Below are positions 1 through 64,000 of a stretch of DNA of 64,000 bases, in pieces; position 1 is the first letter of the stretch; every line of letters starts with the position of its first letter. The position numbers were made by a program, and so were the translations under genes. Under the pieces are notes generated by a model, which saw nothing but the letters and a program-made list of their open reading frames with translations, searched no databases and was not told the origin of the DNA. Origin of the DNA: an uncultured bacterium (lineage in GTDB: Bacteria; JAGOEH01); contig CAZWDO010000002.1 in NCBI GenBank assembly GCA_964632485.1, positions 124,001 to 188,000 of the forward strand, given 5' to 3'.

Positions 1-5
1 TCTCT

Positions 6-857
6 TTGATTTCCGAAGGTTCCCGGCCGGAGAGCAATTTTCAATCTCCGGAAAAGAATTTGAAAATTTTTGTAGCTGAAGACAATTATATCAACCTGCG
101 GCTGATGACTGCGATGTTTAAGAAATTGGGATATTCGATTGAATTTGCGCAAAATGGTCATTTAGCCTTAGAATCCCTTGAAAAAAAAGCCTATGATATC
201 GTTTTTTTAGACATTCACATGCCGGAACGAAGTGGTACCGAAATTACCGAAATTATCCGCCAGAGACCCGGACCTAATCAACAAACCCCCATTATTGCCG
301 TTACTGCGGATGCTCTACAAGGCGATCGTGAGAAGTATCTTGCCGCCGGTATGGATGATTACATTGCCAAGCCTTATAATATCAACGATATCCAGAGGAT
401 TATCACCCGTCATGTTCTGGATTTTTCTTCGGTGAACAGGGATATTCCTGTAAATAAACCCTCTATCGAAATTGCTGCTGACTCTAAATCGCTGGTGTTT
501 AACAGTGATGGATTTCTGGCGCGTATTTATCATGATTATTCTCTTTTTTCAAATATCATTAATCTTTTTATTGGTCAGTTTCCCCTGGATTTGAAGATAC
601 TCGAAGACGCCATAAAAAATAGGGAATTGCAAAGAGTAGTCAGAGAAACTCATCGATTGAAAGGCGGAGTTGCTATTCTCGGAGCCGAAGAAATCCTTAG
701 CTTATTAGATGCCATTGAGAATCTATCTGAATCTCGATCTGATGAACTTGATGGATTATTAGTGAAAATCGAGATGGCGTATGCCCGTTTCGTTGTGATT
801 GCAGAAGAAAAACTTCAGCAAATTTCGAATCAAATAGCGGATATTCGCGAACTTTGA
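6..857 (+). CDS. Receiver (REC) + Hpt region, probably the C-terminal part of a hybrid sensor histidine kinase truncated by the window edge
   Basis: REC motifs VAEDN, FLDIHMP, AVTA and YIAKP, then Hpt motif THRLKGG. The frame is open back to the window start. Confidence 0.85.
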   Translation: MISEGSRPESNFQSPEKNLKIFVAEDNYINLRLMTAMFKKLGYSIEFAQNGHLALESLEKKAYDIVFLDIHMPERSGTEITEIIRQRPGPNQQTPIIAVTADALQGDREKYLAAGMDDYIAKPYNINDIQRIITRHVLDFSSVNRDIPVNKPSIEIAADSKSLVFNSDGFLARIYHDYSLFSNIINLFIGQFPLDLKILEDAIKNRELQRVVRETHRLKGGVAILGAEEILSLLDAIENLSESRSDELDGLLVKIEMAYARFVVIAEEKLQQISNQIADIREL

Positions 858-935
858 GTCCGGGCGCTATTTTTTTACGATTTTAAGATATGATATGTCG
901 TTAGCGAATTTTTATTAACCTGAAAGGAGAATTAT

Positions 936-2222
936 ATGGGCAGTGGCGCGTTCAACCCATTTCAAATGGCTCAGACTCAATTTGATCGTATCGCGGAAGT
1001 GTTGCAATTGGATGAAGGAACCCGCGCATTATTACGCGACCCCATGCGTGAATACCATTTTAGTATTCCAGTCCGTATGGATGACGGCAAAGTGAAAATT
1101 TTCAGGGGGTATCGCATCCAGCATAATGATTCGCGCGGCCCTTGTAAGGGTGGTATTCGTTTTCATCCTTTGGAAACGGTTGATACGGTACGCGCATTGT
1201 CATTATGGATGACCTGGAAATGCGCGGTAGTAGATATCCCCCTGGGTGGAGGAAAAGGAGGCGTGATTTGCGATCCCCATCATTTAACTGCTCGTGAACA
1301 AGAGCTCATCTGCCGCGGGTATGTTCGGCAATTAGCCCAGGTAGTTGGGCCGCTTCGCGATGTTCCAGCGCCTGATGTCATGACGAATGCCCAGCACATG
1401 CTATGGATGCTGGATGAATATGAGACTATCCGCGGCGTAAAATACCCCGGTTTTATTACTGGTAAACCAGTGGGTATGGGTGGGTCGCTCGGACGTACTG
1501 AGGCGACAGGTTTCGGGGTTGTTTATACATTGCGCGAGGCGTTAAGAATGCTGAATATGTCGCCTGAAAAATGTGTCGCTGCGGTCCAGGGTTTTGGCAA
1601 TGTCGCTCAATATGCTATAAAACTTTTTACCCAAATGGGCGGTCGCGTGATTTGTGTTTCCTGCTGGGACCAGACCGATCGAACTGCTTATACTTATCGG
1701 AAAAAAAGTGGGGTTGATCTGGCTGAATTACTATCGATTACTGATCGATTCGGTGGCATTGAGAAGGATAAAGCCCGTGAATTGAACTATGAGCTGCTCC
1801 CTGCGGAGGACTGGCTGGAACAGGATGTGGATATTTTGATTCCGGCGGCGTTGGAAAATCAGATCACTGCTGAAAATGTCAATAAAATCAGCCAACGTGT
1901 GCGGATTATTGCCGAAGGCGCGAATGGTCCGACCACTCCGGATGCGGATCAGATCATCCAACAACGGAATATTTTTATGATTCCCGATTTTTTAGCGAAT
2001 GCGGGAGGAGTGACTTGCAGTTATTTTGAGCAGGTACAATGCAATATGAACTATTTTTGGGAAAAAGATGAAGTTTTAGCCAAACTCGATACAAAAATGA
2101 CCGGCGCATTCCATGGTGTGAGCGAATTAGCGCGAAAACGGAAACTCTTTATGCGTGATGCCGCTTATGTGATTGCTGTCAATCGGGTAGCCCAGGCTTG
2201 CCGAGAACGCGGATGGGTGTGA
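936..2222 (+). CDS. gdhA: Glu/Leu/Phe/Val dehydrogenase family, glutamate dehydrogenase
   Basis: KGGIRFHP, MTWKCA, GGGKGG, PAPDV, GRTEATGFG, QGFGNVA, EGANGPTT and PDFLANAGGV. SD aaggag upstream. Confidence 0.93.
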   Translation: MGSGAFNPFQMAQTQFDRIAEVLQLDEGTRALLRDPMREYHFSIPVRMDDGKVKIFRGYRIQHNDSRGPCKGGIRFHPLETVDTVRALSLWMTWKCAVVDIPLGGGKGGVICDPHHLTAREQELICRGYVRQLAQVVGPLRDVPAPDVMTNAQHMLWMLDEYETIRGVKYPGFITGKPVGMGGSLGRTEATGFGVVYTLREALRMLNMSPEKCVAAVQGFGNVAQYAIKLFTQMGGRVICVSCWDQTDRTAYTYRKKSGVDLAELLSITDRFGGIEKDKARELNYELLPAEDWLEQDVDILIPAALENQITAENVNKISQRVRIIAEGANGPTTPDADQIIQQRNIFMIPDFLANAGGVTCSYFEQVQCNMNYFWEKDEVLAKLDTKMTGAFHGVSELARKRKLFMRDAAYVIAVNRVAQACRERGWV

Positions 2223-3901
2223 TTCGATTTATTGGTTCCGGTGATTCCGGCGGTAAAGCTCAGGGACTCATCGACAGCCTGGCGTTGATCGAACAGTTTT
2301 CAGCTTCCTTGCCGTTTAGTGGGATCATGTTAAATATTCCGCAAATGATCATTATCCGTAGTGATTTATTTACCCGTTTTGTCTCTCATAACGGCCTTAT
2401 TGAACGAATCGAACCGGATTCGTCGGATATCGATATCGCCCGATATTTTTTGCAGGGCGATATCCCTGCTGAGTGGATAGGAGACCTCCGCCGTGTGAGT
2501 GATTCATTGAAAGTCCCCCTGGCAATCCGTTCTTCGGCGTTGTTGGAAGACGCGCGGCAATTGCCTTTTGCGGGTGTGTATCTAACTAAAATGATTCCCA
2601 ACCATCAATTGGATCCCTCTATTCGCTTTCACCAGTTTTTAGAAGCGATCAAACTTGTGTGGAGTTCAACCTATTATGGGAATGTCCGGGCGTGTCGCCA
2701 ATCATTAGGCTTAGCGCCTTTTGGGGAACAAATGGCCGTACTGATTCAGCCGATTGTCGGCGCTCGTTGGAATCATTACTTTTTCCCTCTGGTTTCCGGA
2801 GTGGCGCGTTCCCATAATTATTATCCATTCCCTGGAACCTGCGCCGAGGATGGGGTTGCGCAATTGGCTTTGGGTTTGGGGAAAACGATTGTTGATAATC
2901 ATCCCAGTTGGATATACTCCCCGGCTAATCCGGGTCTGTCGATGCCTTTTCCTTCTTTCAAAGCCATGCTTCAGGCCACTCAAACCCGTTTTTGGGCCAT
3001 CGATTTAAGCCGCCAATTTCAGTATGATCCATTTTCTGAAACTGAATATATGAGCTATTTATCGTTGAAGCAGGCAGAGATTCCAGCGGTTTTACGCTAT
3101 GTCGCATCCACCTGGCATCCGGAAAACGATCGACTCGAGATGGGCGCTTTTGATAAAGGGCCGCGGGTATTGAATTTTGCTCCATTGCTTCAATCCTCTT
3201 TGCTTCCCTTCAATCCCTTGATCCGTTTGTTACTGGCAGAATTGACTGCTGTTTATCCCCAAGGAGTGGAAATTGAATTTGCCCTGCAAATTGATGATTT
3301 ACCACAAACCGTTCCCATTTTTAATGTTTTGCAGATTCGGGGATTAAACTCGATTCAAACTCAGCTTATGCTACCCCTTGATACTATCCCCCGGGAGAAA
3401 ATAGTGGTTCAGTCGCGTCAGACGTTGGGTGAAGGCATGAAACGATCGATTCGGGATATCGTTTATCTGTTGCCGGACTGTTTTAATCTTGTCCATACTC
3501 TTCAAATCGCTTCAGAATTGGAGAGTGTGAACCGATTTCTTATGGAAAACCACCGAACATGCCTTTTAATCGTTTTTGGTCGTTTGGGAAGCTCTGATCC
3601 CTGGTTGGGTGTGCCGGTAACCTGGCCGCAAATTTCCAGCGCGGAAGTGATTGTGGAGGGTGGTCTTGATCAGTTTCAACCTGATCTCAGCCAGGGATCC
3701 CATTTTTTTCATAATCTTTCTAATCTGGGAGTGTTCTATTTATCTCTTAATAAAACGGAAACCGATGCGATCAATTGGAATTGGTTAAGGGAATTAACCT
3801 GCATCCGTGAAACTGATTTTCTTCGACATGTTGAGTATATGCCAGGACTTAATGCCGCCATATCGTCCCATAACCAGCAAGGAGTAGTTTTCTATGATTG
3901 A
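2219..3901 (+). CDS. PEP/pyruvate-binding (PPDK_N, ATP-grasp) domain protein of unknown function
   Basis: GGKAQGL, AIRSSALLED..FAGVY, GLGKTIV, EIEFA and C-terminal GRLGSSDPWLGVPV..SQGSHFFHNL. Start is probably GTG 2219 (GTGA overlap with the gdhA stop) or ATG 2213, rather than TTG 2198. Confidence 0.8.
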   Translation: MIRFIGSGDSGGKAQGLIDSLALIEQFSASLPFSGIMLNIPQMIIIRSDLFTRFVSHNGLIERIEPDSSDIDIARYFLQGDIPAEWIGDLRRVSDSLKVPLAIRSSALLEDARQLPFAGVYLTKMIPNHQLDPSIRFHQFLEAIKLVWSSTYYGNVRACRQSLGLAPFGEQMAVLIQPIVGARWNHYFFPLVSGVARSHNYYPFPGTCAEDGVAQLALGLGKTIVDNHPSWIYSPANPGLSMPFPSFKAMLQATQTRFWAIDLSRQFQYDPFSETEYMSYLSLKQAEIPAVLRYVASTWHPENDRLEMGAFDKGPRVLNFAPLLQSSLLPFNPLIRLLLAELTAVYPQGVEIEFALQIDDLPQTVPIFNVLQIRGLNSIQTQLMLPLDTIPREKIVVQSRQTLGEGMKRSIRDIVYLLPDCFNLVHTLQIASELESVNRFLMENHRTCLLIVFGRLGSSDPWLGVPVTWPQISSAEVIVEGGLDQFQPDLSQGSHFFHNLSNLGVFYLSLNKTETDAINWNWLRELTCIRETDFLRHVEYMPGLNAAISSHNQQGVVFYD

Positions 3902-6900
3902 GCAAAATCCAACGTTTGATAAAATCTATCACACCTTGAATGAACGGGCCAAGGAACTCAATTGTCTCTACCATGTAGAAGAAATTCTGGCAAAATTGGA
4001 AACTGATGATCTGAATATTCTTCAGGAAATCATTGAAGCGATCCCACCGGGTTGGCAGTATCCCGATATTTGTATGGTGCGTCTGGAGATCGATGGGAAA
4101 ATTGTCGCAAGCCGCTGTTTCTGGGAGAGTCCATGGGTGTTGAAAGTAGCTATTCAGACGGATGAAGCTACCATCGGTACTCTGGAGGTTTTTTACGGAG
4201 AAGCTCGACCCCCTGCGGACGAGGGGCCATTTCTGCGGGAAGAACGTCGTTTGATTAATACCATTGCTGAACGTATTGGCCAATCTTTTTTCCATTTAAA
4301 ATTAAAGCTGCTCTTTCAGCAATGGGAAAAAGCAAAAACCGAATTGTCGGAAAACCACATTACAGAATGGCAGGTAATCCTTAATCTGCTGCTGAAAACC
4401 GATGCCAATCTCTATATGATTGTTTCCCGAAAAATGATGAACCACCTTTTTTGGAGCGGGATTGAGGAAGCTAAAAACTATATCCATATATTCAATGCTC
4501 ATATACAATCGGCCAACCAGGTTCTGCTGGGTGATGAAAATCGTCCGCAAACGCGCCAATCACTGAAAAAATTGATTGAATTAAATCAAAACATTTTTAC
4601 CATCGCTTCCCGTTATCTTGCCAATCAGGAAATTTTGAATTTGATACAAAAATGGATCGGCGAGGATAAATCTTCGTTTTTAATCCGGATACTGGAAAAT
4701 CCAGATAGTCCTCTTTCTGAAATAACTGATGCGATTGCCCGGTTTCATCATTTGGCGCTAAATGAAGTTGAGCTTTCGCCGGCCGCTCTCAAAGGTATCC
4801 ATGTTTCGCTGATTCGGCGTTTTTTTACGGATCAGTTGGAGTATCTCAATATTGCCAAATCATTTGTAAGTATCCAGGATTTTTATGATTTACAAAAACG
4901 GATCATCCATCCGCCGGACAGTCATGGTAAACTGGGGGGTAAAAGCGCCGGTTTATTTTTAGCATTGCAAATTCTTAAAAGCTGTGATGATTCAACCGCT
5001 GCTTTTTTACAAAACCTCTCTGCGCCGAAAACCTGGTATATCACATCCGATGGACTGCATCATTTTGTTTACTATAATAATCTGGAAGATGTCCTGGAAC
5101 AAAAATATAAGGAACTGGATCAAATTCGCCAGGAATACCCGCATATCATTCAATTATTTAAAAATTCGCAATTCCCGCCGGATTTGGTAAAAGGATTGGC
5201 CTTAGCGCTTGATGATTTTGGCGCTAAACCATTAATTGTAAGAAGTTCAAGTTTATTGGAAGACCGATTGGGGGCGGCTTTTTCGGGTAAATACAAGAGT
5301 TTATTTTTAGCGAATCAGGGAACAAGGGAACAGCGGTTAGAAGCTTTAGCAGACGCGATCGCCGAGGTTTATGCTTCCACGTTTGGACCCGATCCGATTT
5401 TGTATCGTCAACAACGCGGGTTACTTGATTTCTATGAAGAAATGGGGGTCATGATCCAGGAAGTCGTAGGGAATACCTTTGGTCCCTATTATTTACCGGC
5501 TTATGCCGGTGTAGCATTCAGCCAGAACGAGTTTCGTTGGTCTTCACGTATTGAACGCAAGGATGGATTGATTCGTCTGGTGCCGGGATTGGGCACGCGC
5601 GCTGTGGATCGTTTAAGTGATGATTATCCGATTTTGCTGGCGCCGGGGAAACCCGATTTGCGTGTCAATATATCCATGGAAGACCAATTGCGTTACACGC
5701 CTAAAAAAATTGATGTGATTAATCTATCGACCAACCAGTTTGAAACGGTTTCCGTACGTGAGTTTCTGCAAAAAATTGGCGATGCCTCCCCGTGCCCCGA
5801 GCTGCTGTTTTCAATATATGATGAAGAACATATTCGTCCCTATTCCCCGTGGGGAAATGATATTGATCCGAAAAAAATGGTGCTGAATTTTTCAGGGTTA
5901 TTGGAAAAAACTCCCTTTGTCCGCCAGATCAAGGCAATTTTAGAGCGTTTGCAGAATACCTTGGAATTTCCCGTCGATATCGAGTTTGTCTCGGACGGCC
6001 GGAAACTCTATCTCCTCCAATGCCGACCCCAATATGCAAGCGGAGATTACGGATCGGCTCCCATACCCCAGGATATTCCTCAAGATGATATTTTGTTTAC
6101 TGCCCACCGTCATATTTCAAATGGCCGGGTCCCGCTAATTTCACATTTAGTGTATATCCCCCCTCAGGCCTATCAGGAATTGACGGCTTTAGAGGATCTG
6201 ATGGAAGTGGGAACGGTCGTTGGTCGATTGAATGCGCTATTGCCTAAACGTCAGTTCATCTTGATCGGACCGGGTCGGTGGGGGAGTCGGGGTGATATTC
6301 GTCTGGGCGTGAATGTAACGTATGCCGATATTTGCAATACTGCCGTTTTGATTGAAGTTGCCCGAAAAAAAGGAAACTATGTTCCCGATCTATCCTTCGG
6401 CACCCATTTTTTCCAGGATTTGGCGGAAGCAGAAATCCGATATATTCCTCTATATCCCGATGAAGCTGATGTTGTTTTTAATGAATCGTTTATGCTGGAT
6501 AGTCCCAATATGCTCAGCGCGCTATTGCCTGAATACAGGCATCTCGAAGAAGTCATTCATGTTATCGATATCGCCCAGGTAAAAGAGAGCAAAGGTTTGC
6601 AGATTCTGCTCAATGCCGATCTCGAACAAGCGGTGGCCTATTTCACCGGTAAAGAGGTATCCTTACCCCGGAGCGTAATTGCGACTACCGTTCAGCCATC
6701 AGTTTCCGATGCTTCATGGCGCTGGCGATCCAGTATGGCGCAACGTGTTATCGATGAATTAGATTTTCAGCGATTTGGTATTTTAGCAGTATTCTTGATG
6801 GGGAGCGTAAAAAATGCTACTGCTGGTCCGGCCAGTGACATTGATTTGCTTGTTCATCTATCTGCATCAGAAAGCCAAAAAGAGGCCCTGTTAAATTGGT

Positions 6901-7094
6901 TCGAGGGGTGGAGTCTGTGTCTCAGTGAAATAAATTATTTGAAAACAGGTTATAAAACGAGTGGATTACTAGATGTTCATCTGATCACTGATCTGGATAT
7001 CGAACAGGGAGATAGTTTTGCTGCCAAGATTGGCGCTGTTACCGATGCTGCGCGTCTGATCAAAGCTGTTGTAGGTTATAGTGATAAACGCTGA
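3894..7094 (+). CDS. GAF-like sensor + PPDK_N (ATP-grasp) + C-terminal Pol-beta-type nucleotidyltransferase domain protein
   Basis: N-terminal LNERAKELNCLY..IPPGWQYP..EGPFLREE; GGKSAGL, VRSSSLLED..FSGKY, GLGTRAV, DIEF, GPGRWGS and SFGTHFFQDL; C-terminal GSVKNATAGPASDIDLLV and later DVHL. Confidence 0.82.
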   Translation: MIEQNPTFDKIYHTLNERAKELNCLYHVEEILAKLETDDLNILQEIIEAIPPGWQYPDICMVRLEIDGKIVASRCFWESPWVLKVAIQTDEATIGTLEVFYGEARPPADEGPFLREERRLINTIAERIGQSFFHLKLKLLFQQWEKAKTELSENHITEWQVILNLLLKTDANLYMIVSRKMMNHLFWSGIEEAKNYIHIFNAHIQSANQVLLGDENRPQTRQSLKKLIELNQNIFTIASRYLANQEILNLIQKWIGEDKSSFLIRILENPDSPLSEITDAIARFHHLALNEVELSPAALKGIHVSLIRRFFTDQLEYLNIAKSFVSIQDFYDLQKRIIHPPDSHGKLGGKSAGLFLALQILKSCDDSTAAFLQNLSAPKTWYITSDGLHHFVYYNNLEDVLEQKYKELDQIRQEYPHIIQLFKNSQFPPDLVKGLALALDDFGAKPLIVRSSSLLEDRLGAAFSGKYKSLFLANQGTREQRLEALADAIAEVYASTFGPDPILYRQQRGLLDFYEEMGVMIQEVVGNTFGPYYLPAYAGVAFSQNEFRWSSRIERKDGLIRLVPGLGTRAVDRLSDDYPILLAPGKPDLRVNISMEDQLRYTPKKIDVINLSTNQFETVSVREFLQKIGDASPCPELLFSIYDEEHIRPYSPWGNDIDPKKMVLNFSGLLEKTPFVRQIKAILERLQNTLEFPVDIEFVSDGRKLYLLQCRPQYASGDYGSAPIPQDIPQDDILFTAHRHISNGRVPLISHLVYIPPQAYQELTALEDLMEVGTVVGRLNALLPKRQFILIGPGRWGSRGDIRLGVNVTYADICNTAVLIEVARKKGNYVPDLSFGTHFFQDLAEAEIRYIPLYPDEADVVFNESFMLDSPNMLSALLPEYRHLEEVIHVIDIAQVKESKGLQILLNADLEQAVAYFTGKEVSLPRSVIATTVQPSVSDASWRWRSSMAQRVIDELDFQRFGILAVFLMGSVKNATAGPASDIDLLVHLSASESQKEALLNWFEGWSLCLSEINYLKTGYKTSGLLDVHLITDLDIEQGDSFAAKIGAVTDAARLIKAVVGYSDKR

Positions 7095-7125
7095 TACGGT
7101 AAAAACATAACGGAATCCGATTCTC

Positions 7126-7160
7126 AAAAAAAAAACCGTAAGCTTTAGGCTTACGGTTTT
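7126..7160. terminator. Bidirectional intrinsic terminator between the gdh operon and tRNA-Asp
   Basis: AAAACCGTAAGC-tttag-GCTTACGGTTTT inverted repeat with A and T tracts. Confidence 0.8.
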
Positions 7161-7162
7161 AA

Positions 7163-7237
7163 CGGGGCCGACGAGACTCGAACTCGCGACCTCCGGCGTG
7201 ACAGGCCGGCGTTCTAACCAAACTGAACTACAGCCCC
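7163..7237 (-). tRNA. tRNA-Asp(GTC), CCA not encoded
   Basis: Reverse complement GGGGCTGTAGTTCAGTTTGGTTAGAACGCCGGCCT-GTC-ACGCCGGAGGTCGCGAGTTCGAGTCTCGTCGGCCCCG folds into a cloverleaf. Confidence 0.97.
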
Positions 7238-7251
7238 GTTTTCTTGCTCAT

Positions 7252-7280
7252 AATATAATCAAAAAAAATAGTTTTGTCAA
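7252..7280 (-). promoter_or_regulatory. sigma70-type promoter of tRNA-Asp
   Basis: TTGACA-17 nt-TATATT on the minus strand just upstream of the tRNA. Confidence 0.75.
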
Positions 7281-7299
7281 GCCCAATTTTGTCGTTTTT

Positions 7300-8826
7300 T
7301 TATTCTTTTGGAATTTTTATGGCAAGATAAAAGGCGTTTTCGGCTCGTTTAATCAATATTAAAAATGATTTATCAGGGGTTATACGTTTCATCGCTTCTC
7401 TAAAATCGGCCACTTGTCGGATCGGTTGGTCGCTGATTTCCTTAATCAAGTCGCCTTCGCGTAATCCATAAACAGCGGCAGAGGAATGCGGATCAATTTC
7501 GGTGATGACAATCCCAGTTTCCTGGTTGCTTAAGCGAAGCCGTTGGCGTAAAGCCGGTGTAATATCACTCACCTGAATGCCAAATTTCGAACTCATAACA
7601 CTTGCGCTTTCATTCTCTTTATCCGCCGAGCGCTCAATTGAACCTGAAACGGCCAGTTCATCTCTGAATTCTTCCAGCTTGACCTCTACGCTTTCTTTCT
7701 TTCCATCGCGATAAAAATCAACTTTGACTTTTTCATTGGGATTCTTGGTACCGACAATACTGACCAATTGGCTGTTATCCTCGATGTTTTGATCATCGAT
7801 TGCCACTATTACATCCTTGGGCTGAAGTTTTGCCTTGGAAGCGGGAGAATTATCCACAACAGCTTGAATAATGGCTCCTTTATTAGAAGGGAGTTTGAGA
7901 GCTTCCGCCATTTCCTGAGACACGCCACCAACACTGACGCCCAGCCAGGCTCGCACTATCCGGCCTTTTTCTACCAGATCCTTCATGGCTTTCATGGCAT
8001 TGTTGATTGGGATGGCAAAACCGATACCCTGGTTACCGCCTGAATTTGAAATGATAGCCGTATTGATACCGATCAATTCACCTTTTAAATTGATGAGAGC
8101 GCCACCACTATTCCCCGGATTTATCGGCGCCGATGTTTGCAGATAATTTTCAAAACGGGTTCTGACACCCCCTCCCCCGATTTCCGGATTGCGCCCTTTA
8201 GCGCTGATAATTCCTTCGGTAACAGTATGTTTCAGCTTTTCACTAAACGGCGATCCGATGGCCATCACCCATTCTCCAATCCGAACCTCATCTGAATTGC
8301 CGATTCTGATCGGTTTAAGATTATCCGCATCAATTTTTAGTACGGCAATATCATATTCTTCAGATTTACTAATCAGTTTTGCATCCAGTTCCCGGTTGTC
8401 CCATAACGATACTTTGATTTTATCTGCTTGCGCAACTACATGATAATTAGTAATAATATGACCTTCTTGATCGACGATGACCCCCGAACCCAATGCATAG
8501 CTTTCACGGGGTGTTTGAGGCATATTAAAAAAATCACGGAAAAAATCATCCAGCAGCGGGTTGTTTGTTTGATAAGAGCGGTTGATATGAGTAGTTGAAA
8601 TTGTAACTACTGCTGACATAGAGCTTTGCGATGCATTTACAAATGCTTGGTTCAACTGATTAACGAAATTTTCATCAATAGAAACCTTGCCCAAATTTCC
8701 GGGTTCAACTTCCTGCGCGATTTTTTGACTTGCTAAATCAAAATTTCCGGAAATAATTAAACCCATCATTATGCCTAAACTCAATAAAAAGATCATACTC
8801 AAAAATTTTCCTGTATGCCGCATCAT
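7300..8826 (-). CDS. degP: Do/DegP/DegQ (HtrA) family periplasmic serine protease with two PDZ domains
   Basis: LGSGVI, ITNYHVV, DIAVLK and INPGNSGGAL catalytic triad motifs, N-terminal TM/signal, two PDZ regions. Confidence 0.92.
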   Translation of the reverse strand: MMRHTGKFLSMIFLLSLGIMMGLIISGNFDLASQKIAQEVEPGNLGKVSIDENFVNQLNQAFVNASQSSMSAVVTISTTHINRSYQTNNPLLDDFFRDFFNMPQTPRESYALGSGVIVDQEGHIITNYHVVAQADKIKVSLWDNRELDAKLISKSEEYDIAVLKIDADNLKPIRIGNSDEVRIGEWVMAIGSPFSEKLKHTVTEGIISAKGRNPEIGGGGVRTRFENYLQTSAPINPGNSGGALINLKGELIGINTAIISNSGGNQGIGFAIPINNAMKAMKDLVEKGRIVRAWLGVSVGGVSQEMAEALKLPSNKGAIIQAVVDNSPASKAKLQPKDVIVAIDDQNIEDNSQLVSIVGTKNPNEKVKVDFYRDGKKESVEVKLEEFRDELAVSGSIERSADKENESASVMSSKFGIQVSDITPALRQRLRLSNQETGIVITEIDPHSSAAVYGLREGDLIKEISDQPIRQVADFREAMKRITPDKSFLILIKRAENAFYLAIKIPKE

Positions 8827-8879
8827 TGTCTCCTTTTAATTCAGGTGAAAGTTGATTTTTTGGCGCCTTTTAGTAAATA

Positions 8880-8907
8880 TAAACTGATTTCATACCCGAT
8901 GGGTTCC
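8880..8907 (-). promoter_or_regulatory. Candidate ECF (sigmaE-type) promoter for degP
   Basis: GGAAC-N18-GTTTA on the minus strand about 55-80 nt upstream of degP. Confidence 0.4.
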
Positions 8908-8930
8908 CAAATTTCATATATAAAATTTTC

Positions 8931-8959
8931 TTGACACTAGCGCTAAATTGTTTTATATT
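8931..8959 (+). promoter_or_regulatory. sigma70-type promoter upstream of the AsmA-like gene
   Basis: TTGACA-17-TATATT. Confidence 0.65.
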
Positions 8960-9172
8960 ATCATCAAACTAATATCGTATGAGTCGCTTGGCAGAATTTG
9001 TAGGATTTCAAATGAATAAACGCAACGTAGATACCGTCGAGCGCGAAATGGTCACAATAGGATATGATTCCAACTCTGCTTCCGCTGGATGAGGGATTTT
9101 AATAATCAGGCATGAATATTAAGGATTTGCGATGGTATATCGCAGTAACATTTAACGTCACAGGAGTTTAAT

Positions 9173-11956
9173 ATGGCGCGACAAAGCATTGCACGTCGGC
9201 TGGTGTTTGGATTCGGAATTTTTTTTGGTGTTGTTTTTATTGTTTTAATCTCCATTCCATTGCTTTTTCAAGGAAAAATTAAAACGTTGATCCAACGGGA
9301 AGTTAACAGCAAAATTCAGGCTGATTTTTCATTCGGCAGCGTTTCTTTAAGCCTCATTCGTGATTTCCCGAATATTTCTCTTTCTATCGAAGAGATATGT
9401 CTGACCAATCGCGAACCTTTTGCCGGCGATACGTTGTTGGATGTCGAACAAATCGGGATTGTCTTCGATTTGTCCAGTTTATGGAATGATGATGGCTGGC
9501 GTCTGCGACAAATTACAATTCGTTCTCCACATTTAAATTTGAAGAAAAGCGTGAAGGGAGCTGCTAACTGGGAGATCATGCCGGAAGCAAACGGAACGGA
9601 TAGGGTTGACACAGCTTCAACTCAGACTGAGACAGCCTTTCATCTGAAATTGAATGAGTTCGTTATCTCTCAGGCCTGCCTATCATATCAAGACGATTCC
9701 ACGGGGTTATATGCTCTCGTTGCCGGTTTGAATCATGAATTGAAGGGTGATTTCACTCAGGAATTATTTCTGTTGCAAACTAAAACTGAAATTGATTCTT
9801 TATCGGTACGAAATGGCAATATGCCCGTTCTGGAAAATGTGAGACTTCAGTTGCTGGTCGATCTTGACGCCAATATGGCAGATACCAGCTTTACGGTTCG
9901 CCAGGGCAATTTAAAATTGAATGAATTTGGAGTGAATTTAATCGGATTTGTTGGGCTTAAAGGGGAAGATGTTATAACAGATTTGAAACTTGAATTGCCT
10001 GGCAACGATTTTAAAAATTTACTTTCCCTGGTTCCTTACGCTCTAAGCCAGCAGTTTGCCGATGTCAAGACCTATGGCCGGATAGAATTGGAAGCCTATG
10101 CCAAGGGTGTTTTTAATTCCGAGCAGTTAGGAGAGTTTGGAATCGGATTGAAGATCGATACCGCCGGGTTTCGTTATCCGGCATTGCCAAAATCTGTGGA
10201 TGATATCACGGTAGATTTTAAGATTTCGCATGATCAGGGAGGACCTGACCTGACTCGCGTTGATCTGCAGCAGTTTCATCTGAATATCGGGGGTAATCCT
10301 TTTGATTGCGAATTTCATTTACAGCATCCCGTTTCCGATCCGCAATTGGATTTAACCATGCGGGGAGAAATCGATATATTGACGTTGCGCGATATCCTGC
10401 CGATACCGCCGGAACAGGAATTGCAAGGCCGAATCCAAACCGATTTGGAAGTGAAAGGGCAGCTTTCGATGTTCCAGCAGCAGCAATACGATCAGGTAGT
10501 TGCCCGTGGGAGTTTTTCTTTAATTGATTTTAAGTATCTCAGCCCCGATTTTCCGGCCCCCGTGATGATCCATCAATTCACACTGAATTTCTCTCCTCAA
10601 AAAGTAACGCTGCAAAAATTTTATGTTCATCTGGGCCGTACCGATCTTAATGCGTCCGGAATGATTGATAATATTTTACCCTTTGTCTTAAAAGGCGAAA
10701 CACTCAAGGGCGCGTTTACATTTCACTCGCAATTGGTGGATTTAAATGAGTATATGGATTTGTTGATGGAGAGCGACACGACACCTCTAACTGTCATTCC
10801 TGTTCCTGGTAATCTGGATTTTGAACTTGAAAGCCAGGTTGATAAAATCCTCTTCGATCGCCTTGAATTAACTGATTTAGCAGGTAAGATCATCATTCGC
10901 GAAGGTCGGGCCGATTTGAGCCGATTGCGCATGCGGACGTTGGGCGGCGAATTGGAAATTGCCGATAGTTATTATGATCCAACGGATATTACGGCCCCTA
11001 AAATCGCTTTTAACTTGAATTTGAAGGATATGGAGATTCCCTTGGTATCTGATGCAATTGTCATGGTGCAAAAATTTGTTCCAATTGCCAAACATTGCGA
11101 CGGTAAATTTTCTGCAGATATTAAATTTAATTCCTTGCTCGATCAAACCCTTATGCCTCTCCTGTCCAGTGTGAACGGTGAGGGGAGTTGCCTGACTCGC
11201 CAGGTACGGATTTTAGGATATGAGCCTTTTACCAAACTCTCCGACCAGATGAAGATGGATCAGTTCAGCCAAATGGAATTAAAAGATGTCAATTTTTTAT
11301 TTTCTATTGCCGATGGGAAGTTGCTGATCCAGCAATTTCCGTTGAAAATGGGAGCGATCGCCGGAACGTTTGAAGGCACAACTACAGTCGATCAAGCGAT
11401 AGATTACGTGATGAAACTGGAAATTCCATCTTCATTGTTATCAACCGATGCGCGTCAATCCATGAACCATTTATTGGGCGATGCAGGCAAATGGGCAAGC
11501 GGCGCCACAATGCCCGAAAAATTAGCAATTTCCGCCTTGATTGTGGGTTCTGTGCTTAAACCAGAATTAAAAATTTCGGCTTCGGACTTAGGAAGCGCTG
11601 TTAAAGAGCAGGTTAAACAGCAACTCAATGAAAAAAAAGAAGAAGCGATTCAACAAGTTAAACGTGATTTGACGGCAGAAAAGGCTAAAATTATGGCGGA
11701 AGCGGAAACAAAAGCCCAGGCCCTCCGCGAGGAGGCCCGGAAACTGTCCGATCAGGTCCGCGATGAAGGATATGCTCAAGCAGATGCTTTAGCCAAAAAA
11801 GGCGGCAATCCCCTGGAAAAAGCTGCTGCTAAAAAAGCAGCGGAAAAACTACGCAAGGAAACTGATAATAAAACGAATAAAATTGTTTCCGAAGCCGATC
11901 AAAAGTCGGAAGCGCTTCTCAATGAAGCTCGTCAGAAAGCGGATCGGCTTCAGTAA
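9173..11956 (+). CDS. AsmA family (bridge-like lipid transfer) membrane protein with C-terminal coiled coil
   Basis: N-terminal TM anchor, SLSLIRDFP, long beta-rich body and Ala/Lys/Glu-rich helical tail. SD aggag. Confidence 0.8.
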   Translation: MARQSIARRLVFGFGIFFGVVFIVLISIPLLFQGKIKTLIQREVNSKIQADFSFGSVSLSLIRDFPNISLSIEEICLTNREPFAGDTLLDVEQIGIVFDLSSLWNDDGWRLRQITIRSPHLNLKKSVKGAANWEIMPEANGTDRVDTASTQTETAFHLKLNEFVISQACLSYQDDSTGLYALVAGLNHELKGDFTQELFLLQTKTEIDSLSVRNGNMPVLENVRLQLLVDLDANMADTSFTVRQGNLKLNEFGVNLIGFVGLKGEDVITDLKLELPGNDFKNLLSLVPYALSQQFADVKTYGRIELEAYAKGVFNSEQLGEFGIGLKIDTAGFRYPALPKSVDDITVDFKISHDQGGPDLTRVDLQQFHLNIGGNPFDCEFHLQHPVSDPQLDLTMRGEIDILTLRDILPIPPEQELQGRIQTDLEVKGQLSMFQQQQYDQVVARGSFSLIDFKYLSPDFPAPVMIHQFTLNFSPQKVTLQKFYVHLGRTDLNASGMIDNILPFVLKGETLKGAFTFHSQLVDLNEYMDLLMESDTTPLTVIPVPGNLDFELESQVDKILFDRLELTDLAGKIIIREGRADLSRLRMRTLGGELEIADSYYDPTDITAPKIAFNLNLKDMEIPLVSDAIVMVQKFVPIAKHCDGKFSADIKFNSLLDQTLMPLLSSVNGEGSCLTRQVRILGYEPFTKLSDQMKMDQFSQMELKDVNFLFSIADGKLLIQQFPLKMGAIAGTFEGTTTVDQAIDYVMKLEIPSSLLSTDARQSMNHLLGDAGKWASGATMPEKLAISALIVGSVLKPELKISASDLGSAVKEQVKQQLNEKKEEAIQQVKRDLTAEKAKIMAEAETKAQALREEARKLSDQVRDEGYAQADALAKKGGNPLEKAAAKKAAEKLRKETDNKTNKIVSEADQKSEALLNEARQKADRLQ

Positions 11957-12250
11957 CGGGAAACCGTAAAGGAGACATTTAGTTGAACAGGCCTGATCAA
12001 GATTATAAACAACCACTGATTGAAAATAAAAGACTGAATATAATTGGTTCCAGAATGGCCATTTAATTGTCCAACCTGTTTTTAATCCGCTATATATTGA
12101 AATTGAAAGTTCTCTTTCAGTACAGGAACAGAGGGATCCACTATGGAAAAGTATATGGGAAACAGCGCGCAATCAAAAAAAATATCTCACTTTTATGGAC
12201 GCTTCTGATGCTCTATATTGGTTGGGAATCCATAAATTCGTTGGCCCCCA

Positions 12251-12367
12251 ATGGTTCATACACAGTTTATCCAAGACGAAGGGTTTTGCTTGATTCAAAA
12301 ACCCTATAAAACCGATCTTTTCCTGCAAGCTATCCGAAAAATCCTGGATGAAAAGGAAAAATCGTAG
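12251..12367 (+). pseudogene. Remnant of a response-regulator receiver domain C-terminus
   Basis: Translates as MVHTQFIQDEGFCLIQKPYKTDLFLQAIRKILDEKEKS (beta5 KP plus alpha5 pattern). An in-frame TAA at 12233 lies just upstream. Confidence 0.5.
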
Positions 12368-12408
12368 TATGCCGATGCTGTAATTGGTTTAACTCAATGG
12401 AGTAAAAT

Positions 12409-12882
12409 ATGGAAAAAGATGTCAAAGAAGCGCGTTATCGGCGCTTAGCGCTACAAGTGAAGGAATTGTTTGAAAAAACGCGCGATCCTATTGCGCGGAT
12501 GGCATCATTAAATGCAGTTCTCTTTCATAAAATTGACTATTTTTTCTGGTGCGGATTCTATCGGTTGATCGATGGTGAATTGACGGTTGGCCCTTATCAG
12601 GGCTCTTTAGCATGTTTAATATTGAAAAAGAATACCGGAGTTTGTTGGGCCGCCGCCAATCAACAGAGGACAATCATTGTACCGGATATCCATCAATTTC
12701 CCGATCACATCGCCTGTGATAGCCGGTCGCGTTCAGAAATGGTGGTTCCTCTTTTTTCCTCCCCGGGTTGTGTTTCCGATGTGTTCGATGTGGATAGCCG
12801 GGAACTGAATACATTTGATGAGATCGATCGCGCCTGGCTGGAGAAATTTACCTCCTGGATTTATTCCGGAACTAATCTATGA
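12409..12882 (+). CDS. msrC: GAF domain protein, free methionine-(R)-sulfoxide reductase family
   Basis: WCGFY, VGPYQGSLAC, GVCWAA, HIACDSRSRSEMVVP and FDVDS. Confidence 0.8.
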   Translation: MEKDVKEARYRRLALQVKELFEKTRDPIARMASLNAVLFHKIDYFFWCGFYRLIDGELTVGPYQGSLACLILKKNTGVCWAAANQQRTIIVPDIHQFPDHIACDSRSRSEMVVPLFSSPGCVSDVFDVDSRELNTFDEIDRAWLEKFTSWIYSGTNL

Positions 12883-13346
12883 GTTTTATGCCTGTGGTTT
12901 ACTTAACTTCTCTGTTCACTAAAACATTTCTTCGCATTAGCAGTTTTTTTTTATTGACTGCAAGTAATCAAAGAATCTACCAAAAGTATAAATTGATTAT
13001 TCTGATATTTTTGGCAATATGTTTTTTATCTGAACGGTTACCTCTAAGAAATAATTCACTCGGTCTTGACGTTCCTTTGTCCGACCTTCTTTATCAGTCG
13101 CCCGCCGACTTTGTTATCGTAGCAGGATTTGTACCGTTTAGACACCTGAGCGTGATTCGCTTATTGTCAGTGTTTTCTGAATCAATATATTCAGCGGACA
13201 ATCCCCGATTTAGTTTTACAAGCAGTCCGCAATCTCTTCAAATACGGTGCGCCCTCTCTCTCTCCACTCTTGTCCGTTTGGGCGCTCATCATAATTCACA
13301 CAACTCACTGAGAAGCCCTCCTTTTTTATTGGCTTGGCCTATATGA
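12879..13346 (+). CDS. Hypothetical protein with a hydrophobic segment and a C-terminal LRSPP motif (uncertain)
   Basis: ATGA overlap with the msrC stop. No recognisable domain. Confidence 0.3.
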   Translation: MSFMPVVYLTSLFTKTFLRISSFFLLTASNQRIYQKYKLIILIFLAICFLSERLPLRNNSLGLDVPLSDLLYQSPADFVIVAGFVPFRHLSVIRLLSVFSESIYSADNPRFSFTSSPQSLQIRCALSLSTLVRLGAHHNSHNSLRSPPFLLAWPI

Positions 13347-13505
13347 ATCTATATGTTCATTTTTTTTGTGTTGGATTAGAACAGATCAGATTTTTAAGGT
13401 CAATTCGGTTTGGTTTCAATCAACCATGAAAATTGGTTTTTTTCCAATCCAGTATAATGCTTGAATAATAATTTAAAATATCTATAATTTGAAAAGGAGA
13501 ATATC

Positions 13506-13685
13506 GTGAGTAATAAAAAACATCAACCCGTAAACTCTTCCATAGATCAACCCAATCCGAATACTATAGCGGAACCTTCAGTAAATGGAACGCCAACAAA
13601 GAGTTCTTTGGGGTGCTTTATCTGGTTATTTGCATCATTGGTGGCCTTATTGGCTTTTGCGTTGCTGCGTAACTCCATTTATTGA
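13506..13685 (+). CDS. Small (59 aa) protein with one C-terminal TM helix
   Basis: SD AAGGAGA 5 nt before GTG. Translation MSNKKHQPVNSSIDQPNPNTIAEPSVNGTPTKSSLGCFIWLFASLVALLAFALLRNSIY. Absent from the ORF track. Confidence 0.65.
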   Translation: MSNKKHQPVNSSIDQPNPNTIAEPSVNGTPTKSSLGCFIWLFASLVALLAFALLRNSIY

Positions 13686-13772
13686 ATAAACCGTTCAATT
13701 CATCAGAGATTGGGCAGTAGTACTGGAGCTCTTTTCAGACTTCTATCTGTTTGATAGATGAGACTATTATAA

Positions 13773-13796
13773 ACCGGTCTGCGCTTGCAGGCCGGT
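13773..13796 (+). terminator. GC-rich hairpin, possible terminator
   Basis: ACCGGTCTGC-gctt-GCAGGCCGGT with a weak T tail. Confidence 0.4.
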
Positions 13797-14172
13797 AGTT
13801 GCCTTTTCTGATATGAAAGATATTAATTGCGATTGTTAGTACGCGTATCACCAAATTTATTCGATAATGATAAAAAATACTTGCAATTTTCATTTTTTTT
13901 GTTACATTATATTCAATGTGGATAATAATTGGATTTATAAACCCGATCTATCTGACATGAGTTACCATGATGATAGGAAATCAGTTGAATTCATTTTTTT
14001 CTATTGTATAATCCAACAAAGAGAATAAATGAGGCATGCAGTTGTAAAATTGATCGATGAGGAGAGGATGAATTTTATCTGATGGATTGATTAAACGATT
14101 AGTAAATTTTTCGATTCGGATAGACCCTGTATCGAAGGTGTTGTTAATAACTTTAAAAAAAAGGAGTTAGCT

Positions 14173-14373
14173 ATGGCTGGTCAAATACGAAAGATGATCG
14201 ACAAGTTGATCACTTTGCGCGCGCATGGTAATGCGACGATTGCAGAATGCACGAAGACCAAACTGGTTTTGAAAGGAATTAAACCGGATAGTTATACTTT
14301 ATTGTCCGAAGATGATCCGACAGTTATGAATAAACTTCGTCAGATAGCGACTGAAATGAATATAGCGCTATAA
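14173..14373 (+). CDS. Small (66 aa) hypothetical protein preceding the FIST gene
   Basis: SD aaggag. TKTKLVLKGIKPD..EDDP pattern resembles small proteins I recall next to FIST/chemotaxis genes. Confidence 0.75.
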   Translation: MAGQIRKMIDKLITLRAHGNATIAECTKTKLVLKGIKPDSYTLLSEDDPTVMNKLRQIATEMNIAL

Positions 14374-14425
14374 TGTCAAAACTCAGTTTGAAAAGAATTG
14401 CTTGTTTTCGGGAAGGAGAACATTC

Positions 14426-15547
14426 ATGAGTATATTAATCGCCCATTCCTCGTTACCGAATATGGATGAAGCATTGCGTGATCTGGCCGGGCAGTTAAAA
14501 GAAAATCAACCCCGTTTAGTCGTTTACTTTGCTTCACCGCTGTATCCAATCGATCTATTAAGTAAACGGATGAAGGAACAATTTCCTGGCAGTCAGGTCA
14601 TGGGTTGCACGACTTCGGGAGAAATTATCAGCGGGAAAATGCTGGACCAATCGATAGTGGTTATGTCGATCGGAAATGATATTCTGGAAGATTGCGCTAT
14701 AGCTCTAATTGAGGATGTTAATGATGCGGCAAGTGTCGCTGGATCCGTGAAACAGTTGGCTGATTATTACAAAAAACCCTTAATGGACCTCGAATTTGAA
14801 CAGCATGGTGGAATTATTTTGATTGATGGACTCAGTTGCGCCGAGGAAAAAGTGATGGATCAGATTGGCGATCTCAGCAATTTGTTGATTGTGGGCGCTT
14901 CTGCCGGCGATGATTTGAAATTTGAAAAGACCTGGGTGGCCGCCAATGGCAAGGCCTGTTCCAATGCCGCCGTTCTGGCTGTGTTTAAAAGCAAACGCGT
15001 TTTCGATGTTCTGAAGACTCAGAGTTTTTGTCCTTTAAAACAGGTTTTAACCGCTACAAAAGTCAATGAAAAAACCAGAACCGTACTTGAATTCAATAAC
15101 CAACCCGCATTGGATGCCTATGCGGCTAGTCTGGGCGTTTCTCCTGATGAAGCTTCCCAACGCTTTATGCACAATCCCGTTGGACTGATGGTCAATAATG
15201 AACCCTATGTCCGCAGCCCGCAAAAAAATGATGGCAAAAATATGGTTTTTTATTGCAATATTCTCGAAGGAATGGAAGTGGCTATTTTAGAATCCGGTGA
15301 TATTGTCATGGATACGCAACAGGCCATTAATAAACAAATTGAAAAATTGGGCCCAATCGAAGGAATGATCAATTTTAACTGTATCCTGAGAACGCTGGAA
15401 TTGAAACAGCAAAACCAGCAGGATGCATACGGCAGTTTATTTAGCGCGATCCCAACTATAGGATTCAGTACGTACGGCGAAGAATTTATGGGGCATATCA
15501 ACCAGACTTCAACAATTCTGGTGTTTCATAAAAAAGAAATTAATTGA
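14426..15547 (+). CDS. FIST N/C domain signal transduction protein
   Basis: GCTTSGEI, LIDGLS, GASAGDD, FNCILR and GFSTYGE..HINQT. SD aaggag points to ATG 14426. Confidence 0.88.
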   Translation: MSILIAHSSLPNMDEALRDLAGQLKENQPRLVVYFASPLYPIDLLSKRMKEQFPGSQVMGCTTSGEIISGKMLDQSIVVMSIGNDILEDCAIALIEDVNDAASVAGSVKQLADYYKKPLMDLEFEQHGGIILIDGLSCAEEKVMDQIGDLSNLLIVGASAGDDLKFEKTWVAANGKACSNAAVLAVFKSKRVFDVLKTQSFCPLKQVLTATKVNEKTRTVLEFNNQPALDAYAASLGVSPDEASQRFMHNPVGLMVNNEPYVRSPQKNDGKNMVFYCNILEGMEVAILESGDIVMDTQQAINKQIEKLGPIEGMINFNCILRTLELKQQNQQDAYGSLFSAIPTIGFSTYGEEFMGHINQTSTILVFHKKEIN

Positions 15548-15645
15548 TATGGTTTGCCGATGATTCGTCAATAAATGACGATCGTCCGGCAGAAACCCGA
15601 CACTGCTTCGCCTGCCTGGCAGGATTTATGTCCAAATAAATGTTT

Positions 15646-15678
15646 TCCCCCTCTTTCTTTTTTTTAGGGAAGAGGGGA
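15646..15678. terminator. Probable bidirectional terminator between FIST and mnmE
   Basis: TCCCCCTCTTTCT..AGGGAAGAGGGGA imperfect inverted repeat between convergent genes. Confidence 0.55.
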
Positions 15679-15683
15679 TAAAA

Positions 15684-17033
15684 CTATTTGCCGATACAAA
15701 AATGGTTAAAAATATCGTTTATAATATCAATATCTTTAGTTTCTCCAGTGAATCGATTGAGAATATCCAATCCCTCCCGTAGAATATGTGATGCGATTTC
15801 AACACTGAATCCGGTTCGGAACTGAGCGCGCAGCTCTTCGAGAGATATGTTCAGATCATTTAATAAAAGCAGTTGACGGGTTTGAATATAAAAAGTATCA
15901 GCGGAATGAAGCGATTGGTCTTCAATAATGGATGATATTTTTTGTTCTAAAATTTCGAGTTTGGAACTATAACGCGTTGAGAAAGGAATGGCATCGGGCC
16001 AGAATTGCGCGCTATCGGGGCAGCTTATGTCGATTTTATTTAATATAGTTATAATAGGCCCTTTCCGTTCGGAAATGTAGGCGTGGTCATCTTCAAAAAG
16101 TTCGGGTCGGGATGCATCAAGCAGATAGAGAACAACGTCGGCTTCTTTAATTCTAAGACGGCTCTTTTCAATACCCAGGGCTTCGATCTCTCCGGCTTCA
16201 TTGCGCAAGCCGGCGCTATCAGTTAACCGGATGTTTAACCGGAACAAGTTGATGGTTTTTTCTATCAGGTCGCGGGTCGTTCCGGGAGTTGGATGAACAA
16301 TCGACGCTTCATGCCCTGTTAATAGATTCATCAAGCTTGATTTTCCAACATTCGGCTGGCCGGCAATCACCACATCGAATCCACGATGTAATTGATCAAA
16401 TGCTTGTTTTCCCCGGATGAGTGATTGAGTATCGTCAATTAACTTTGAAACGTGGATTTCCAGCTCTGTAACATCGATTTCCCAATCAATATGTTCCACA
16501 AAATCAATGCTTAAATTCAGCAATTGGATTAATTCGATGACCTTTGATTTGATTTGCTGGATGCGGTGAAGCAGTTGCCCTTTTAGTTGTAATATTCCGG
16601 CCTTGATTTCCATATCGGATTGAGCATGAATCAAGGCATTAATCGCTTCGGCCCGGGTCAGGTCCATTTTGCCGTTTAAAAACGCCCGCTTGGTGAATTC
16701 CCCGTTTTGCGCTGGGCGAATTCCCAATTTCCATAGGATTTTTAGAATATTTTCAGCGATTAATAGTCCTCCATGACAATTAATCTCGACGACATCTTCT
16801 CCGGTGTAAGAATCGGGGGCGCGGAAATAGCTAACTAAAACTTCATCAATGAGTAAATGATCTTCAATGATCTGATTATAATGGATTGTATGGGGTGCCT
16901 GATTTTTAAACCGCGCGGATAATCGAAATATCGGCGCTAAAAAGGACTTTAACTGATAACCGGTTACCCGGATAACGGCAATGCCGCCGATTCCGGGGGG
17001 CGTGGCCAACGCCGCCATCGGTTCCGAGTTCAT
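15684..17033 (-). CDS. mnmE: tRNA modification GTPase MnmE
   Basis: ATPPG.GGIAVIR, SYTGEDVVEINCHGG, GEFTKRAFLNGKMDL, GQPNVGKSS, GTTRD, NKID and C-terminal FCIGK. TGATG overlap with yidC. Confidence 0.96.
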   Translation of the reverse strand: MNSEPMAALATPPGIGGIAVIRVTGYQLKSFLAPIFRLSARFKNQAPHTIHYNQIIEDHLLIDEVLVSYFRAPDSYTGEDVVEINCHGGLLIAENILKILWKLGIRPAQNGEFTKRAFLNGKMDLTRAEAINALIHAQSDMEIKAGILQLKGQLLHRIQQIKSKVIELIQLLNLSIDFVEHIDWEIDVTELEIHVSKLIDDTQSLIRGKQAFDQLHRGFDVVIAGQPNVGKSSLMNLLTGHEASIVHPTPGTTRDLIEKTINLFRLNIRLTDSAGLRNEAGEIEALGIEKSRLRIKEADVVLYLLDASRPELFEDDHAYISERKGPIITILNKIDISCPDSAQFWPDAIPFSTRYSSKLEILEQKISSIIEDQSLHSADTFYIQTRQLLLLNDLNISLEELRAQFRTGFSVEIASHILREGLDILNRFTGETKDIDIINDIFNHFCIGK

Positions 17034-18718
17034 CACTTTTTCGGTTTGCGCGATTGGGATACTGTCGATGTTGGCGCCGGTTTAGCAACTGCTTGGGTGG
17101 CTTTTCCATGCCAAAACCGATTCACCAGTTCCTGCTGGATAATGGTAAAAAAGTTGAAACAACTCCAATATAGCACCAACCCGGCAGATAAATCCTTGAA
17201 AAAGAAGACCATCATGACCGGCATCAGGTAAATCATGAATTTTTGTTTGGGGTCTTTCATGGTTTGCATATTTTGCGCTAACATCAGAACACCCATAGCG
17301 ATCGGTAAAATATAGGTCGGATCTTTAATGGCCAAGTTATTAATCCATAAAAAATCCTGATTGCGCAGCATAATCGTAGAATCAAATACCCGGTAAAGCG
17401 CAAAAAAGATAGGCATTTGAAGTATCAGCGGCAAACACCCGCCCAAGGGATTGATTTTTTCAGTTTTATATAACTGCATGGTAGCGGAATTGAATTTTTG
17501 CGGATCATCTTTAAAACGCTCTTTCAATTCCTGAATTTTAGGTTGCAACTCACTCATGCGTTTGCTGGCTTCATAACTCTTATGGGTCAGGGGATAAGTT
17601 ATAATTTTTATGACAAACGAAAAAATAATAATTATCAGCCCAAAATCAGATGTGATTTTATTTAAAAAAATCAACATCCAGGTAATAAGATAACTAAATG
17701 GTTTAATAACAATGTTTCCCATAGATACGGTTTTATCCAACATAATATCCAGGCTTTTTAGTTCTGAATAATCCATTGGCCCGGCATAAAGGGTAATTTG
17801 GTTTGCCAATAAACCTTTTTCTCTGAAAAGCAGCGCTCCGTACATATATCGATCATTATCGGCATATTTTTGGCCTTTTAGAATCAATCCGGCAGCCGGA
17901 ATATCCCGGGTGATCATCGCTGTAAGGAAAAATTTGGTTTTTAAAGCGATCCAGTGGGTTTGCCCGTTGCGCTCGATCGTTACCATTTCCTTGTCGTCGG
18001 CAATATCTTCTTCCGCGACGATTTCTCCCATTTTGGTAAAGGCTTTGAAGTATCCCATGTCGTTGGCAATATCAATTTCACTGGGATTCATGGCGCCGTC
18101 CCAAACTACCAGATGTTTGTCGATTTTATGGGTCGTCTTGACTTTATATTGATAGTCGATAGAATATTCACGGGATCCGAATTGAAAGATTTTAGTGAAT
18201 TCAAGCGTATCGGATTGCACAGGGATTTTGGCTGTCGCTGTGATCCGTGTGGTAGTTTTTTGGAAATCGAAAAAAAAGTGGCTTAAATCGATCTGCTGAG
18301 CCCCTAAAAACAAAATGTGATTCATAGCTTTTGATGAATCCTGTTGTATGAGTTGAACCACAAAACGTTGAGAATCGGTAACGATGGTTTCATAATGCTT
18401 TAAGTAAAGCGCATGAATTAACCCGCCTTGATTGCTGATAACCACTTGCAACCATTCATTTTCCAATGTGTCGAAAACTATGGGTCGGGTAGTATCCGGT
18501 AGCAAAAGCTCAACATTTGGCTCAGAAACAATTGTATCCATGGATTCATTCGGAGCGGGGATATCTTCGTCGGGAAGTGAAGAAGTTTTTATCGTGTCCG
18601 TTGATATGATGGGAGGCGGTGTCGTTTGAAATATACGATTCAATAAGCGCTGATAGAAAGGGATAAGAATTATCAGTAAAAAAATAAGCCCGATTCCAAT
18701 ACCGGTTTTTTTATCCAT
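17033..18718 (-). CDS. yidC: Membrane protein insertase YidC
   Basis: N-terminal TM, periplasmic domain, LQPKIQELKE, NPLGGCLPLILQMPIFFALY and AGLVLYW. Confidence 0.95.
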   Translation of the reverse strand: MDKKTGIGIGLIFLLIILIPFYQRLLNRIFQTTPPPIISTDTIKTSSLPDEDIPAPNESMDTIVSEPNVELLLPDTTRPIVFDTLENEWLQVVISNQGGLIHALYLKHYETIVTDSQRFVVQLIQQDSSKAMNHILFLGAQQIDLSHFFFDFQKTTTRITATAKIPVQSDTLEFTKIFQFGSREYSIDYQYKVKTTHKIDKHLVVWDGAMNPSEIDIANDMGYFKAFTKMGEIVAEEDIADDKEMVTIERNGQTHWIALKTKFFLTAMITRDIPAAGLILKGQKYADNDRYMYGALLFREKGLLANQITLYAGPMDYSELKSLDIMLDKTVSMGNIVIKPFSYLITWMLIFLNKITSDFGLIIIIFSFVIKIITYPLTHKSYEASKRMSELQPKIQELKERFKDDPQKFNSATMQLYKTEKINPLGGCLPLILQMPIFFALYRVFDSTIMLRNQDFLWINNLAIKDPTYILPIAMGVLMLAQNMQTMKDPKQKFMIYLMPVMMVFFFKDLSAGLVLYWSCFNFFTIIQQELVNRFWHGKATQAVAKPAPTSTVSQSRKPKK

Positions 18719-18732
18719 TCGTATTAACTCCT

Positions 18733-18939
18733 TCAGTCGAGATCAAAACCGCCTTTAGCCCATGGGTTGCAACGCAATATCCGCCAAACGATTTTTAGTG
18801 CTGCGTGGGGGATCGAGCGAGTATGGAGTTGGATAATTGCGTATTGAGAGCAGGAGGGCCAAAAACGACACTGGTTGCCGATTAGTAGGGATAAGGTCCA
18901 TTGATAGACTTTAATCCCGAATATTAAAACTTTTTTCAT
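18733..18939 (-). CDS. yidD: Membrane protein insertion efficiency factor YidD
   Basis: CRFWPSCSQY and RILRCNPW..GGFD, lying between rnpA and yidC. Confidence 0.92.
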   Translation of the reverse strand: MKKVLIFGIKVYQWTLSLLIGNQCRFWPSCSQYAIIQLHTRSIPHAALKIVWRILRCNPWAKGGFDLD

Positions 18940-19211
18940 GCACAAAACTACTTTTCAAAAGATCCGTCATTTCCCAAAACGTATAGTGATGAATGTTGGA
19001 GTTCAAGTAAAATATAACTCCGTCAATATGCAGTTGTTCGCGAAAAATGGCGCGCAGTTGCCTCCGAATTCTATTGCGGACAACTGCTTTACCGATTTTT
19101 TTTTATTACGATTATGGTTTTGGATACTTCCGGCTGATAATATAACATCCCAAACGGGGTATCAAACCGTTTCCCTTTACGCAGACTGCGAATTGTTTGC
19201 TGGATCGACAT
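18911..19211 (-). CDS. rnpA: Ribonuclease P protein component, interrupted by a +1 frameshift in an A9 run (19096-19104)
   Basis: ATG overlaps the rpmH stop (TAATG). Removing one A gives 99 aa containing VIKKIGKAVVRNRIRRQLRAIFR (RNR motif). Canonical rpmH-rnpA-yidD-yidC synteny. Confidence 0.85.
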
Positions 19212-19345
19212 TAAGCGGAAAGACGCTTGCGGCCTTTAGCTCGCCGGCGACTGAGAACTTTGCGCCCATTTTTTGTCGACATACGTTTGCGAAATCCGTG
19301 TTCATTTTTGCGGCGGCGTTTGTGGGGCTGGAATGTCCGTTTCAT
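19211..19345 (-). CDS. rpmH: 50S ribosomal protein L34 (44 aa)
   Basis: [44 protein letters not shown] with SD AAGGAG. Absent from the ORF track. Confidence 0.97.
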
Positions 19346-19402
19346 ACTCATATTCTCCTTTTAATTCAATACCGGGTTCAATTAAAAATAATACATACCC
19401 CT

Positions 19403-19431
19403 ATTATACAATTTTTTTCTTCTTTTGTCAA
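19403..19431 (-). promoter_or_regulatory. Consensus sigma70 promoter of the rpmH operon
   Basis: Exact TTGACA-17-TATAAT. Confidence 0.85.
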
Positions 19432-19660
19432 GGGAAAATTACTTAAGCCGATTCTTTACGGCATGAATGATCTCAATTTTTTACATTCTTCTTGTCATTC
19501 GTAGGGTAGCAAATCAACTATACCCTGCAAAACTACTTTATTAAATGCGAAAAAATTAGTAAATGCTCCTGATTGTTTAGAATTGGAATGTTTTGTTCCA
19601 AATCTGCGTCTCAATTTATAAGTATTTAGTGATTGGTTAAAATATTTTTTTGATCAGGTC

Positions 19661-19689
19661 TTGACATTTTCTCAACTTTTTACTATATT
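19661..19689 (+). promoter_or_regulatory. sigma70-type promoter of the HD-GYP gene
   Basis: TTGACA-17-TATATT. Confidence 0.7.
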
Positions 19690-19737
19690 TTAGCTGTAAG
19701 ATTTTAATGAAGCTGCTTTATCCAAAAAAGGCGGATT

Positions 19738-20778
19738 ATGGACATTATTCAAGTAGATGATGCCAAACAGAATTTAATAATTATTGAGAATTGGGCTATC
19801 AAGGCCGGGTTTAAGATTAAAAGCTTTCTAAATCCCTCCGATGCGTTGCAGTATTCTCTTGAACACAATGTTGATTTGGCTATTGTTGATTATATGATGC
19901 CTGAAATGAATGGGATTGAATTAATTAAACGATTGCGGGAGAAATTTTTAGATATTCCGATTATTATGATTACAGCAGTGAATGATGATATGGATATTAA
20001 ATTGCAAGCCCTTCAAGCCGGAGCTACAGAATTCTTAAACAAACCCTTGAATCAGGTTGAATTTTTAGCGCGTTTTAAAAATCTGGTCAAATTACGAGAT
20101 TTCCAAATCATGCTTAAAGACAAAACCAAGCTTTTAGAGCAGGAGGTTGTTCGGGCAACCGCAAATATCGTATTGCGGGAGCATGAGACTCTCCACGTTT
20201 TAGGAAAAGCAGCGGAATATAAAGATCCGGAAACAGGAGGACATATCCTTCGGGTTGCTAATTACTGTAAATTGTTGGCTCGTATGTCGGGAATGGATGT
20301 CCATCAGCAGGAAATCATCTATTTTGCGTCCCCCCTCCATGATATTGGTAAGCTCGGTGTGCCGGACAATATTTTATTAAAACCGGGTAAACTCACCCCC
20401 GAGGAATTTGATATTATGAAAAGACATACCACAATCGGCGCTCAGATACTGGAAAGAACTAAAAGCAAATATTTAGAAATGGGGCATGAAATCGCTTTAT
20501 CGCACCATGAAAAATATAATGGTCAAGGTTATCCTCACGCCTTAAAAGGAGAAAATATCCCCATATCAGGTCGGATTGTAGCCGTTGTCGATGTATTTGA
20601 TGCGCTGACAACCAAACGCCCGTATAAGGAACCCTGGAGTCTGGATGCGTCATTTAATTATATTGAACAGGAAGTGAATTCTCACTTTGATCCGCGGATC
20701 GCAGAGATTTTTTTGAATAATCGTGAAGAAGTTGAGCATATTTTTAATAATTATAATGATCAAAACGACAATTACTAA
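19738..20778 (+). CDS. Response regulator with HD-GYP cyclic dinucleotide phosphodiesterase domain (RpfG family)
   Basis: REC (VDD, VDYMMP, KP), ETGGHILRV, LHDIGKLG, HHEKYNGQGYP and DVFDALTTKRPYK. Confidence 0.93.
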   Translation: MDIIQVDDAKQNLIIIENWAIKAGFKIKSFLNPSDALQYSLEHNVDLAIVDYMMPEMNGIELIKRLREKFLDIPIIMITAVNDDMDIKLQALQAGATEFLNKPLNQVEFLARFKNLVKLRDFQIMLKDKTKLLEQEVVRATANIVLREHETLHVLGKAAEYKDPETGGHILRVANYCKLLARMSGMDVHQQEIIYFASPLHDIGKLGVPDNILLKPGKLTPEEFDIMKRHTTIGAQILERTKSKYLEMGHEIALSHHEKYNGQGYPHALKGENIPISGRIVAVVDVFDALTTKRPYKEPWSLDASFNYIEQEVNSHFDPRIAEIFLNNREEVEHIFNNYNDQNDNY

Positions 20779-20918
20779 CGCATTCTCTCTTTTTTTGAGT
20801 TGATTTTAACGTCTCAGTTGTTTTTTGTGTTCGTTTATGCAATTTTTCCGACAGTAAACTCTATTAATACCCCGCCTTCGTTCGTTTTCTAAATGATTTA
20901 GTGTGTTTTGGTTCACTT

Positions 20919-23900
20919 ATGAGAATAAAACGCTTTCTATTAAAATTCCTTTACGTTTTTTTAGGTTTAGCCGCAGGGCATCTATCTTTTTATGCAGAAC
21001 CTTTTGATATCACCTTTGAACAGATTATTCGGGATACGGATATGTCCCGCGGTTCCATCTTTACCATTATCCAGGACAAACTGGGTTTTCTCTGGTTTTG
21101 CACCAGTGATGGATTGAATCGCTATGATGGATACCAAACTCTTCTTTATCAATTTGATAGTACCGATTCCACCAGTTTGAGTAGTAATTTCGTCTATGTG
21201 ATATATGAGGATCGACAGGGTGATATGTGGATTGGCACTGATGGGGGAGGTCTTAATCGCTTTGATCGCAATCTGGAACAATTTATCCATTATCAATATC
21301 GAAGCGACGATGAAACCAGTATCAGCGATAATTCGGTTCCTTCTATATTTGAAGATCATACCGGCACTCTATGGATTGGAACGAAACACGGACTCAATCG
21401 GTATGATCGAGCCGGGGATTGTTTTTTTCGTTATTTCCATGATCCTCAGGATAATAAATCTTTAAGCAACGATTTTATTTGGGCGATATGTGAAGATTCG
21501 GCCGATAATCTTTGGTTTGGAACCAATATAGGGTTAAACCGGTTGGATCCAATGCGGCAAAAATTTGACAGATTTATCAACAGAGCCGACGATTCAACCA
21601 GCATTAGCCATAATTATGTTTATGCGCTCTGCCTGGATCACCGTGGGCAGTTGTGGGTGGGCACTCATTGGGGGTTAAATCGATGGGATGCTTCCACTGA
21701 ACGTTTTATCCGCTATTTTCATCAATCGGATCAACCGGGTTCCCTGAGTTATAATAAAATTTGGCGCGTGATGGAAGATCAGGAGAGGAATCTATGGATC
21801 GGGACGTTGGGTGGTGGATTGAATCGTTACGAACCATCAGAGGACGCATTTGTTCGTTATCAACACCATGAACTGGACCCAGCTAGTTTATCGCATGATA
21901 AAATTTGGTCAATCTATCAGGACCGTTCTGGAATAATTTGGGTAGGAACTGAAATCGGTTTAAATAAATTTTACTTCAAACAAGGTCAATTAAGACATTA
22001 TTATCGCCGACCATGGTTAGATAACACGCTGAGTGATAATTATATCCGCTGTGTTATCGAGACTCGTGACTGCAGAATTTGGATTGGCGCCCATTCGGGA
22101 GGCTTAAATTGCTGGGATCGAAAAAATCAGCAGTTTACCCATTTTGAAAACCGGCAGAACGATCGCTCTTCGATTCGTTCAAATTCCATCTGGTCGCTAT
22201 TAGAGGATGAAAAAGGTCTTTTATGGGTGGGCACTAATAATGGTGGGTTGAACTGTCTGGATCGAAAAACGAATACGTTTAAAACCTGGCTTAGCGATGA
22301 CAGCGATAATCTCAGTCTAAGCAGCAACACCATCCGTGAAATCTATTTGGATCGTAACAATAATATGTGGTTGGCAACCTATGGGGGATTAAATCTGTTT
22401 GACCGGGAAACTGGCAAAGCTGAACGCTACCCGGCGAATCCCGACGCTCCGGGAAGCATAAGCCATAATTGGGTGTTTTGTCTTCTGGAAGATATTCAGG
22501 GAAATTTTTGGGTGGGAACGAAGTACGGTCTGAATATTTTTAATCGCCGAACAAAGAGATTTTTTCCGTTTTATCATGATCATACTGATACGTTATCACT
22601 GAGTGGGAATGAAATCTATGATTTGCATCAGGATCAGTCAGGGAATTTATGGATAGCCACGGATCATGGGCTGAACCGTTTCTGCTATGAAGATTCCACC
22701 TTTGAACGCTTTTCTAATATCAATGATGTTTCCAATCGATTGATCTATGCTATCCGTGAGGATAATAGCCAAAATCTGTGGTTGAGTACGAATAGCAAGA
22801 TTGTAAAATTTAGTCCTGTTACTTCCTTTACAAAGTTTTATTCACTTAACAGCCAAACATCATTTAACGATTTTCAACCCGGTGTTAGCGCTCAAACGGA
22901 ATCCGGCGAATTTATTTTTGGCGGTAAGAACGGTTTTGTACTTTTTCATCCCGATACTCTTTTTGATAATCCGATTGCTCCCCAAGTCGCTTTGACGGAT
23001 TTTAAAATTTTCAATCACTCACTAAAAATTTCAGAACGTTCCTGGTACACTCGTTCGATTTCGTTGATTGACTCTATTGAATTATACCATGGAGATGATT
23101 TTTTTTCTTTTGAATTTTCGGCGCTTCATTTTTTAAATCCTGAGCGCAATCAATTTGCTTATTACATGGAGGGTTTTGATAAGGAATGGGTTTATTCATC
23201 GAATCGTCGTTTTGCCAGTTATACAAATCTGGACCCCGGTCGATATACCTTCCGGGTAAAAGCCTGCAATTCGAACGGAATATGGAATAATACCGGAATT
23301 GCTATTGTCTTACGCATCATCCCCCCTTTTTGGAGAACCTCTGTTTTTTTAATTGCGCTGATTATTATTATCATCACAAGTATTGTTAGCTACTATCGTA
23401 TCCGAACTGCCACAATCCGAAAACGCAATCGCCAGCTCACTGAATACAATCAGGAACTGAACGATCAGATTAAATACCGACTTCAGGTGGAACATGAACT
23501 TAAAATGACCCGTAATTATCTACAAAACGTTTTTGATTCCTTTCCTTCCGTTTTAATTGCAGCCAATCCAAAAGGCATGATTAATCAATGGAATAAAACC
23601 GCCGAATTGTTTTTTGGAAAATTACCCGGAGAAAATGAAAATAATTATCTATGGAAGTTGGTCCCTTTTATGGATGAATATCGGGAGATTTTTTTTAATG
23701 TTCCCGAAACTGCGCGCCCCCGGGAATTTGAACGGATCGATGAGATTGCCGGAGTGAAATATGATTTACGGATTCTGTTCTATCCAATCGATCACAATGG
23801 GTCCAATGATTGGGTGATCCGAATTGATGATGTGTCGGAACTCAGAAAAAAAGAGGAACAGCTCCGACAATCGCAAAAAATGGAATTGATCGGAAATCTC

Positions 23901-25052
23901 GCCGGTGGATTAGCGCATGATTTCAATAATATCCTGGGCGCCATCATCGGGACTATCTCCTTGATCGATTATCTGCTAAAATCTGACCGTTTTGACTTAA
24001 GCCGGTTCACAAATTATATTACCATTATCCGGGAATCCGCTAACCGAGGTTCGGAACTTGTTCAACAATTAATGATGCTATCGAAAAGACAGGAATTAGT
24101 ATTCCATATATCCGATTTAAATCAGATAACTGGAAATGCCTTGAAAATCGGATGCAATATTATCGATAAAAGTATAAAAATTAATTTCCATCCCCATGAA
24201 TCAAATGCGTTGGTAAATGCTGATCCGTTTCAATTGGAACAGGTTTTCCTTAATCTATTCATTAATGCCGCCGATGCCATGACAATTATGCGGGATTCAG
24301 AATTGCTTTACGGCGGTGATTTGTCAATTTCAATTACTGATTATCAGGCGAATGATACTTTTTTAGGCAGACACCCTCAGCTAACCGGCCACAATTTTTG
24401 GCTGATTGAAATTGCCGATACCGGTGTCGGAATCGATAACAAATATTTGAGTCAGATTTTTGATCCTTTTTTTACTCATAAAAAGAAGGAAAAGGGAACG
24501 GGACTCGGATTAACCATGGTATATCATATTGTCCGCCAGCATCAGGGTTTGATTAAGGTATATTCGGAACCGGGCAAGGGAACGACTTTTTATTTATATT
24601 TTCCAGTTGTTCAAATGGATTTGACAAGCAGTCCCACTCCGGATATGTCGATTATTTTTCCCCATGGCAGCGGTCGGATTCTAGTAATCGATGATGAGGA
24701 AATTATGCGTGAAACCGCGCGTGAAATCTTAGAGGAATGCGGTTATCAGGTTGTCCTGGCTTCCGGTGGTATTGAGGGAATCGAACGATATAAAAACCAT
24801 CTCAATCACTTTGATCTGGTTCTACTGGATATGGCTATGCCCGAGATGTCTGGTCAAAAAGTAACCGCTGAACTAAAAAAAATTGATTCTAATGTGAAAA
24901 TAATATTAAGTTCGGGATTTAAATTTGATCAACGGATTCAATCTACTATTGATATGGGTATTGCTGGTTTTATCCAAAAACCGTACACATTAAGGAAACT
25001 GGCCTGTTGTATTCATGATACACTGCAGCAATCCCTAATGCGCGATTCTTGA
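20919..25052 (+). CDS. Hybrid sensor histidine kinase: beta-propeller (Reg_prop) repeats, Y_Y_Y, TM, PAS, HisKA, HATPase, REC
   Basis: Repeated D..G.LWIGT..GLN, YTNLDPGRYTFRVKA, AHDFNNIL, NLFINAADA, DTGVGI, GTGLGL and LLDMAMP. Start is ATG 20919 or GTG 20901. Confidence 0.93.
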   Translation: MRIKRFLLKFLYVFLGLAAGHLSFYAEPFDITFEQIIRDTDMSRGSIFTIIQDKLGFLWFCTSDGLNRYDGYQTLLYQFDSTDSTSLSSNFVYVIYEDRQGDMWIGTDGGGLNRFDRNLEQFIHYQYRSDDETSISDNSVPSIFEDHTGTLWIGTKHGLNRYDRAGDCFFRYFHDPQDNKSLSNDFIWAICEDSADNLWFGTNIGLNRLDPMRQKFDRFINRADDSTSISHNYVYALCLDHRGQLWVGTHWGLNRWDASTERFIRYFHQSDQPGSLSYNKIWRVMEDQERNLWIGTLGGGLNRYEPSEDAFVRYQHHELDPASLSHDKIWSIYQDRSGIIWVGTEIGLNKFYFKQGQLRHYYRRPWLDNTLSDNYIRCVIETRDCRIWIGAHSGGLNCWDRKNQQFTHFENRQNDRSSIRSNSIWSLLEDEKGLLWVGTNNGGLNCLDRKTNTFKTWLSDDSDNLSLSSNTIREIYLDRNNNMWLATYGGLNLFDRETGKAERYPANPDAPGSISHNWVFCLLEDIQGNFWVGTKYGLNIFNRRTKRFFPFYHDHTDTLSLSGNEIYDLHQDQSGNLWIATDHGLNRFCYEDSTFERFSNINDVSNRLIYAIREDNSQNLWLSTNSKIVKFSPVTSFTKFYSLNSQTSFNDFQPGVSAQTESGEFIFGGKNGFVLFHPDTLFDNPIAPQVALTDFKIFNHSLKISERSWYTRSISLIDSIELYHGDDFFSFEFSALHFLNPERNQFAYYMEGFDKEWVYSSNRRFASYTNLDPGRYTFRVKACNSNGIWNNTGIAIVLRIIPPFWRTSVFLIALIIIIITSIVSYYRIRTATIRKRNRQLTEYNQELNDQIKYRLQVEHELKMTRNYLQNVFDSFPSVLIAANPKGMINQWNKTAELFFGKLPGENENNYLWKLVPFMDEYREIFFNVPETARPREFERIDEIAGVKYDLRILFYPIDHNGSNDWVIRIDDVSELRKKEEQLRQSQKMELIGNLAGGLAHDFNNILGAIIGTISLIDYLLKSDRFDLSRFTNYITIIRESANRGSELVQQLMMLSKRQELVFHISDLNQITGNALKIGCNIIDKSIKINFHPHESNALVNADPFQLEQVFLNLFINAADAMTIMRDSELLYGGDLSISITDYQANDTFLGRHPQLTGHNFWLIEIADTGVGIDNKYLSQIFDPFFTHKKKEKGTGLGLTMVYHIVRQHQGLIKVYSEPGKGTTFYLYFPVVQMDLTSSPTPDMSIIFPHGSGRILVIDDEEIMRETAREILEECGYQVVLASGGIEGIERYKNHLNHFDLVLLDMAMPEMSGQKVTAELKKIDSNVKIILSSGFKFDQRIQSTIDMGIAGFIQKPYTLRKLACCIHDTLQQSLMRDS

Positions 25053-25187
25053 TTATTAAAACAATTTTTTTGGACTGTCCAGCATTTATTTCAATTGTTA
25101 TCTTGTTTTTTTTTACTTGACATTATTAGAAAATATAATTATTAATAAAATAGCAGGCTTAATTTTTTAGTATGAAAGGAGCGAAAA

Positions 25188-27218
25188 ATGAAACGATTGA
25201 TGTGTTTCATCGCTATTTTGTTGATGGGTTTATCCGGATTGACTAATGGGCAGGATTCTGTTGAGGATTTGATGAATATGGACCTTGAGGAGATGCTGAA
25301 CATGCAAATCAATGTGGCGACCGGCGCGAAATCGCTGACTTCCCGTGAATCCCCCGGCATTATTACAGTGGTTACGGCTGAAGATATCCGTAACAGTGGA
25401 GCGCGTGATTTGATGGATATCCTTTATCGAGTGCCCGGTTTTTATTTCGGAACCGATGTGGAAGGAGTGGAAAATATCGGCTTTCGAGGTAATTGGGCTC
25501 ATGAAGGCAAGATGCTGCTCATCTGGGACGGAGTGGAAAATAACGAGTTATCTTATAGTACGCTGATTCTGGGTAATCATTACCCGGTCGATCAAATCAA
25601 ACGCATTGAAATTATTCGGGGACCCGGGTCCGCAATCTATGGCGGCAATGCCGAGCTGGGCGTCATCAATATCGTCACGAAAAATGCCGAGGATATTGAT
25701 GGATTGGCTTTCACCGCGGTTTACGGACAATTGGCAGATACATATCGGCGAAAAAATATCAGTCTTTCTGCTGGGAAAAAATTGGGTGATTTAGGCTTAA
25801 CGCTTCATGGCTTTTTCGGACAGGGCAATAAAAGTGATAAAAGTTATAGTGATTTGAACGGAGATGCCTATAATTTGAAAGATAATGCCAGTCAAAACCC
25901 CTTGATGCTCAATCTGGGAGCGGTGTATAAGGGTTTGACGGTGCGCGCGATCGCGGATCGGTTTACAACCACCCAACGTGATATGTTCGCCGTCAACATC
26001 CCTGCCGAAGCCGATGCCTTAACGACCCGCTACCACGCATACCACGCTTCCGTAAAATATCAATGGCAAGTGAACGATCAGTTGATGGTTACTCCGGCAT
26101 TGCGTTTCCGCCGCCATTATTCCTATAATTCCGCCGATGACGATGTCAATAAAATTCTTGCAATCGATCCGGAATCGGATGCCTTATATATGTATGATCG
26201 CTATACTCAACGCTTGACCGGGGAATTAACTATGGGCTACGATTTAAATCCCGATGTTAATGTTCTGGTAGGAGCGCAGGCGTATCAGGAATCGGCTCAC
26301 GCTCATGAGAATCCAGAGGGTCGTAATAATTTTGCGGGTCCCAATAAAGAATATGATAAAGATGAAATCAGCTTTTCTGATGTTGCCGCTTTCTTCCAGG
26401 CCCTTATCAAAACTTCTTTTTTGAATATCACAGCCGGTGGTCGCTATGATACTCATAGCGAAGGTGCGAACGCTTTTGTCCCGCGGCTCGGACTGACCCG
26501 GGTTTTTTCTGACCGATACCATGCCAAAGTATTGCTTTCCCAGGCTTTCCGTACACCCTCCCTTATCAATGTCGATCTAAACAGCAATATCCAACCAGAA
26601 AAAACAACGGTTGTTGAACTGGAAGGTGGTATTAAAGTCAATAATAAAACCTTTCTAACCGCGAACATCTTTGATATTACTATTAACGATCCGATTGTCT
26701 ATGTGCTGGATGATGAAGGAGAATCGTATAAAAATTTTGATAAAACCGGTTCCCAGGGATTTGAACTCGAATTTCGTTTTCAATCTGATTGGAATCATCA
26801 GGTATTCAGTTATTCTTTTTATACGGCAGAAAATAAAGATATCATCGCGGATTATCGAATTCCGAACACAGAATCCCCGGATGCCTGGCTTCAGGATCAG
26901 GTGTTGGCCTTTCCAAAACATAAGTTTTGCATGAATTCAACCTATTTTGTTTCAAGCCGTTTAACCTTAAATACCAATTTGGTTTATCAATCAAAAGTAT
27001 ATGCTTTGCGCGACGAAAACATCGAAGTATTCAATTTTACAATACTGGATATGTATGTTTCCTATCGCTATTTTGGTATTAAAGGTTTGGAGTTGGGTCT
27101 GGGTGTGTATAATCTTTTCAATAGCGACTATTACTATATTCAGCCCTACCAGGGTGGGCATAATCCCATTCCGGGAATGGGGCGTGAAATCCTCTTTCGA
27201 ATCAACTGGCGAACTTAA
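25188..27218 (+). CDS. TonB-dependent receptor
   Basis: Signal peptide, MDLEEMLNM, ITVVTAEDIRNSGARDL, RIEIIRGPGSAIYG and GVYNLFN near the C-terminus. SD aaggag. Confidence 0.92.
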   Translation: MKRLMCFIAILLMGLSGLTNGQDSVEDLMNMDLEEMLNMQINVATGAKSLTSRESPGIITVVTAEDIRNSGARDLMDILYRVPGFYFGTDVEGVENIGFRGNWAHEGKMLLIWDGVENNELSYSTLILGNHYPVDQIKRIEIIRGPGSAIYGGNAELGVINIVTKNAEDIDGLAFTAVYGQLADTYRRKNISLSAGKKLGDLGLTLHGFFGQGNKSDKSYSDLNGDAYNLKDNASQNPLMLNLGAVYKGLTVRAIADRFTTTQRDMFAVNIPAEADALTTRYHAYHASVKYQWQVNDQLMVTPALRFRRHYSYNSADDDVNKILAIDPESDALYMYDRYTQRLTGELTMGYDLNPDVNVLVGAQAYQESAHAHENPEGRNNFAGPNKEYDKDEISFSDVAAFFQALIKTSFLNITAGGRYDTHSEGANAFVPRLGLTRVFSDRYHAKVLLSQAFRTPSLINVDLNSNIQPEKTTVVELEGGIKVNNKTFLTANIFDITINDPIVYVLDDEGESYKNFDKTGSQGFELEFRFQSDWNHQVFSYSFYTAENKDIIADYRIPNTESPDAWLQDQVLAFPKHKFCMNSTYFVSSRLTLNTNLVYQSKVYALRDENIEVFNFTILDMYVSYRYFGIKGLELGLGVYNLFNSDYYYIQPYQGGHNPIPGMGREILFRINWRT

Positions 27219-27249
27219 CCCTGGTAGTCTCGCTTGTAATTGATTTTTG

Positions 27250-27280
27250 CTCATGCCGGAACTTCTAAGTCCGGCATGAG
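27250..27280 (+). terminator. Hairpin after the TonB-dependent receptor gene
   Basis: CTCATGCCGGA-9 nt-TCCGGCATGAG perfect 11-bp stem with no clear U tract. Confidence 0.5.
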
Positions 27281-27500
27281 ATGAGTGATGGATTTTGTTG
27301 AGTAGTTTCCGTTTAATTTTTGGAAATATTCTTTTTGGGTTTAAGCGTGGGTGATACTGAAAAGATTTATATAAAACTGATATAACCATTTTATTTATAA
27401 CAAGTTGTTTTATTTGATTAACATCAAATTTTGCTATTAGGACTAACATATCATATAGGTAAGTTGGTTTAATTTATAAAAAAACTATCCATTCATATAG

Positions 27501-27529
27501 TTGACATCCCCAAAAAAAAATCGTAATAT
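27501..27529 (+). promoter_or_regulatory. sigma70-type promoter
   Basis: TTGACA-17-TAATAT, predicted +1 near 27536. Confidence 0.65.
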
Positions 27530-27535
27530 GTGTTC

Positions 27536-27685
27536 AATGATTAATTGATAGGAGTATCCCGTTGATTCATGGGGATGTTTTTTCATCGGATTGAAAAGCC
27601 TGCGCCCAAAACGAAACGTCCGATGCCAATACCGTCGTTAGAAAATTAATCCATGAATTATTCTGATACTCCTACATTAATCATT
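27536..27685 (+). ncRNA. Candidate rod-shaped structured RNA (6S-like or unknown family)
   Basis: Four nested perfect stems: AATGATTAAT/ATTAATCATT, TAGGAGTATC/GATACTCCTA, ATTCATGG/CCATGAAT and CATCGGA/TCCGATG. Confidence 0.55.
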
Positions 27686-27874
27686 AGTAGTATATCGGAG
27701 GTTTTCCAGCCTGTGACGGAGGGTTCGTATTGAAAGGCGCGAACAATAACTCCAAAAAAGCGAAAGGAGACCGTTGGCAATACATTAATTCGGTAATAAT
27801 TCGGTTGTCGTCTCTCTTCCGTTACGCATGAAATCGATTGTTGAACAATCTGCCATGATTTTAAGGAGTTGAGC

Positions 27875-30208
27875 ATGAGAAAAAGTTTTTTAAGCCGTGT
27901 TTTTATTGGTTTAGCGATTTTAATGGGGTTTTGGTTTATCAATTGCAGCAAAGATAATGATTCATCCAATCAATCTGCCAATCAATTGAAGAAAGCGCCG
28001 GTTCCCGGAAAAATTCATACTCGTGAGACCATTGAAACACAAATTCCCCCATTGAAGGTGATGACTCCGGAAATTGTCCGGGGATTAGAAAAAACCGAGG
28101 CCACTAATGCATTGGGAATTTGGCTTTGGTATATTGAAGGCACCGGATATAGCTCTCACTCCGCATTAGCGCAGGATTTAGCCGCTATGGGCGTAAAACG
28201 GGTTTATATAAAAGTGGCCGACGGATCTATGAGTAGCAGCGCCTGGCCGGAAGTTACAGATGTGTCGGTACCCCAGGCTTACAAGGCTTATGGCATTGAG
28301 CCCTGGGCCTGGTCGTACAACTATCCGGGTAATGACGATGCCCAGTCTGACGCATTGTATTACGCCGCAAAAACAGGATATGTGGGCTATGCGCTGGATA
28401 TTGAAGTGGAATTTGATGGTCAAATAACAGCGTTGCACAATATTATGCAAGCCTTTACTCAGGCGCGTACCGATGCCCGCGCGGCTGGGTATGCGTCCAG
28501 CTCATTTAAAATATACTGTACCTCCTGGGGCAATCCTCAGGATCATAATATGCACGTCGAAGTGATTGATCAATATGTGGATGCCCACATGCCACAAACC
28601 TATGTGGAGCATTGGGGCAGTTCCTATATGAACAATATCACCGCGACTATTAATGCCGGTAACACTGAATACCGCAGTATGGGATGTACGAAACCGATCC
28701 ATCATATTGTCAGTGATGAATTAGATGTTTTGACCGCGACTCAGATCAATGAATTTATCCAGGCTTCCGGCATTGAAACCTCCGTATGGCGCGTGCCCGG
28801 TGGCGATGTCTCTATGAATGTCTGGAATACATTGGAGGCCGTGAATTGGAACTATGGCTCCACAACCCCATCGTACCAGATTGCTTTAAGCTGCCCGTCA
28901 ACGATTCCCGTTAATCAGAACACTATAATCGAAGGTACGGCGAGTAGCGGGATTACCAGGGTTAAAGGCACCCTGGACGGATACGCAATCGGAGAAGCTA
29001 CCGTCAGCAATGGTTCCTGGGCGTTCACCGCGAAATTCAATACTACCGGAAGTAGTCGAAATCTGGTAGTCACCGGTTACACTTCGACTGGAGCCGTGGC
29101 CGGTTCAGCTTCGAAAACCATTGCCGTTGTGGCTTCCACCGGGGAATCGGTCACGGTTACCATTCCTGCCTCGATTATCGTGGGTTCCGCGGCAACATTT
29201 ACGGGTACGGTTTCTTCAGGTATCACCAAAATCATTGCGTCGGTTGATGGGTATCAAATTGCCAACAAAACGGTTTCGAATGGCCAATATTCATTCTCCT
29301 ATACCTTTAATAGCGCAGGCGCCAACCGTACCTTGGTGGTTAATGGATTTAATGCTGCTGGCGCTTCATTGGCTCAAGTCCAGAAACTGATCACCATTCA
29401 AAGTACCGCCGCTGCTGCCGTAACGGTTACTGTGCCTTCCTCGATTAAAGTCGGTATCGCCGCCACTTTCAGCGGCACGGTTACCGGCGCAATTACCAAG
29501 ATCATTGCGTCTGTCGATGGCTATACCATTGCCACCAAGACTGTCAGCAACGGTCAGTATTCTTTTGCATATACATTCAATTCCGCCGGAACCAACCGTT
29601 CCCTGGTCGTCAACGGATTCAACAGCGCCGGTGTATCCTTAGCTCAAGTACAAAAATCGATCACCGTGGAAGGTACGACCCCAACTACTGGCGTACCCCA
29701 ATTGCCTTATTTTTATCAATATTATAATTCGATCAATCCCGGAGGTTCGTGCCAGAACACCTCCATGGCCATGATTTTGAAGTATTATGGCGCTTCTTCG
29801 GAAACCCCGGATGAGATTTCCAGCTATTACGGGACTTCTCAGGGACAAACAGTTGCCGGTTGGCAGTCCGTTTTCAATTCAGAAGCCGCTTATTTTGGCT
29901 TAAGTGTCCGAGACGCGGGAACTACTGTCGGCTCTGTGACTCAGTTGCGATCCGTACTGGCGCAGGGGAAACCGGTTGCCGTTCATGGCTACTTGACCGC
30001 CTATGGCCATGTGATCGTTATTCTGGGTTATGACGGCACATATTATACTTGTCATGATCCTGCCGGGAAATGGAATCAGGTATATATGGGTGGAGGTTAT
30101 ACCGGCACCGATCCCACTGGCGGTAAATTCGTAAAATACTCCAAGGCTGCGTTGGAACAAGCAATCGCGCCTGACGGCAATATTTGGATGCATATTTTGT
30201 CAAACTAA
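27875..30208 (+). CDS. Predicted lipoprotein: glycoside-hydrolase-like N-terminal domain, three Ig-like repeats, C-terminal C39-like cysteine peptidase
   Basis: Lipobox-like WFINC, YIKVADG and LDIEVEF, about 90-aa repeats, PYFYQ..GSCQNTSMAMIL..GHVIVILGYD..HDP. SD aaggag points to ATG 27875. Confidence 0.75.
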   Translation: MRKSFLSRVFIGLAILMGFWFINCSKDNDSSNQSANQLKKAPVPGKIHTRETIETQIPPLKVMTPEIVRGLEKTEATNALGIWLWYIEGTGYSSHSALAQDLAAMGVKRVYIKVADGSMSSSAWPEVTDVSVPQAYKAYGIEPWAWSYNYPGNDDAQSDALYYAAKTGYVGYALDIEVEFDGQITALHNIMQAFTQARTDARAAGYASSSFKIYCTSWGNPQDHNMHVEVIDQYVDAHMPQTYVEHWGSSYMNNITATINAGNTEYRSMGCTKPIHHIVSDELDVLTATQINEFIQASGIETSVWRVPGGDVSMNVWNTLEAVNWNYGSTTPSYQIALSCPSTIPVNQNTIIEGTASSGITRVKGTLDGYAIGEATVSNGSWAFTAKFNTTGSSRNLVVTGYTSTGAVAGSASKTIAVVASTGESVTVTIPASIIVGSAATFTGTVSSGITKIIASVDGYQIANKTVSNGQYSFSYTFNSAGANRTLVVNGFNAAGASLAQVQKLITIQSTAAAAVTVTVPSSIKVGIAATFSGTVTGAITKIIASVDGYTIATKTVSNGQYSFAYTFNSAGTNRSLVVNGFNSAGVSLAQVQKSITVEGTTPTTGVPQLPYFYQYYNSINPGGSCQNTSMAMILKYYGASSETPDEISSYYGTSQGQTVAGWQSVFNSEAAYFGLSVRDAGTTVGSVTQLRSVLAQGKPVAVHGYLTAYGHVIVILGYDGTYYTCHDPAGKWNQVYMGGGYTGTDPTGGKFVKYSKAALEQAIAPDGNIWMHILSN
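28870..29675 (+). repeat. Three tandem intragenic ~270-bp Ig-like repeats
   Basis: GITKIIASVDGYQIANKTVSNGQYSFSYTFNSAG and AITKIIASVDGYTIATKTVSNGQYSFAYTFNSAG, plus a more diverged first copy. Boundaries are approximate. Confidence 0.8.
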
Positions 30209-30234
30209 GCATCAAAACTGTCTCCTACTGTATC

Positions 30235-30268
30235 GGCGTCCGGGTCCCACATCCGGACGCCTTTTTTT
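30235..30268 (+). terminator. Intrinsic terminator
   Basis: GGCGTCCGGG-loop-TCCGGACGCC followed by T7. Confidence 0.85.
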
Positions 30269-30276
30269 GTGGAGGA

Positions 30277-30918
30277 TCAGCTATCAATGATTCCTTTTTT
30301 AATCGCTTCCGATACTGCAGCCGCCTGGGAATGGACCTGAAGTTTTTTATAAATATTGCGAATATGGTGGCGAACGGTGGCTATGCTGATAAATAGATTA
30401 TCGGCAATGGTCTTGTAACAATTTCCTTCCGATAAAGCTCGCAGTACTTCAATTTCCCGATCGGATAATGGAACATTGGTTTTAGGAGTAAAAAGATTTT
30501 TTTGCTGAAACAGGGTAACAACTTTTCGGGCTATCACGGAGCTCATGGGCGAGCCACCATCAAAGGCATCCTGTATCGCTTCCAATAGTTGTGACGGGGG
30601 AGTCCGCTTAAGCAGATAACCTGACGCGCCCGCGCAAAGGGCTTCGAAAATCAGATTGTTATCTTCATAAACCGTTAGTATCAGAACGATCAATTGAGGA
30701 TAAAGCGGTCGTATCCTCTGGATACATTCAATCCCGCTCATGCCTGGCAATTGGATATCCATCAGCGCCACATCCGGAATAGATTCGCTCAGGCTTTCTA
30801 TAAATTGTTCTGCCGTACGAAAGGTATGAATACATTGATAGTTTTTTGTACCATCGATCAAGGCGGCCAATCCTTTTCGGATCGTGATATTATCTTCGAT
30901 AATTGCGACTTTTATCAT
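30277..30918 (-). CDS. NarL/LuxR family DNA-binding response regulator
   Basis: IIEDN, MDIQLP, GASGYLLK and LSDREIEVL..IADNLFIS..TVRHHIRNIYKKL. Confidence 0.95.
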   Translation of the reverse strand: MIKVAIIEDNITIRKGLAALIDGTKNYQCIHTFRTAEQFIESLSESIPDVALMDIQLPGMSGIECIQRIRPLYPQLIVLILTVYEDNNLIFEALCAGASGYLLKRTPPSQLLEAIQDAFDGGSPMSSVIARKVVTLFQQKNLFTPKTNVPLSDREIEVLRALSEGNCYKTIADNLFISIATVRHHIRNIYKKLQVHSQAAAVSEAIKKGIIDS

Positions 30919-30925
30919 GATTTAT

Positions 30926-33900
30926 TTACCTTTCATTATAGGATAAAAAGGAGCGCTTTAAATGGCAATATAAATGAATTTTGGTACCAGCGCCCGGATG
31001 GCTGAGGATTTCAAGCGAACTGTCAATCGTTTTTGCCCGTTTAAGCATATTTTCAAGTCCATTACCTCTTCCAAGCGATTGATTGACATTCATGCCAATA
31101 CCGTCATCACTTAACATGATATTTAATTTGTTACTCTTGATTTCAATTTTTATCAGAATATTTTTGCAGCGGCTGTATTTGATGCTATTATTAATCGCTT
31201 CCTTAAAGATTAAATAAATATTTTGACGAATGGCTACGGGGAGCTTCATTTTTTCCAACAAGGTTATGTTTTCAGTTTTGAAATTAATGGCTGACTGACT
31301 TAATAACCCGCAATAGGAATCTTTCAGTCTCAGGACCAAGGCATAGAGTGAGCGTTGATTGGGGTTGATCAGCCATACGATATCGCTCATGGCTTCCACC
31401 AATTCTCCGGCTTTTACAGAGATTGACTCCAGATTTGATTGTAAAAGACTGCTATTTTTTAATTCGCTGTCAATAGTTGTATAATAGTTTTGCGCTAATT
31501 GACTGAGAATAACTATTTCGGTTAGACCCGAACCAATCGTGTCATGCAGGTCCGCGGCAATTTTAGTCCTGATTTTAGCGATAGAACGATAATACTGCAG
31601 TCGGTTGATAATGACAACGCCGATAATCGAAAGAGTGGTAACTATGGCTATCATCTTGAACCACCATGTATTCCAATAAGAAGGCATGATGATCAAGGTA
31701 ACCCGGCGGGTGGTCTTACTCCATACACCGTCATTGTTAGCGCCTTTGATGCAAAAAGTATATTTTCCGCTACTCAGATTTGTATAGTTGACAAAATTGC
31801 GATTGGTTAAGTTAAACCACTCATTGTCAAATCCTTCCAATTTGTACAAAAATTGATTGGATAAGGGTTGGGAAAAGTCGAGCGCGGCAAATTCGATGGA
31901 AAAATATTTGTCCTGATCGCTGATTTTGATTGTATCCCGTGTTTCTATCGAAGGGGAATCCAATTCGATCCGGCGGTTATAGATTTTGAAAGAAGTAATA
32001 ACGATGGGCGGGGGGCTGCGATTAAACGCGATTTCCTGGGGAAAAAAAGAGTTAAATCCATTGATCCCACCAAAAAAAAGTTCTCCGTTTTTACTTTTTA
32101 AAACGGAATTATAACAGAATTCGTTGCTTTGTAATCCATCATGGGTTGTAAAAACGATTGACTGGAGTGTGTAAGTGTTGAATCTGATCAACCCGTTATC
32201 TGAGCTGATCCAGAGATTACCGTAATTGTCCATGACGAGCGCTGCTATTTCATTGGATGGCAGTCCGTTTTCATTTGTAAAGCGAGTGAACTTTCCGGTT
32301 TTGACCTCCAATCGGTTCAACCCGCCACCATAGGTCCCGATCCACAACACGCCGGGCGAATCGTAAATCAAAGCTGAGATTAAATTGTGTGACAAACTAT
32401 TGGAGCAATCAGGATCATGATAATAGTGTTTGATTTGACGGGTCCTGGGGTCAAGACAATTTAATCCATTGTCGGTTCCAATCCATATTTTCCCGTTGTC
32501 ATCTGCCGTAATTGTGTGAACCCAGTGGTTGGATAAGCTCGTATCGGTATTTTTTATATAATTATAAAAAGAGAATTTTTTTCGATCAGGTGATAGCTTG
32601 CTTAATCCAAAATATGTTCCGATCCAAAGTGTGCTATCGGCGCCCAAAAAAAGTGTTTGGATATTATTATGACTGATGCTCACATTGGGATCGTTGGCAT
32701 GAAACTGTTTAAATTGATTGCGCTGTCGATTAAATTGAGTTAAACCATTAGCAGTACCGATCCACAATGATCCGTCAAAATCTTCGCATAACGCATTGAC
32801 TCGGTTGTGGGCCAAAGAATTGGCATCATTGAAATTATGCTGGTACCATGTGTAAGTATCGCTTTGGCGATCTAGCCGATTCAGCCCCCCACTTCGTGTT
32901 CCAATCCAAAGCGCGCCGGTATGATCTTCAAGAAGGGATACGATATAGCGGTTGCTAAGAGCCTGACCGGACGCGCCTTCCTGATTGTAGGTCGCAAATT
33001 TATTGGTCCAGGGGCTGTATTGGTTGAGCCCTCCAATTCCTGTGCCGATCCAGATGTTGTGAGAACGGTCTTCAAAGAGAGACCAGATTATATTATCGCT
33101 CAAGCTGGACGGATCGAATGGATCACTCTTGAAAACGGAAAAAAGACGGGTTTCCGGATGATACAAATAGAGTCCCGCTTCAGTAGCAATCCATAAACGA
33201 TGAAGAGCATCTCGAAATAACTGTGTGATATGAAGTTGATTGAGTTGTATTAAATCGGATTTGAAAAAAAGTCCATTTTTTGGATCAAAGCGAAATAATC
33301 CACGCTGTGTGCCAATCCAGAATTGACCCGTAGAATCTTCCTGGATTGACCAGACTGAGAAATACTCAGCAACCGATGAGCGGGGTTTATAGTTAGTGAA
33401 TCGGCGGTGTTCCGGATCGAAATGGCAGAGTCCGTCCCCGGTGCCCAACCACAGATTTTCATGGCAATCCTCGAAAATGTCTAAAATCTCATTGTGATTT
33501 AAGCCGTTGATACTATCACTTTCCCAAGTATAACGAGAAAAACATTCTTTTTCTTCGTTATACAAATTCAAGCCGTTGCCGGTACCGATCCAGAGTCGGC
33601 CTTTTTTATCCTCTTGTATCGCCCATATACTGAATCCGCTGATTTTTGTTGAATCGTAAGTCTGAGGGGCATAACGGCGAAATGTCTGATTCAAATGATT
33701 ATACCGATTCAGTCCTTGGTATGTACCGACCCAAAGCCGATTATGACTATCCTCCAGCAAGGAGATAATGGTGTTGTCGGAAATTGAAAGGCTGTCGTTC
33801 AGTTTTTTTTTAAAAACAACAAATTGATAACCATCATATCGATTTAAGCCATTATTGGTACCGATCCATAGAAAACCAACATGATCCTGCTCGATTGAAT

Positions 33901-34021
33901 ATACGGTATTTTGTGATAAACCCTGGTCGGAGGCAATCCGTCTGAAACGGATAGGGGAGGCCTCAGATATGAAGAAAAGGGAATGAGTAATAATCAGCAT
34001 CCATATAATGAGTTGCAACAA
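30926..34021 (-). CDS. Beta-propeller/Y_Y_Y sensor histidine kinase (HisKA_3 type)
   Basis: Reg_prop repeats, YTNLSSGKY, TM, IAADLHDTIGSGL, KEAINNSIKYS, DDGIG and GNGLENM. Confidence 0.92.
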   Translation of the reverse strand: MLQLIIWMLIITHSLFFISEASPIRFRRIASDQGLSQNTVYSIEQDHVGFLWIGTNNGLNRYDGYQFVVFKKKLNDSLSISDNTIISLLEDSHNRLWVGTYQGLNRYNHLNQTFRRYAPQTYDSTKISGFSIWAIQEDKKGRLWIGTGNGLNLYNEEKECFSRYTWESDSINGLNHNEILDIFEDCHENLWLGTGDGLCHFDPEHRRFTNYKPRSSVAEYFSVWSIQEDSTGQFWIGTQRGLFRFDPKNGLFFKSDLIQLNQLHITQLFRDALHRLWIATEAGLYLYHPETRLFSVFKSDPFDPSSLSDNIIWSLFEDRSHNIWIGTGIGGLNQYSPWTNKFATYNQEGASGQALSNRYIVSLLEDHTGALWIGTRSGGLNRLDRQSDTYTWYQHNFNDANSLAHNRVNALCEDFDGSLWIGTANGLTQFNRQRNQFKQFHANDPNVSISHNNIQTLFLGADSTLWIGTYFGLSKLSPDRKKFSFYNYIKNTDTSLSNHWVHTITADDNGKIWIGTDNGLNCLDPRTRQIKHYYHDPDCSNSLSHNLISALIYDSPGVLWIGTYGGGLNRLEVKTGKFTRFTNENGLPSNEIAALVMDNYGNLWISSDNGLIRFNTYTLQSIVFTTHDGLQSNEFCYNSVLKSKNGELFFGGINGFNSFFPQEIAFNRSPPPIVITSFKIYNRRIELDSPSIETRDTIKISDQDKYFSIEFAALDFSQPLSNQFLYKLEGFDNEWFNLTNRNFVNYTNLSSGKYTFCIKGANNDGVWSKTTRRVTLIIMPSYWNTWWFKMIAIVTTLSIIGVVIINRLQYYRSIAKIRTKIAADLHDTIGSGLTEIVILSQLAQNYYTTIDSELKNSSLLQSNLESISVKAGELVEAMSDIVWLINPNQRSLYALVLRLKDSYCGLLSQSAINFKTENITLLEKMKLPVAIRQNIYLIFKEAINNSIKYSRCKNILIKIEIKSNKLNIMLSDDGIGMNVNQSLGRGNGLENMLKRAKTIDSSLEILSHPGAGTKIHLYCHLKRSFLSYNER

Positions 34022-34386
34022 AGCAAATTACTCCATAATTTTACGTCTGTTTTTAATTCGTGGGTTGATCAACAATTTTAATATTGTCCTGAACAAAAAT
34101 GCAGAATCTGCTTGAGATTTCACAGCAAACTCGCACTCTTGAACGCAAAAACTGCTGGCAAATTTATACCAGATAAATATTAATAATACATTATCTTCTT
34201 TATGTCAATCATTTTTTTTCATAAATTTAAAATTATTATTCCATTTTTCCTACATATTTAAAAATTCTGATGATTGATCGCGTTTCCCATTTGATTCGAC
34301 AAACACCGTTTTTTAATTTGCATTTCTCGCACCAGGAGAAAGAAATATTTAATGTAATTGATGAGTGTAAATTAAATAAGTCTCTA

Positions 34387-35619
34387 TTAATTATCAATGG
34401 GATTGCTAATCACCCATTCCCAAAGCATTGTGCTCAGGGAATTAGTCAATAACCAACCTTGCGGTAGCAACCGGAGTCGGGGAGATTGCCATTGCCAATA
34501 TGAACAAGGCCAATATTCATTAATTTTATCGAACAAAGCAGAAATTTTATCAGTATCATTTCTCATAAGTTTTACCAGATCGAGGCCGTTTTTTGTTCTC
34601 AAACCAAGGAAAATCTGTTCTAGGATGACTTGGTGTTGGGACCTTGTTTCGGGTTGATCCATGGATGGGATGCCGGATTGGACGGCCGCATAATAGGTTT
34701 CGATATCCTGGGGATTAGTGAAACGATTTCCCTTCATAAAGGAAGCGGCGGCGGCGCCCAAACCCAGATATTCTCTTTCTTTCCAATATGCAAGATTGTG
34801 CCGCGCTTCGCGCTCTGGGAGGCTATAGTTGGAAATTTCATAATGATCGTATCCTCGTTTCGTTAAAAACTCATCGATCAGCATAAAAAAACGGGCGCCA
34901 GTTTTGTCTTCGAGATCGCTATGAAATGAATCAGCATATTGGCTGTTCATCGGGGTATCGTCTTCCAGTGTCAGCTCATAGTAAGAGATGTGAGCCGGTC
35001 TCAATTGGGCAATGAGAGCTAAATCCGCAAAGAGAAAGTGTTCGCTTTGACCCGGGATATGATAAATAAAATCGAGGTTCAGTTCAGGCCAGTTTTCTTT
35101 GGTAATCATATTGAAAACTTTATCCAGCAAGCGCCGTCCATAGGGACGGCCCAACGTTTGTAGCAACCGTTCTTGTCCCGTTTGAACTCCCAGGCTGAGT
35201 CGATTGATCCCCCATGAGCCCCAGACGTTTAATTTTTCCCGGGTTAATGAATCGGGATTGGCCTCAATGGTGATTTCTATATTTTCTGAAAATGTAAATG
35301 TTTCATTAATTTTTGTGAGTATCGTTTCCAGTTCAGCCAGAGGATAATAGGATGGCGTTCCCCCCCCCAAATATAGAGAGTGGAGTCGGTAGCCTTCCAA
35401 TAGGCCCCGACGTCGGTATAAATCGATTTCAGATTGAATTGCCACGCTGTATCTGCTAAATTCCACATCAGGGGGCGAAGGTATTGAATAAAATCCGCAA
35501 TAGAGGCATTTACGTTTACAAAAAGGTAAATGGAGATACAGCGCGAGCGGTTTTTTTTCAGTAAACGATTTTTCCGATACGACGGAATCTGATGGACATG
35601 ATTTTGCGGTAGATATCAT
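34387..35619 (-). CDS. hemW: Radical SAM heme chaperone HemW (HemN-like)
   Basis: LYLHLPFCKRKCLYCGF, YLGGGTPS, TIEANP, YEISNYS and HNLAYW, downstream of lepA-lepB. Confidence 0.87.
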   Translation of the reverse strand: MISTAKSCPSDSVVSEKSFTEKKPLALYLHLPFCKRKCLYCGFYSIPSPPDVEFSRYSVAIQSEIDLYRRRGLLEGYRLHSLYLGGGTPSYYPLAELETILTKINETFTFSENIEITIEANPDSLTREKLNVWGSWGINRLSLGVQTGQERLLQTLGRPYGRRLLDKVFNMITKENWPELNLDFIYHIPGQSEHFLFADLALIAQLRPAHISYYELTLEDDTPMNSQYADSFHSDLEDKTGARFFMLIDEFLTKRGYDHYEISNYSLPEREARHNLAYWKEREYLGLGAAAASFMKGNRFTNPQDIETYYAAVQSGIPSMDQPETRSQHQVILEQIFLGLRTKNGLDLVKLMRNDTDKISALFDKINEYWPCSYWQWQSPRLRLLPQGWLLTNSLSTMLWEWVISNPIDN

Positions 35620-36274
35620 AAAAAGGGATTTCTTTGTTCCAGGACCAATAAATTATCAGGGCTTTTCCTTTCAGCAAGCTGTCAGGAACAGGGCCCCAGA
35701 AACGGCTGTCATTGCTGTTGTCACGATTATCGCCCATCGCGAAATAATGATTCGAAGGAACAATGTAGGGACCGTAATTATCGCGCACCGTATAATTATG
35801 GGGATAAACATTGGGATCGGAAAATTTGCCATTATCCGGCAATGGGCGGTGTTCGCTGTTGATATAGAGTTGTTTGTTTTTAATGATGATGGTATCGCCA
35901 GCTACGGCGACGCAGCGTTTTACGAAATTCATTTCCTGGTCTTGCGGAAAACGAAAAACGATGATATCCCCGGCTTCAGGGCGGCGGAAACGGGGTAGAT
36001 GTTTGCGGATGAAAGGAATTTCAGCGCCGTATATAAATTTATTGATGAAAAGAAAATCGCCAGGCAAGATAGTGTTTTCCATACTGCCGGTCGGTACCGT
36101 TGTGGCCTCGATGACGAAGGTTTTAATCAATAAGGCGACAATTAGAGCCCAGCCGAAGGACTTGACATTTTCGATCACCTTGCCTTTAAAGGTTGTTGGT
36201 TTGGGTTTTTCCGGATCGGGTTTAATCAACACTGATTTGATTTTTTGCCAGTCGATTCGTTTTAGAGTCGTCAT
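35558..36274 (-). CDS. lepB: Signal peptidase I
   Basis: PTGSMENT, FVKRC and MGDNRDNSNDSRFWG. SD aaggag points to ATG 36274. Confidence 0.95.
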   Translation of the reverse strand: MTTLKRIDWQKIKSVLIKPDPEKPKPTTFKGKVIENVKSFGWALIVALLIKTFVIEATTVPTGSMENTILPGDFLFINKFIYGAEIPFIRKHLPRFRRPEAGDIIVFRFPQDQEMNFVKRCVAVAGDTIIIKNKQLYINSEHRPLPDNGKFSDPNVYPHNYTVRDNYGPYIVPSNHYFAMGDNRDNSNDSRFWGPVPDSLLKGKALIIYWSWNKEIPFYDIYRKIMSIRFRRIGKIVY

Positions 36275-36284
36275 GTTATCTCCT

Positions 36285-38090
36285 TTAATCATCATCTTCT
36301 ATATTCAAAACGGCCAGGAAAGCTTCCTGGGGGATTTCTACTTTACCTACACGTTTCATACGTTTTTTCCCCTCTTTTTGTTTCTCTAAAAGTTTTCGTT
36401 TACGGGAAATATCCCCGCCATAACATTTGGCAGTCACATTTTTACGAAGCGCTTTAATCGATTCACGGGCGATGATGCGCGAACCGATAGCCGCTTGGAC
36501 TGCGACTTCGAACATTTGTCGGGGAATCAGTCGCCGGAGTTTTTCTACTAGTTTGCGGCCCCAAAAATATGATTTTTCATGATGGACGATCATCGATAAC
36601 GCATCAATAGGTTCATTATTTAACAGGATATCGAGCTTGACCATTTTAGAGGGCCGGTACTCCAGAAATTCATAATCCAGAGAAGCATAACCTTTTGAAA
36701 TGGTTTTTAACTTATCATAAAAATCAAAAACAATTTCATTTAACGGGAATTCAAAACGGATATCGACCCGGTTGTTATCTAAGTATTCCATATCCTTATG
36801 AATCCCGCGCCGGTCATTGGCCAGCTTCATAATATTGCCAATGAATTCTGTTGGAGTGACAATCTGTCCGATTACGAAGGGTTCTTCTATTCGTTCCATC
36901 AGGGTTGGCTCAGGCATGCGCGATGGATTATCAATAATCAATTTTTTACCAAAATTGTCATAAACGATATATTCAACATTCGGAACGGTTGTGATGATCT
37001 CGATATGGTATTCGCGGGAAAGGCGTTCCTGGACGATTTCCATGTGCAGCAATCCCAAAAATCCGCAGCGGAATCCGAATCCGAGCGCTTGTGATACTTC
37101 TGCTTCATAGATGAGTGAAGCATCATTGAGGTTCAGTTTTTCAAGCGCAACTTTGAGCTCTTCATATTCTTCACTGTTAATGGGATATATCCCGGCAAAG
37201 ACCATTGATTTGGCGGGCCGATATCCCGGAAGAGGTGCGTCGCAGGGATTTCCTTTGTCGGAAATGGTATCACCGACTCTCGTATCGGCTACATTTCTAA
37301 TATTGGCGATCAAATACCCCACTTCACCGGCTTTGAGATTCGGGCGCGATTCTTTTTTAAGCTTTAAATACCCCACTTCATCGACTTCAAATTCTTTACC
37401 GGAAGCATACATAAAAATTTGGCTATGGGGTCGAACCGTTCCATTAATAATACGCACATAGGGTATGGCGCCGCGATAGGTATCGAAAATTGAATCGAAG
37501 ATCAGGGCTTGCAGTGGAGCGTCTGGATCTCCTTGGGGCGGAGGAATTTGAAATACAATTTCCTCCAGCAGATGATTAATCCCGAGACCGGTTTTCGCGC
37601 TGACCTTGACAATTTCTTGTTCATTGCATCCTAATAGTTCGATCAGTTGTTCCGTAACCATAGTAATTTGCGCCGCTGGTAAATCGATTTTATTAAGAAC
37701 CGGAAGTATATGCAAATTATGGTCCAGCGCCTGGTAAAGGGTGCTCAGGGTTTGGGCTTCTATGCCCTGGCTGGCGTCCACAACCAGCAAAGCCCCTTCG
37801 CAGGCTGCCAGGGCGCGGCTCACCTCATAGGAAAAATCGACATGTCCGGGCGTATCGATCAAGTTGAGTATATATTCCTGATTGTCTAATGCCCTATGCT
37901 GCATGCGAATAGCGTGGGCTTTAATTGTAATTCCCCGCTCGCGTTCAAGGTCCATGTCGTCGAGAATTTGATTTTTCATTTCACGTTGGGATACAGTGTG
38001 GGTCGCTTCCAATAATCGGTCGGCAAGCGTTGATTTTCCATGATCAATATGCGCTATGATGCAAAAATTGCGGATTTGTTCAAGTTTCAT
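36285..38090 (-). CDS. lepA: Translation elongation factor 4
   Basis: [30 protein letters not shown] and [18 protein letters not shown]. Confidence 0.98.
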
Positions 38091-40168
38091 GGGGATTCAT
38101 TTCCTTTGTTGTCTGACTCAAAAAAAGAAAGTTGATATTGAGGGTCGGTAGGGGAGAGAGCTGAATTGGCGTGGGCCAGCATATCAGTAAAATCTGTTTC
38201 TGAAACGATTATTTTTTTTAGAGTTAAGGCTTTGTCGTATTTACTCCCGGGGTTTTTCCCGGCCAATAGGTGCGTCGTTTTTCCGGTAACTGAGGAAGTG
38301 ATTTTCCCACCTCGTTGAATTATTTCGGTGGCAGCTTTTTCCCGGGGTTGAAATCTGTCAAACGTCCCTGTAATGACCCAGGTCTGGCCGCTAAAAGGTC
38401 CTTGTTTGGGACTGCCCAACGGCTGGGATTCTTCCAGGTTGAATCCGATAGATTTAAATTTTTGAAGTAATTGAATTGTCTTCGGATCGGAAAAAATATG
38501 AACGATTCGCTGGGCTAGTTTATCGCCAATCCCATCAATCGTGAGAAAAATACTGGGATCGTTCTGCTGCGCAGCTAATTGTAGATTCTTCAATGAGTGA
38601 TACCCATTTTGGAAAAGTCTTTCAATGACCTTTGGACCTAAGTCTTTTAAACCTAACGCCGCCAGAAGAGTAGAAAAAGGTTTGCTTTTGCTTTTTTCAA
38701 TAGCTTCTTGAATATTTTGTATCTTTTTCTCCTTAAATCCTTCAAATTCGAGAAGTCGGTTATAATCAAAAAAATAGAAATCCGTAACATCACTGATAAA
38801 TCCGCGATCAAAAAGAAATTCAATGGTTTTTTCACCCAATCGTTGTAAATCTATCATATCTTTACTGGCAAAGAAAATTAGCTGTCCCAGTTTTCTGGCT
38901 TGGCAAGCGGAATTCATGCAAAAATGATGGGCGCCGTCTTTGATTAGAAGATGAGCGCACGACGGACACTGACTGGGAAAAACGACAGGATGGAAAAGTG
39001 TCGAATTGTGGTCCAGCACTTCTTCAATGGCCGGAATCACATCCCCGCGTTTGGAAACTGCAACTCGGTCATTCAGACTCAATTCCAAAGCGCTCAGGTA
39101 ATCTTCATTATGCAGGGTCGCCCGGGTGATTGTGGAGCCGGCAATGAGCACCGGTTCCAAAATCGCCACTGGCGTAATACGCCCCCCCCGGCCCACCTGG
39201 AAAATAACATCTCGTAGAATGGTACTGGCCATGGGCGCTTCAAACTTGTATGCGATCGCCCAGCGAGGATGATGATCCGTATCACCCAGCTCCGCGTGAA
39301 ATGATAATTCGTTGATCTTAACAACCAAACCATCAATCTCATAGGGTAATTCATTCCGGGTTTCCACTGCTTCTGATACCCATTTTTTTATGGAAACTGT
39401 GTCCTCCATTTTAAATAACTGAATTTGAGAATTGACGGGGAATTTTAGCAAATTAAGTTTTTTAAGGATCTGTTCATGAGTGCTGAATAATTCTTCATTA
39501 AAATGCCCTTCATAGGCGAAAAATTTCAGGGGAAAACGGGCCGCATCCCTTGAGTTTTTTCGACGAATAATCCCCGCCGCAAGATTACGGGGATTGGCAT
39601 ACTCCATGTCCGGATTCTGTTGCTGAATCATTTGAAAATCCGTTTTAAGAATATAAAGCTCGCCCCGTACAACGAGCGGTTGCTTGTAATTGATATATAA
39701 AGGGATACTGCCTACGGTGCGGACATTCATTGTCACATCATTTCCTGAATAGCCATTGCCCCTCGTAAGAGCGTATTCTAGTTCCCCCCGCTCATAGTAG
39801 AGCACTAATGAAATACCATCGATTTTCGGTTCAATCATAATTTGGAATGATTGACCGGTCTTCTGCGCCGTACGCTGCAAATATGTATTCAATTCATTTA
39901 TCGAATAACACTTATCTAATGATAAAACAGAAATCTTATGGGGCTTTTCCTCCAACGATGTATCCAGGTCGGAACCAACTCGTGAAGTCGGAGAATTGGG
40001 ATCGTAAAATTGTGGAAATGCCTTTTCCAGCGCTAATAACTCATCAAACAGGGCATCAAATTCAGGGTCACTAATTATTGGATGTCCTGAATAATAGTTC
40101 TTCTGGTGCTCTGTAATCAAGCGCCGGAGTTCGCGTATTTTTTTTTCAATGTCGTTCAGGTTCGTCAT
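38087..40168 (-). CDS. ligA: NAD-dependent DNA ligase
   Basis: [29 protein letters not shown], Zn finger CPSC..C..C and C-terminal BRCT. Confidence 0.97.
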
Positions 40169-40176
40169 AGCCTTAC

Positions 40177-40205
40177 AATTTAATCGAAAAATATGAATTT
40201 GTCAA
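40177..40205 (-). promoter_or_regulatory. sigma70-type promoter directly abutting the ligA start
   Basis: TTGACA-17-TAAATT ending 8 nt before the ATG. Confidence 0.6.
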
Positions 40206-40451
40206 GCCTAATGTTCAATATTGACTTCGATAATCAATGAATTAGCAGGTATAGCTTCTGAGGATCATCAGCCAATAAATGGGACGATATTTTTTACAAT
40301 CTCATAGTTATATGTGATTTCAGGAACCCTCCAAAGAGTTGTGTTTCCTGAAGCGTGGGCCAAATCGACACTCCCTGTCAGATTCGGTTTGTTAGTTGAA
40401 AGAGAGCAAATATTCGCTTTTCCAATTTTGTTCGCTTGTTGAAATATTGTC

Positions 40452-40480
40452 TTGCTTTCGGGATCTGTTTAACCTATATT
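40452..40480 (+). promoter_or_regulatory. sigma70-type promoter directly abutting the MFS start
   Basis: TTGCTT-17-TATATT, then 7 nt, then ATG. Confidence 0.55.
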
Positions 40481-40487
40481 TAAAAGC

Positions 40488-41708
40488 ATGAGCCAAATTA
40501 CCTATTTTTTCCGCGCTTTACACTCACGCAATTATCGGCTTTTTTTTTGGGGACAGAGTTTTTCATTGGTGGGTACCTGGATGCAACAGGTAGCTTTGCA
40601 ATGGCTGGTCTATCGGCTGACTGAGTCTTCCTTTATTCTGGGAGCATTAGCTTTCACCGCGCAGTTTCCCAATTTGATAATAACTCCCTGGGTAGGAGTT
40701 TGGGTAGATCGATTGGACCGGAAGAAAATGTTTTTAGCGATTCAATGGTTAGGGATGGCGCAAGCTTCTCTATTGGCATTGCTGGTAGGTTTTGAAATTT
40801 ATTCTATTCCGATGCTTTTCAGCTTAGCGGTTTTCTGGGGAGTGGTGAGCGCGTTGGATGCTCCGACTCGACAGTCTTTTGTTGTTCAGTTGGTTGACAG
40901 GAAGGAAGATTTTGGCAGTGTTATCGCGTTAAATTCCGCGCTTTTTAATGGAGCGCGTATGATAGGACCCCCGATTGCCGGTATATTGATTGCCAGCAGC
41001 AATGAATTTATTTGTTTTTTTATAAATGCCGTAAGCTATTTTCCTGTTCTGTTTTTTTTGCGTGATGTTCAAAGCCGTCCAACCATGGTTCGGGAACGGC
41101 CTCAAGCGGCATATCATGAATTGAAACTGGGTTTTGATTATGTCCGCCACCACCGGGAAATTCGTTTACTTCTGATCCATGTGGCCTTAGTCAGTTTTTT
41201 TTCCATGCCATACCTGGTTTTGATGCCTGTTTTTGCCAAAGAAGTATTAGCCGGGGATGCGCATACCCTGGGGTTGTTGATGGGGGCAATCGGACTCGGC
41301 GCCCTTTTCGGAGCGTTTTATCTTGGTAATCATAACCAAATCCGGCATTTATGGCAAACAACATTCTATTCAGGTTTTGTCTTCAGCCTTGGATTGTTGG
41401 TGTTCGCTCTATCACACGCGCTTTGGCTTTCTTTAGGAGCGATCTTCTTTGCAGGTACCGGTATGATGCTCCAGTTGGCAACTTCCAATACATTGCTCCA
41501 TACACTGACCGATGAAGACAAACGTGGCCGCGTTATGAGCTTCTATGCCACCGCTATGATGGGTGTTTTACCGTTCGGTAGTTTTTTTACCGGATGGATC
41601 GCTGATCTGTTTTCAGCTCCTTCGGCCCTTCTTTTTAATGTCGTTTGTGGTTGTGGCGCAATGATTCTGTTTGGAATTGAATACCGTAAGCTTAACATCA
41701 ATACCTGA
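40488..41708 (+). CDS. MFS transporter (MFS_3/EntS-like exporter)
   Basis: RNYRLFFWGQSFSLVGTWMQ, DRLDRKK, DAPTRQ and RGRVMS, with about 12 TM segments. Confidence 0.9.
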   Translation: MSQITYFFRALHSRNYRLFFWGQSFSLVGTWMQQVALQWLVYRLTESSFILGALAFTAQFPNLIITPWVGVWVDRLDRKKMFLAIQWLGMAQASLLALLVGFEIYSIPMLFSLAVFWGVVSALDAPTRQSFVVQLVDRKEDFGSVIALNSALFNGARMIGPPIAGILIASSNEFICFFINAVSYFPVLFFLRDVQSRPTMVRERPQAAYHELKLGFDYVRHHREIRLLLIHVALVSFFSMPYLVLMPVFAKEVLAGDAHTLGLLMGAIGLGALFGAFYLGNHNQIRHLWQTTFYSGFVFSLGLLVFALSHALWLSLGAIFFAGTGMMLQLATSNTLLHTLTDEDKRGRVMSFYATAMMGVLPFGSFFTGWIADLFSAPSALLFNVVCGCGAMILFGIEYRKLNINT

Positions 41709-41846
41709 CAAATCCATATCCTCCTTAGTAGCAGTAAAACCCCGACATTATCTTCATGATTCCTATCGCGCCGGGTGGGTAGGATGCTCCCCGATAATTG
41801 GAAACTTCGTTGTTTTATTAAGCCGTACAAGGAATTATGGCGAAAA

Positions 41847-41946
41847 TGTCAATTTGGCATAGATATCAACCCGATGACCCACAATATTTGCAATATTGAT
41901 AATTGATTGTCATTTTGGCAGTAAATTTTTGGTATGAAATGTGCAT
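41847..41946 (+). promoter_or_regulatory. Candidate sigma54 promoter and repeated operator sites upstream of clpB
   Basis: TGTCAATTTGGCA (41847) and TGTCATTTTGGCA (41908), then TGGTATGAAATGTGCA (GG-N10-GC) at 41930. Confidence 0.5.
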
Positions 41947-41992
41947 TTAAAATTAATGAAGATGGTTATTCAAATTTGCTATACAAGGAGAG

Positions 41993-44596
41993 ATGAATAT
42001 GATTCCATTTGATAAGTTCACTCAAAAAAGCCAGGCTGTTTTAGCCGGCGCCCGGGATTTGGCGGTTCAGAAGCAGCATGCCGCTATCGATCCGGAACAT
42101 ATCTGGATCTATATGTTGGAGGACAAGGAAAATATCATTCATGCATTGTTGAGGAAAATGGATATTTCTCCCCAGATAGTTCGGGATGTTCTTGAGAATC
42201 TTCTGCAGGGGAAACCTCGTTTGTCCTATGCGAATGATCGGATTTCCCTGTCTGACGACAGTCAGAAACTACTCGAACTTTCGGTAGTTCAGTCTCAGTT
42301 GTTGAAAGACGAGTTTATTAGTTTGGAACATTTACTGTTGGCAATTTGCGAATACCGCTACCGGCCGTTTGAAGCCCATAAAAAGGAATGGAATCTGACA
42401 TTTGACCGTTTGTTGGGTGTTTTGAAAGAAATTCGTGGAAATCAACGGATTACTAATGAAGATGGTGACACTCAGTTCAATGTGATAGAAAAATATAGCC
42501 GGAATTTGACACTTTTAGCAGCAAACGACAAACTGGATCCAGTAATTGGACGTGAAGATGAAGTGCGTCGGGTGATCAAGGTATTGTCCCGGCGGACAAA
42601 AAATAATCCGGTACTGATTGGTGAACCCGGAGTGGGTAAGACGGCTATTGTGGAAGGATTAGCGCAGAAAATCATTAAGGATGAGGTTCCCGAATCTTTG
42701 AAAGGTAAAATTATTGTCAGTCTTGATTTAGGATTGCTGCTGGCTGGCGCAAAATTCCGAGGAGAATTTGAAGAGCGACTCAAGGCATTTTTAAAGGAAG
42801 TTGAGGCTTCATCCGGGCAGATTATTCTGTTCATTGATGAACTTCATACTATTATCGGCGCTGGCAACGTAGGTGGTTCCATGGACGCGTCCAATATGTT
42901 GAAACCAGCCCTTGCGCGGGGTGATCTCCGTTGTGTGGGCGCCACTACAATTAATGAATATAGAAAATACATCGAAAAGGATGCCGCTTTCGAGCGACGT
43001 TTCTCCCCGATTTATGTCGGCGAACCCTCTGAAGAGGATACCATCGCTATTTTGCGCGGTTTACAGGAACGTTATGAAATTCATCATGGCGTCAAAATCA
43101 ATGACGCAGCTATTATCACCGCGGTAAAACTATCTCGACGTTATATCAATGATCGGTTTTTACCGGACAAAGCGATTGATCTGATCGACGAAGCTGCCGC
43201 TAATTTGCGCATCCAAATCGATTCGCTGCCCAATGAATTGGATGAAGTCGAAAAACAGATTGTTAAACTGGAAATACAGAAACAAGCGATTCGCAAAGAT
43301 AAAGCCGCGACTGACTCATTGTCCCTGATCGAACGGAAACTTGCTGATTTGAATGAAGAGCGTAATAATCTACGAGCGCATTGGCTAAAAGAAAAAGAAC
43401 TGGTTGCATCCATTCAGGCTGTTAAGGAGAAACTGGAACAAGCGCGTATCGAAGCGGAACAGGCGGAACGGCGGCTTGATTATGAAAAAGCCGCCCAGTT
43501 ACGCTATGGTGAACTCACCCGACTGGATAAGGAATTGCAAAAAAATAATCAAGCCCTTTTTGAACTGCAAACCCAGCGCAAGATGTTAAAAGACGTTGTC
43601 GAAGAAGAAGATATTGCTGAAGTTGTGTCCCGCTGGACTGGAGTGCCTCTCAAACGGTTGTTGGAAACTGAACGGGAAAAACTGGTGAAAATTGAGGAAC
43701 GGCTCCATCAACGGGTAATTGGGCAGGATGCGGCAGTAAGCGCCGTTTCCGCTGCTATTCGACGGTCGCGGGTCGGCTTAGCTGATCAAAATCGTCCCAT
43801 TGGCTCTTTTCTCTTCCTGGGCCCAACGGGTGTCGGAAAAACCGAATTAGCCAGGGCTTTAGCCGATTTTCTGTTTGATTCCGATCAGGCTATTCTTCGT
43901 TTCGATATGTCTGAATATATGGAGAAATTTGCTGTAACTCGGTTAATCGGCGCTCCTCCGGGATATGTTGGTTATGAAGAAGGAGGACAATTGACTGAAC
44001 AGGTTCATCGGCGTCCCTACCAGGTAGTACTATTTGATGAAATTGAGAAAGCGCACCCCGATGTTTTCAATATTCTTTTGCAGGTATTGGAAGACGGTCG
44101 TCTGACTGACGGCCAGGGGCGGATTGTTAATTTTACTAACTGCGTCGTTATTTTGACCTCAAATATCGGCAGTGAACGAATTTTAAATGCTGAAGATCCG
44201 GATTCCGAATCCCTCCACCAAGAACTACAAATGGATTTGCGCCATCATTTTCGGCCGGAATTTCTGAACCGTATTGATGACATTGTTTTTTTTCATGCCT
44301 TACGTGAAATGGAAATTAAGAAAATTGTGGAATTGCAGTTGAGTTATTTTGCCCGCCGTTTTCTGGAAGCGACCTCCAAAAAAATGAGTTGGGATAACGA
44401 TCTGATCGAATATATTTTTAAACATGGATACGATATCCATTTCGGCGCCAGACCTATTAAACGTCAGATTCGAAAATCAGTGGAAAATTTTTTGACAAAA
44501 TTATTACTGGATGGTGATTTGAAGGATATGAATGAAGTTTTGCTTACTGTCACTAATAATCGAATTTCATGTTCACTCAAGTCGCCAACTCTCTGA
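41993..44596 (+). CDS. clpB: ATP-dependent chaperone ClpB
   Basis: [25 protein letters not shown], long middle coiled coil, GPTGVGKT and [12 protein letters not shown]. Confidence 0.96.
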
Positions 44597-44612
44597 TAGC
44601 GGATAAACCATA

Positions 44613-44640
44613 CGGTCAATCCCCCCTCCGGGATTGACCG
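44613..44640 (+). terminator. Hairpin after clpB
   Basis: CGGTCAATCCC-6 nt-GGGATTGACCG perfect 11-bp stem with no U tract. Confidence 0.55.
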
Positions 44641-44773
44641 GCCAAATCCAATTAGTTAAAATGAAACGAACTATTTTGTTAATAGTTTTTTTAGTCAATT
44701 GGTATTGACTTTCATAATTTTTTTTAGTATATAATTGCTTGAATCAGGATTAATTTTTTAACAGGGAATGTAA

Positions 44774-45940
44774 ATGACACTTCAATTTATGATTTTTATC
44801 CTTGTGGCGTTTTCAGTTTACGCTTTGATAAACACTTATATTTATCGACGGGGAAGACAGGGAATCTCTCGTGGCAGCTTATTGAATTTTTACTTTAAGC
44901 CTGTTTTTTGGATAGTTGTTTTGGCCTATCCCCTGGGTCGTCTGTTCGAACGAATCTGGATATGTTGGTTTAGTTCAATGCTAATTCATATTGGGGCTTT
45001 TTGGCTGGGAGCCATGTTATATTTTTTCCTTTTTTTAATTGTCTTAGATTTATTGCGCCTTTTCAATTATTTATTTCATATCGCCCCGAGTTTATTCAAA
45101 CGTAAAGACCAGTCGATTAAAAATATTCTTTTTTGGTCAATATCTTTCACAGTGATTACGCTTTGCGCTATCGGTTATTGGAATGCGCATCATCCTCGTA
45201 TGCAACCGGTGCGTCTATCAATCAACAAGGAAGCCGGAGAACTTGATTCTCTGAAAATCGCATTGATAACCGATATCCATATGGGGATTATGATTGATGG
45301 TTCAGATATAACTGGTTTAGTCGATCAAGTTAATGCGATGGAACCTGATATTGTATTACTGGGCGGGGATATTGTCGATGAAGATGTGAGTTCAGTTTTG
45401 CATAATGGCGGCTGTGAACCATTTAAGCATTTTCAGGCTCCTTTGGGAATCTTTGCGATATCCGGTAACCACGAGTATATTGGTGGAATTGATGAAGCGG
45501 TTCCCTTTATCCGTAATTGCGGTATTCATTTACTAATGGATTCAGTGGCAATGATCGATAGTAGTTTTTACCTGATAGGCAGGCAGGATTATAGCGGTGT
45601 GCGTTTTACATACCATCCCCGGAAATCTATGAAAGAACTGATGAGCGGCATTGATAAGCGATTCCCATTGATTTTACTTGATCATCAACCGTGGAATCTG
45701 GCCGAGGCGGTCGTAAATGGAATTGATCTTCAATTGTCGGGACATACTCACTACGGTCAGCTTTGGCCCTTGAATTTTCTGGTCCGTTCCTTGTATGTAT
45801 TAAGCTGGGGACTGAAAAGTTATGGTCAGACCCATATTTATGTTTCCAGCGGCTATGGTTTCTGGGGCCCTCCCATGCGGCTGGGTAACCACCCGGAATG
45901 GGTATTGCTCACAGTCTATTTCAAACCCCGACACCCATAA
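44774..45940 (+). CDS. Membrane-anchored metallophosphoesterase (YkuE/YaeI-like)
   Basis: N-terminal TMs, TDIH, GGDIVD, GNHE, DHQP and SGHTH.GQ. Confidence 0.92.
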   Translation: MTLQFMIFILVAFSVYALINTYIYRRGRQGISRGSLLNFYFKPVFWIVVLAYPLGRLFERIWICWFSSMLIHIGAFWLGAMLYFFLFLIVLDLLRLFNYLFHIAPSLFKRKDQSIKNILFWSISFTVITLCAIGYWNAHHPRMQPVRLSINKEAGELDSLKIALITDIHMGIMIDGSDITGLVDQVNAMEPDIVLLGGDIVDEDVSSVLHNGGCEPFKHFQAPLGIFAISGNHEYIGGIDEAVPFIRNCGIHLLMDSVAMIDSSFYLIGRQDYSGVRFTYHPRKSMKELMSGIDKRFPLILLDHQPWNLAEAVVNGIDLQLSGHTHYGQLWPLNFLVRSLYVLSWGLKSYGQTHIYVSSGYGFWGPPMRLGNHPEWVLLTVYFKPRHP

Positions 45941-46014
45941 ATAATCGGAACTGTTTTAATTAATGTCTGAATATTTTGTTTTAGGTGAATATAGTTTAAC
46001 AAAGGAGCTACGGA

Positions 46015-47688
46015 ATGTCTACTTGGTATCGGCTGGTAACAATTGGCGCCATTTTTTTTGTATGGGCCTTGGTAACAATGTGTAACAACACAAAACAGGG
46101 GAATGCATCAGAAGAAATGAAACAAAAACTTGAGCAGTTTTCAAAAACTGAAGTGAGTGTAAACCTGGGCGGATTGAGTGATAGCGAGAAAAAAGTGCTG
46201 GCATACCTGACGGATGCGGCAAAATTGATGGATTCTATTTTCTTGCGACAAGTTTATGAAGGAAACGTCCAACTTGAAATGGAACTATTGAGCGCTGATA
46301 ATAAAGTAGATCCCGCAATAAAAGAATATTTTAAAATTATGTTCGGACCTTTTGATCGTCTTGACCATCATCGTCCCTTTATTCCTGGACATTTAAAACC
46401 CCAGGGAGCCAATTTTTATCCGGCGGATATGACCAAAGAGAATTTTCAGGACTGGCTTGAAACTCATCCCGATCAACGATTGCCCTTTATTTCCGAGTTT
46501 ACGGTTATTCGGCGGGATAGTAACGGATTGAAGGCCATTCCGTATTCTGAATTTTATGTAAGTTATCTGACTCGTTGCGCTGAATATCTGCGTAAAGCCG
46601 CTGAAGTCAGTGAGAACGCGTCGCTGGCAAATTATTTGTTAACCCGCGCCGAGGCATTTTTTACGAACGACTATTATGAAAGCGATAAGGCATGGATGGA
46701 TGTTCAGCATTCTAATATCGAAATTGTGATTGGCCCTTATGAAGTATATGAGGATGAGATGTTTAATTATAAAGCTTCTTTTGAAGCATTTGTCTGTGTG
46801 ACTGATTTGCAGGAATCGAACAAATTATCCATGTTTGCCGATTATTTGAACGATATTGAAGTCCATCTGCCCCTGCCGGATTCTTTACGAGGTCAGCCCA
46901 AAGGAAGTGAATCCCCGATTTATGTCGTTAACTTGTTTTTTTCCGCTGGGGATACGAAAGCGGGCGTTCAAACTCTGGCTTTCAATTTACCGAATGATGA
47001 ACGAGTGCGCCAGGAAAAGGGTTCAAAAAAAGTGATGATGAAAAACATCCATGAGGCAAAATTTAACCAAATCTTGTTGCCGATTGCCCGAGAGGTGCTT
47101 ATCGAGGATCAATATCAGTGGGCAACCTTTGAAGCATTTTTCAATCATACGCTTATGCATGAAATTTCGCATGGTGTCGGTCCTGGTTATATTCGGGTTA
47201 ATGGTCTCGAAACTGAAGTCAAATTAGAACTTAAAGAGACTTATTCCCGTATTGAAGAAGCGAAAGCTGATGTTTTAGGCATGTACAATAATCTGTTTAT
47301 GGTTGAAAAAGGAGTTTATTCCGATGAGATCGTGGAATCAATCTGGGTGACCTATTTAACCAATATTTTTCGTTCAGTTCGTTTTGGCATCAATGAAGCC
47401 CATGGCGCTGCTAACGCTATGATATATAATTTTTTACTGGAACGGGATGCTTATCACTACGATGAAAAGACAAATCGTATTGCTGTAAATTTTGAGAAAA
47501 TCGAACCGGCAATTATTGAGTTGGCGGAAACGATTCTCATCATAGAAGCAACGGGTGATTATAAAGCGGCAACCGACCTATTGAAGCAGTACGCAGTTGA
47601 TTCGCCATCTTTGATGAAGCTGCGTTCGAAATTGGTTCATATTCCGGTCGATATTTACCCGGAATTTACGCTCTTTGATCAGAAATAA
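46015..47688 (+). CDS. Peptidase M49 family (dipeptidyl-peptidase III-like) zinc peptidase, probable lipoprotein
   Basis: GPYEVYED, AFNLPNDE, HEISHG and EEAKAD. Signal peptide ends in Cys. Confidence 0.82.
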   Translation: MSTWYRLVTIGAIFFVWALVTMCNNTKQGNASEEMKQKLEQFSKTEVSVNLGGLSDSEKKVLAYLTDAAKLMDSIFLRQVYEGNVQLEMELLSADNKVDPAIKEYFKIMFGPFDRLDHHRPFIPGHLKPQGANFYPADMTKENFQDWLETHPDQRLPFISEFTVIRRDSNGLKAIPYSEFYVSYLTRCAEYLRKAAEVSENASLANYLLTRAEAFFTNDYYESDKAWMDVQHSNIEIVIGPYEVYEDEMFNYKASFEAFVCVTDLQESNKLSMFADYLNDIEVHLPLPDSLRGQPKGSESPIYVVNLFFSAGDTKAGVQTLAFNLPNDERVRQEKGSKKVMMKNIHEAKFNQILLPIAREVLIEDQYQWATFEAFFNHTLMHEISHGVGPGYIRVNGLETEVKLELKETYSRIEEAKADVLGMYNNLFMVEKGVYSDEIVESIWVTYLTNIFRSVRFGINEAHGAANAMIYNFLLERDAYHYDEKTNRIAVNFEKIEPAIIELAETILIIEATGDYKAATDLLKQYAVDSPSLMKLRSKLVHIPVDIYPEFTLFDQK

Positions 47689-47716
47689 GATTTAAAACTG
47701 TGTTTTTTATTGAAAA

Positions 47717-47752
47717 TAATTTGCCACGGAAGGTAAAATCTGTGGCAAATTA
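47717..47752. terminator. Bidirectional terminator-like hairpin
   Basis: TAATTTGCCACGGA-8 nt-TCTGTGGCAAATTA between convergent genes. Confidence 0.7.
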
Positions 47753-47971
47753 GTTGAATATAGGGCAAACCGAATTCCTGGCAGTCGTATGACATATCTT
47801 TGCGGATGGGTGTTTGCTTCAAGTTAGGTAAATTAAAAAAGTACTCAGGGCTTTTCCGTATAACTTAGCAATTATAATGTCCTTTTTCGACAAAGCATTA
47901 CCATGTTAGTGTTTTCTCTGAACACTATGATTGCTGATCATGCTAGGTAATAAAATGCGCAATTGATTGTT

Positions 47972-49120
47972 TTATTCGCTGCAGACAGGGGAAGCGACTT
48001 GAGACGGTTCTGCAACAAATTTGCGCGATTCAGGGAAAAGTCCCAATCGATCGGCTTCTTCGCAGAACCAGTATCCATTGTTAATTTCTCCGGTCATGGC
48101 ATAGGTAATTGCCAGGCATGAGCCCAGACATTTAGCCTTAAAAATACAACGGCTGCAGATACCTTTGAGATTGTTGGGAATATCTTCGCGGATTTTTTTG
48201 AAAATGGGACCGTTCACCCAAACATCCCGGATATCATCTTTTTTTATATTCCCCATGATTAGTTCTGGCTCTGTGCGGCCGATGCCGCAGATTGAAATAT
48301 CCCCGTTGCCCATCAATCCGCAGATAAAATGGATATGGCATTCCCCAGTATGCGAAACAATTTCACGAAAATCTTTTAACCCGGTCGGTACGGAAAAAAA
48401 GATGCGAAATCGATATTTAGGCATTAAAATTTGATATACATATTTATAAAGGTGCATTAATCGGACAACCGGAACGATTCGGGATTCTTTAGCAACAGAA
48501 AGCGCGCGCCCGGAAGGTATTACCGGATTGATTTTAAACGAATTGGCGCCCAGTTGAATGGCAAGTTGGACGGTAGATTCGATTAGATTTTCATTGTCGG
48601 TATAGAGCGACATGATAATTTGTACACCCATTCCGGCTTTAACGGAGTTTTTAATACCCTGGACAGTTTGCTCAAAGGCGCCCGGTTGGCCGCGTAGCCG
48701 ATCGTGGATCTCGGCATTAGGGCCATCCAGGCTGATGGCAACATGTCGCATCCCCACTTCTTTCAGGGTTTTGGCCATTTTTTCATCAATCAGCGTTCCA
48801 TTGGTTTCAATTGTCATGGAGATGTTCTGTTCTTTCATCCAACGCATCAACTCAGGGGTATCATCCCGCAGTAAGGGTTCACCTCCGGTAAATTTAACGG
48901 AATGGCAACCGATATCCCGGGCTTTTATAAAAGTGTCTTTAATTTGATCGATCGTGATTTCCCGCGCTTTGATGCGTTCGATGTACTCATCTATGGTCTG
49001 AATTTGCTGGGGAGCGACCCAGCAGTGATTGCAGTTTAAATTACATCGATCCGTTGGATAGAGATAGATTGTACCTAACGGTGGAACTCCCGGCGGGAGC
49101 TTGAATTTAGCTTGATCCAT
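47972..49120 (-). CDS. Radical SAM/SPASM protein, SynChlorMet ScmF-like
   Basis: CNLNCNHCWVAP, TGGEPLL, ETNG and SPASM C..ISICG..CSRC..KCLGSC..C. SD gagga points to ATG 49120 (382 aa). Confidence 0.82.
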   Translation of the reverse strand: MDQAKFKLPPGVPPLGTIYLYPTDRCNLNCNHCWVAPQQIQTIDEYIERIKAREITIDQIKDTFIKARDIGCHSVKFTGGEPLLRDDTPELMRWMKEQNISMTIETNGTLIDEKMAKTLKEVGMRHVAISLDGPNAEIHDRLRGQPGAFEQTVQGIKNSVKAGMGVQIIMSLYTDNENLIESTVQLAIQLGANSFKINPVIPSGRALSVAKESRIVPVVRLMHLYKYVYQILMPKYRFRIFFSVPTGLKDFREIVSHTGECHIHFICGLMGNGDISICGIGRTEPELIMGNIKKDDIRDVWVNGPIFKKIREDIPNNLKGICSRCIFKAKCLGSCLAITYAMTGEINNGYWFCEEADRLGLFPESRKFVAEPSQVASPVCSE

Positions 49121-49121
49121 G

Positions 49122-50228
49122 TTATTCCTCTTTGACACGTCGGAAGAAGGGAACTTCCAACGAATAAACTTTGTAGCATGACAGGGGATCGTGATTAAAA
49201 ATCCCTTTTCCCATTCCATAGGGAACCGCGGGACATCCTCCCGTGCATAATATGTTGTATTCACAGTTTTTACAGTCTTCAAATTCTGCCAGTGTAATAT
49301 TCATACGCTTGCGAAATTCATTGAGAAGAGGCGAATTGAGCCAGATATCCTTAAAGGTTTGATTGCGGATATTGCCGCATACCATGTGACTTAACCGATC
49401 GCAGGGGGTAACGTTTCCCTCGAAACGAATGGTGACTTCATTTCGGACTGAACCGCATCCGGTAACAAACCGAGGTGGAATATTTTTACCCTTCAGTCCC
49501 TCATAACGTTGACTAAAATCCTTGAACATGGTATGAGTATCTAAAACGGTCCCCGATACAATCTGATATTTTTCCTGGAGTTCAACCAATTCTTCCGATA
49601 ACTGGCGTCGTTCTTCATCATCCAATGCCAATTCACGGAAAAAAATATCCGCATTTCCGCCACCAATCATAAAATTGAATTTGATCCCGCCACAAGGCCA
49701 TTTTTTTACCATTTTAATCATGTTTTCAATATCCTGGTAATTGTGGCGGGTCACTGTACAGTAGAAAGAAACTCGATGACGGTTATACTTGATTAAATAG
49801 TGTATTCCTCGCATAGCGGATTCAAAGGTATTCTTCCCGCGCATTTTTTCATAGGTCTCGCCATCTGAACCATCCAGGCTGACTAAAATATTACCAATTT
49901 TGGGATATTCTCCGATTCTCCGGGCGGCGGATTCGTCAACTAACGTCGCATTTGTATTAATATCCATCCAGAAATGGCGGGATTGTATATAATCAAATAA
50001 TTCAAAGATATCTTCGCGCACAAACGGTTCACCTCCGCTGATGCGCATACGAAAGACTTTTAGTTCTTCCAATTCATCAAAAAAATGCTTCCATTCGCTG
50101 GTAGTGAGTTCATATAAATGTCTGTTTTGGTGGTCGCCGACATTGCAATGTTTGCACGACATATTGCACCGACCTGTAATAGCAATGAAAACAGAAGTCG
50201 GGGCACTGATTACATGGAGAATTTTCAT
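49122..50228 (-). CDS. Radical SAM/SPASM protein, SynChlorMet ScmE-like
   Basis: ITGRCNMSCKHC, SGGEPF, SLDG and SPASM GCG..VTPC..CKNC..CTGGCPA..C. Confidence 0.82.
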   Translation of the reverse strand: MKILHVISAPTSVFIAITGRCNMSCKHCNVGDHQNRHLYELTTSEWKHFFDELEELKVFRMRISGGEPFVREDIFELFDYIQSRHFWMDINTNATLVDESAARRIGEYPKIGNILVSLDGSDGETYEKMRGKNTFESAMRGIHYLIKYNRHRVSFYCTVTRHNYQDIENMIKMVKKWPCGGIKFNFMIGGGNADIFFRELALDDEERRQLSEELVELQEKYQIVSGTVLDTHTMFKDFSQRYEGLKGKNIPPRFVTGCGSVRNEVTIRFEGNVTPCDRLSHMVCGNIRNQTFKDIWLNSPLLNEFRKRMNITLAEFEDCKNCEYNILCTGGCPAVPYGMGKGIFNHDPLSCYKVYSLEVPFFRRVKEE

Positions 50229-50235
50229 GGTCGCT

Positions 50236-50535
50236 TCACTTTTTTATGATATAACCCTGGTCGGTTAATTGAGCTATAAATTTTTTTGCGTCATCTTCAA
50301 CACGAATACGGGCAACATCTTCAAAGGTATCCATCAGTTGATCAATCATTGCATGGAATGCGGAACCCTTTAAAAGTGATTGAATTATATCTCGTCCTGT
50401 TTCATTCACGGCTTTTAAGGCATTGGTTATAGTATTAAATAGAAATGCACCGTTATCTTCTTCCCGCAAGACAACATGCTCTGGAAGTATAAAAGTGTCC
50501 TCCTCTTTAATTATCATATCGGTGTTCTCAGCCAT
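50236..50535 (-). CDS. PqqD family RiPP recognition element (ScmD-like)
   Basis: VVLREED..AFLFN..VNETG..I..L..F....RVEDDAKKFIAQL...GYI. Confidence 0.85.
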   Translation of the reverse strand: MAENTDMIIKEEDTFILPEHVVLREEDNGAFLFNTITNALKAVNETGRDIIQSLLKGSAFHAMIDQLMDTFEDVARIRVEDDAKKFIAQLTDQGYIIKK

Positions 50536-50547
50536 GATTATTCCTTT

Positions 50548-50964
50548 CTAACCGTTTATTTCAATCAGGTTTTTTTTCCAAAGTGTACCTAAAGTCAATA
50601 AAATGTCTTCACTTGCCCGTTCTTTTTCAACTTCATATTCCACCATCATCGCATCGAGAAGATCTGAATAACGGCTGGTTTTTTTTAATCGGTTCCAAAT
50701 AAACCAGGCGCTTTCATTTAAAGCAAATTCAGGATAATAATACTGATTTAATAAATACACTTTTTTTCCAAAAAAAGTCAGCTCCCTAAGTTGAGTACGT
50801 GTTTTCCATCTGTGTGTCAAGAGAATATCGATCTCTTCCTTACTGAATTTCGTTCGCAGCTTTCGCAATCCCCAACCACGGAATGGTGTAACTAACACCG
50901 CAAAAAAAATTAAATTCAAAACCATGGATTTTAAAAATTTCCGGCGTGTTGTAAAACTTTGCAT
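50548..50964 (-). CDS. PqqD family protein with N-terminal twin-arginine signal or anchor
   Basis: TRRKFLK plus a hydrophobic segment; C-terminal FALNESAWFIWNRL..EYEVEKERASEDI...L..L...NLI. SD ggagg. Confidence 0.75.
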   Translation of the reverse strand: MQSFTTRRKFLKSMVLNLIFFAVLVTPFRGWGLRKLRTKFSKEEIDILLTHRWKTRTQLRELTFFGKKVYLLNQYYYPEFALNESAWFIWNRLKKTSRYSDLLDAMMVEYEVEKERASEDILLTLGTLWKKNLIEING

Positions 50965-51166
50965 TGGTCCCCTCCGGGATTAGTTTTAATGTAAATTAAT
51001 AAAAAAATCAATCGTTGTCAAGCAAAAAATCATATTTATATTTTTTTATTCTCTTTTGTCTCGTATTTATAAAGATTTAATGGATAAAACCCCGCCAGAT
51101 CTCGCATAGAAAATTATTTGTTCAAACTATCAATTTGAATTAGTTTTTGTTTTACCTGAAAACCAA

Positions 51167-51216
51167 ATTAAGGGTTTCTTAACCGAATCTTAACAATTGG
51201 TTTATTTTTAATTAAT
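51167..51216 (+). promoter_or_regulatory. Pho-box-like direct repeats upstream of pstS
   Basis: ATTAAG, CTTAAC, CTTAAC, GTTTAT and ATTAAT at exact 11-bp spacing (51167, 51178, 51189, 51200, 51211). Confidence 0.6.
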
Positions 51217-51264
51217 AATTAATGCGTATTATCAGAGCACAAACTTTATGAAAGGAAGGCCGAA

Positions 51265-52305
51265 ATGAAACGTAACAAAATGATTAGCTGGATAGCGCTT
51301 TTTATAGCGATTATTCCACTGACACTGCAAGCGCAAGATATGGAATTGTTAGGAGCCGGAGCTACTTTTCCGTATCCGTTGTATTCAAAAATTTTTGATG
51401 TGTATCATTCACTTAATTCAATGAAAGTGAATTATCAGGCGATCGGTTCAGGTGGGGGTGTTAAACAATTATTGTCTCAAACCGTGGATTTCGGGGCCAG
51501 TGATGCGTTCCTAAATGAAAATGAACTGGCTCAGTCTAAAACTCCGATACTACATATTCCGATTTGTATGGGGGCTGTTGTATTGACCTATAATCTTCCC
51601 GGCAATAGTGAATTAAAATTTTCTCCGGATATCATTGCTGATATTTTTCTGGGGAAAGTAACGAAATGGAACGATGCGCGACTGCAAAGCATCAATCCCG
51701 GCATCAAGTTGCCGTCAATGGATATCGTCATTGTCCATCGTTCAGACGGCAGTGGAACGACCTTTATTTTTAGTGATTATCTTTCAAAAGTGAGTTCCGA
51801 TTGGCAAAAGAAGGTCGGCGCCGGAAAAGCGTTAAATTGGCCGGCTGGATTAGGCGCTAAAGGCAATCCGGGAGTTGCCGGGATGATCAAACAATTGCCG
51901 GGTTCAATTGGTTATGTAGAGCTGATCTATGCATTGGAAAATAAAATGCCGATTGGTTCCATTAAAAATTCCAGCGGTCAATTTATTCAACCCACTATCC
52001 AATCCGTATCGTTGGCGGCTAATACTGATATTCCGGCGGATACGCGGGTCTCATTGACGAATACAACTGCCAAAGAAGGGTATCCGATTAGTGGTTTGAC
52101 ATGGATTCTTCTTTATCAGGAACAGAATTATAACAACCGATCCGCCCAACGCGCCACAAATTTGGCTAACCTTTTGTGGTGGATGGTACATGAAGGCCAG
52201 CAATATGCCCAACCTCTGCATTATGCGCCATTACCGGAAAAAATGGTAAAATTAACGGAAACGATTCTAAAAACTCTGACCTATCAAAAGAAACCATTAT
52301 TGTAG
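51265..52305 (+). CDS. pstS: Phosphate ABC transporter substrate-binding protein
   Basis: GAGATFPYPLY, YQAIGSGGG, DFGASD and HRSDGSGTT. Confidence 0.97.
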   Translation: MKRNKMISWIALFIAIIPLTLQAQDMELLGAGATFPYPLYSKIFDVYHSLNSMKVNYQAIGSGGGVKQLLSQTVDFGASDAFLNENELAQSKTPILHIPICMGAVVLTYNLPGNSELKFSPDIIADIFLGKVTKWNDARLQSINPGIKLPSMDIVIVHRSDGSGTTFIFSDYLSKVSSDWQKKVGAGKALNWPAGLGAKGNPGVAGMIKQLPGSIGYVELIYALENKMPIGSIKNSSGQFIQPTIQSVSLAANTDIPADTRVSLTNTTAKEGYPISGLTWILLYQEQNYNNRSAQRATNLANLLWWMVHEGQQYAQPLHYAPLPEKMVKLTETILKTLTYQKKPLL

Positions 52306-52409
52306 TATGAATTGCCATTTACTCTCTATCAGCAAAAGGTTAAACCAGGGTTTGATACCATCCCTGCATTTAAAAACAGCTTTAGCATTACGGCTTCAAG
52401 GCAGGTGAA

Positions 52410-53285
52410 ATGAATAAGGAACGCTTGTTTCGATTATCTTTATGGATAGCCGCATTATCCGTGGGATCAATTATTCTGCTGATTTTTTTATCAATCGTTT
52501 ATAATGCATTTCCCAGTCTGAAGAGTTTTGGATGGAATTTCCTGACGAGTAGCGTTTGGGACCCGGTAATGAGCGAATATGGCGCATTGCCATTTTTAAT
52601 CGGGACCTTGCTGACTTCCTTTATAGCGTTAATGATATCATTACCGTTTGCTTTATCGATTTCACTTTTTTTAGGTGAATATTATCTTCATGGCTGGGTT
52701 TCAGCTACTTTGAAAACCATGATTGAGTTATTGGCGGGAATTCCATCAGTGATTTATGGGTTTTGGGGTATCTTTGTGCTAGTTCCACTGATCCGAAGCT
52801 GGGAAATTAAGTTGGGTATTGCTCCTTATGGCGTTGGAATTTTTACTTCTTCGTTAATTTTGGCAGTGATGATTACTCCCTATTCCGCTTCAATAGCGCG
52901 TGAAATTATCAGTATGGTACCCAATGACCTGAAGGAAGCGGNNNNNNNNNNAACCCGCTATGAAGTGGTTCGGCATGTGGTAGTACCCTATGCTTATTCC
53001 GGTATTTTTGCCGGAATATTATTATCTTTGGGAAGAGCGTTAGGAGAAACCATGGCGGTTACTATGGTTATCGGCAACTCAAATTATATTCCCAAATCTA
53101 TTTTTTCTCCCGGAAATACGATTGCCAGTCTGATCGCCAATGAGTTTGCCGAAGCGTCCGACCCTATCCATCTATCAGCTTTAATCGAGATGGGAATGAT
53201 TCTTTTTCTGGTTACTACTGTAATAAATATTCTGGGCAAGTATATTATCAAAAAATTGGCAAATTCGCCGTCTCCTCACCCTTAA
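52410..53285 (+). CDS. pstC: Phosphate ABC transporter permease (spans an assembly gap)
   Basis: ELLAGIPSVIYG, GRALGETMAV and IANEFAEA. Confidence 0.95.
   Translation: MNKERLFRLSLWIAALSVGSIILLIFLSIVYNAFPSLKSFGWNFLTSSVWDPVMSEYGALPFLIGTLLTSFIALMISLPFALSISLFLGEYYLHGWVSATLKTMIELLAGIPSVIYGFWGIFVLVPLIRSWEIKLGIAPYGVGIFTSSLILAVMITPYSASIAREIISMVPNDLKEAXXXXTRYEVVRHVVVPYAYSGIFAGILLSLGRALGETMAVTMVIGNSNYIPKSIFSPGNTIASLIANEFAEASDPIHLSALIEMGMILFLVTTVINILGKYIIKKLANSPSPHP
52942..52951. other. Assembly gap (10 N)
   Basis: Run of N inside pstC. Confidence 1.
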
Positions 53286-53297
53286 CCAAAGGTTTTC

Positions 53298-54149
53298 ATG
53301 AGACTCCGTGAAAAATTGCTTTACCGCAAAATTAAAGATCATGGTTTTAAGATGATGATTTTTTTCTTTTCTTTTGCCATGACCATCCCTTTGGTAATGA
53401 TATTTTATTATATTATCGAAAAGGGAATCCACTCAATAAACTGGGATTTTATTATTAATCTGCCGGCCCCGGTAGGTGAATTGGGAGGGGGCATTAATAA
53501 TGCCATCATTGGCACTTTCCTGTTGATTTTTTTAGCTGTATTGATGTCGGTTCCACTGGGTATAGCCACGGGCATCTATCTTTCGGAATACCGAGAGGGA
53601 CGGTGGGCGTATGGGATTCGGTTGGGCGTGGAAATCCTTCAGGGTGTGCCCTCCATTGTAATCGGTTTGATTGCCTATATTTGGGTAGTGCGAACCATGA
53701 AGACGTTCTCCGCTTTTTCCGGCGGTGTCGCCCTGGCATTAATGATGCTGCCCGTGATCATTCGTTCTACCGAGGAGACTCTCAATCTGGTGCCGCATAG
53801 TCTCAAGGAAGCGTCCCTGGCCCTGGGAGTCCCTTATTACCGTACGATTATAAAGGTAATTGTACCGACCGGGATGAGTGGGATTATTACCGGTATTTTA
53901 ATCAGTATCGCCCGTGTGAGCGGTGAAACCGCGCCTCTGTTGTTTACGGCTTTCGGCAACCAGTTTATGAACTACAATATTTTAAAGCCGATCAATTCTC
54001 TGCCCCATGTGATCTTTAATTATGCCACCAGCCCTTATCCCGAATGGCATGCCCTGGCCTGGGGAGCGTCCCTGATTTTAATTGTCTTTGTACTTATTCT
54101 CAATCTGATTGCCAAGATAGGAATGCGACGATGGAACGTGCGATTTTAG
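53298..54149 (+). CDS. pstA: Phosphate ABC transporter permease
   Basis: [15 protein letters not shown] and [13 protein letters not shown]. Confidence 0.95.
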
Positions 54150-54889
54150 CAATTCAAGACCTTAAGGTCTTTTATAATAATCAACTGGCTCTAAACGATA
54201 TCAGCTTAAAAATCAACCGGAACCAGGTAACCGCTATCATGGGCCCTTCCGGTTGCGGGAAGACAACATTATTGCGATGTATCAATCGGCTTCATGAACT
54301 CACTCCGGGTGTGCGCGTGGAAGGGCATATTATATTAAATTCGCTGGACCTGTTCAGTATTGATGCGATTCAGGTCCGGCGGAAAATTGGTATGGTCTTC
54401 CAACGCCCCAACCCTTTTCCCATGATGAGCATTTATGAAAACGTATTAGCCGGATATCATCTGAATGGGATTAAACTTAAAAAAAGTCAATCCGATAAAA
54501 TCGTGGAAGAATCTCTTCGAAAAGCGGCATTGTGGAACGAAGTTGAGACTCATTTGCATCGAAAGGGAACTTTTTTATCCGGTGGCCAGCAACAACGACT
54601 TTGTATTGCCCGCGCTTTAGCTATGCAGCCTGAGATCATGCTTCTTGACGAACCGACTTCTGCGCTTGATCCCAAGGCCACCGCTTATATCGAAGAATTA
54701 ATTATTGAATTAAAAAAAGAGGTTACGATTATTCTGGTCACTCATAATATCGCCCAGGCAGCCCGAGTGTCTGACAATACGATTTTTCTTTATTTGGGCG
54801 AATTGGTGGAGGCCGGCCCGACGGAAAAACTTTTTACCGTACCCAAGGATAAACGAACCGAAGAATATCTTACCGGAAAGTTTGGATAA
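54131..54889 (+). CDS. pstB: Phosphate ABC transporter ATP-binding protein
   Basis: [30 protein letters not shown] and YLTGKFG. Real start is probably ATG 54131. Confidence 0.96.
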
Positions 54890-54897
54890 GGAAAGGA

Positions 54898-55560
54898 ATG
54901 GAAATGCTGGATGATAAATTAAATTGGCTGAAAAGTGAAGTTGTCAAATTTGCGATGCATGTGGAACACATGATTGAAAAGTCGATTACTGCGCTCGCCG
55001 AAAATAATAAGGAGATGCTGCTGGATGTCATCGAACGGGACGAAGCTGAAGCCAACCGGCTTGAACTTGAATTTGATGAAGCTTGTATTGGCATGATCGC
55101 GCAGTTTGAACCCAAAGCAAAACAATTGCGATTGATTATGATGGTGAACAAAACCAGCGCTGATTTGGAACGCATGGCCGATCATGGGGTCAATATCGCT
55201 CAAAGCGCGCTGCGTCTGCTCGATCTTCCACCGGTAAAACCCTTTATCGATCTACCGCGTATGGCCCAGTTAACCATCAAGATGCTCAAGGATTCGATCA
55301 TGGCCTTTATCAATGAGGATTGTAATCTGGCCCATGATATCTGTCAGCGGGACAGCATTATTGACGCGGTCCGCGATCAGAACATCCGTGTATTGATTAC
55401 GTATATGATTTCCAAGCCCAGCACCATTGAAACTTCGTTGGAATTACTCACTATCTCACGCAATTTGGAACGGATTGCCGATCTGACTACAAATATCTGC
55501 GAGGAAATTATTTTTATTGTCGATGGCACCAATATCAAACACCAGCAATCTTCCGATTAA
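54898..55560 (+). CDS. phoU: Phosphate signalling complex protein PhoU
   Basis: DLERMADH and RNLERIADL..NICE, downstream of pstB. Confidence 0.95.
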   Translation: MEMLDDKLNWLKSEVVKFAMHVEHMIEKSITALAENNKEMLLDVIERDEAEANRLELEFDEACIGMIAQFEPKAKQLRLIMMVNKTSADLERMADHGVNIAQSALRLLDLPPVKPFIDLPRMAQLTIKMLKDSIMAFINEDCNLAHDICQRDSIIDAVRDQNIRVLITYMISKPSTIETSLELLTISRNLERIADLTTNICEEIIFIVDGTNIKHQQSSD

Positions 55561-55565
55561 ATAGT

Positions 55566-57398
55566 ATGAGTATCGAACGGGAACTATTCTGGAAACAGGT
55601 CGTTGATCAGGTAGATTTTGCGTTTCAGCCTATTGTCAATATTCATACTGGTATAACTCTGGGGTTTGAAGTACTTCTCCGTCGATACGAATGCGCCGGA
55701 TTCAAATCGATTCAGGCCGTGTTCGATCAGGCCTATCAGGATAAAATGCTTTATTATTTTGATTTAATGTTGCGGGAAAAAGTGGTTGCCATATTTTCAA
55801 AATTTTCGTTTGCCCCCCGAACTAAAATTTTTTATAATCTCGATAACCGTGTATTGATGATGCCGGATTTCAGCAGGGGAAATACTACAAAAATATTGAA
55901 TCAGTTTAAATTGACTCCAATTTCAATCTGTTTCGAAATTTCAGAGCGGCATGAAGTGCAATATTCGGTAGAATCTCAGGCTATTTTAGAATATTACAAA
56001 CGGGAATCCTTCAAGATTGCTATTGATGATTTTGGAACTGGATATTCCGGGTTGCAATTGCTTTATCATTCTGAACCCGATTTTGTTAAAATCGATCGAT
56101 TCTTTATTGCCAATATCTTTGCGGATTCAAAAAAGAAATTGTTTGTCTCAAAGGTTTTAAATCTTGCTCATATTTTGGGTATTATGGTCATCGCCGAAGG
56201 AATCGAAACGGAAGAAGAGTTTTATGTCTGTAAGGATATCGGGTGCGACTTTGCCCAAGGGTACCTGATTCAAAAACCAACGTTGAATCATGCTGAATTG
56301 TCGGTTAAATACGATATCGTGCAATTGATGATACAAGCTGACCGACGAGAGCAACAGATTGATAAAAAACTGATATTTAATCAATTGGAAAAAATTCCTT
56401 CTATAATCTATCACGATACCGATATCTCATACGTATTTGATTTTTTTCGCAATAATAAAGAATACTCTTTTTTCCCGGTGATCAACGATGACGAGGAACC
56501 ATTAGGGATTGTTAGAGAAAAGAATCTTAAAGAATATGTCTATTCGAAATATGGCAAGGATCTGCTTTTAAACAAGACCTTTGGTAAAAAAATCAATGAC
56601 TTCATTCATCGTATTCCGGTGGCGGACATCAAGACGCGCATTGAGAATATTCTTGAGATATTCTCGATGGATGATAATTCCGAGGGAATTATACTAACAG
56701 AAAATGGACGCTATGTTGGATTTCTCAGCGCCAAAGCTATTCTAAAAGTTGTCAATGATAAAAATTTGGCTCTTGCCAGGGATTTGAATCCATTGACAAA
56801 GCTGCCCGGAAACACCCTGATTAATCAATTCTTATCAAAGATATTCGATCAATTAAACACCAGTTTCAGTATTGTTTATTTTGATTTTGATTATTTCAAA
56901 CCCTTCAACGATTTATATGGGTTTAGACAAGGTGATCGAGCTATTTATTTATTTTCTGATTTATTGCGAGGACATGCTAAGGAGAAGAATCGGTTTTGCG
57001 GTCACATTGGGGGTGATGATTTTTTTCTGGGGATTGAATACCTTCAAAATGGGCAATATTTTCAACCGCTCAATGAGGAAATCCAAGCTATTTGCCTGCG
57101 CTTTGCGCAAGATGTTCGCAGTATGTATTCAATTGAAGATNNNNNNNNNNCGCGTGGCTTTATTGTGTCCCAGGACCGCGAGGGTCGGGTGAGCAATTTC
57201 CCTTTATTGACTGTGAGCGCGGTTATCATCCACCTCCCCGTATGCGAACGAAATTTTTCAATGGATAATCTTGTTAAATTAATCGCACAGTTGAAAAAAC
57301 GAGTTAAAAGCAGTGATCAATCAGTGATTGTAGCGGAAGTCCATTCACTTGAAGAAAAAATTTGGGATGGTAAAACTCAGCTCAATTTATGTCCATGA
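55566..57398 (+). CDS. EAL-CBS-GGDEF cyclic di-GMP phosphodiesterase/cyclase (spans an assembly gap)
   Basis: FQPIV, EVLLR, IAIDDFGTGYS, AEGIE and QGY; CBS-like middle; NPLTKLPGN, FKPFND.YG and GHIGGDDF. Confidence 0.9.
   Translation: MSIERELFWKQVVDQVDFAFQPIVNIHTGITLGFEVLLRRYECAGFKSIQAVFDQAYQDKMLYYFDLMLREKVVAIFSKFSFAPRTKIFYNLDNRVLMMPDFSRGNTTKILNQFKLTPISICFEISERHEVQYSVESQAILEYYKRESFKIAIDDFGTGYSGLQLLYHSEPDFVKIDRFFIANIFADSKKKLFVSKVLNLAHILGIMVIAEGIETEEEFYVCKDIGCDFAQGYLIQKPTLNHAELSVKYDIVQLMIQADRREQQIDKKLIFNQLEKIPSIIYHDTDISYVFDFFRNNKEYSFFPVINDDEEPLGIVREKNLKEYVYSKYGKDLLLNKTFGKKINDFIHRIPVADIKTRIENILEIFSMDDNSEGIILTENGRYVGFLSAKAILKVVNDKNLALARDLNPLTKLPGNTLINQFLSKIFDQLNTSFSIVYFDFDYFKPFNDLYGFRQGDRAIYLFSDLLRGHAKEKNRFCGHIGGDDFFLGIEYLQNGQYFQPLNEEIQAICLRFAQDVRSMYSIEDXXXXRGFIVSQDREGRVSNFPLLTVSAVIIHLPVCERNFSMDNLVKLIAQLKKRVKSSDQSVIVAEVHSLEEKIWDGKTQLNLCP
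57141..57150. other. Assembly gap (10 N)
   Basis: Run of N. Confidence 1.
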
Positions 57399-58145
57399 AG
57401 TGGTAACCGGTTGCCAATCAATGATATTAAAAGCTTCAGCGAAACCGTTTTTCAAACTATTAAAGAGGTCTGACGGGTGGGCGGGATCGAATTTTTTCTG
57501 CGACGCTTCATTGAGACTAGCGGTATGGGTTTCATAAAAGAGCTTAAGACGGATTTTTTTTTCCGGGGGTTCATTCAGGTATGTGAAAATATTTTGGTGC
57601 TCAGCCGTAATCGGGATGCTTCCATGTTGGAGAATAGCTCTTTGCCCCACACGTTGAGCGCTTCCAACAAGTTTTTTAGAAGCGATTTTAAGCTCCCAAC
57701 GCGCGCTGGATGAAAAACAGGTTTTTGGAATCTCGCCTTGAATGGTTTTTGTAAATTTATTTTGTTCAAATTGGCTGTCAATATCTAAATTTAATAACCC
57801 TTTATGGAGCGCCTGGTGGATCCACTCATATATTTGCTGGGGGGAATTGTTTACCAGAGGAGTAATTACGCTGTAAGTAATATCCTGAGAATGGAATACC
57901 GCACGGCCGCCTGTAGGACGACGAACAATCGATATTCCATTACGCGCAATTTTAGTCAGATCAAAATCGCTTATCTTCTGGTGATAGCCGATCGATATCG
58001 TTGGCGTGCGCCATGTATAAAGTCTGAGCAGGGGAGTAGTCAGCCATTCCGCTTCCATTTGCTGCCAGATCAACCGGTCAAAAAACATAGACCAATCGGC
58101 TGGATAGTTTTCTATAATCTGGAATAACCAGGGTTGATCAAACAT
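57387..58145 (-). CDS. Lipoate-protein ligase family protein (LipM/LplA-like octanoyltransferase)
   Basis: LRLYTW..PTISIG, VRRPTGGRAVFH, CF, KKLVGSAQ and LQHGSI. Confidence 0.88.
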   Translation of the reverse strand: MFDQPWLFQIIENYPADWSMFFDRLIWQQMEAEWLTTPLLRLYTWRTPTISIGYHQKISDFDLTKIARNGISIVRRPTGGRAVFHSQDITYSVITPLVNNSPQQIYEWIHQALHKGLLNLDIDSQFEQNKFTKTIQGEIPKTCFSSSARWELKIASKKLVGSAQRVGQRAILQHGSIPITAEHQNIFTYLNEPPEKKIRLKLFYETHTASLNEASQKKFDPAHPSDLFNSLKNGFAEAFNIIDWQPVTTSWT

Positions 58146-58845
58146 CCTCAATCAAACCCAATTGGAATAGCGCCGCTTTAGCGGCATTTTGTTGCGCCAT
58201 TTTTTTAGAATTGCCACTGCCGACTGCGAGAGGCGAATCGCCAATGCTGACTTGAATTTCAAAAAGTTTATCGTGATCAGGTCCATTTTCCTTAATGACT
58301 ATATAAGAGGGAGATTTTTTAAGTTTTCCCTGAAAAAATTCTTGTAATCGGCTTTTATAATTGAAATAATCAGTGTCTTGCAGGAATGAACGATGATGAT
58401 TGATTAAGGTGTGTCGTAAAAACGTATAGACGGGGGTTAACCCGCTATCGAGATAAATAGCCCCCACCAAAGCTTCAAATACATTTGCCAGAATCGATAC
58501 TCGATCCCGTCCACCCGTCATATGTTCCCCTTCGGATAAGAGAACATACGACTGGAGACGATTCATTTTCATCATTTCCGCCAATACCTGCCGGCTGACC
58601 AGGATGGCTTTCATTTTGGATAACTGACCTTCGGGTTTATCCGGGTATTCCTGAAAAAGGTATTCCGATACGATGAAGTTCAGCAACGCATCTCCCAGGA
58701 ATTCCAATCGTTCATTGTGAGACTGGCCATCTTTCAACTGCATAGAAAGGGATCGATGGGTCAAAGCCTGTATCAACAGATCCTGTTGGGCGAAATGAAA
58801 GCCTAATTTCTGCTGGCAGAAAAGCAATTGCTCATCATTCAGCAT
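58138..58845 (-). CDS. rnc: Ribonuclease III
   Basis: QALTHRS, NERLEFLGDA, FEALVGAIYLD and dsRBD. Confidence 0.97.
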   Translation of the reverse strand: MLNDEQLLFCQQKLGFHFAQQDLLIQALTHRSLSMQLKDGQSHNERLEFLGDALLNFIVSEYLFQEYPDKPEGQLSKMKAILVSRQVLAEMMKMNRLQSYVLLSEGEHMTGGRDRVSILANVFEALVGAIYLDSGLTPVYTFLRHTLINHHRSFLQDTDYFNYKSRLQEFFQGKLKKSPSYIVIKENGPDHDKLFEIQVSIGDSPLAVGSGNSKKMAQQNAAKAALFQLGLIEDV

Positions 58846-60079
58846 ATCGCTTAAGAATTAACGAACAATTGTGTCCGCCGAAACCGAAAGAATTGGTTAA
58901 TCCGTATTCAAAGGAAAGCGAAGACGCCTGGTTGGGATTGTAATTCAAATCACAACTGGGGTCCGGGGTCTGGTAGTTGATGGTTGGCGGGATCACTTGT
59001 TCTTGTAAAGATTTAGCAAGAAACAGGGTTTCAATGGCTCCCGCGGAACCCAATAAATGCCCGGTCATGCTCTTAGTTGAGCATACAACCAATTGATAGG
59101 CATGATCGCCGAAGACCTGTTTGATCGCTCCGGTTTCGGTTTTATCGTTCAATTCGGTTGATGTGCCATGCGCATTGATATGCCCAATTTGATGGGGTTC
59201 TAAACCCGCTGATTTGAGCGCTTTTTGCATGGCCAGTATGGCGCCTTTCCCTTCCGGATCGGGTGAGGTAATGTGAAAGGCATCACAGGAGTATCCCATA
59301 CCGACAATTTCAGCATAGATTTTAGCGCCACGTTTAAGCGCCGATGACAATTCTTCAAGCACAATAATTGCCGAACCTTCGGCCATTATAAAACCGTCAC
59401 GGTTTAAATCAAATGGACGTGAAGCGTGTTGATAATCGTCATTTCGAGTCGACAGAGCCTGGGCGGAATTGAATCCGGCCAGTGCCATAGGCGCGACGGC
59501 CGCTTCAGCGCCTCCTGTAATTATCATACGTTGACGACCGGTAGCTATACTCCAGTACGATTCTCCGATGGCATGCGCTGAAGAAGCGCAGGCAGACGAT
59601 ATTGAATAATTATCACCTTTTAGATTGTGACGCATTGCAATATGACCACATACAATATCGGGAATGAGCATGGGTACGAAAAATGGACTGACACGACCAG
59701 GGCCTTTATTGATCAAAGCGGAATGCTGGTCTTCAAAAGTCAGAATGCCTCCCATCCCAACACCCATAATCACACCAATATCTTCAGGGGTAAATTGACT
59801 AAAATCAATCCCCGCATCGGATATCGCTTGCTCGGCTGCGCATACGCCGAATACTGTAAACGGATCCATTCGCTTGGCCGCTTTTGGCTCAATATAAAGA
59901 GAAACATCCAAGCCTTTGACTTCTCCGGCAAAGCGAGTCTTAAAATTGGATGGATCAAAGCGGGTAATTAACCCTATCCCGGATTCTCCTTTCAGAGCCT
60001 TTTCCCAGGTCGAGACGACATTATTGTCCAAAGGATTGACTGTTCCCAACCCGGTAATAACAACTCGTTGCCGTTCCAT
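58835..60079 (-). CDS. fabF: 3-oxoacyl-ACP synthase II
   Basis: RVVITGLG, SACASS, NAHGTST, KSMTGHLLG and NSFGFGGHN. Confidence 0.96.
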   Translation of the reverse strand: MERQRVVITGLGTVNPLDNNVVSTWEKALKGESGIGLITRFDPSNFKTRFAGEVKGLDVSLYIEPKAAKRMDPFTVFGVCAAEQAISDAGIDFSQFTPEDIGVIMGVGMGGILTFEDQHSALINKGPGRVSPFFVPMLIPDIVCGHIAMRHNLKGDNYSISSACASSAHAIGESYWSIATGRQRMIITGGAEAAVAPMALAGFNSAQALSTRNDDYQHASRPFDLNRDGFIMAEGSAIIVLEELSSALKRGAKIYAEIVGMGYSCDAFHITSPDPEGKGAILAMQKALKSAGLEPHQIGHINAHGTSTELNDKTETGAIKQVFGDHAYQLVVCSTKSMTGHLLGSAGAIETLFLAKSLQEQVIPPTINYQTPDPSCDLNYNPNQASSLSFEYGLTNSFGFGGHNCSLILKRYAE

Positions 60080-60105
60080 AAATGGTTCCTTTATTTTATC
60101 GGGTT

Positions 60106-60342
60106 TTATTTATGGTTTTCAATATAACGCATGGCATCGCCAACGGTCCGAATGGACTTGGCTTCATCATCCGGTATTTCGATTTCATATTCTTCTTCAA
60201 GCGCCATGATCAATTCAACCGTGTCCAGGGAATCCGCGTTCAAATCATCAATGAACGATGCGTCTTCAGTCACCTGTTTGCCATCTACACCTAATTTGTC
60301 AATAACGATCTCTTTCACTTTTTCAAAAATTTCAGTTGACAT
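60106..60342 (-). CDS. acpP: Acyl carrier protein
   Basis: [18 protein letters not shown]. Confidence 0.97.
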
Positions 60343-60364
60343 GATTTGTCCTCCTTAAGTTGGG

Positions 60365-61102
60365 TTATGAAAGAATGAAACCACCATCCACCGTAATGGT
60401 CTGGCCAGTTATAAACGAAGATTCGTCAGATAATAAAAACCATACCAAAGCCGCAACTTCTTCCGGTTGGCCTGGCCGTTTTAAAAGGCTTTGTTGAATC
60501 AGTTGATCTTTGATTTCCTGTGGCAGATTTTCTGTCATATCAGTTGCGATATACCCGGGAGCAATCGTGTTAACCCGAATATTGCGTCCCGCCATTTCCC
60601 TGGCAACAGCTTTACCGAATCCGATAAGCCCGGCTTTGGATGCCGCGTAGTTTGCTTGTCCGGCATTTCCGCTGAGACCGACGACTGAGGAAATATTGAC
60701 AATCGTTCCAAAACGTTGTCGGCTCATAATTTTGATACATTCTCGCGTGACAAGAAACGTACCTTTGAGATTAATAGATAAAACGGTATCAAAATCGTCT
60801 TCCGACATACGTAAAAGCAGTTTGTCGCGCGTAATGCCGGCATTATTCACTAAATAATCGATGCGGCCATAATCTGTATGTATTTTTTTTATGGTCTCCT
60901 GAACCGCATCTGCCAATTGAATATCAAGAGAAAATGCCGCTGCCTGGCCGCCTTCGTTACGAATTGTCTCTGCCGCTTTTTCACCGCTTTCTTGATTTCT
61001 GTTCAAAATGATACAAAAATTTTTTTCGCGCGCTAAACGTCGGGTAACAGCAAACCCAATGCCTCGATCACCACCGGTAATCAATGCAATTTTCTGTTCC
61101 AT
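60365..61102 (-). CDS. fabG: 3-oxoacyl-ACP reductase
   Basis: TGGDRGIG, VNNAGITRD and GQANYAASK. Confidence 0.95.
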   Translation of the reverse strand: MEQKIALITGGDRGIGFAVTRRLAREKNFCIILNRNQESGEKAAETIRNEGGQAAAFSLDIQLADAVQETIKKIHTDYGRIDYLVNNAGITRDKLLLRMSEDDFDTVLSINLKGTFLVTRECIKIMSRQRFGTIVNISSVVGLSGNAGQANYAASKAGLIGFGKAVAREMAGRNIRVNTIAPGYIATDMTENLPQEIKDQLIQQSLLKRPGQPEEVAALVWFLLSDESSFITGQTITVDGGFILS

Positions 61103-62115
61103 TAAAAATCCTCACTATTATGTTTAAGCATTTCTTTTTCAATGAGTTGATTGATTGAATGCGTGTTCAGGCTGATGGCTTCACGAATCGCATTTTTCAA
61201 GGCCAGAGGACTCGATTTTCCATGTGAAATGATGCAATTTCCATTGATGCCGAGAAGCGCCCCGCCGCCATAGCTTTCATAATTTAGTTTCTTTTTGAGG
61301 TAATCGAAGGCTGGCAGCATGAACAATGCGCCTATTTTTGGCCAGAAGTGCTTGCGAATTGCCTCCTTGAACAGGCTATTAACGAGGTACACCAGGCTTT
61401 CACTATGTTTAAGTACAATATTGCCTACAAACCCATCCATCACAATCACATGAAAATTACCGCCCAGAATATCGCGGCCCTCGGCATTTCCCTGAAAATT
61501 GAGACCCGATTTTTCCAGAAGTTGATGCGCTAACAGTGATATGTCGTTTCCTTTGCTGGATTCTTCGCCAATATTGATTAATCCGACTTTTGGCCGTGGA
61601 ATTCCAATAATGTTTTCGGAAAATATCGAACCCATATAACCAAATTGCAAGAGATTCTTAGCTTTGCAATCCGTGTTTGCTCCTACATCCATCAATACAA
61701 CGGGTATTCCGGTACGTGTTGGCAGTGTGGCGACTATTCCGGGTCGGTTGATTCCTGGCAGGCGTCCCAGATATTTCAGAGCAAACGCCATGACTGCGCC
61801 GGTATTCCCTGCCGAAACAACAGCATTAACCGCTTGATCTTTATGAAGTTGGAACATCAAGGCCAGCGAAGATTGCTTTTTTTGACGTAGCGCTATAGAG
61901 GGCGCGTCTTTCATGCTGACTTCCTGGTCGCAATCGATTATTTCAATCCGCTTTTCATCAACTGTCTGATGTTCCAGCAACCTTAATATCTGATCTTTTT
62001 TACCGACCAAATATACTTTATCCAAATGTGAAAACTCTTTCAATGCCATTATAGCGGCTTTGACATTATTCTCAGCGCCAAAATCTCCACCCATGGCATC
62101 CAGGGCTATGTTCAC
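61102..62115 (-). CDS. plsX: Phosphate acyltransferase PlsX
   Basis: IALDAMGGD, SAGNTGA, DVGAN, DGFVGN and SHGKS. Confidence 0.96.
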   Translation of the reverse strand: MNIALDAMGGDFGAENNVKAAIMALKEFSHLDKVYLVGKKDQILRLLEHQTVDEKRIEIIDCDQEVSMKDAPSIALRQKKQSSLALMFQLHKDQAVNAVVSAGNTGAVMAFALKYLGRLPGINRPGIVATLPTRTGIPVVLMDVGANTDCKAKNLLQFGYMGSIFSENIIGIPRPKVGLINIGEESSKGNDISLLAHQLLEKSGLNFQGNAEGRDILGGNFHVIVMDGFVGNIVLKHSESLVYLVNSLFKEAIRKHFWPKIGALFMLPAFDYLKKKLNYESYGGGALLGINGNCIISHGKSSPLALKNAIREAISLNTHSINQLIEKEMLKHNSEDF

Positions 62116-62120
62116 CGGAT

Positions 62121-62303
62121 TTAGTCCTCTTTAGCTGCTATAATTAATCTGTCGCGATAAAAACCACATTCCGGACATACAAAATGGGGCCGTTTGGTTG
62201 CTCCACAATGAGGGCATCCAGCCATTGCCGGCATTTCCAAATGCCAATGTGATCTTCTTTTACGAGAACGTGCTTTGCTGCTTTTTTTCTTGGGGACAGC
62301 CAT
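62121..62303 (-). CDS. rpmF: 50S ribosomal protein L32
   Basis: MAVPKKK..CPHC..HFVCPECG. Confidence 0.96.
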   Translation of the reverse strand: MAVPKKKSSKARSRKRRSHWHLEMPAMAGCPHCGATKRPHFVCPECGFYRDRLIIAAKED

Positions 62304-62304
62304 T

Positions 62305-62826
62305 TTATCCTCCCTGAATACTAGTTAAAAATTGTTTGAATACTTCCAAGCGCGGATCAGTTTGCCGCTTACAACTACATCTGGTCAGATTCAGATTACA
62401 CCCGCACTGGATGCATAATCCTTTGCATTCTTCATGACAAAGAGGTTTCATCGGTATCGCCAGGTATAGTATATCCCGAATATCGTCCCTGAGAGAAAAC
62501 TCTGTGGCTTTCAAACTCAATTCCGTATATTCACTATCATCATTGTCCGGAGTGGGTTGTTGGACAAATTTATAAACTTTAAGAAATGATTCCTGAACCG
62601 GTAATTCATAATCCTCAAGGCATCGAGCGCATCGCATGATCAATTTCGCTTCCAGCCTGACGGTGGTATATAGCTCCCAGGTATTCAATTCACAATCTAC
62701 CTGAAGCCTAACCATCTGGTTTTCATTTTGAAGAGAATTACTAAACTCTATACCCAATTCCTGTATTTGATGTTCAAATTCAAAATGTTTGATTCCTTTA
62801 CGAATCGGGTCGATTTGTACAATCAC
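62305..62826 (-). CDS. yceD: DUF177/YceD family protein
   Basis: CARCL, PMKPLC...CKGLC..CG.NLN...C.C..DPR, upstream of rpmF. Confidence 0.9.
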   Translation of the reverse strand: MIVQIDPIRKGIKHFEFEHQIQELGIEFSNSLQNENQMVRLQVDCELNTWELYTTVRLEAKLIMRCARCLEDYELPVQESFLKVYKFVQQPTPDNDDSEYTELSLKATEFSLRDDIRDILYLAIPMKPLCHEECKGLCIQCGCNLNLTRCSCKRQTDPRLEVFKQFLTSIQGG

Positions 62827-63001
62827 ACAAATTCCTTTTTAAAAAATTTGCTCTAAATATATATAAAAATCGCGCTTTTGTCAATCCTTTTTTTTAACAA
62901 GTGAAATCAATTTTTTTTTTTGTTTGACTATTTACCGGTTTTTTTTTATATTGGGTTCGTGTTGTTAAAAATTATTTAAGATATCCGTACAAGGAGGCCC
63001 T

Positions 63002-64000
63002 ATGAATCGTTGGTTGCTGATAATTATTTTAGCGTTTATCCTGTATTGTCAAAAGGAATCGCCGCCATCGTCTTCCGCTGAAAACCCGAAATTAACGGTT
63101 ATCTCTCCCCATACTAAGGATGTCCTGGATAATTTTGATCAGGCATTTAAAAAATATTATCAACAGCGAACAGGTGCTTCCATTCAAATTGAATGGATTG
63201 ACCAGGGTGGGTCATCGGATGATCTGAAATTTATAAAATCTGAATTTACCCGTAACCCGGATGGAATCGATATCGATCTGTTTTGGGGTGGGGGAGTGAC
63301 ACCGCATTTAATGCTACTCGAAGACCATTTATTATATCCTCTGGAAATCGATTCATTGATTTTAAGTAACTTGCCGCGCGAATTGGCCGGCATGCCTTTG
63401 TATGATCCAAAATTCCATTGGTATGGAACCTGCCTGTCTGCTTTCGGCGTTATTTATAATAAAATGGTATTGCAGCAACTCAATATTCCCCAACCCGTCG
63501 ATTGGAAATCCCTGGCGGATCCGGTGTATTGTGATTGGATTGCAATACCTGATATTCGCCACAGTGGAAGTATTGAAATGATGTTTCATGTAATTCTCAG
63601 CGCCTATGGCTGGAATGAAGGGTGGGATGTTTTAACGCGGATATGCGCCAACGCCAAAAGATTCACTCTATCTTCCATTGACGTCATTAAGGATATAACA
63701 ACCGGAGATGCCGCCTGCGCGCTCTGTGTCGATTATTATGCCTGGAAACAGATTGAGGATCATGGCCTGGACAAAATCGGTTATTTGTTACCCAATAACC
63801 ATTCTGTTATCAATCCGGATTGTATTTCCGTCTTGAAAGGATTGCCTCATCCTGAAAATAGCCGTATTTTCATTGAATTTCTATTGTCCGAGCAAGGGCA
63901 ATCTATTTTTTATTTGCCCCATGGCCATCCGAACGGTCCGCCAGAGTCCAGTCTCAACCGTCTGGCAATAGTTCCCTTTATGTATGAGAAATACCAATCA
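63002..64000 (+). CDS. ABC transporter substrate-binding lipoprotein (Fe3+/AfuA-like cluster), runs off the window end
   Basis: SD AAGGAGG, then MNRWLLIIILAFILYC..LTVISPH..IDLFWGGG..WYGTCLSAFGVIYN..GWNEGW. No stop before 64000, so it is missing from the ORF track. Confidence 0.85.
   Translation, partial: MNRWLLIIILAFILYCQKESPPSSSAENPKLTVISPHTKDVLDNFDQAFKKYYQQRTGASIQIEWIDQGGSSDDLKFIKSEFTRNPDGIDIDLFWGGGVTPHLMLLEDHLLYPLEIDSLILSNLPRELAGMPLYDPKFHWYGTCLSAFGVIYNKMVLQQLNIPQPVDWKSLADPVYCDWIAIPDIRHSGSIEMMFHVILSAYGWNEGWDVLTRICANAKRFTLSSIDVIKDITTGDAACALCVDYYAWKQIEDHGLDKIGYLLPNNHSVINPDCISVLKGLPHPENSRIFIEFLLSEQGQSIFYLPHGHPNGPPESSLNRLAIVPFMYEKYQS

Follow-up and report, generated by a model that had tools for sequence, protein, structure and literature searches.

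Why a large protein encoded beside a glutamate dehydrogenase (GDH) gene should end in a small nucleotidyltransferase (NTase) domain, and on what that domain would act, is the question raised by a three-gene operon in the window, the 64,000-nucleotide stretch of an uncultured bacterium analysed here. All three genes lie on the + strand. The operon's first gene, gdh (936..2222), encodes a 428-aa hexameric-type GDH, with Pfam matches to ELFV_dehydrog_N (E 2.6e-54) and ELFV_dehydrog (E 7.5e-72) and a score of 478 bits for the NCBIfam model GdhA_Arch, which is under the equivalog cut-off of 750. The end of gdh is overlapped by the gene of a 567-aa paralog (2198..3901), of which the ATG at 2213 is likely the true start, and the end of the paralog gene is overlapped by 8 nt by the big gene (3894..7094), a stop-free translation of 1066 aa. 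The sequence-only reading had placed the big gene next to gdhA, and this holds, the upstream genes being the GDH and the PPDK_N paralog. A terminator-like 12-bp hairpin with flanking A and T runs (7132..7160, no strand assigned), found by pattern scan only, lies between the convergent big gene and htrA and is terminator-like on either strand.

Five modules follow one another in the big protein: GAF, a helical region, a PPDK_N ATP-grasp, a domain with GRWGS and GTHFF motifs, and the NTase. The last of these spans residues ~935-1066 (6696..7091, + strand). The motif that had been noticed in the last ~130 aa, LMGSVKNATAGPASDIDLLV, was confirmed and is encoded at 6795-6854, as was the DVHL farther downstream, present as LLDVHL (6966-6983); the GS codons occupy 6801-6806, those of D982-I-D984 6837-6845 and that of D1027 6972-6974, so that G970-S971 and D982-I-D984 form an hG[GS] element followed by [DE]h[DE]h. 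A Pfam NTP_transf_2 search and an inspection of GS/DxD/D conservation had been proposed as checks, and both gave supporting results: NTP_transf_2 matched residues 960-1004 (E 1.6e-5, 25.7 bits, above the curated cut-off of 21), while Polbeta (PF18765) reached 21.6 bits, under its cut-off of 26.9, and the catalytic Asp residues are kept across homologues rather than degenerate. Among 109 homologues of 1040-1100 aa, our protein included, G970, S971, D982, D984, D1027 and H1029 were each kept in at least 98%. When one sequence from each of 77 genomes (77 species) was aligned, G970, S981, D982 and D1027 were invariant, the last, a candidate third carboxylate, falling in a predicted strand (1026-1031), and S971, D984 and H988 were kept in at least 90%. 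In a profile comparison, the GS and SDID of this region line up with the corresponding motifs of two solved NTases, 2rff and URT1. The AlphaFold model (pLDDT 90), compared by VIA-align, shows the alpha-beta-alpha-beta-alpha-beta core fold, its closest match being the MNT antitoxin 8xeh_E (Z 8.4, rmsd 3.2 over 101 residues), followed by 2rff (Z 8.3) and ANT(4') (Z 7.7). The top Foldseek matches in the PDB came from the same families at E 1e-3 to 1e-2, with no match at E <= 1e-3 for this model or the N-terminal one. The C-terminal ~130 residues are thereby confirmed, at the level of sequence and predicted structure, as a real minimal (MNT-type) Pol-beta NTase, which, judged by its intact residues, should be catalytically competent.

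The MntA/MNT proteins, the antitoxins of type VII toxin-antitoxin systems (8xeh, 7ae9, 5yep, 2rff), have this minimal fold and the GS...DxD...D motif set in common with the domain, and MntA adenylylates a protein, according to two reports (PMC7641770, PMC11586414). Weak NCBIfam matches to the MntA and ANT families could indicate that the domain is an ordinary fused MNT antitoxin or aminoglycoside NTase, or else a non-catalytic relic serving in dimerisation or as a scaffold. We consider this very improbable: every catalytic residue is invariant or almost invariant in the different phyla, NCBIfam scores fall far short of their cut-offs (17 vs 60 bits for MntA, NF047752), no HEPN gene is present in the six neighbouring ORFs scanned, as the sequence-only reading had stated, and the NTase belongs to a closed subfamily whose 356 representatives fall almost entirely into four recurrent length classes. 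In contrast to MntA, the domain is joined here either to a 930-residue sensor/ATP-grasp protein or to GAF and is paired with a metallophosphoesterase. On the HEPN neighbour and the NF047752 score, assignment of the big-gene NTase as an MntA antitoxin was rejected. Fifteen relatives of odd length were also scanned and were mostly fragments of the big family; they included one LysR fusion and one protein with Mur_ligase_C, possibly gene-call artefacts.

The remainder of the big protein agrees with the earlier claims that one polypeptide carries a sensor and a second chemistry. Residues ~1-140 (3894..4313) are predicted to form a GAF-fold sensor domain, the N-terminal model (pLDDT 82) aligning in VIA-align with 3cit (Z 12.3, rmsd 2.3 over 123) and with the GAF domains of NifA (8jrc, Z 10.8) and PtsP (3trc, Z 10.7); Pfam GAF gave no match at E <= 0.1 in the big protein. 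An all-helical region by DSSP of the model (residues ~141-345, 4314..4928) showed a single, weak match, to 2p0n (Z 8.4 over residues 157-261). The second chemistry is represented by the PPDK_N-type ATP-grasp nucleotide-binding domain (residues 346-718, 4929..6047), where Pfam PF01326 matched at E 5e-59 over profile positions 3-314 of 328 and 5hv6_A was the PDB sequence match (E 6.8e-4); PEP synthase, PPDK, rifampin phosphotransferase and HpeHI have this ATP-grasp in common with the big protein.

Next comes a conserved alpha/beta domain (residues 720-925, 6051..6668) in which GPGRWGS (792-798) and SFGTHFFQD (834-842), including Thr837-His838, were invariant in the 77 sequences. We hypothesise that it is a phosphoryl-carrier (swivel) domain, as in the ATP-grasp/His-swivel dikinases, in view of the invariant Thr-His and a weak fold likeness to the phosphoryl carrier domain of PPDK (2fm4, Z 5.2, 116 aligned); a weak likeness to the C-terminal domain of pyruvate kinase was also seen (2e28, Z 5.0). 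Against 12 true PF00391 (PEP-utilizers) domains, hhalign was negative for this domain (probability 0.1%), a PDB profile search returned no match even at E <= 10, and the ESM Atlas yielded nothing but unnamed fragments from this very family. Unlike the dikinases, for which the domain plan of RPH was used in the comparison (PMC4844700), the big protein shows no Pfam match to PF00391 or to PF02896 (PEP/pyruvate-binding TIM-barrel), has additional GAF and NTase modules and adjoins GDH. HpeHI is a two-component system, as described in its report (PMC12167813), and the big protein and its paralog are likewise two proteins. All NCBIfam equivalog scores were far under their cut-offs, and membership of the PEPS, PPDK or RPH dikinases at that level is not supported, with PF02896 missing and the best PEPS model at 49 bits against a cut-off of 598. 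A further likeness is to PtsP/EI-Ntr of the nitrogen PTS, which likewise joins a GAF sensor to a phosphotransfer enzyme of PEP-utilizing type in the context of nitrogen metabolism; however, PtsP, which uses PEP and phosphorylates NPr, has neither the ATP-grasp nor the NTase of the big protein.

We observed that GDH lies directly upstream and on the same strand in 64 of 80 big-gene loci from many phyla, the upstream GDH orthologues in other phyla being 65-77% identical; the other 16 loci comprise 2 with GDH farther upstream, 4 with GDH at another place in the locus, 8 that are truncated upstream and 2 that lack it. This link is among the strongest gene-neighbourhood signals obtainable. According to the labels of MAG records, the three-gene unit is present in Ignavibacteria, Calditrichia, Zixibacteria, Acidobacteriota, Planctomycetota and other lineages, and at least 547 genome stretches matched. 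Because the window's phylum offered only 3 species genomes, with the big gene in its own genome only, distribution counts were taken in another class (121 genomes). The paralog (PPDK_N at E 2.2e-24) has an ATP-grasp and a conserved GRxGS/GSHFF domain but neither GAF nor NTase; it is 28% identical to big protein residues 345-861, and RSS..LED, GR.GS and SQGSHFFHN are kept in 54 paralog sequences. Since the two genes are also found fused in ~1630-aa proteins (1630-1655 aa), the paralog is a true partner of the big protein. REC-fused paralogs lie near E. coli-type GDH in the window's own genome and also in L042 and L030, which agrees with a GDH link carried by the ATP-grasp core.

The GDH neighbourhood of the big gene could mean that the NTase adenylylates or uridylylates GDH directly, as GlnE does glutamine synthetase. 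In line with this, a clade-specific loop, W244-D-Q-x-D-x-x-x-Y252, is present in the operon-type GDH but absent from 46% GDH paralogs and E. coli-type GDHs, and Tyr252 is replaced by Phe in the GDHs of L170 and L175, whose genomes yielded no form other than an NTase-less one. However, these two are close relatives, so that the change counts as one event; not all GDHs beside NTase-bearing genes have Tyr252 (59 of 63); and NTase-less forms keep the GDH link, their GDHs retaining the loop. Of 7 loci with such NTase-less variants, 6 have the variant behind GDH, and the link thus does not depend on the NTase but belongs to the ATP-grasp core. The NTase subfamily also comprises 288-aa GAF-NTase proteins, which adjoin this GDH type in 0 of 80 loci; 9 of the 80 are near an ELFV dehydrogenase of 31-38% identity and 3 near a paralog-like gene. 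Direct modification of GDH therefore seems to us quite unlikely, and Tyr252 is, from the sequence comparison, only a weak lead to a modification site. The proposal of a GlnE-analogous module is thus partly supported: it stands as regards a real NTase with conserved catalytic residues in a GDH neighbourhood, but the GDH link does not depend on the NTase, and GDH is one of several possible targets.

The steady companion of the NTase across bacteria is instead a metallophosphoesterase. An uncharacterised calcineurin-like enzyme of this type is encoded within 2 kb downstream in 40 of the 68 big-gene loci that were informative (at least 1.2 kb of sequence downstream of the big gene), mostly 15-100 nt away and convergent, and in 27 of the 68, this window among them, none is nearby; the window's own genome has an orthologue on contig 5 of the assembly (46% identity, E 2.5e-69). 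Near NTase-less forms it was found in 0 of 7 loci, whereas it lies directly downstream of the 288-aa GAF-NTase genes in 45 of the 47 loci of at least 6 kb, and the stand-alone NTase of locus L177 abuts one inside a two-component signalling cluster. The phosphoesterases of big-gene and GAF-NTase loci are orthologous (45% identity, E 2e-91). Across the 121 genomes, 43 had both NTase and phosphoesterase, 13 the NTase only, 1 the phosphoesterase only and 64 neither (Fisher p 6e-20, overstated because relatives are not independent), so that 13 of 56 NTase-bearing genomes wholly lack the phosphoesterase. The motifs DxH, GD, GNDD, H and GHxH are kept in 95 phosphoesterase sequences, for which no solved or named relative was found by sequence beyond a weak NCBIfam match to the phosphodiesterase PRK09453 (E 1e-4). 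No fusion of the NTase to the phosphoesterase was present in the best 150 of the 356 NTase relatives, and full-text searches, with subscription journals outside their coverage, returned nothing on the operon or on the GAF-NTase/metallophosphoesterase pair. The pairing points to an add-and-remove modification system linked to nitrogen metabolism.

The same pairing can be read without a modified protein: the two enzymes would make and break a small nucleotide-containing molecule, which may be a second messenger, a short oligonucleotide or else a nucleotidylated metabolite that the GAF domain binds. The big protein would then just be a case in which this signalling unit has been fused to a GDH-linked regulator. 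The two-gene cassette of GAF-NTase and phosphoesterase stands on its own and in most loci lacks GDH or dikinase-like genes as neighbours, and a diffusible product would account for this distance no worse than a protein target would. The GNDD motif variant and the PRK09453 match suit a diesterase, HalB (9dbh), a small NTase that produces oligonucleotide signals, is among the fold matches (Z 6.0), the stand-alone NTase weakly matches Pfam Adenyl_cycl_N (18.4 bits, under the cut-off of 27), and the signalling cluster around the pair in L177 is in keeping with such a role. On the other hand, the NTase, at only ~130 residues, is without the additional helical or substrate-binding lobes found in known NTases that form small molecules or oligonucleotides, its nearest solved folds are protein-modifying MNT antitoxins, and no candidate receptor was identified. 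Taken together, we regard a small-molecule product as somewhat unlikely.

The reading that we favour, tentatively and at a little under an even chance, is that the NTase is the sensor-controlled writer, and the phosphoesterase the eraser, of a nucleotidyl mark, in a system attached to the GDH-linked dikinase-like regulator. Within a multidomain signalling enzyme that works with the 567-aa paralog and is genetically tied to GDH, the NTase would be an accessory cassette. Under the control of the GAF domain and its ligand state, the NTase would move an NMP (probably AMP, as in MntA) from an NTP to a hydroxyl group, and the metallophosphoesterase would re-hydrolyse the resulting phosphodiester, the pair following the logic of GlnD, an NTase plus a hydrolase. 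Our committed guess is that the mark is placed on a member of the GDH/dikinase-like assembly, either the dikinase-like proteins themselves or GDH, and it would set the activity of the ATP-dependent core, which would then act on or with GDH. The phosphoesterase could instead remove a phosphate, which would speak against this writer/eraser scheme. The NTase-bearing loci and genomes that lack the phosphoesterase, the missing fusion of the two enzymes and the distance of most GAF-NTase cassettes from GDH count against it as well. Of the earlier suggestion that GDH or the partner paralog is the NTase target, the partnership with the paralog stands, through the fusions, but the companion of the NTase itself is the phosphoesterase.

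The closest functional comparison is with GlnD (uridylyltransferase/uridylyl-removing) and GlnE (glutamine synthetase adenylyltransferase), which also combine a Pol-beta NTase, a sensor and a removing activity in nitrogen metabolism. The N-domain of GlnE (1v4a) is among the fold matches of the NTase (Z 5.1), a likeness at the level of the fold only, and neither Pfam nor NCBIfam gave a match to the GlnE/GlnD families at E <= 0.1. In GlnD and GlnE, removal is carried out by an HD domain or a second NTase and the sensor is ACT, whereas here the candidate remover is a separate calcineurin-like protein and the sensor is GAF. A GlnE/GlnD-like logic is nevertheless plausible for the NTase, and it is strengthened because a candidate removing enzyme, the metallophosphoesterase, exists.

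To our knowledge, the post-translational control of GDH in bacteria beyond the enteric and Bacillus models is largely unknown. If the writer/eraser reading is true, it would add a new, calcineurin-like class of de-nucleotidylating enzymes and define a portable GAF-NTase cassette. A more far-reaching view, which we consider unlikely, is a covalent-modification cascade for GDH in hundreds of bacterial species of many phyla, in which the GAF domain would sense a nitrogen or carbon metabolite, the ATP-grasp/His-carrier pair would phosphorylate or drive GDH, and the NMP mark placed by the NTase and removed by the phosphoesterase would act as a gate. Were GDH phosphorylated by the core, this would be, as far as we know, the first case beyond the PTS of a dikinase-type enzyme that acts on a protein. 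Two chemistries of the three-gene unit can be put to the test, along with a candidate eraser enzyme, and the cascade, if true, would be the so far undescribed equivalent for GDH of what GlnD and GlnE are for glutamine synthetase.

The ORF at 3894-7094 (+) encodes a large protein of 1066 residues, at whose C-terminus (residues ~935-1066) the sequence-only reading had placed a Pol-beta nucleotidyltransferase (NTase). This proposal was borne out by an NTP_transf_2 match above the Pfam cut-off at residues 960-1004 (E 1.6e-5, 25.7 bits versus 21), by conserved motifs and by an NTase-like predicted fold. The Polbeta score was below its Pfam cut-off, and NCBIfam returned only weak, sub-threshold matches to MntA, the ANT families and PEP synthase models. 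The GS-x10-DxD motif lies at 6795-6854 (+) and LLDVHL downstream of it at 6966-6983 (+). As to their conservation, the catalytic residues are not degenerate: G970, S971, D982, D984, D1027 and H1029 are each kept in at least 98% of 109 homologues of 1040-1100 aa, this one included. The last 347 residues were also aligned across 77 sequences, one from the window and the others from 76 of the 80 fetched genomes (four loci in which the gene was cut or incompletely covered were left out). Here G970, S981, D982 and D1027 were invariant, and S971, D984 and H988 were present in at least 90%. The profile of this alignment matched GS and SDID to their counterparts in two solved NTases, 2rff and URT1. 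For residues 720-1066, the AlphaFold model (pLDDT 90.0, pTM 0.65) gave no Foldseek match in the PDB at E ≤ 1e-3; the top rows, above that value, were 2rff, MNT antitoxins and ANT enzymes. With VIA-align, the same model matched MNT 8xeh_E (Z 8.4, rmsd 3.2 over 101 residues), 2rff (Z 8.3), ANT(4') (Z 7.7), DrrA (Z 5.9) and the GlnE N-domain 1v4a (Z 5.1). The domain falls within the minimal Pol-beta NTases but, by the Pfam and NCBIfam models, outside the MntA, GlnE/GlnD and ANT families; MntA adenylylates HepT, according to PMC7641770 and PMC11586414. The domain's subfamily is small and closed: at E ≤ 1e-3, 1.84 billion proteins yielded 356 representatives. The best 150 of these are mostly ~1040-1077, ~1640-1654, ~280-295 or ~130-220 aa long, with scattered intermediates, and 15 proteins scanned from them were mostly fragments of the large-protein family.

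The rest of the protein comprises a sensor and an ATP-grasp core. The model of the N-terminal 345 residues (pLDDT 81.9) predicts a GAF fold at residues ~10-146, invisible to Pfam, followed by a helical region (~141-345). The best structural match was 3cit (Z 12.3, rmsd 2.3 over 123), others being the GAF domains of NifA (Z 10.8) and PtsP (Z 10.7); almost all of the 48 chains at Z ≥ 8 are GAF domains. This GAF variant, which opens with an ERxKELxCLY helix, recurs as a module in unrelated sensor proteins (frames of 278-1994 aa), among them locus L084 on contig 30 of the same genome; in one case it comes after PAS domains, in a frame of 762 aa, and Pfam again finds no match there. PPDK_N occupies residues 346-718 (Pfam, E 5e-59) and is followed by an alpha/beta domain of ~200 residues, which holds the best-conserved stretches of the protein, GPGRWGS (792-798) and SFGTHFFQD (834-842), invariant in 77 sequences. 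We hypothesize, on mixed evidence, that this is a phospho-histidine swivel domain. Its few fold matches include 2fm4, the phosphoryl carrier domain of PPDK (Z 5.2, 116 aligned), and a related domain at the C-terminus of a pyruvate kinase, 2e28 (Z 5.0). Both Z values are in the noise range, and hhalign against 12 genuine PEP-utilizers domains gave a probability of 0.1%. The core is PPDK_N-like, but comparisons with Pfam, NCBIfam and hhalign did not recover the other dikinase features in it; PMC4844700 sets out the RPH domain plan, and PMC12167813 describes HpeHI as a two-component dikinase.

When one genome per species was scanned, at least 547 stretches encoding relatives came to light. The best 80 loci carry MAG labels of Ignavibacteria, Calditrichia, Zixibacteria, Acidobacteriota, Planctomycetota, Aminicenantes, Eisenbacteria, Krumholzibacteria and others. 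GDH was found directly upstream on the same strand in 64 of these loci, farther upstream in two and elsewhere in four; eight were cut upstream and two had no GDH of the operon type. These GDHs are 65-77% identical to that of the window (median 73%, 62 loci). Among 121 genomes of the class that holds locus L010, seven matches stopped at about residue 915-928, the frames being 920-965 aa long, and all seven loci, fetched with flanks, lacked the NTase; in six, the gene immediately follows one for a GDH (60-74% identity) and no separate paralog intervenes. The family has a second lineage, with REC in place of GAF and without the NTase, which is found near E. coli-type GDHs (31-35% identity) on contig 13 of the same genome and at loci L042 and L030. 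The link with GDH belongs to the ATP-grasp core and not to the NTase. NTase-less variants of ~920-965 aa occupy loci L170-L175 (genomes G046, G067, G026, G061, G124 and G059), and three genomes with such a variant also hold a full-length copy. The contig 13 module (L083:199-3177, L083:3196-4506, L086/L194) encodes a 992-aa REC-DUF5752-PPDK_N protein, a multi-PAS protein and then the E. coli-type GDH, 34% identical to that of the window; at L042 and L030 an ELFV dehydrogenase and a REC-PPDK_N protein are paired likewise.

The paralog, a protein of 567 aa encoded upstream of the large gene and lying between it and GDH in ~59 of the 80 loci, shares with the large protein the ATP-grasp and alpha/beta domains (28% identity over residues 345-861) and keeps RSS..LED, GR.GS and SQGSHFFHN (54 sequences). 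Ten of the best 120 homologues are fusions of the two, 1629-1655 aa long (P0004, for example, matches the paralog across residues 19-572 and then the large protein), which makes them partners. In the window, the likely paralog start (ATG 2213) overlaps the end of gdh (2222), the large gene (start 3894) overlaps the end of the paralog (3901), and a hairpin lies 3' of the large gene at 7132-7160. A response-regulator receiver and Hpt ORF just upstream of gdh (3-857) was seen in 1 of the 80 loci and is not conserved; a small paralog elsewhere (G092:C81:4963-6471) has three in-frame stops, possibly a sign of decay. Of the three species genomes examined in the phylum, only that of the window was found to contain the large gene, so that the operon was possibly gained by transfer. 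GC is 0.48-0.49 over gdh and the paralog start, 0.42-0.46 over the large gene and 0.39-0.44 in the flanks.

When residues 925-1066 were searched against shorter proteins, recurrent 288-aa proteins were found in which this type of GAF leads straight into the same NTase (P0133, for instance, matches residues 15-133 and 905-1057), with GS, DID and DLH invariant in 16 sequences. Next to their genes, an operon-type GDH was found in none of 80 metagenome loci; an ELFV dehydrogenase (31-38%) lay near in nine and a paralog-like gene in three. The GAF-NTase gene is immediately followed, in 45 of the 47 loci that span at least 6 kb, by a ~282-aa ORF encoding a calcineurin-like metallophosphoesterase (PF00149, E 1e-9). 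This cassette is widespread (loci L090-L168, e.g. L124:8001-8861 and 8864-9712), its GAF-NTase sequences ranging from 100% to 38% identity. A phosphoesterase of the same family (45% identity, E 2e-91) lies just downstream of the large gene in 27 of the 45 loci that span 15 kb or more. By tblastn, it was within 2 kb in 40 of the 80 loci, mostly 15-100 nt off and convergent, and at 2.3 kb in one; it was absent from 27 despite at least 1.2 kb downstream, 12 were cut, and it was found in none of the seven NTase-less loci. At L177, a stand-alone 144-aa NTase abuts the phosphoesterase in a cluster with a REC protein, a GAF histidine kinase and a REC-PPDK_N paralog. As read from two match tables, the 121 genomes included 43 with both NTase and phosphoesterase, 13 with the NTase only, one with the phosphoesterase only and 64 with neither (Fisher p 6e-20, an overstatement given the non-independence of relatives). 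Across 95 sequences, DxH, GD, GNDD, H and GHxH are conserved in the phosphoesterase, and we found no solved or named close relative of it. An orthologue is encoded on a different contig of the window's genome (46% identity, E 2.5e-69), and at G082:C4:1666720-1667548 the phosphoesterase gene beside the large gene is itself split into two frames, possibly by decay. The cassette resembles either a sensor/writer/eraser unit complete in itself or one that makes and breaks a messenger. The second description fits the main rival to a protein mark, a small nucleotide product of the NTase, which we consider rather unlikely.

A candidate docking or modification site is a clade-specific loop of the operon-type GDHs, CVSCWDQxDxxxYxFRK (residues 240-256; gene at 936-2222). 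In its core, W244-D-Q-x-D-x-x-x-Y252, W244 is invariant and D245, Q246, D248 and Y252 are kept in at least 90%. The loop is absent from the 46% GDH paralogs and the E. coli-type GDHs; GDHs beside NTase-less genes carry it too, and Tyr252 varies, being present in 59 of the 63 GDHs that neighbour NTase-bearing genes. That GDH itself is adenylylated by the NTase, as the sequence-only reading had suggested, is possible, but we do not favour it and consider it improbable. The target is perhaps some protein inside the GDH/dikinase-like assembly, a reading we adopt tentatively. A full-text literature search returned nothing on the gdh-paralog-large gene operon, nor on the NTase-phosphoesterase pair or a GAF-NTase/metallophosphoesterase cassette. 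The modules, their conserved residues and three linkages (core with GDH, large protein with paralog, NTase with phosphoesterase) are established. From these we infer that the NTase is an active NMP transferase whose product the phosphoesterase undoes, and that the ATP-grasp pair of large protein and paralog is the part acting on or with GDH. The NTase as writer and the phosphoesterase as eraser would then be governed by the GAF domain, on the same logic as GlnD.
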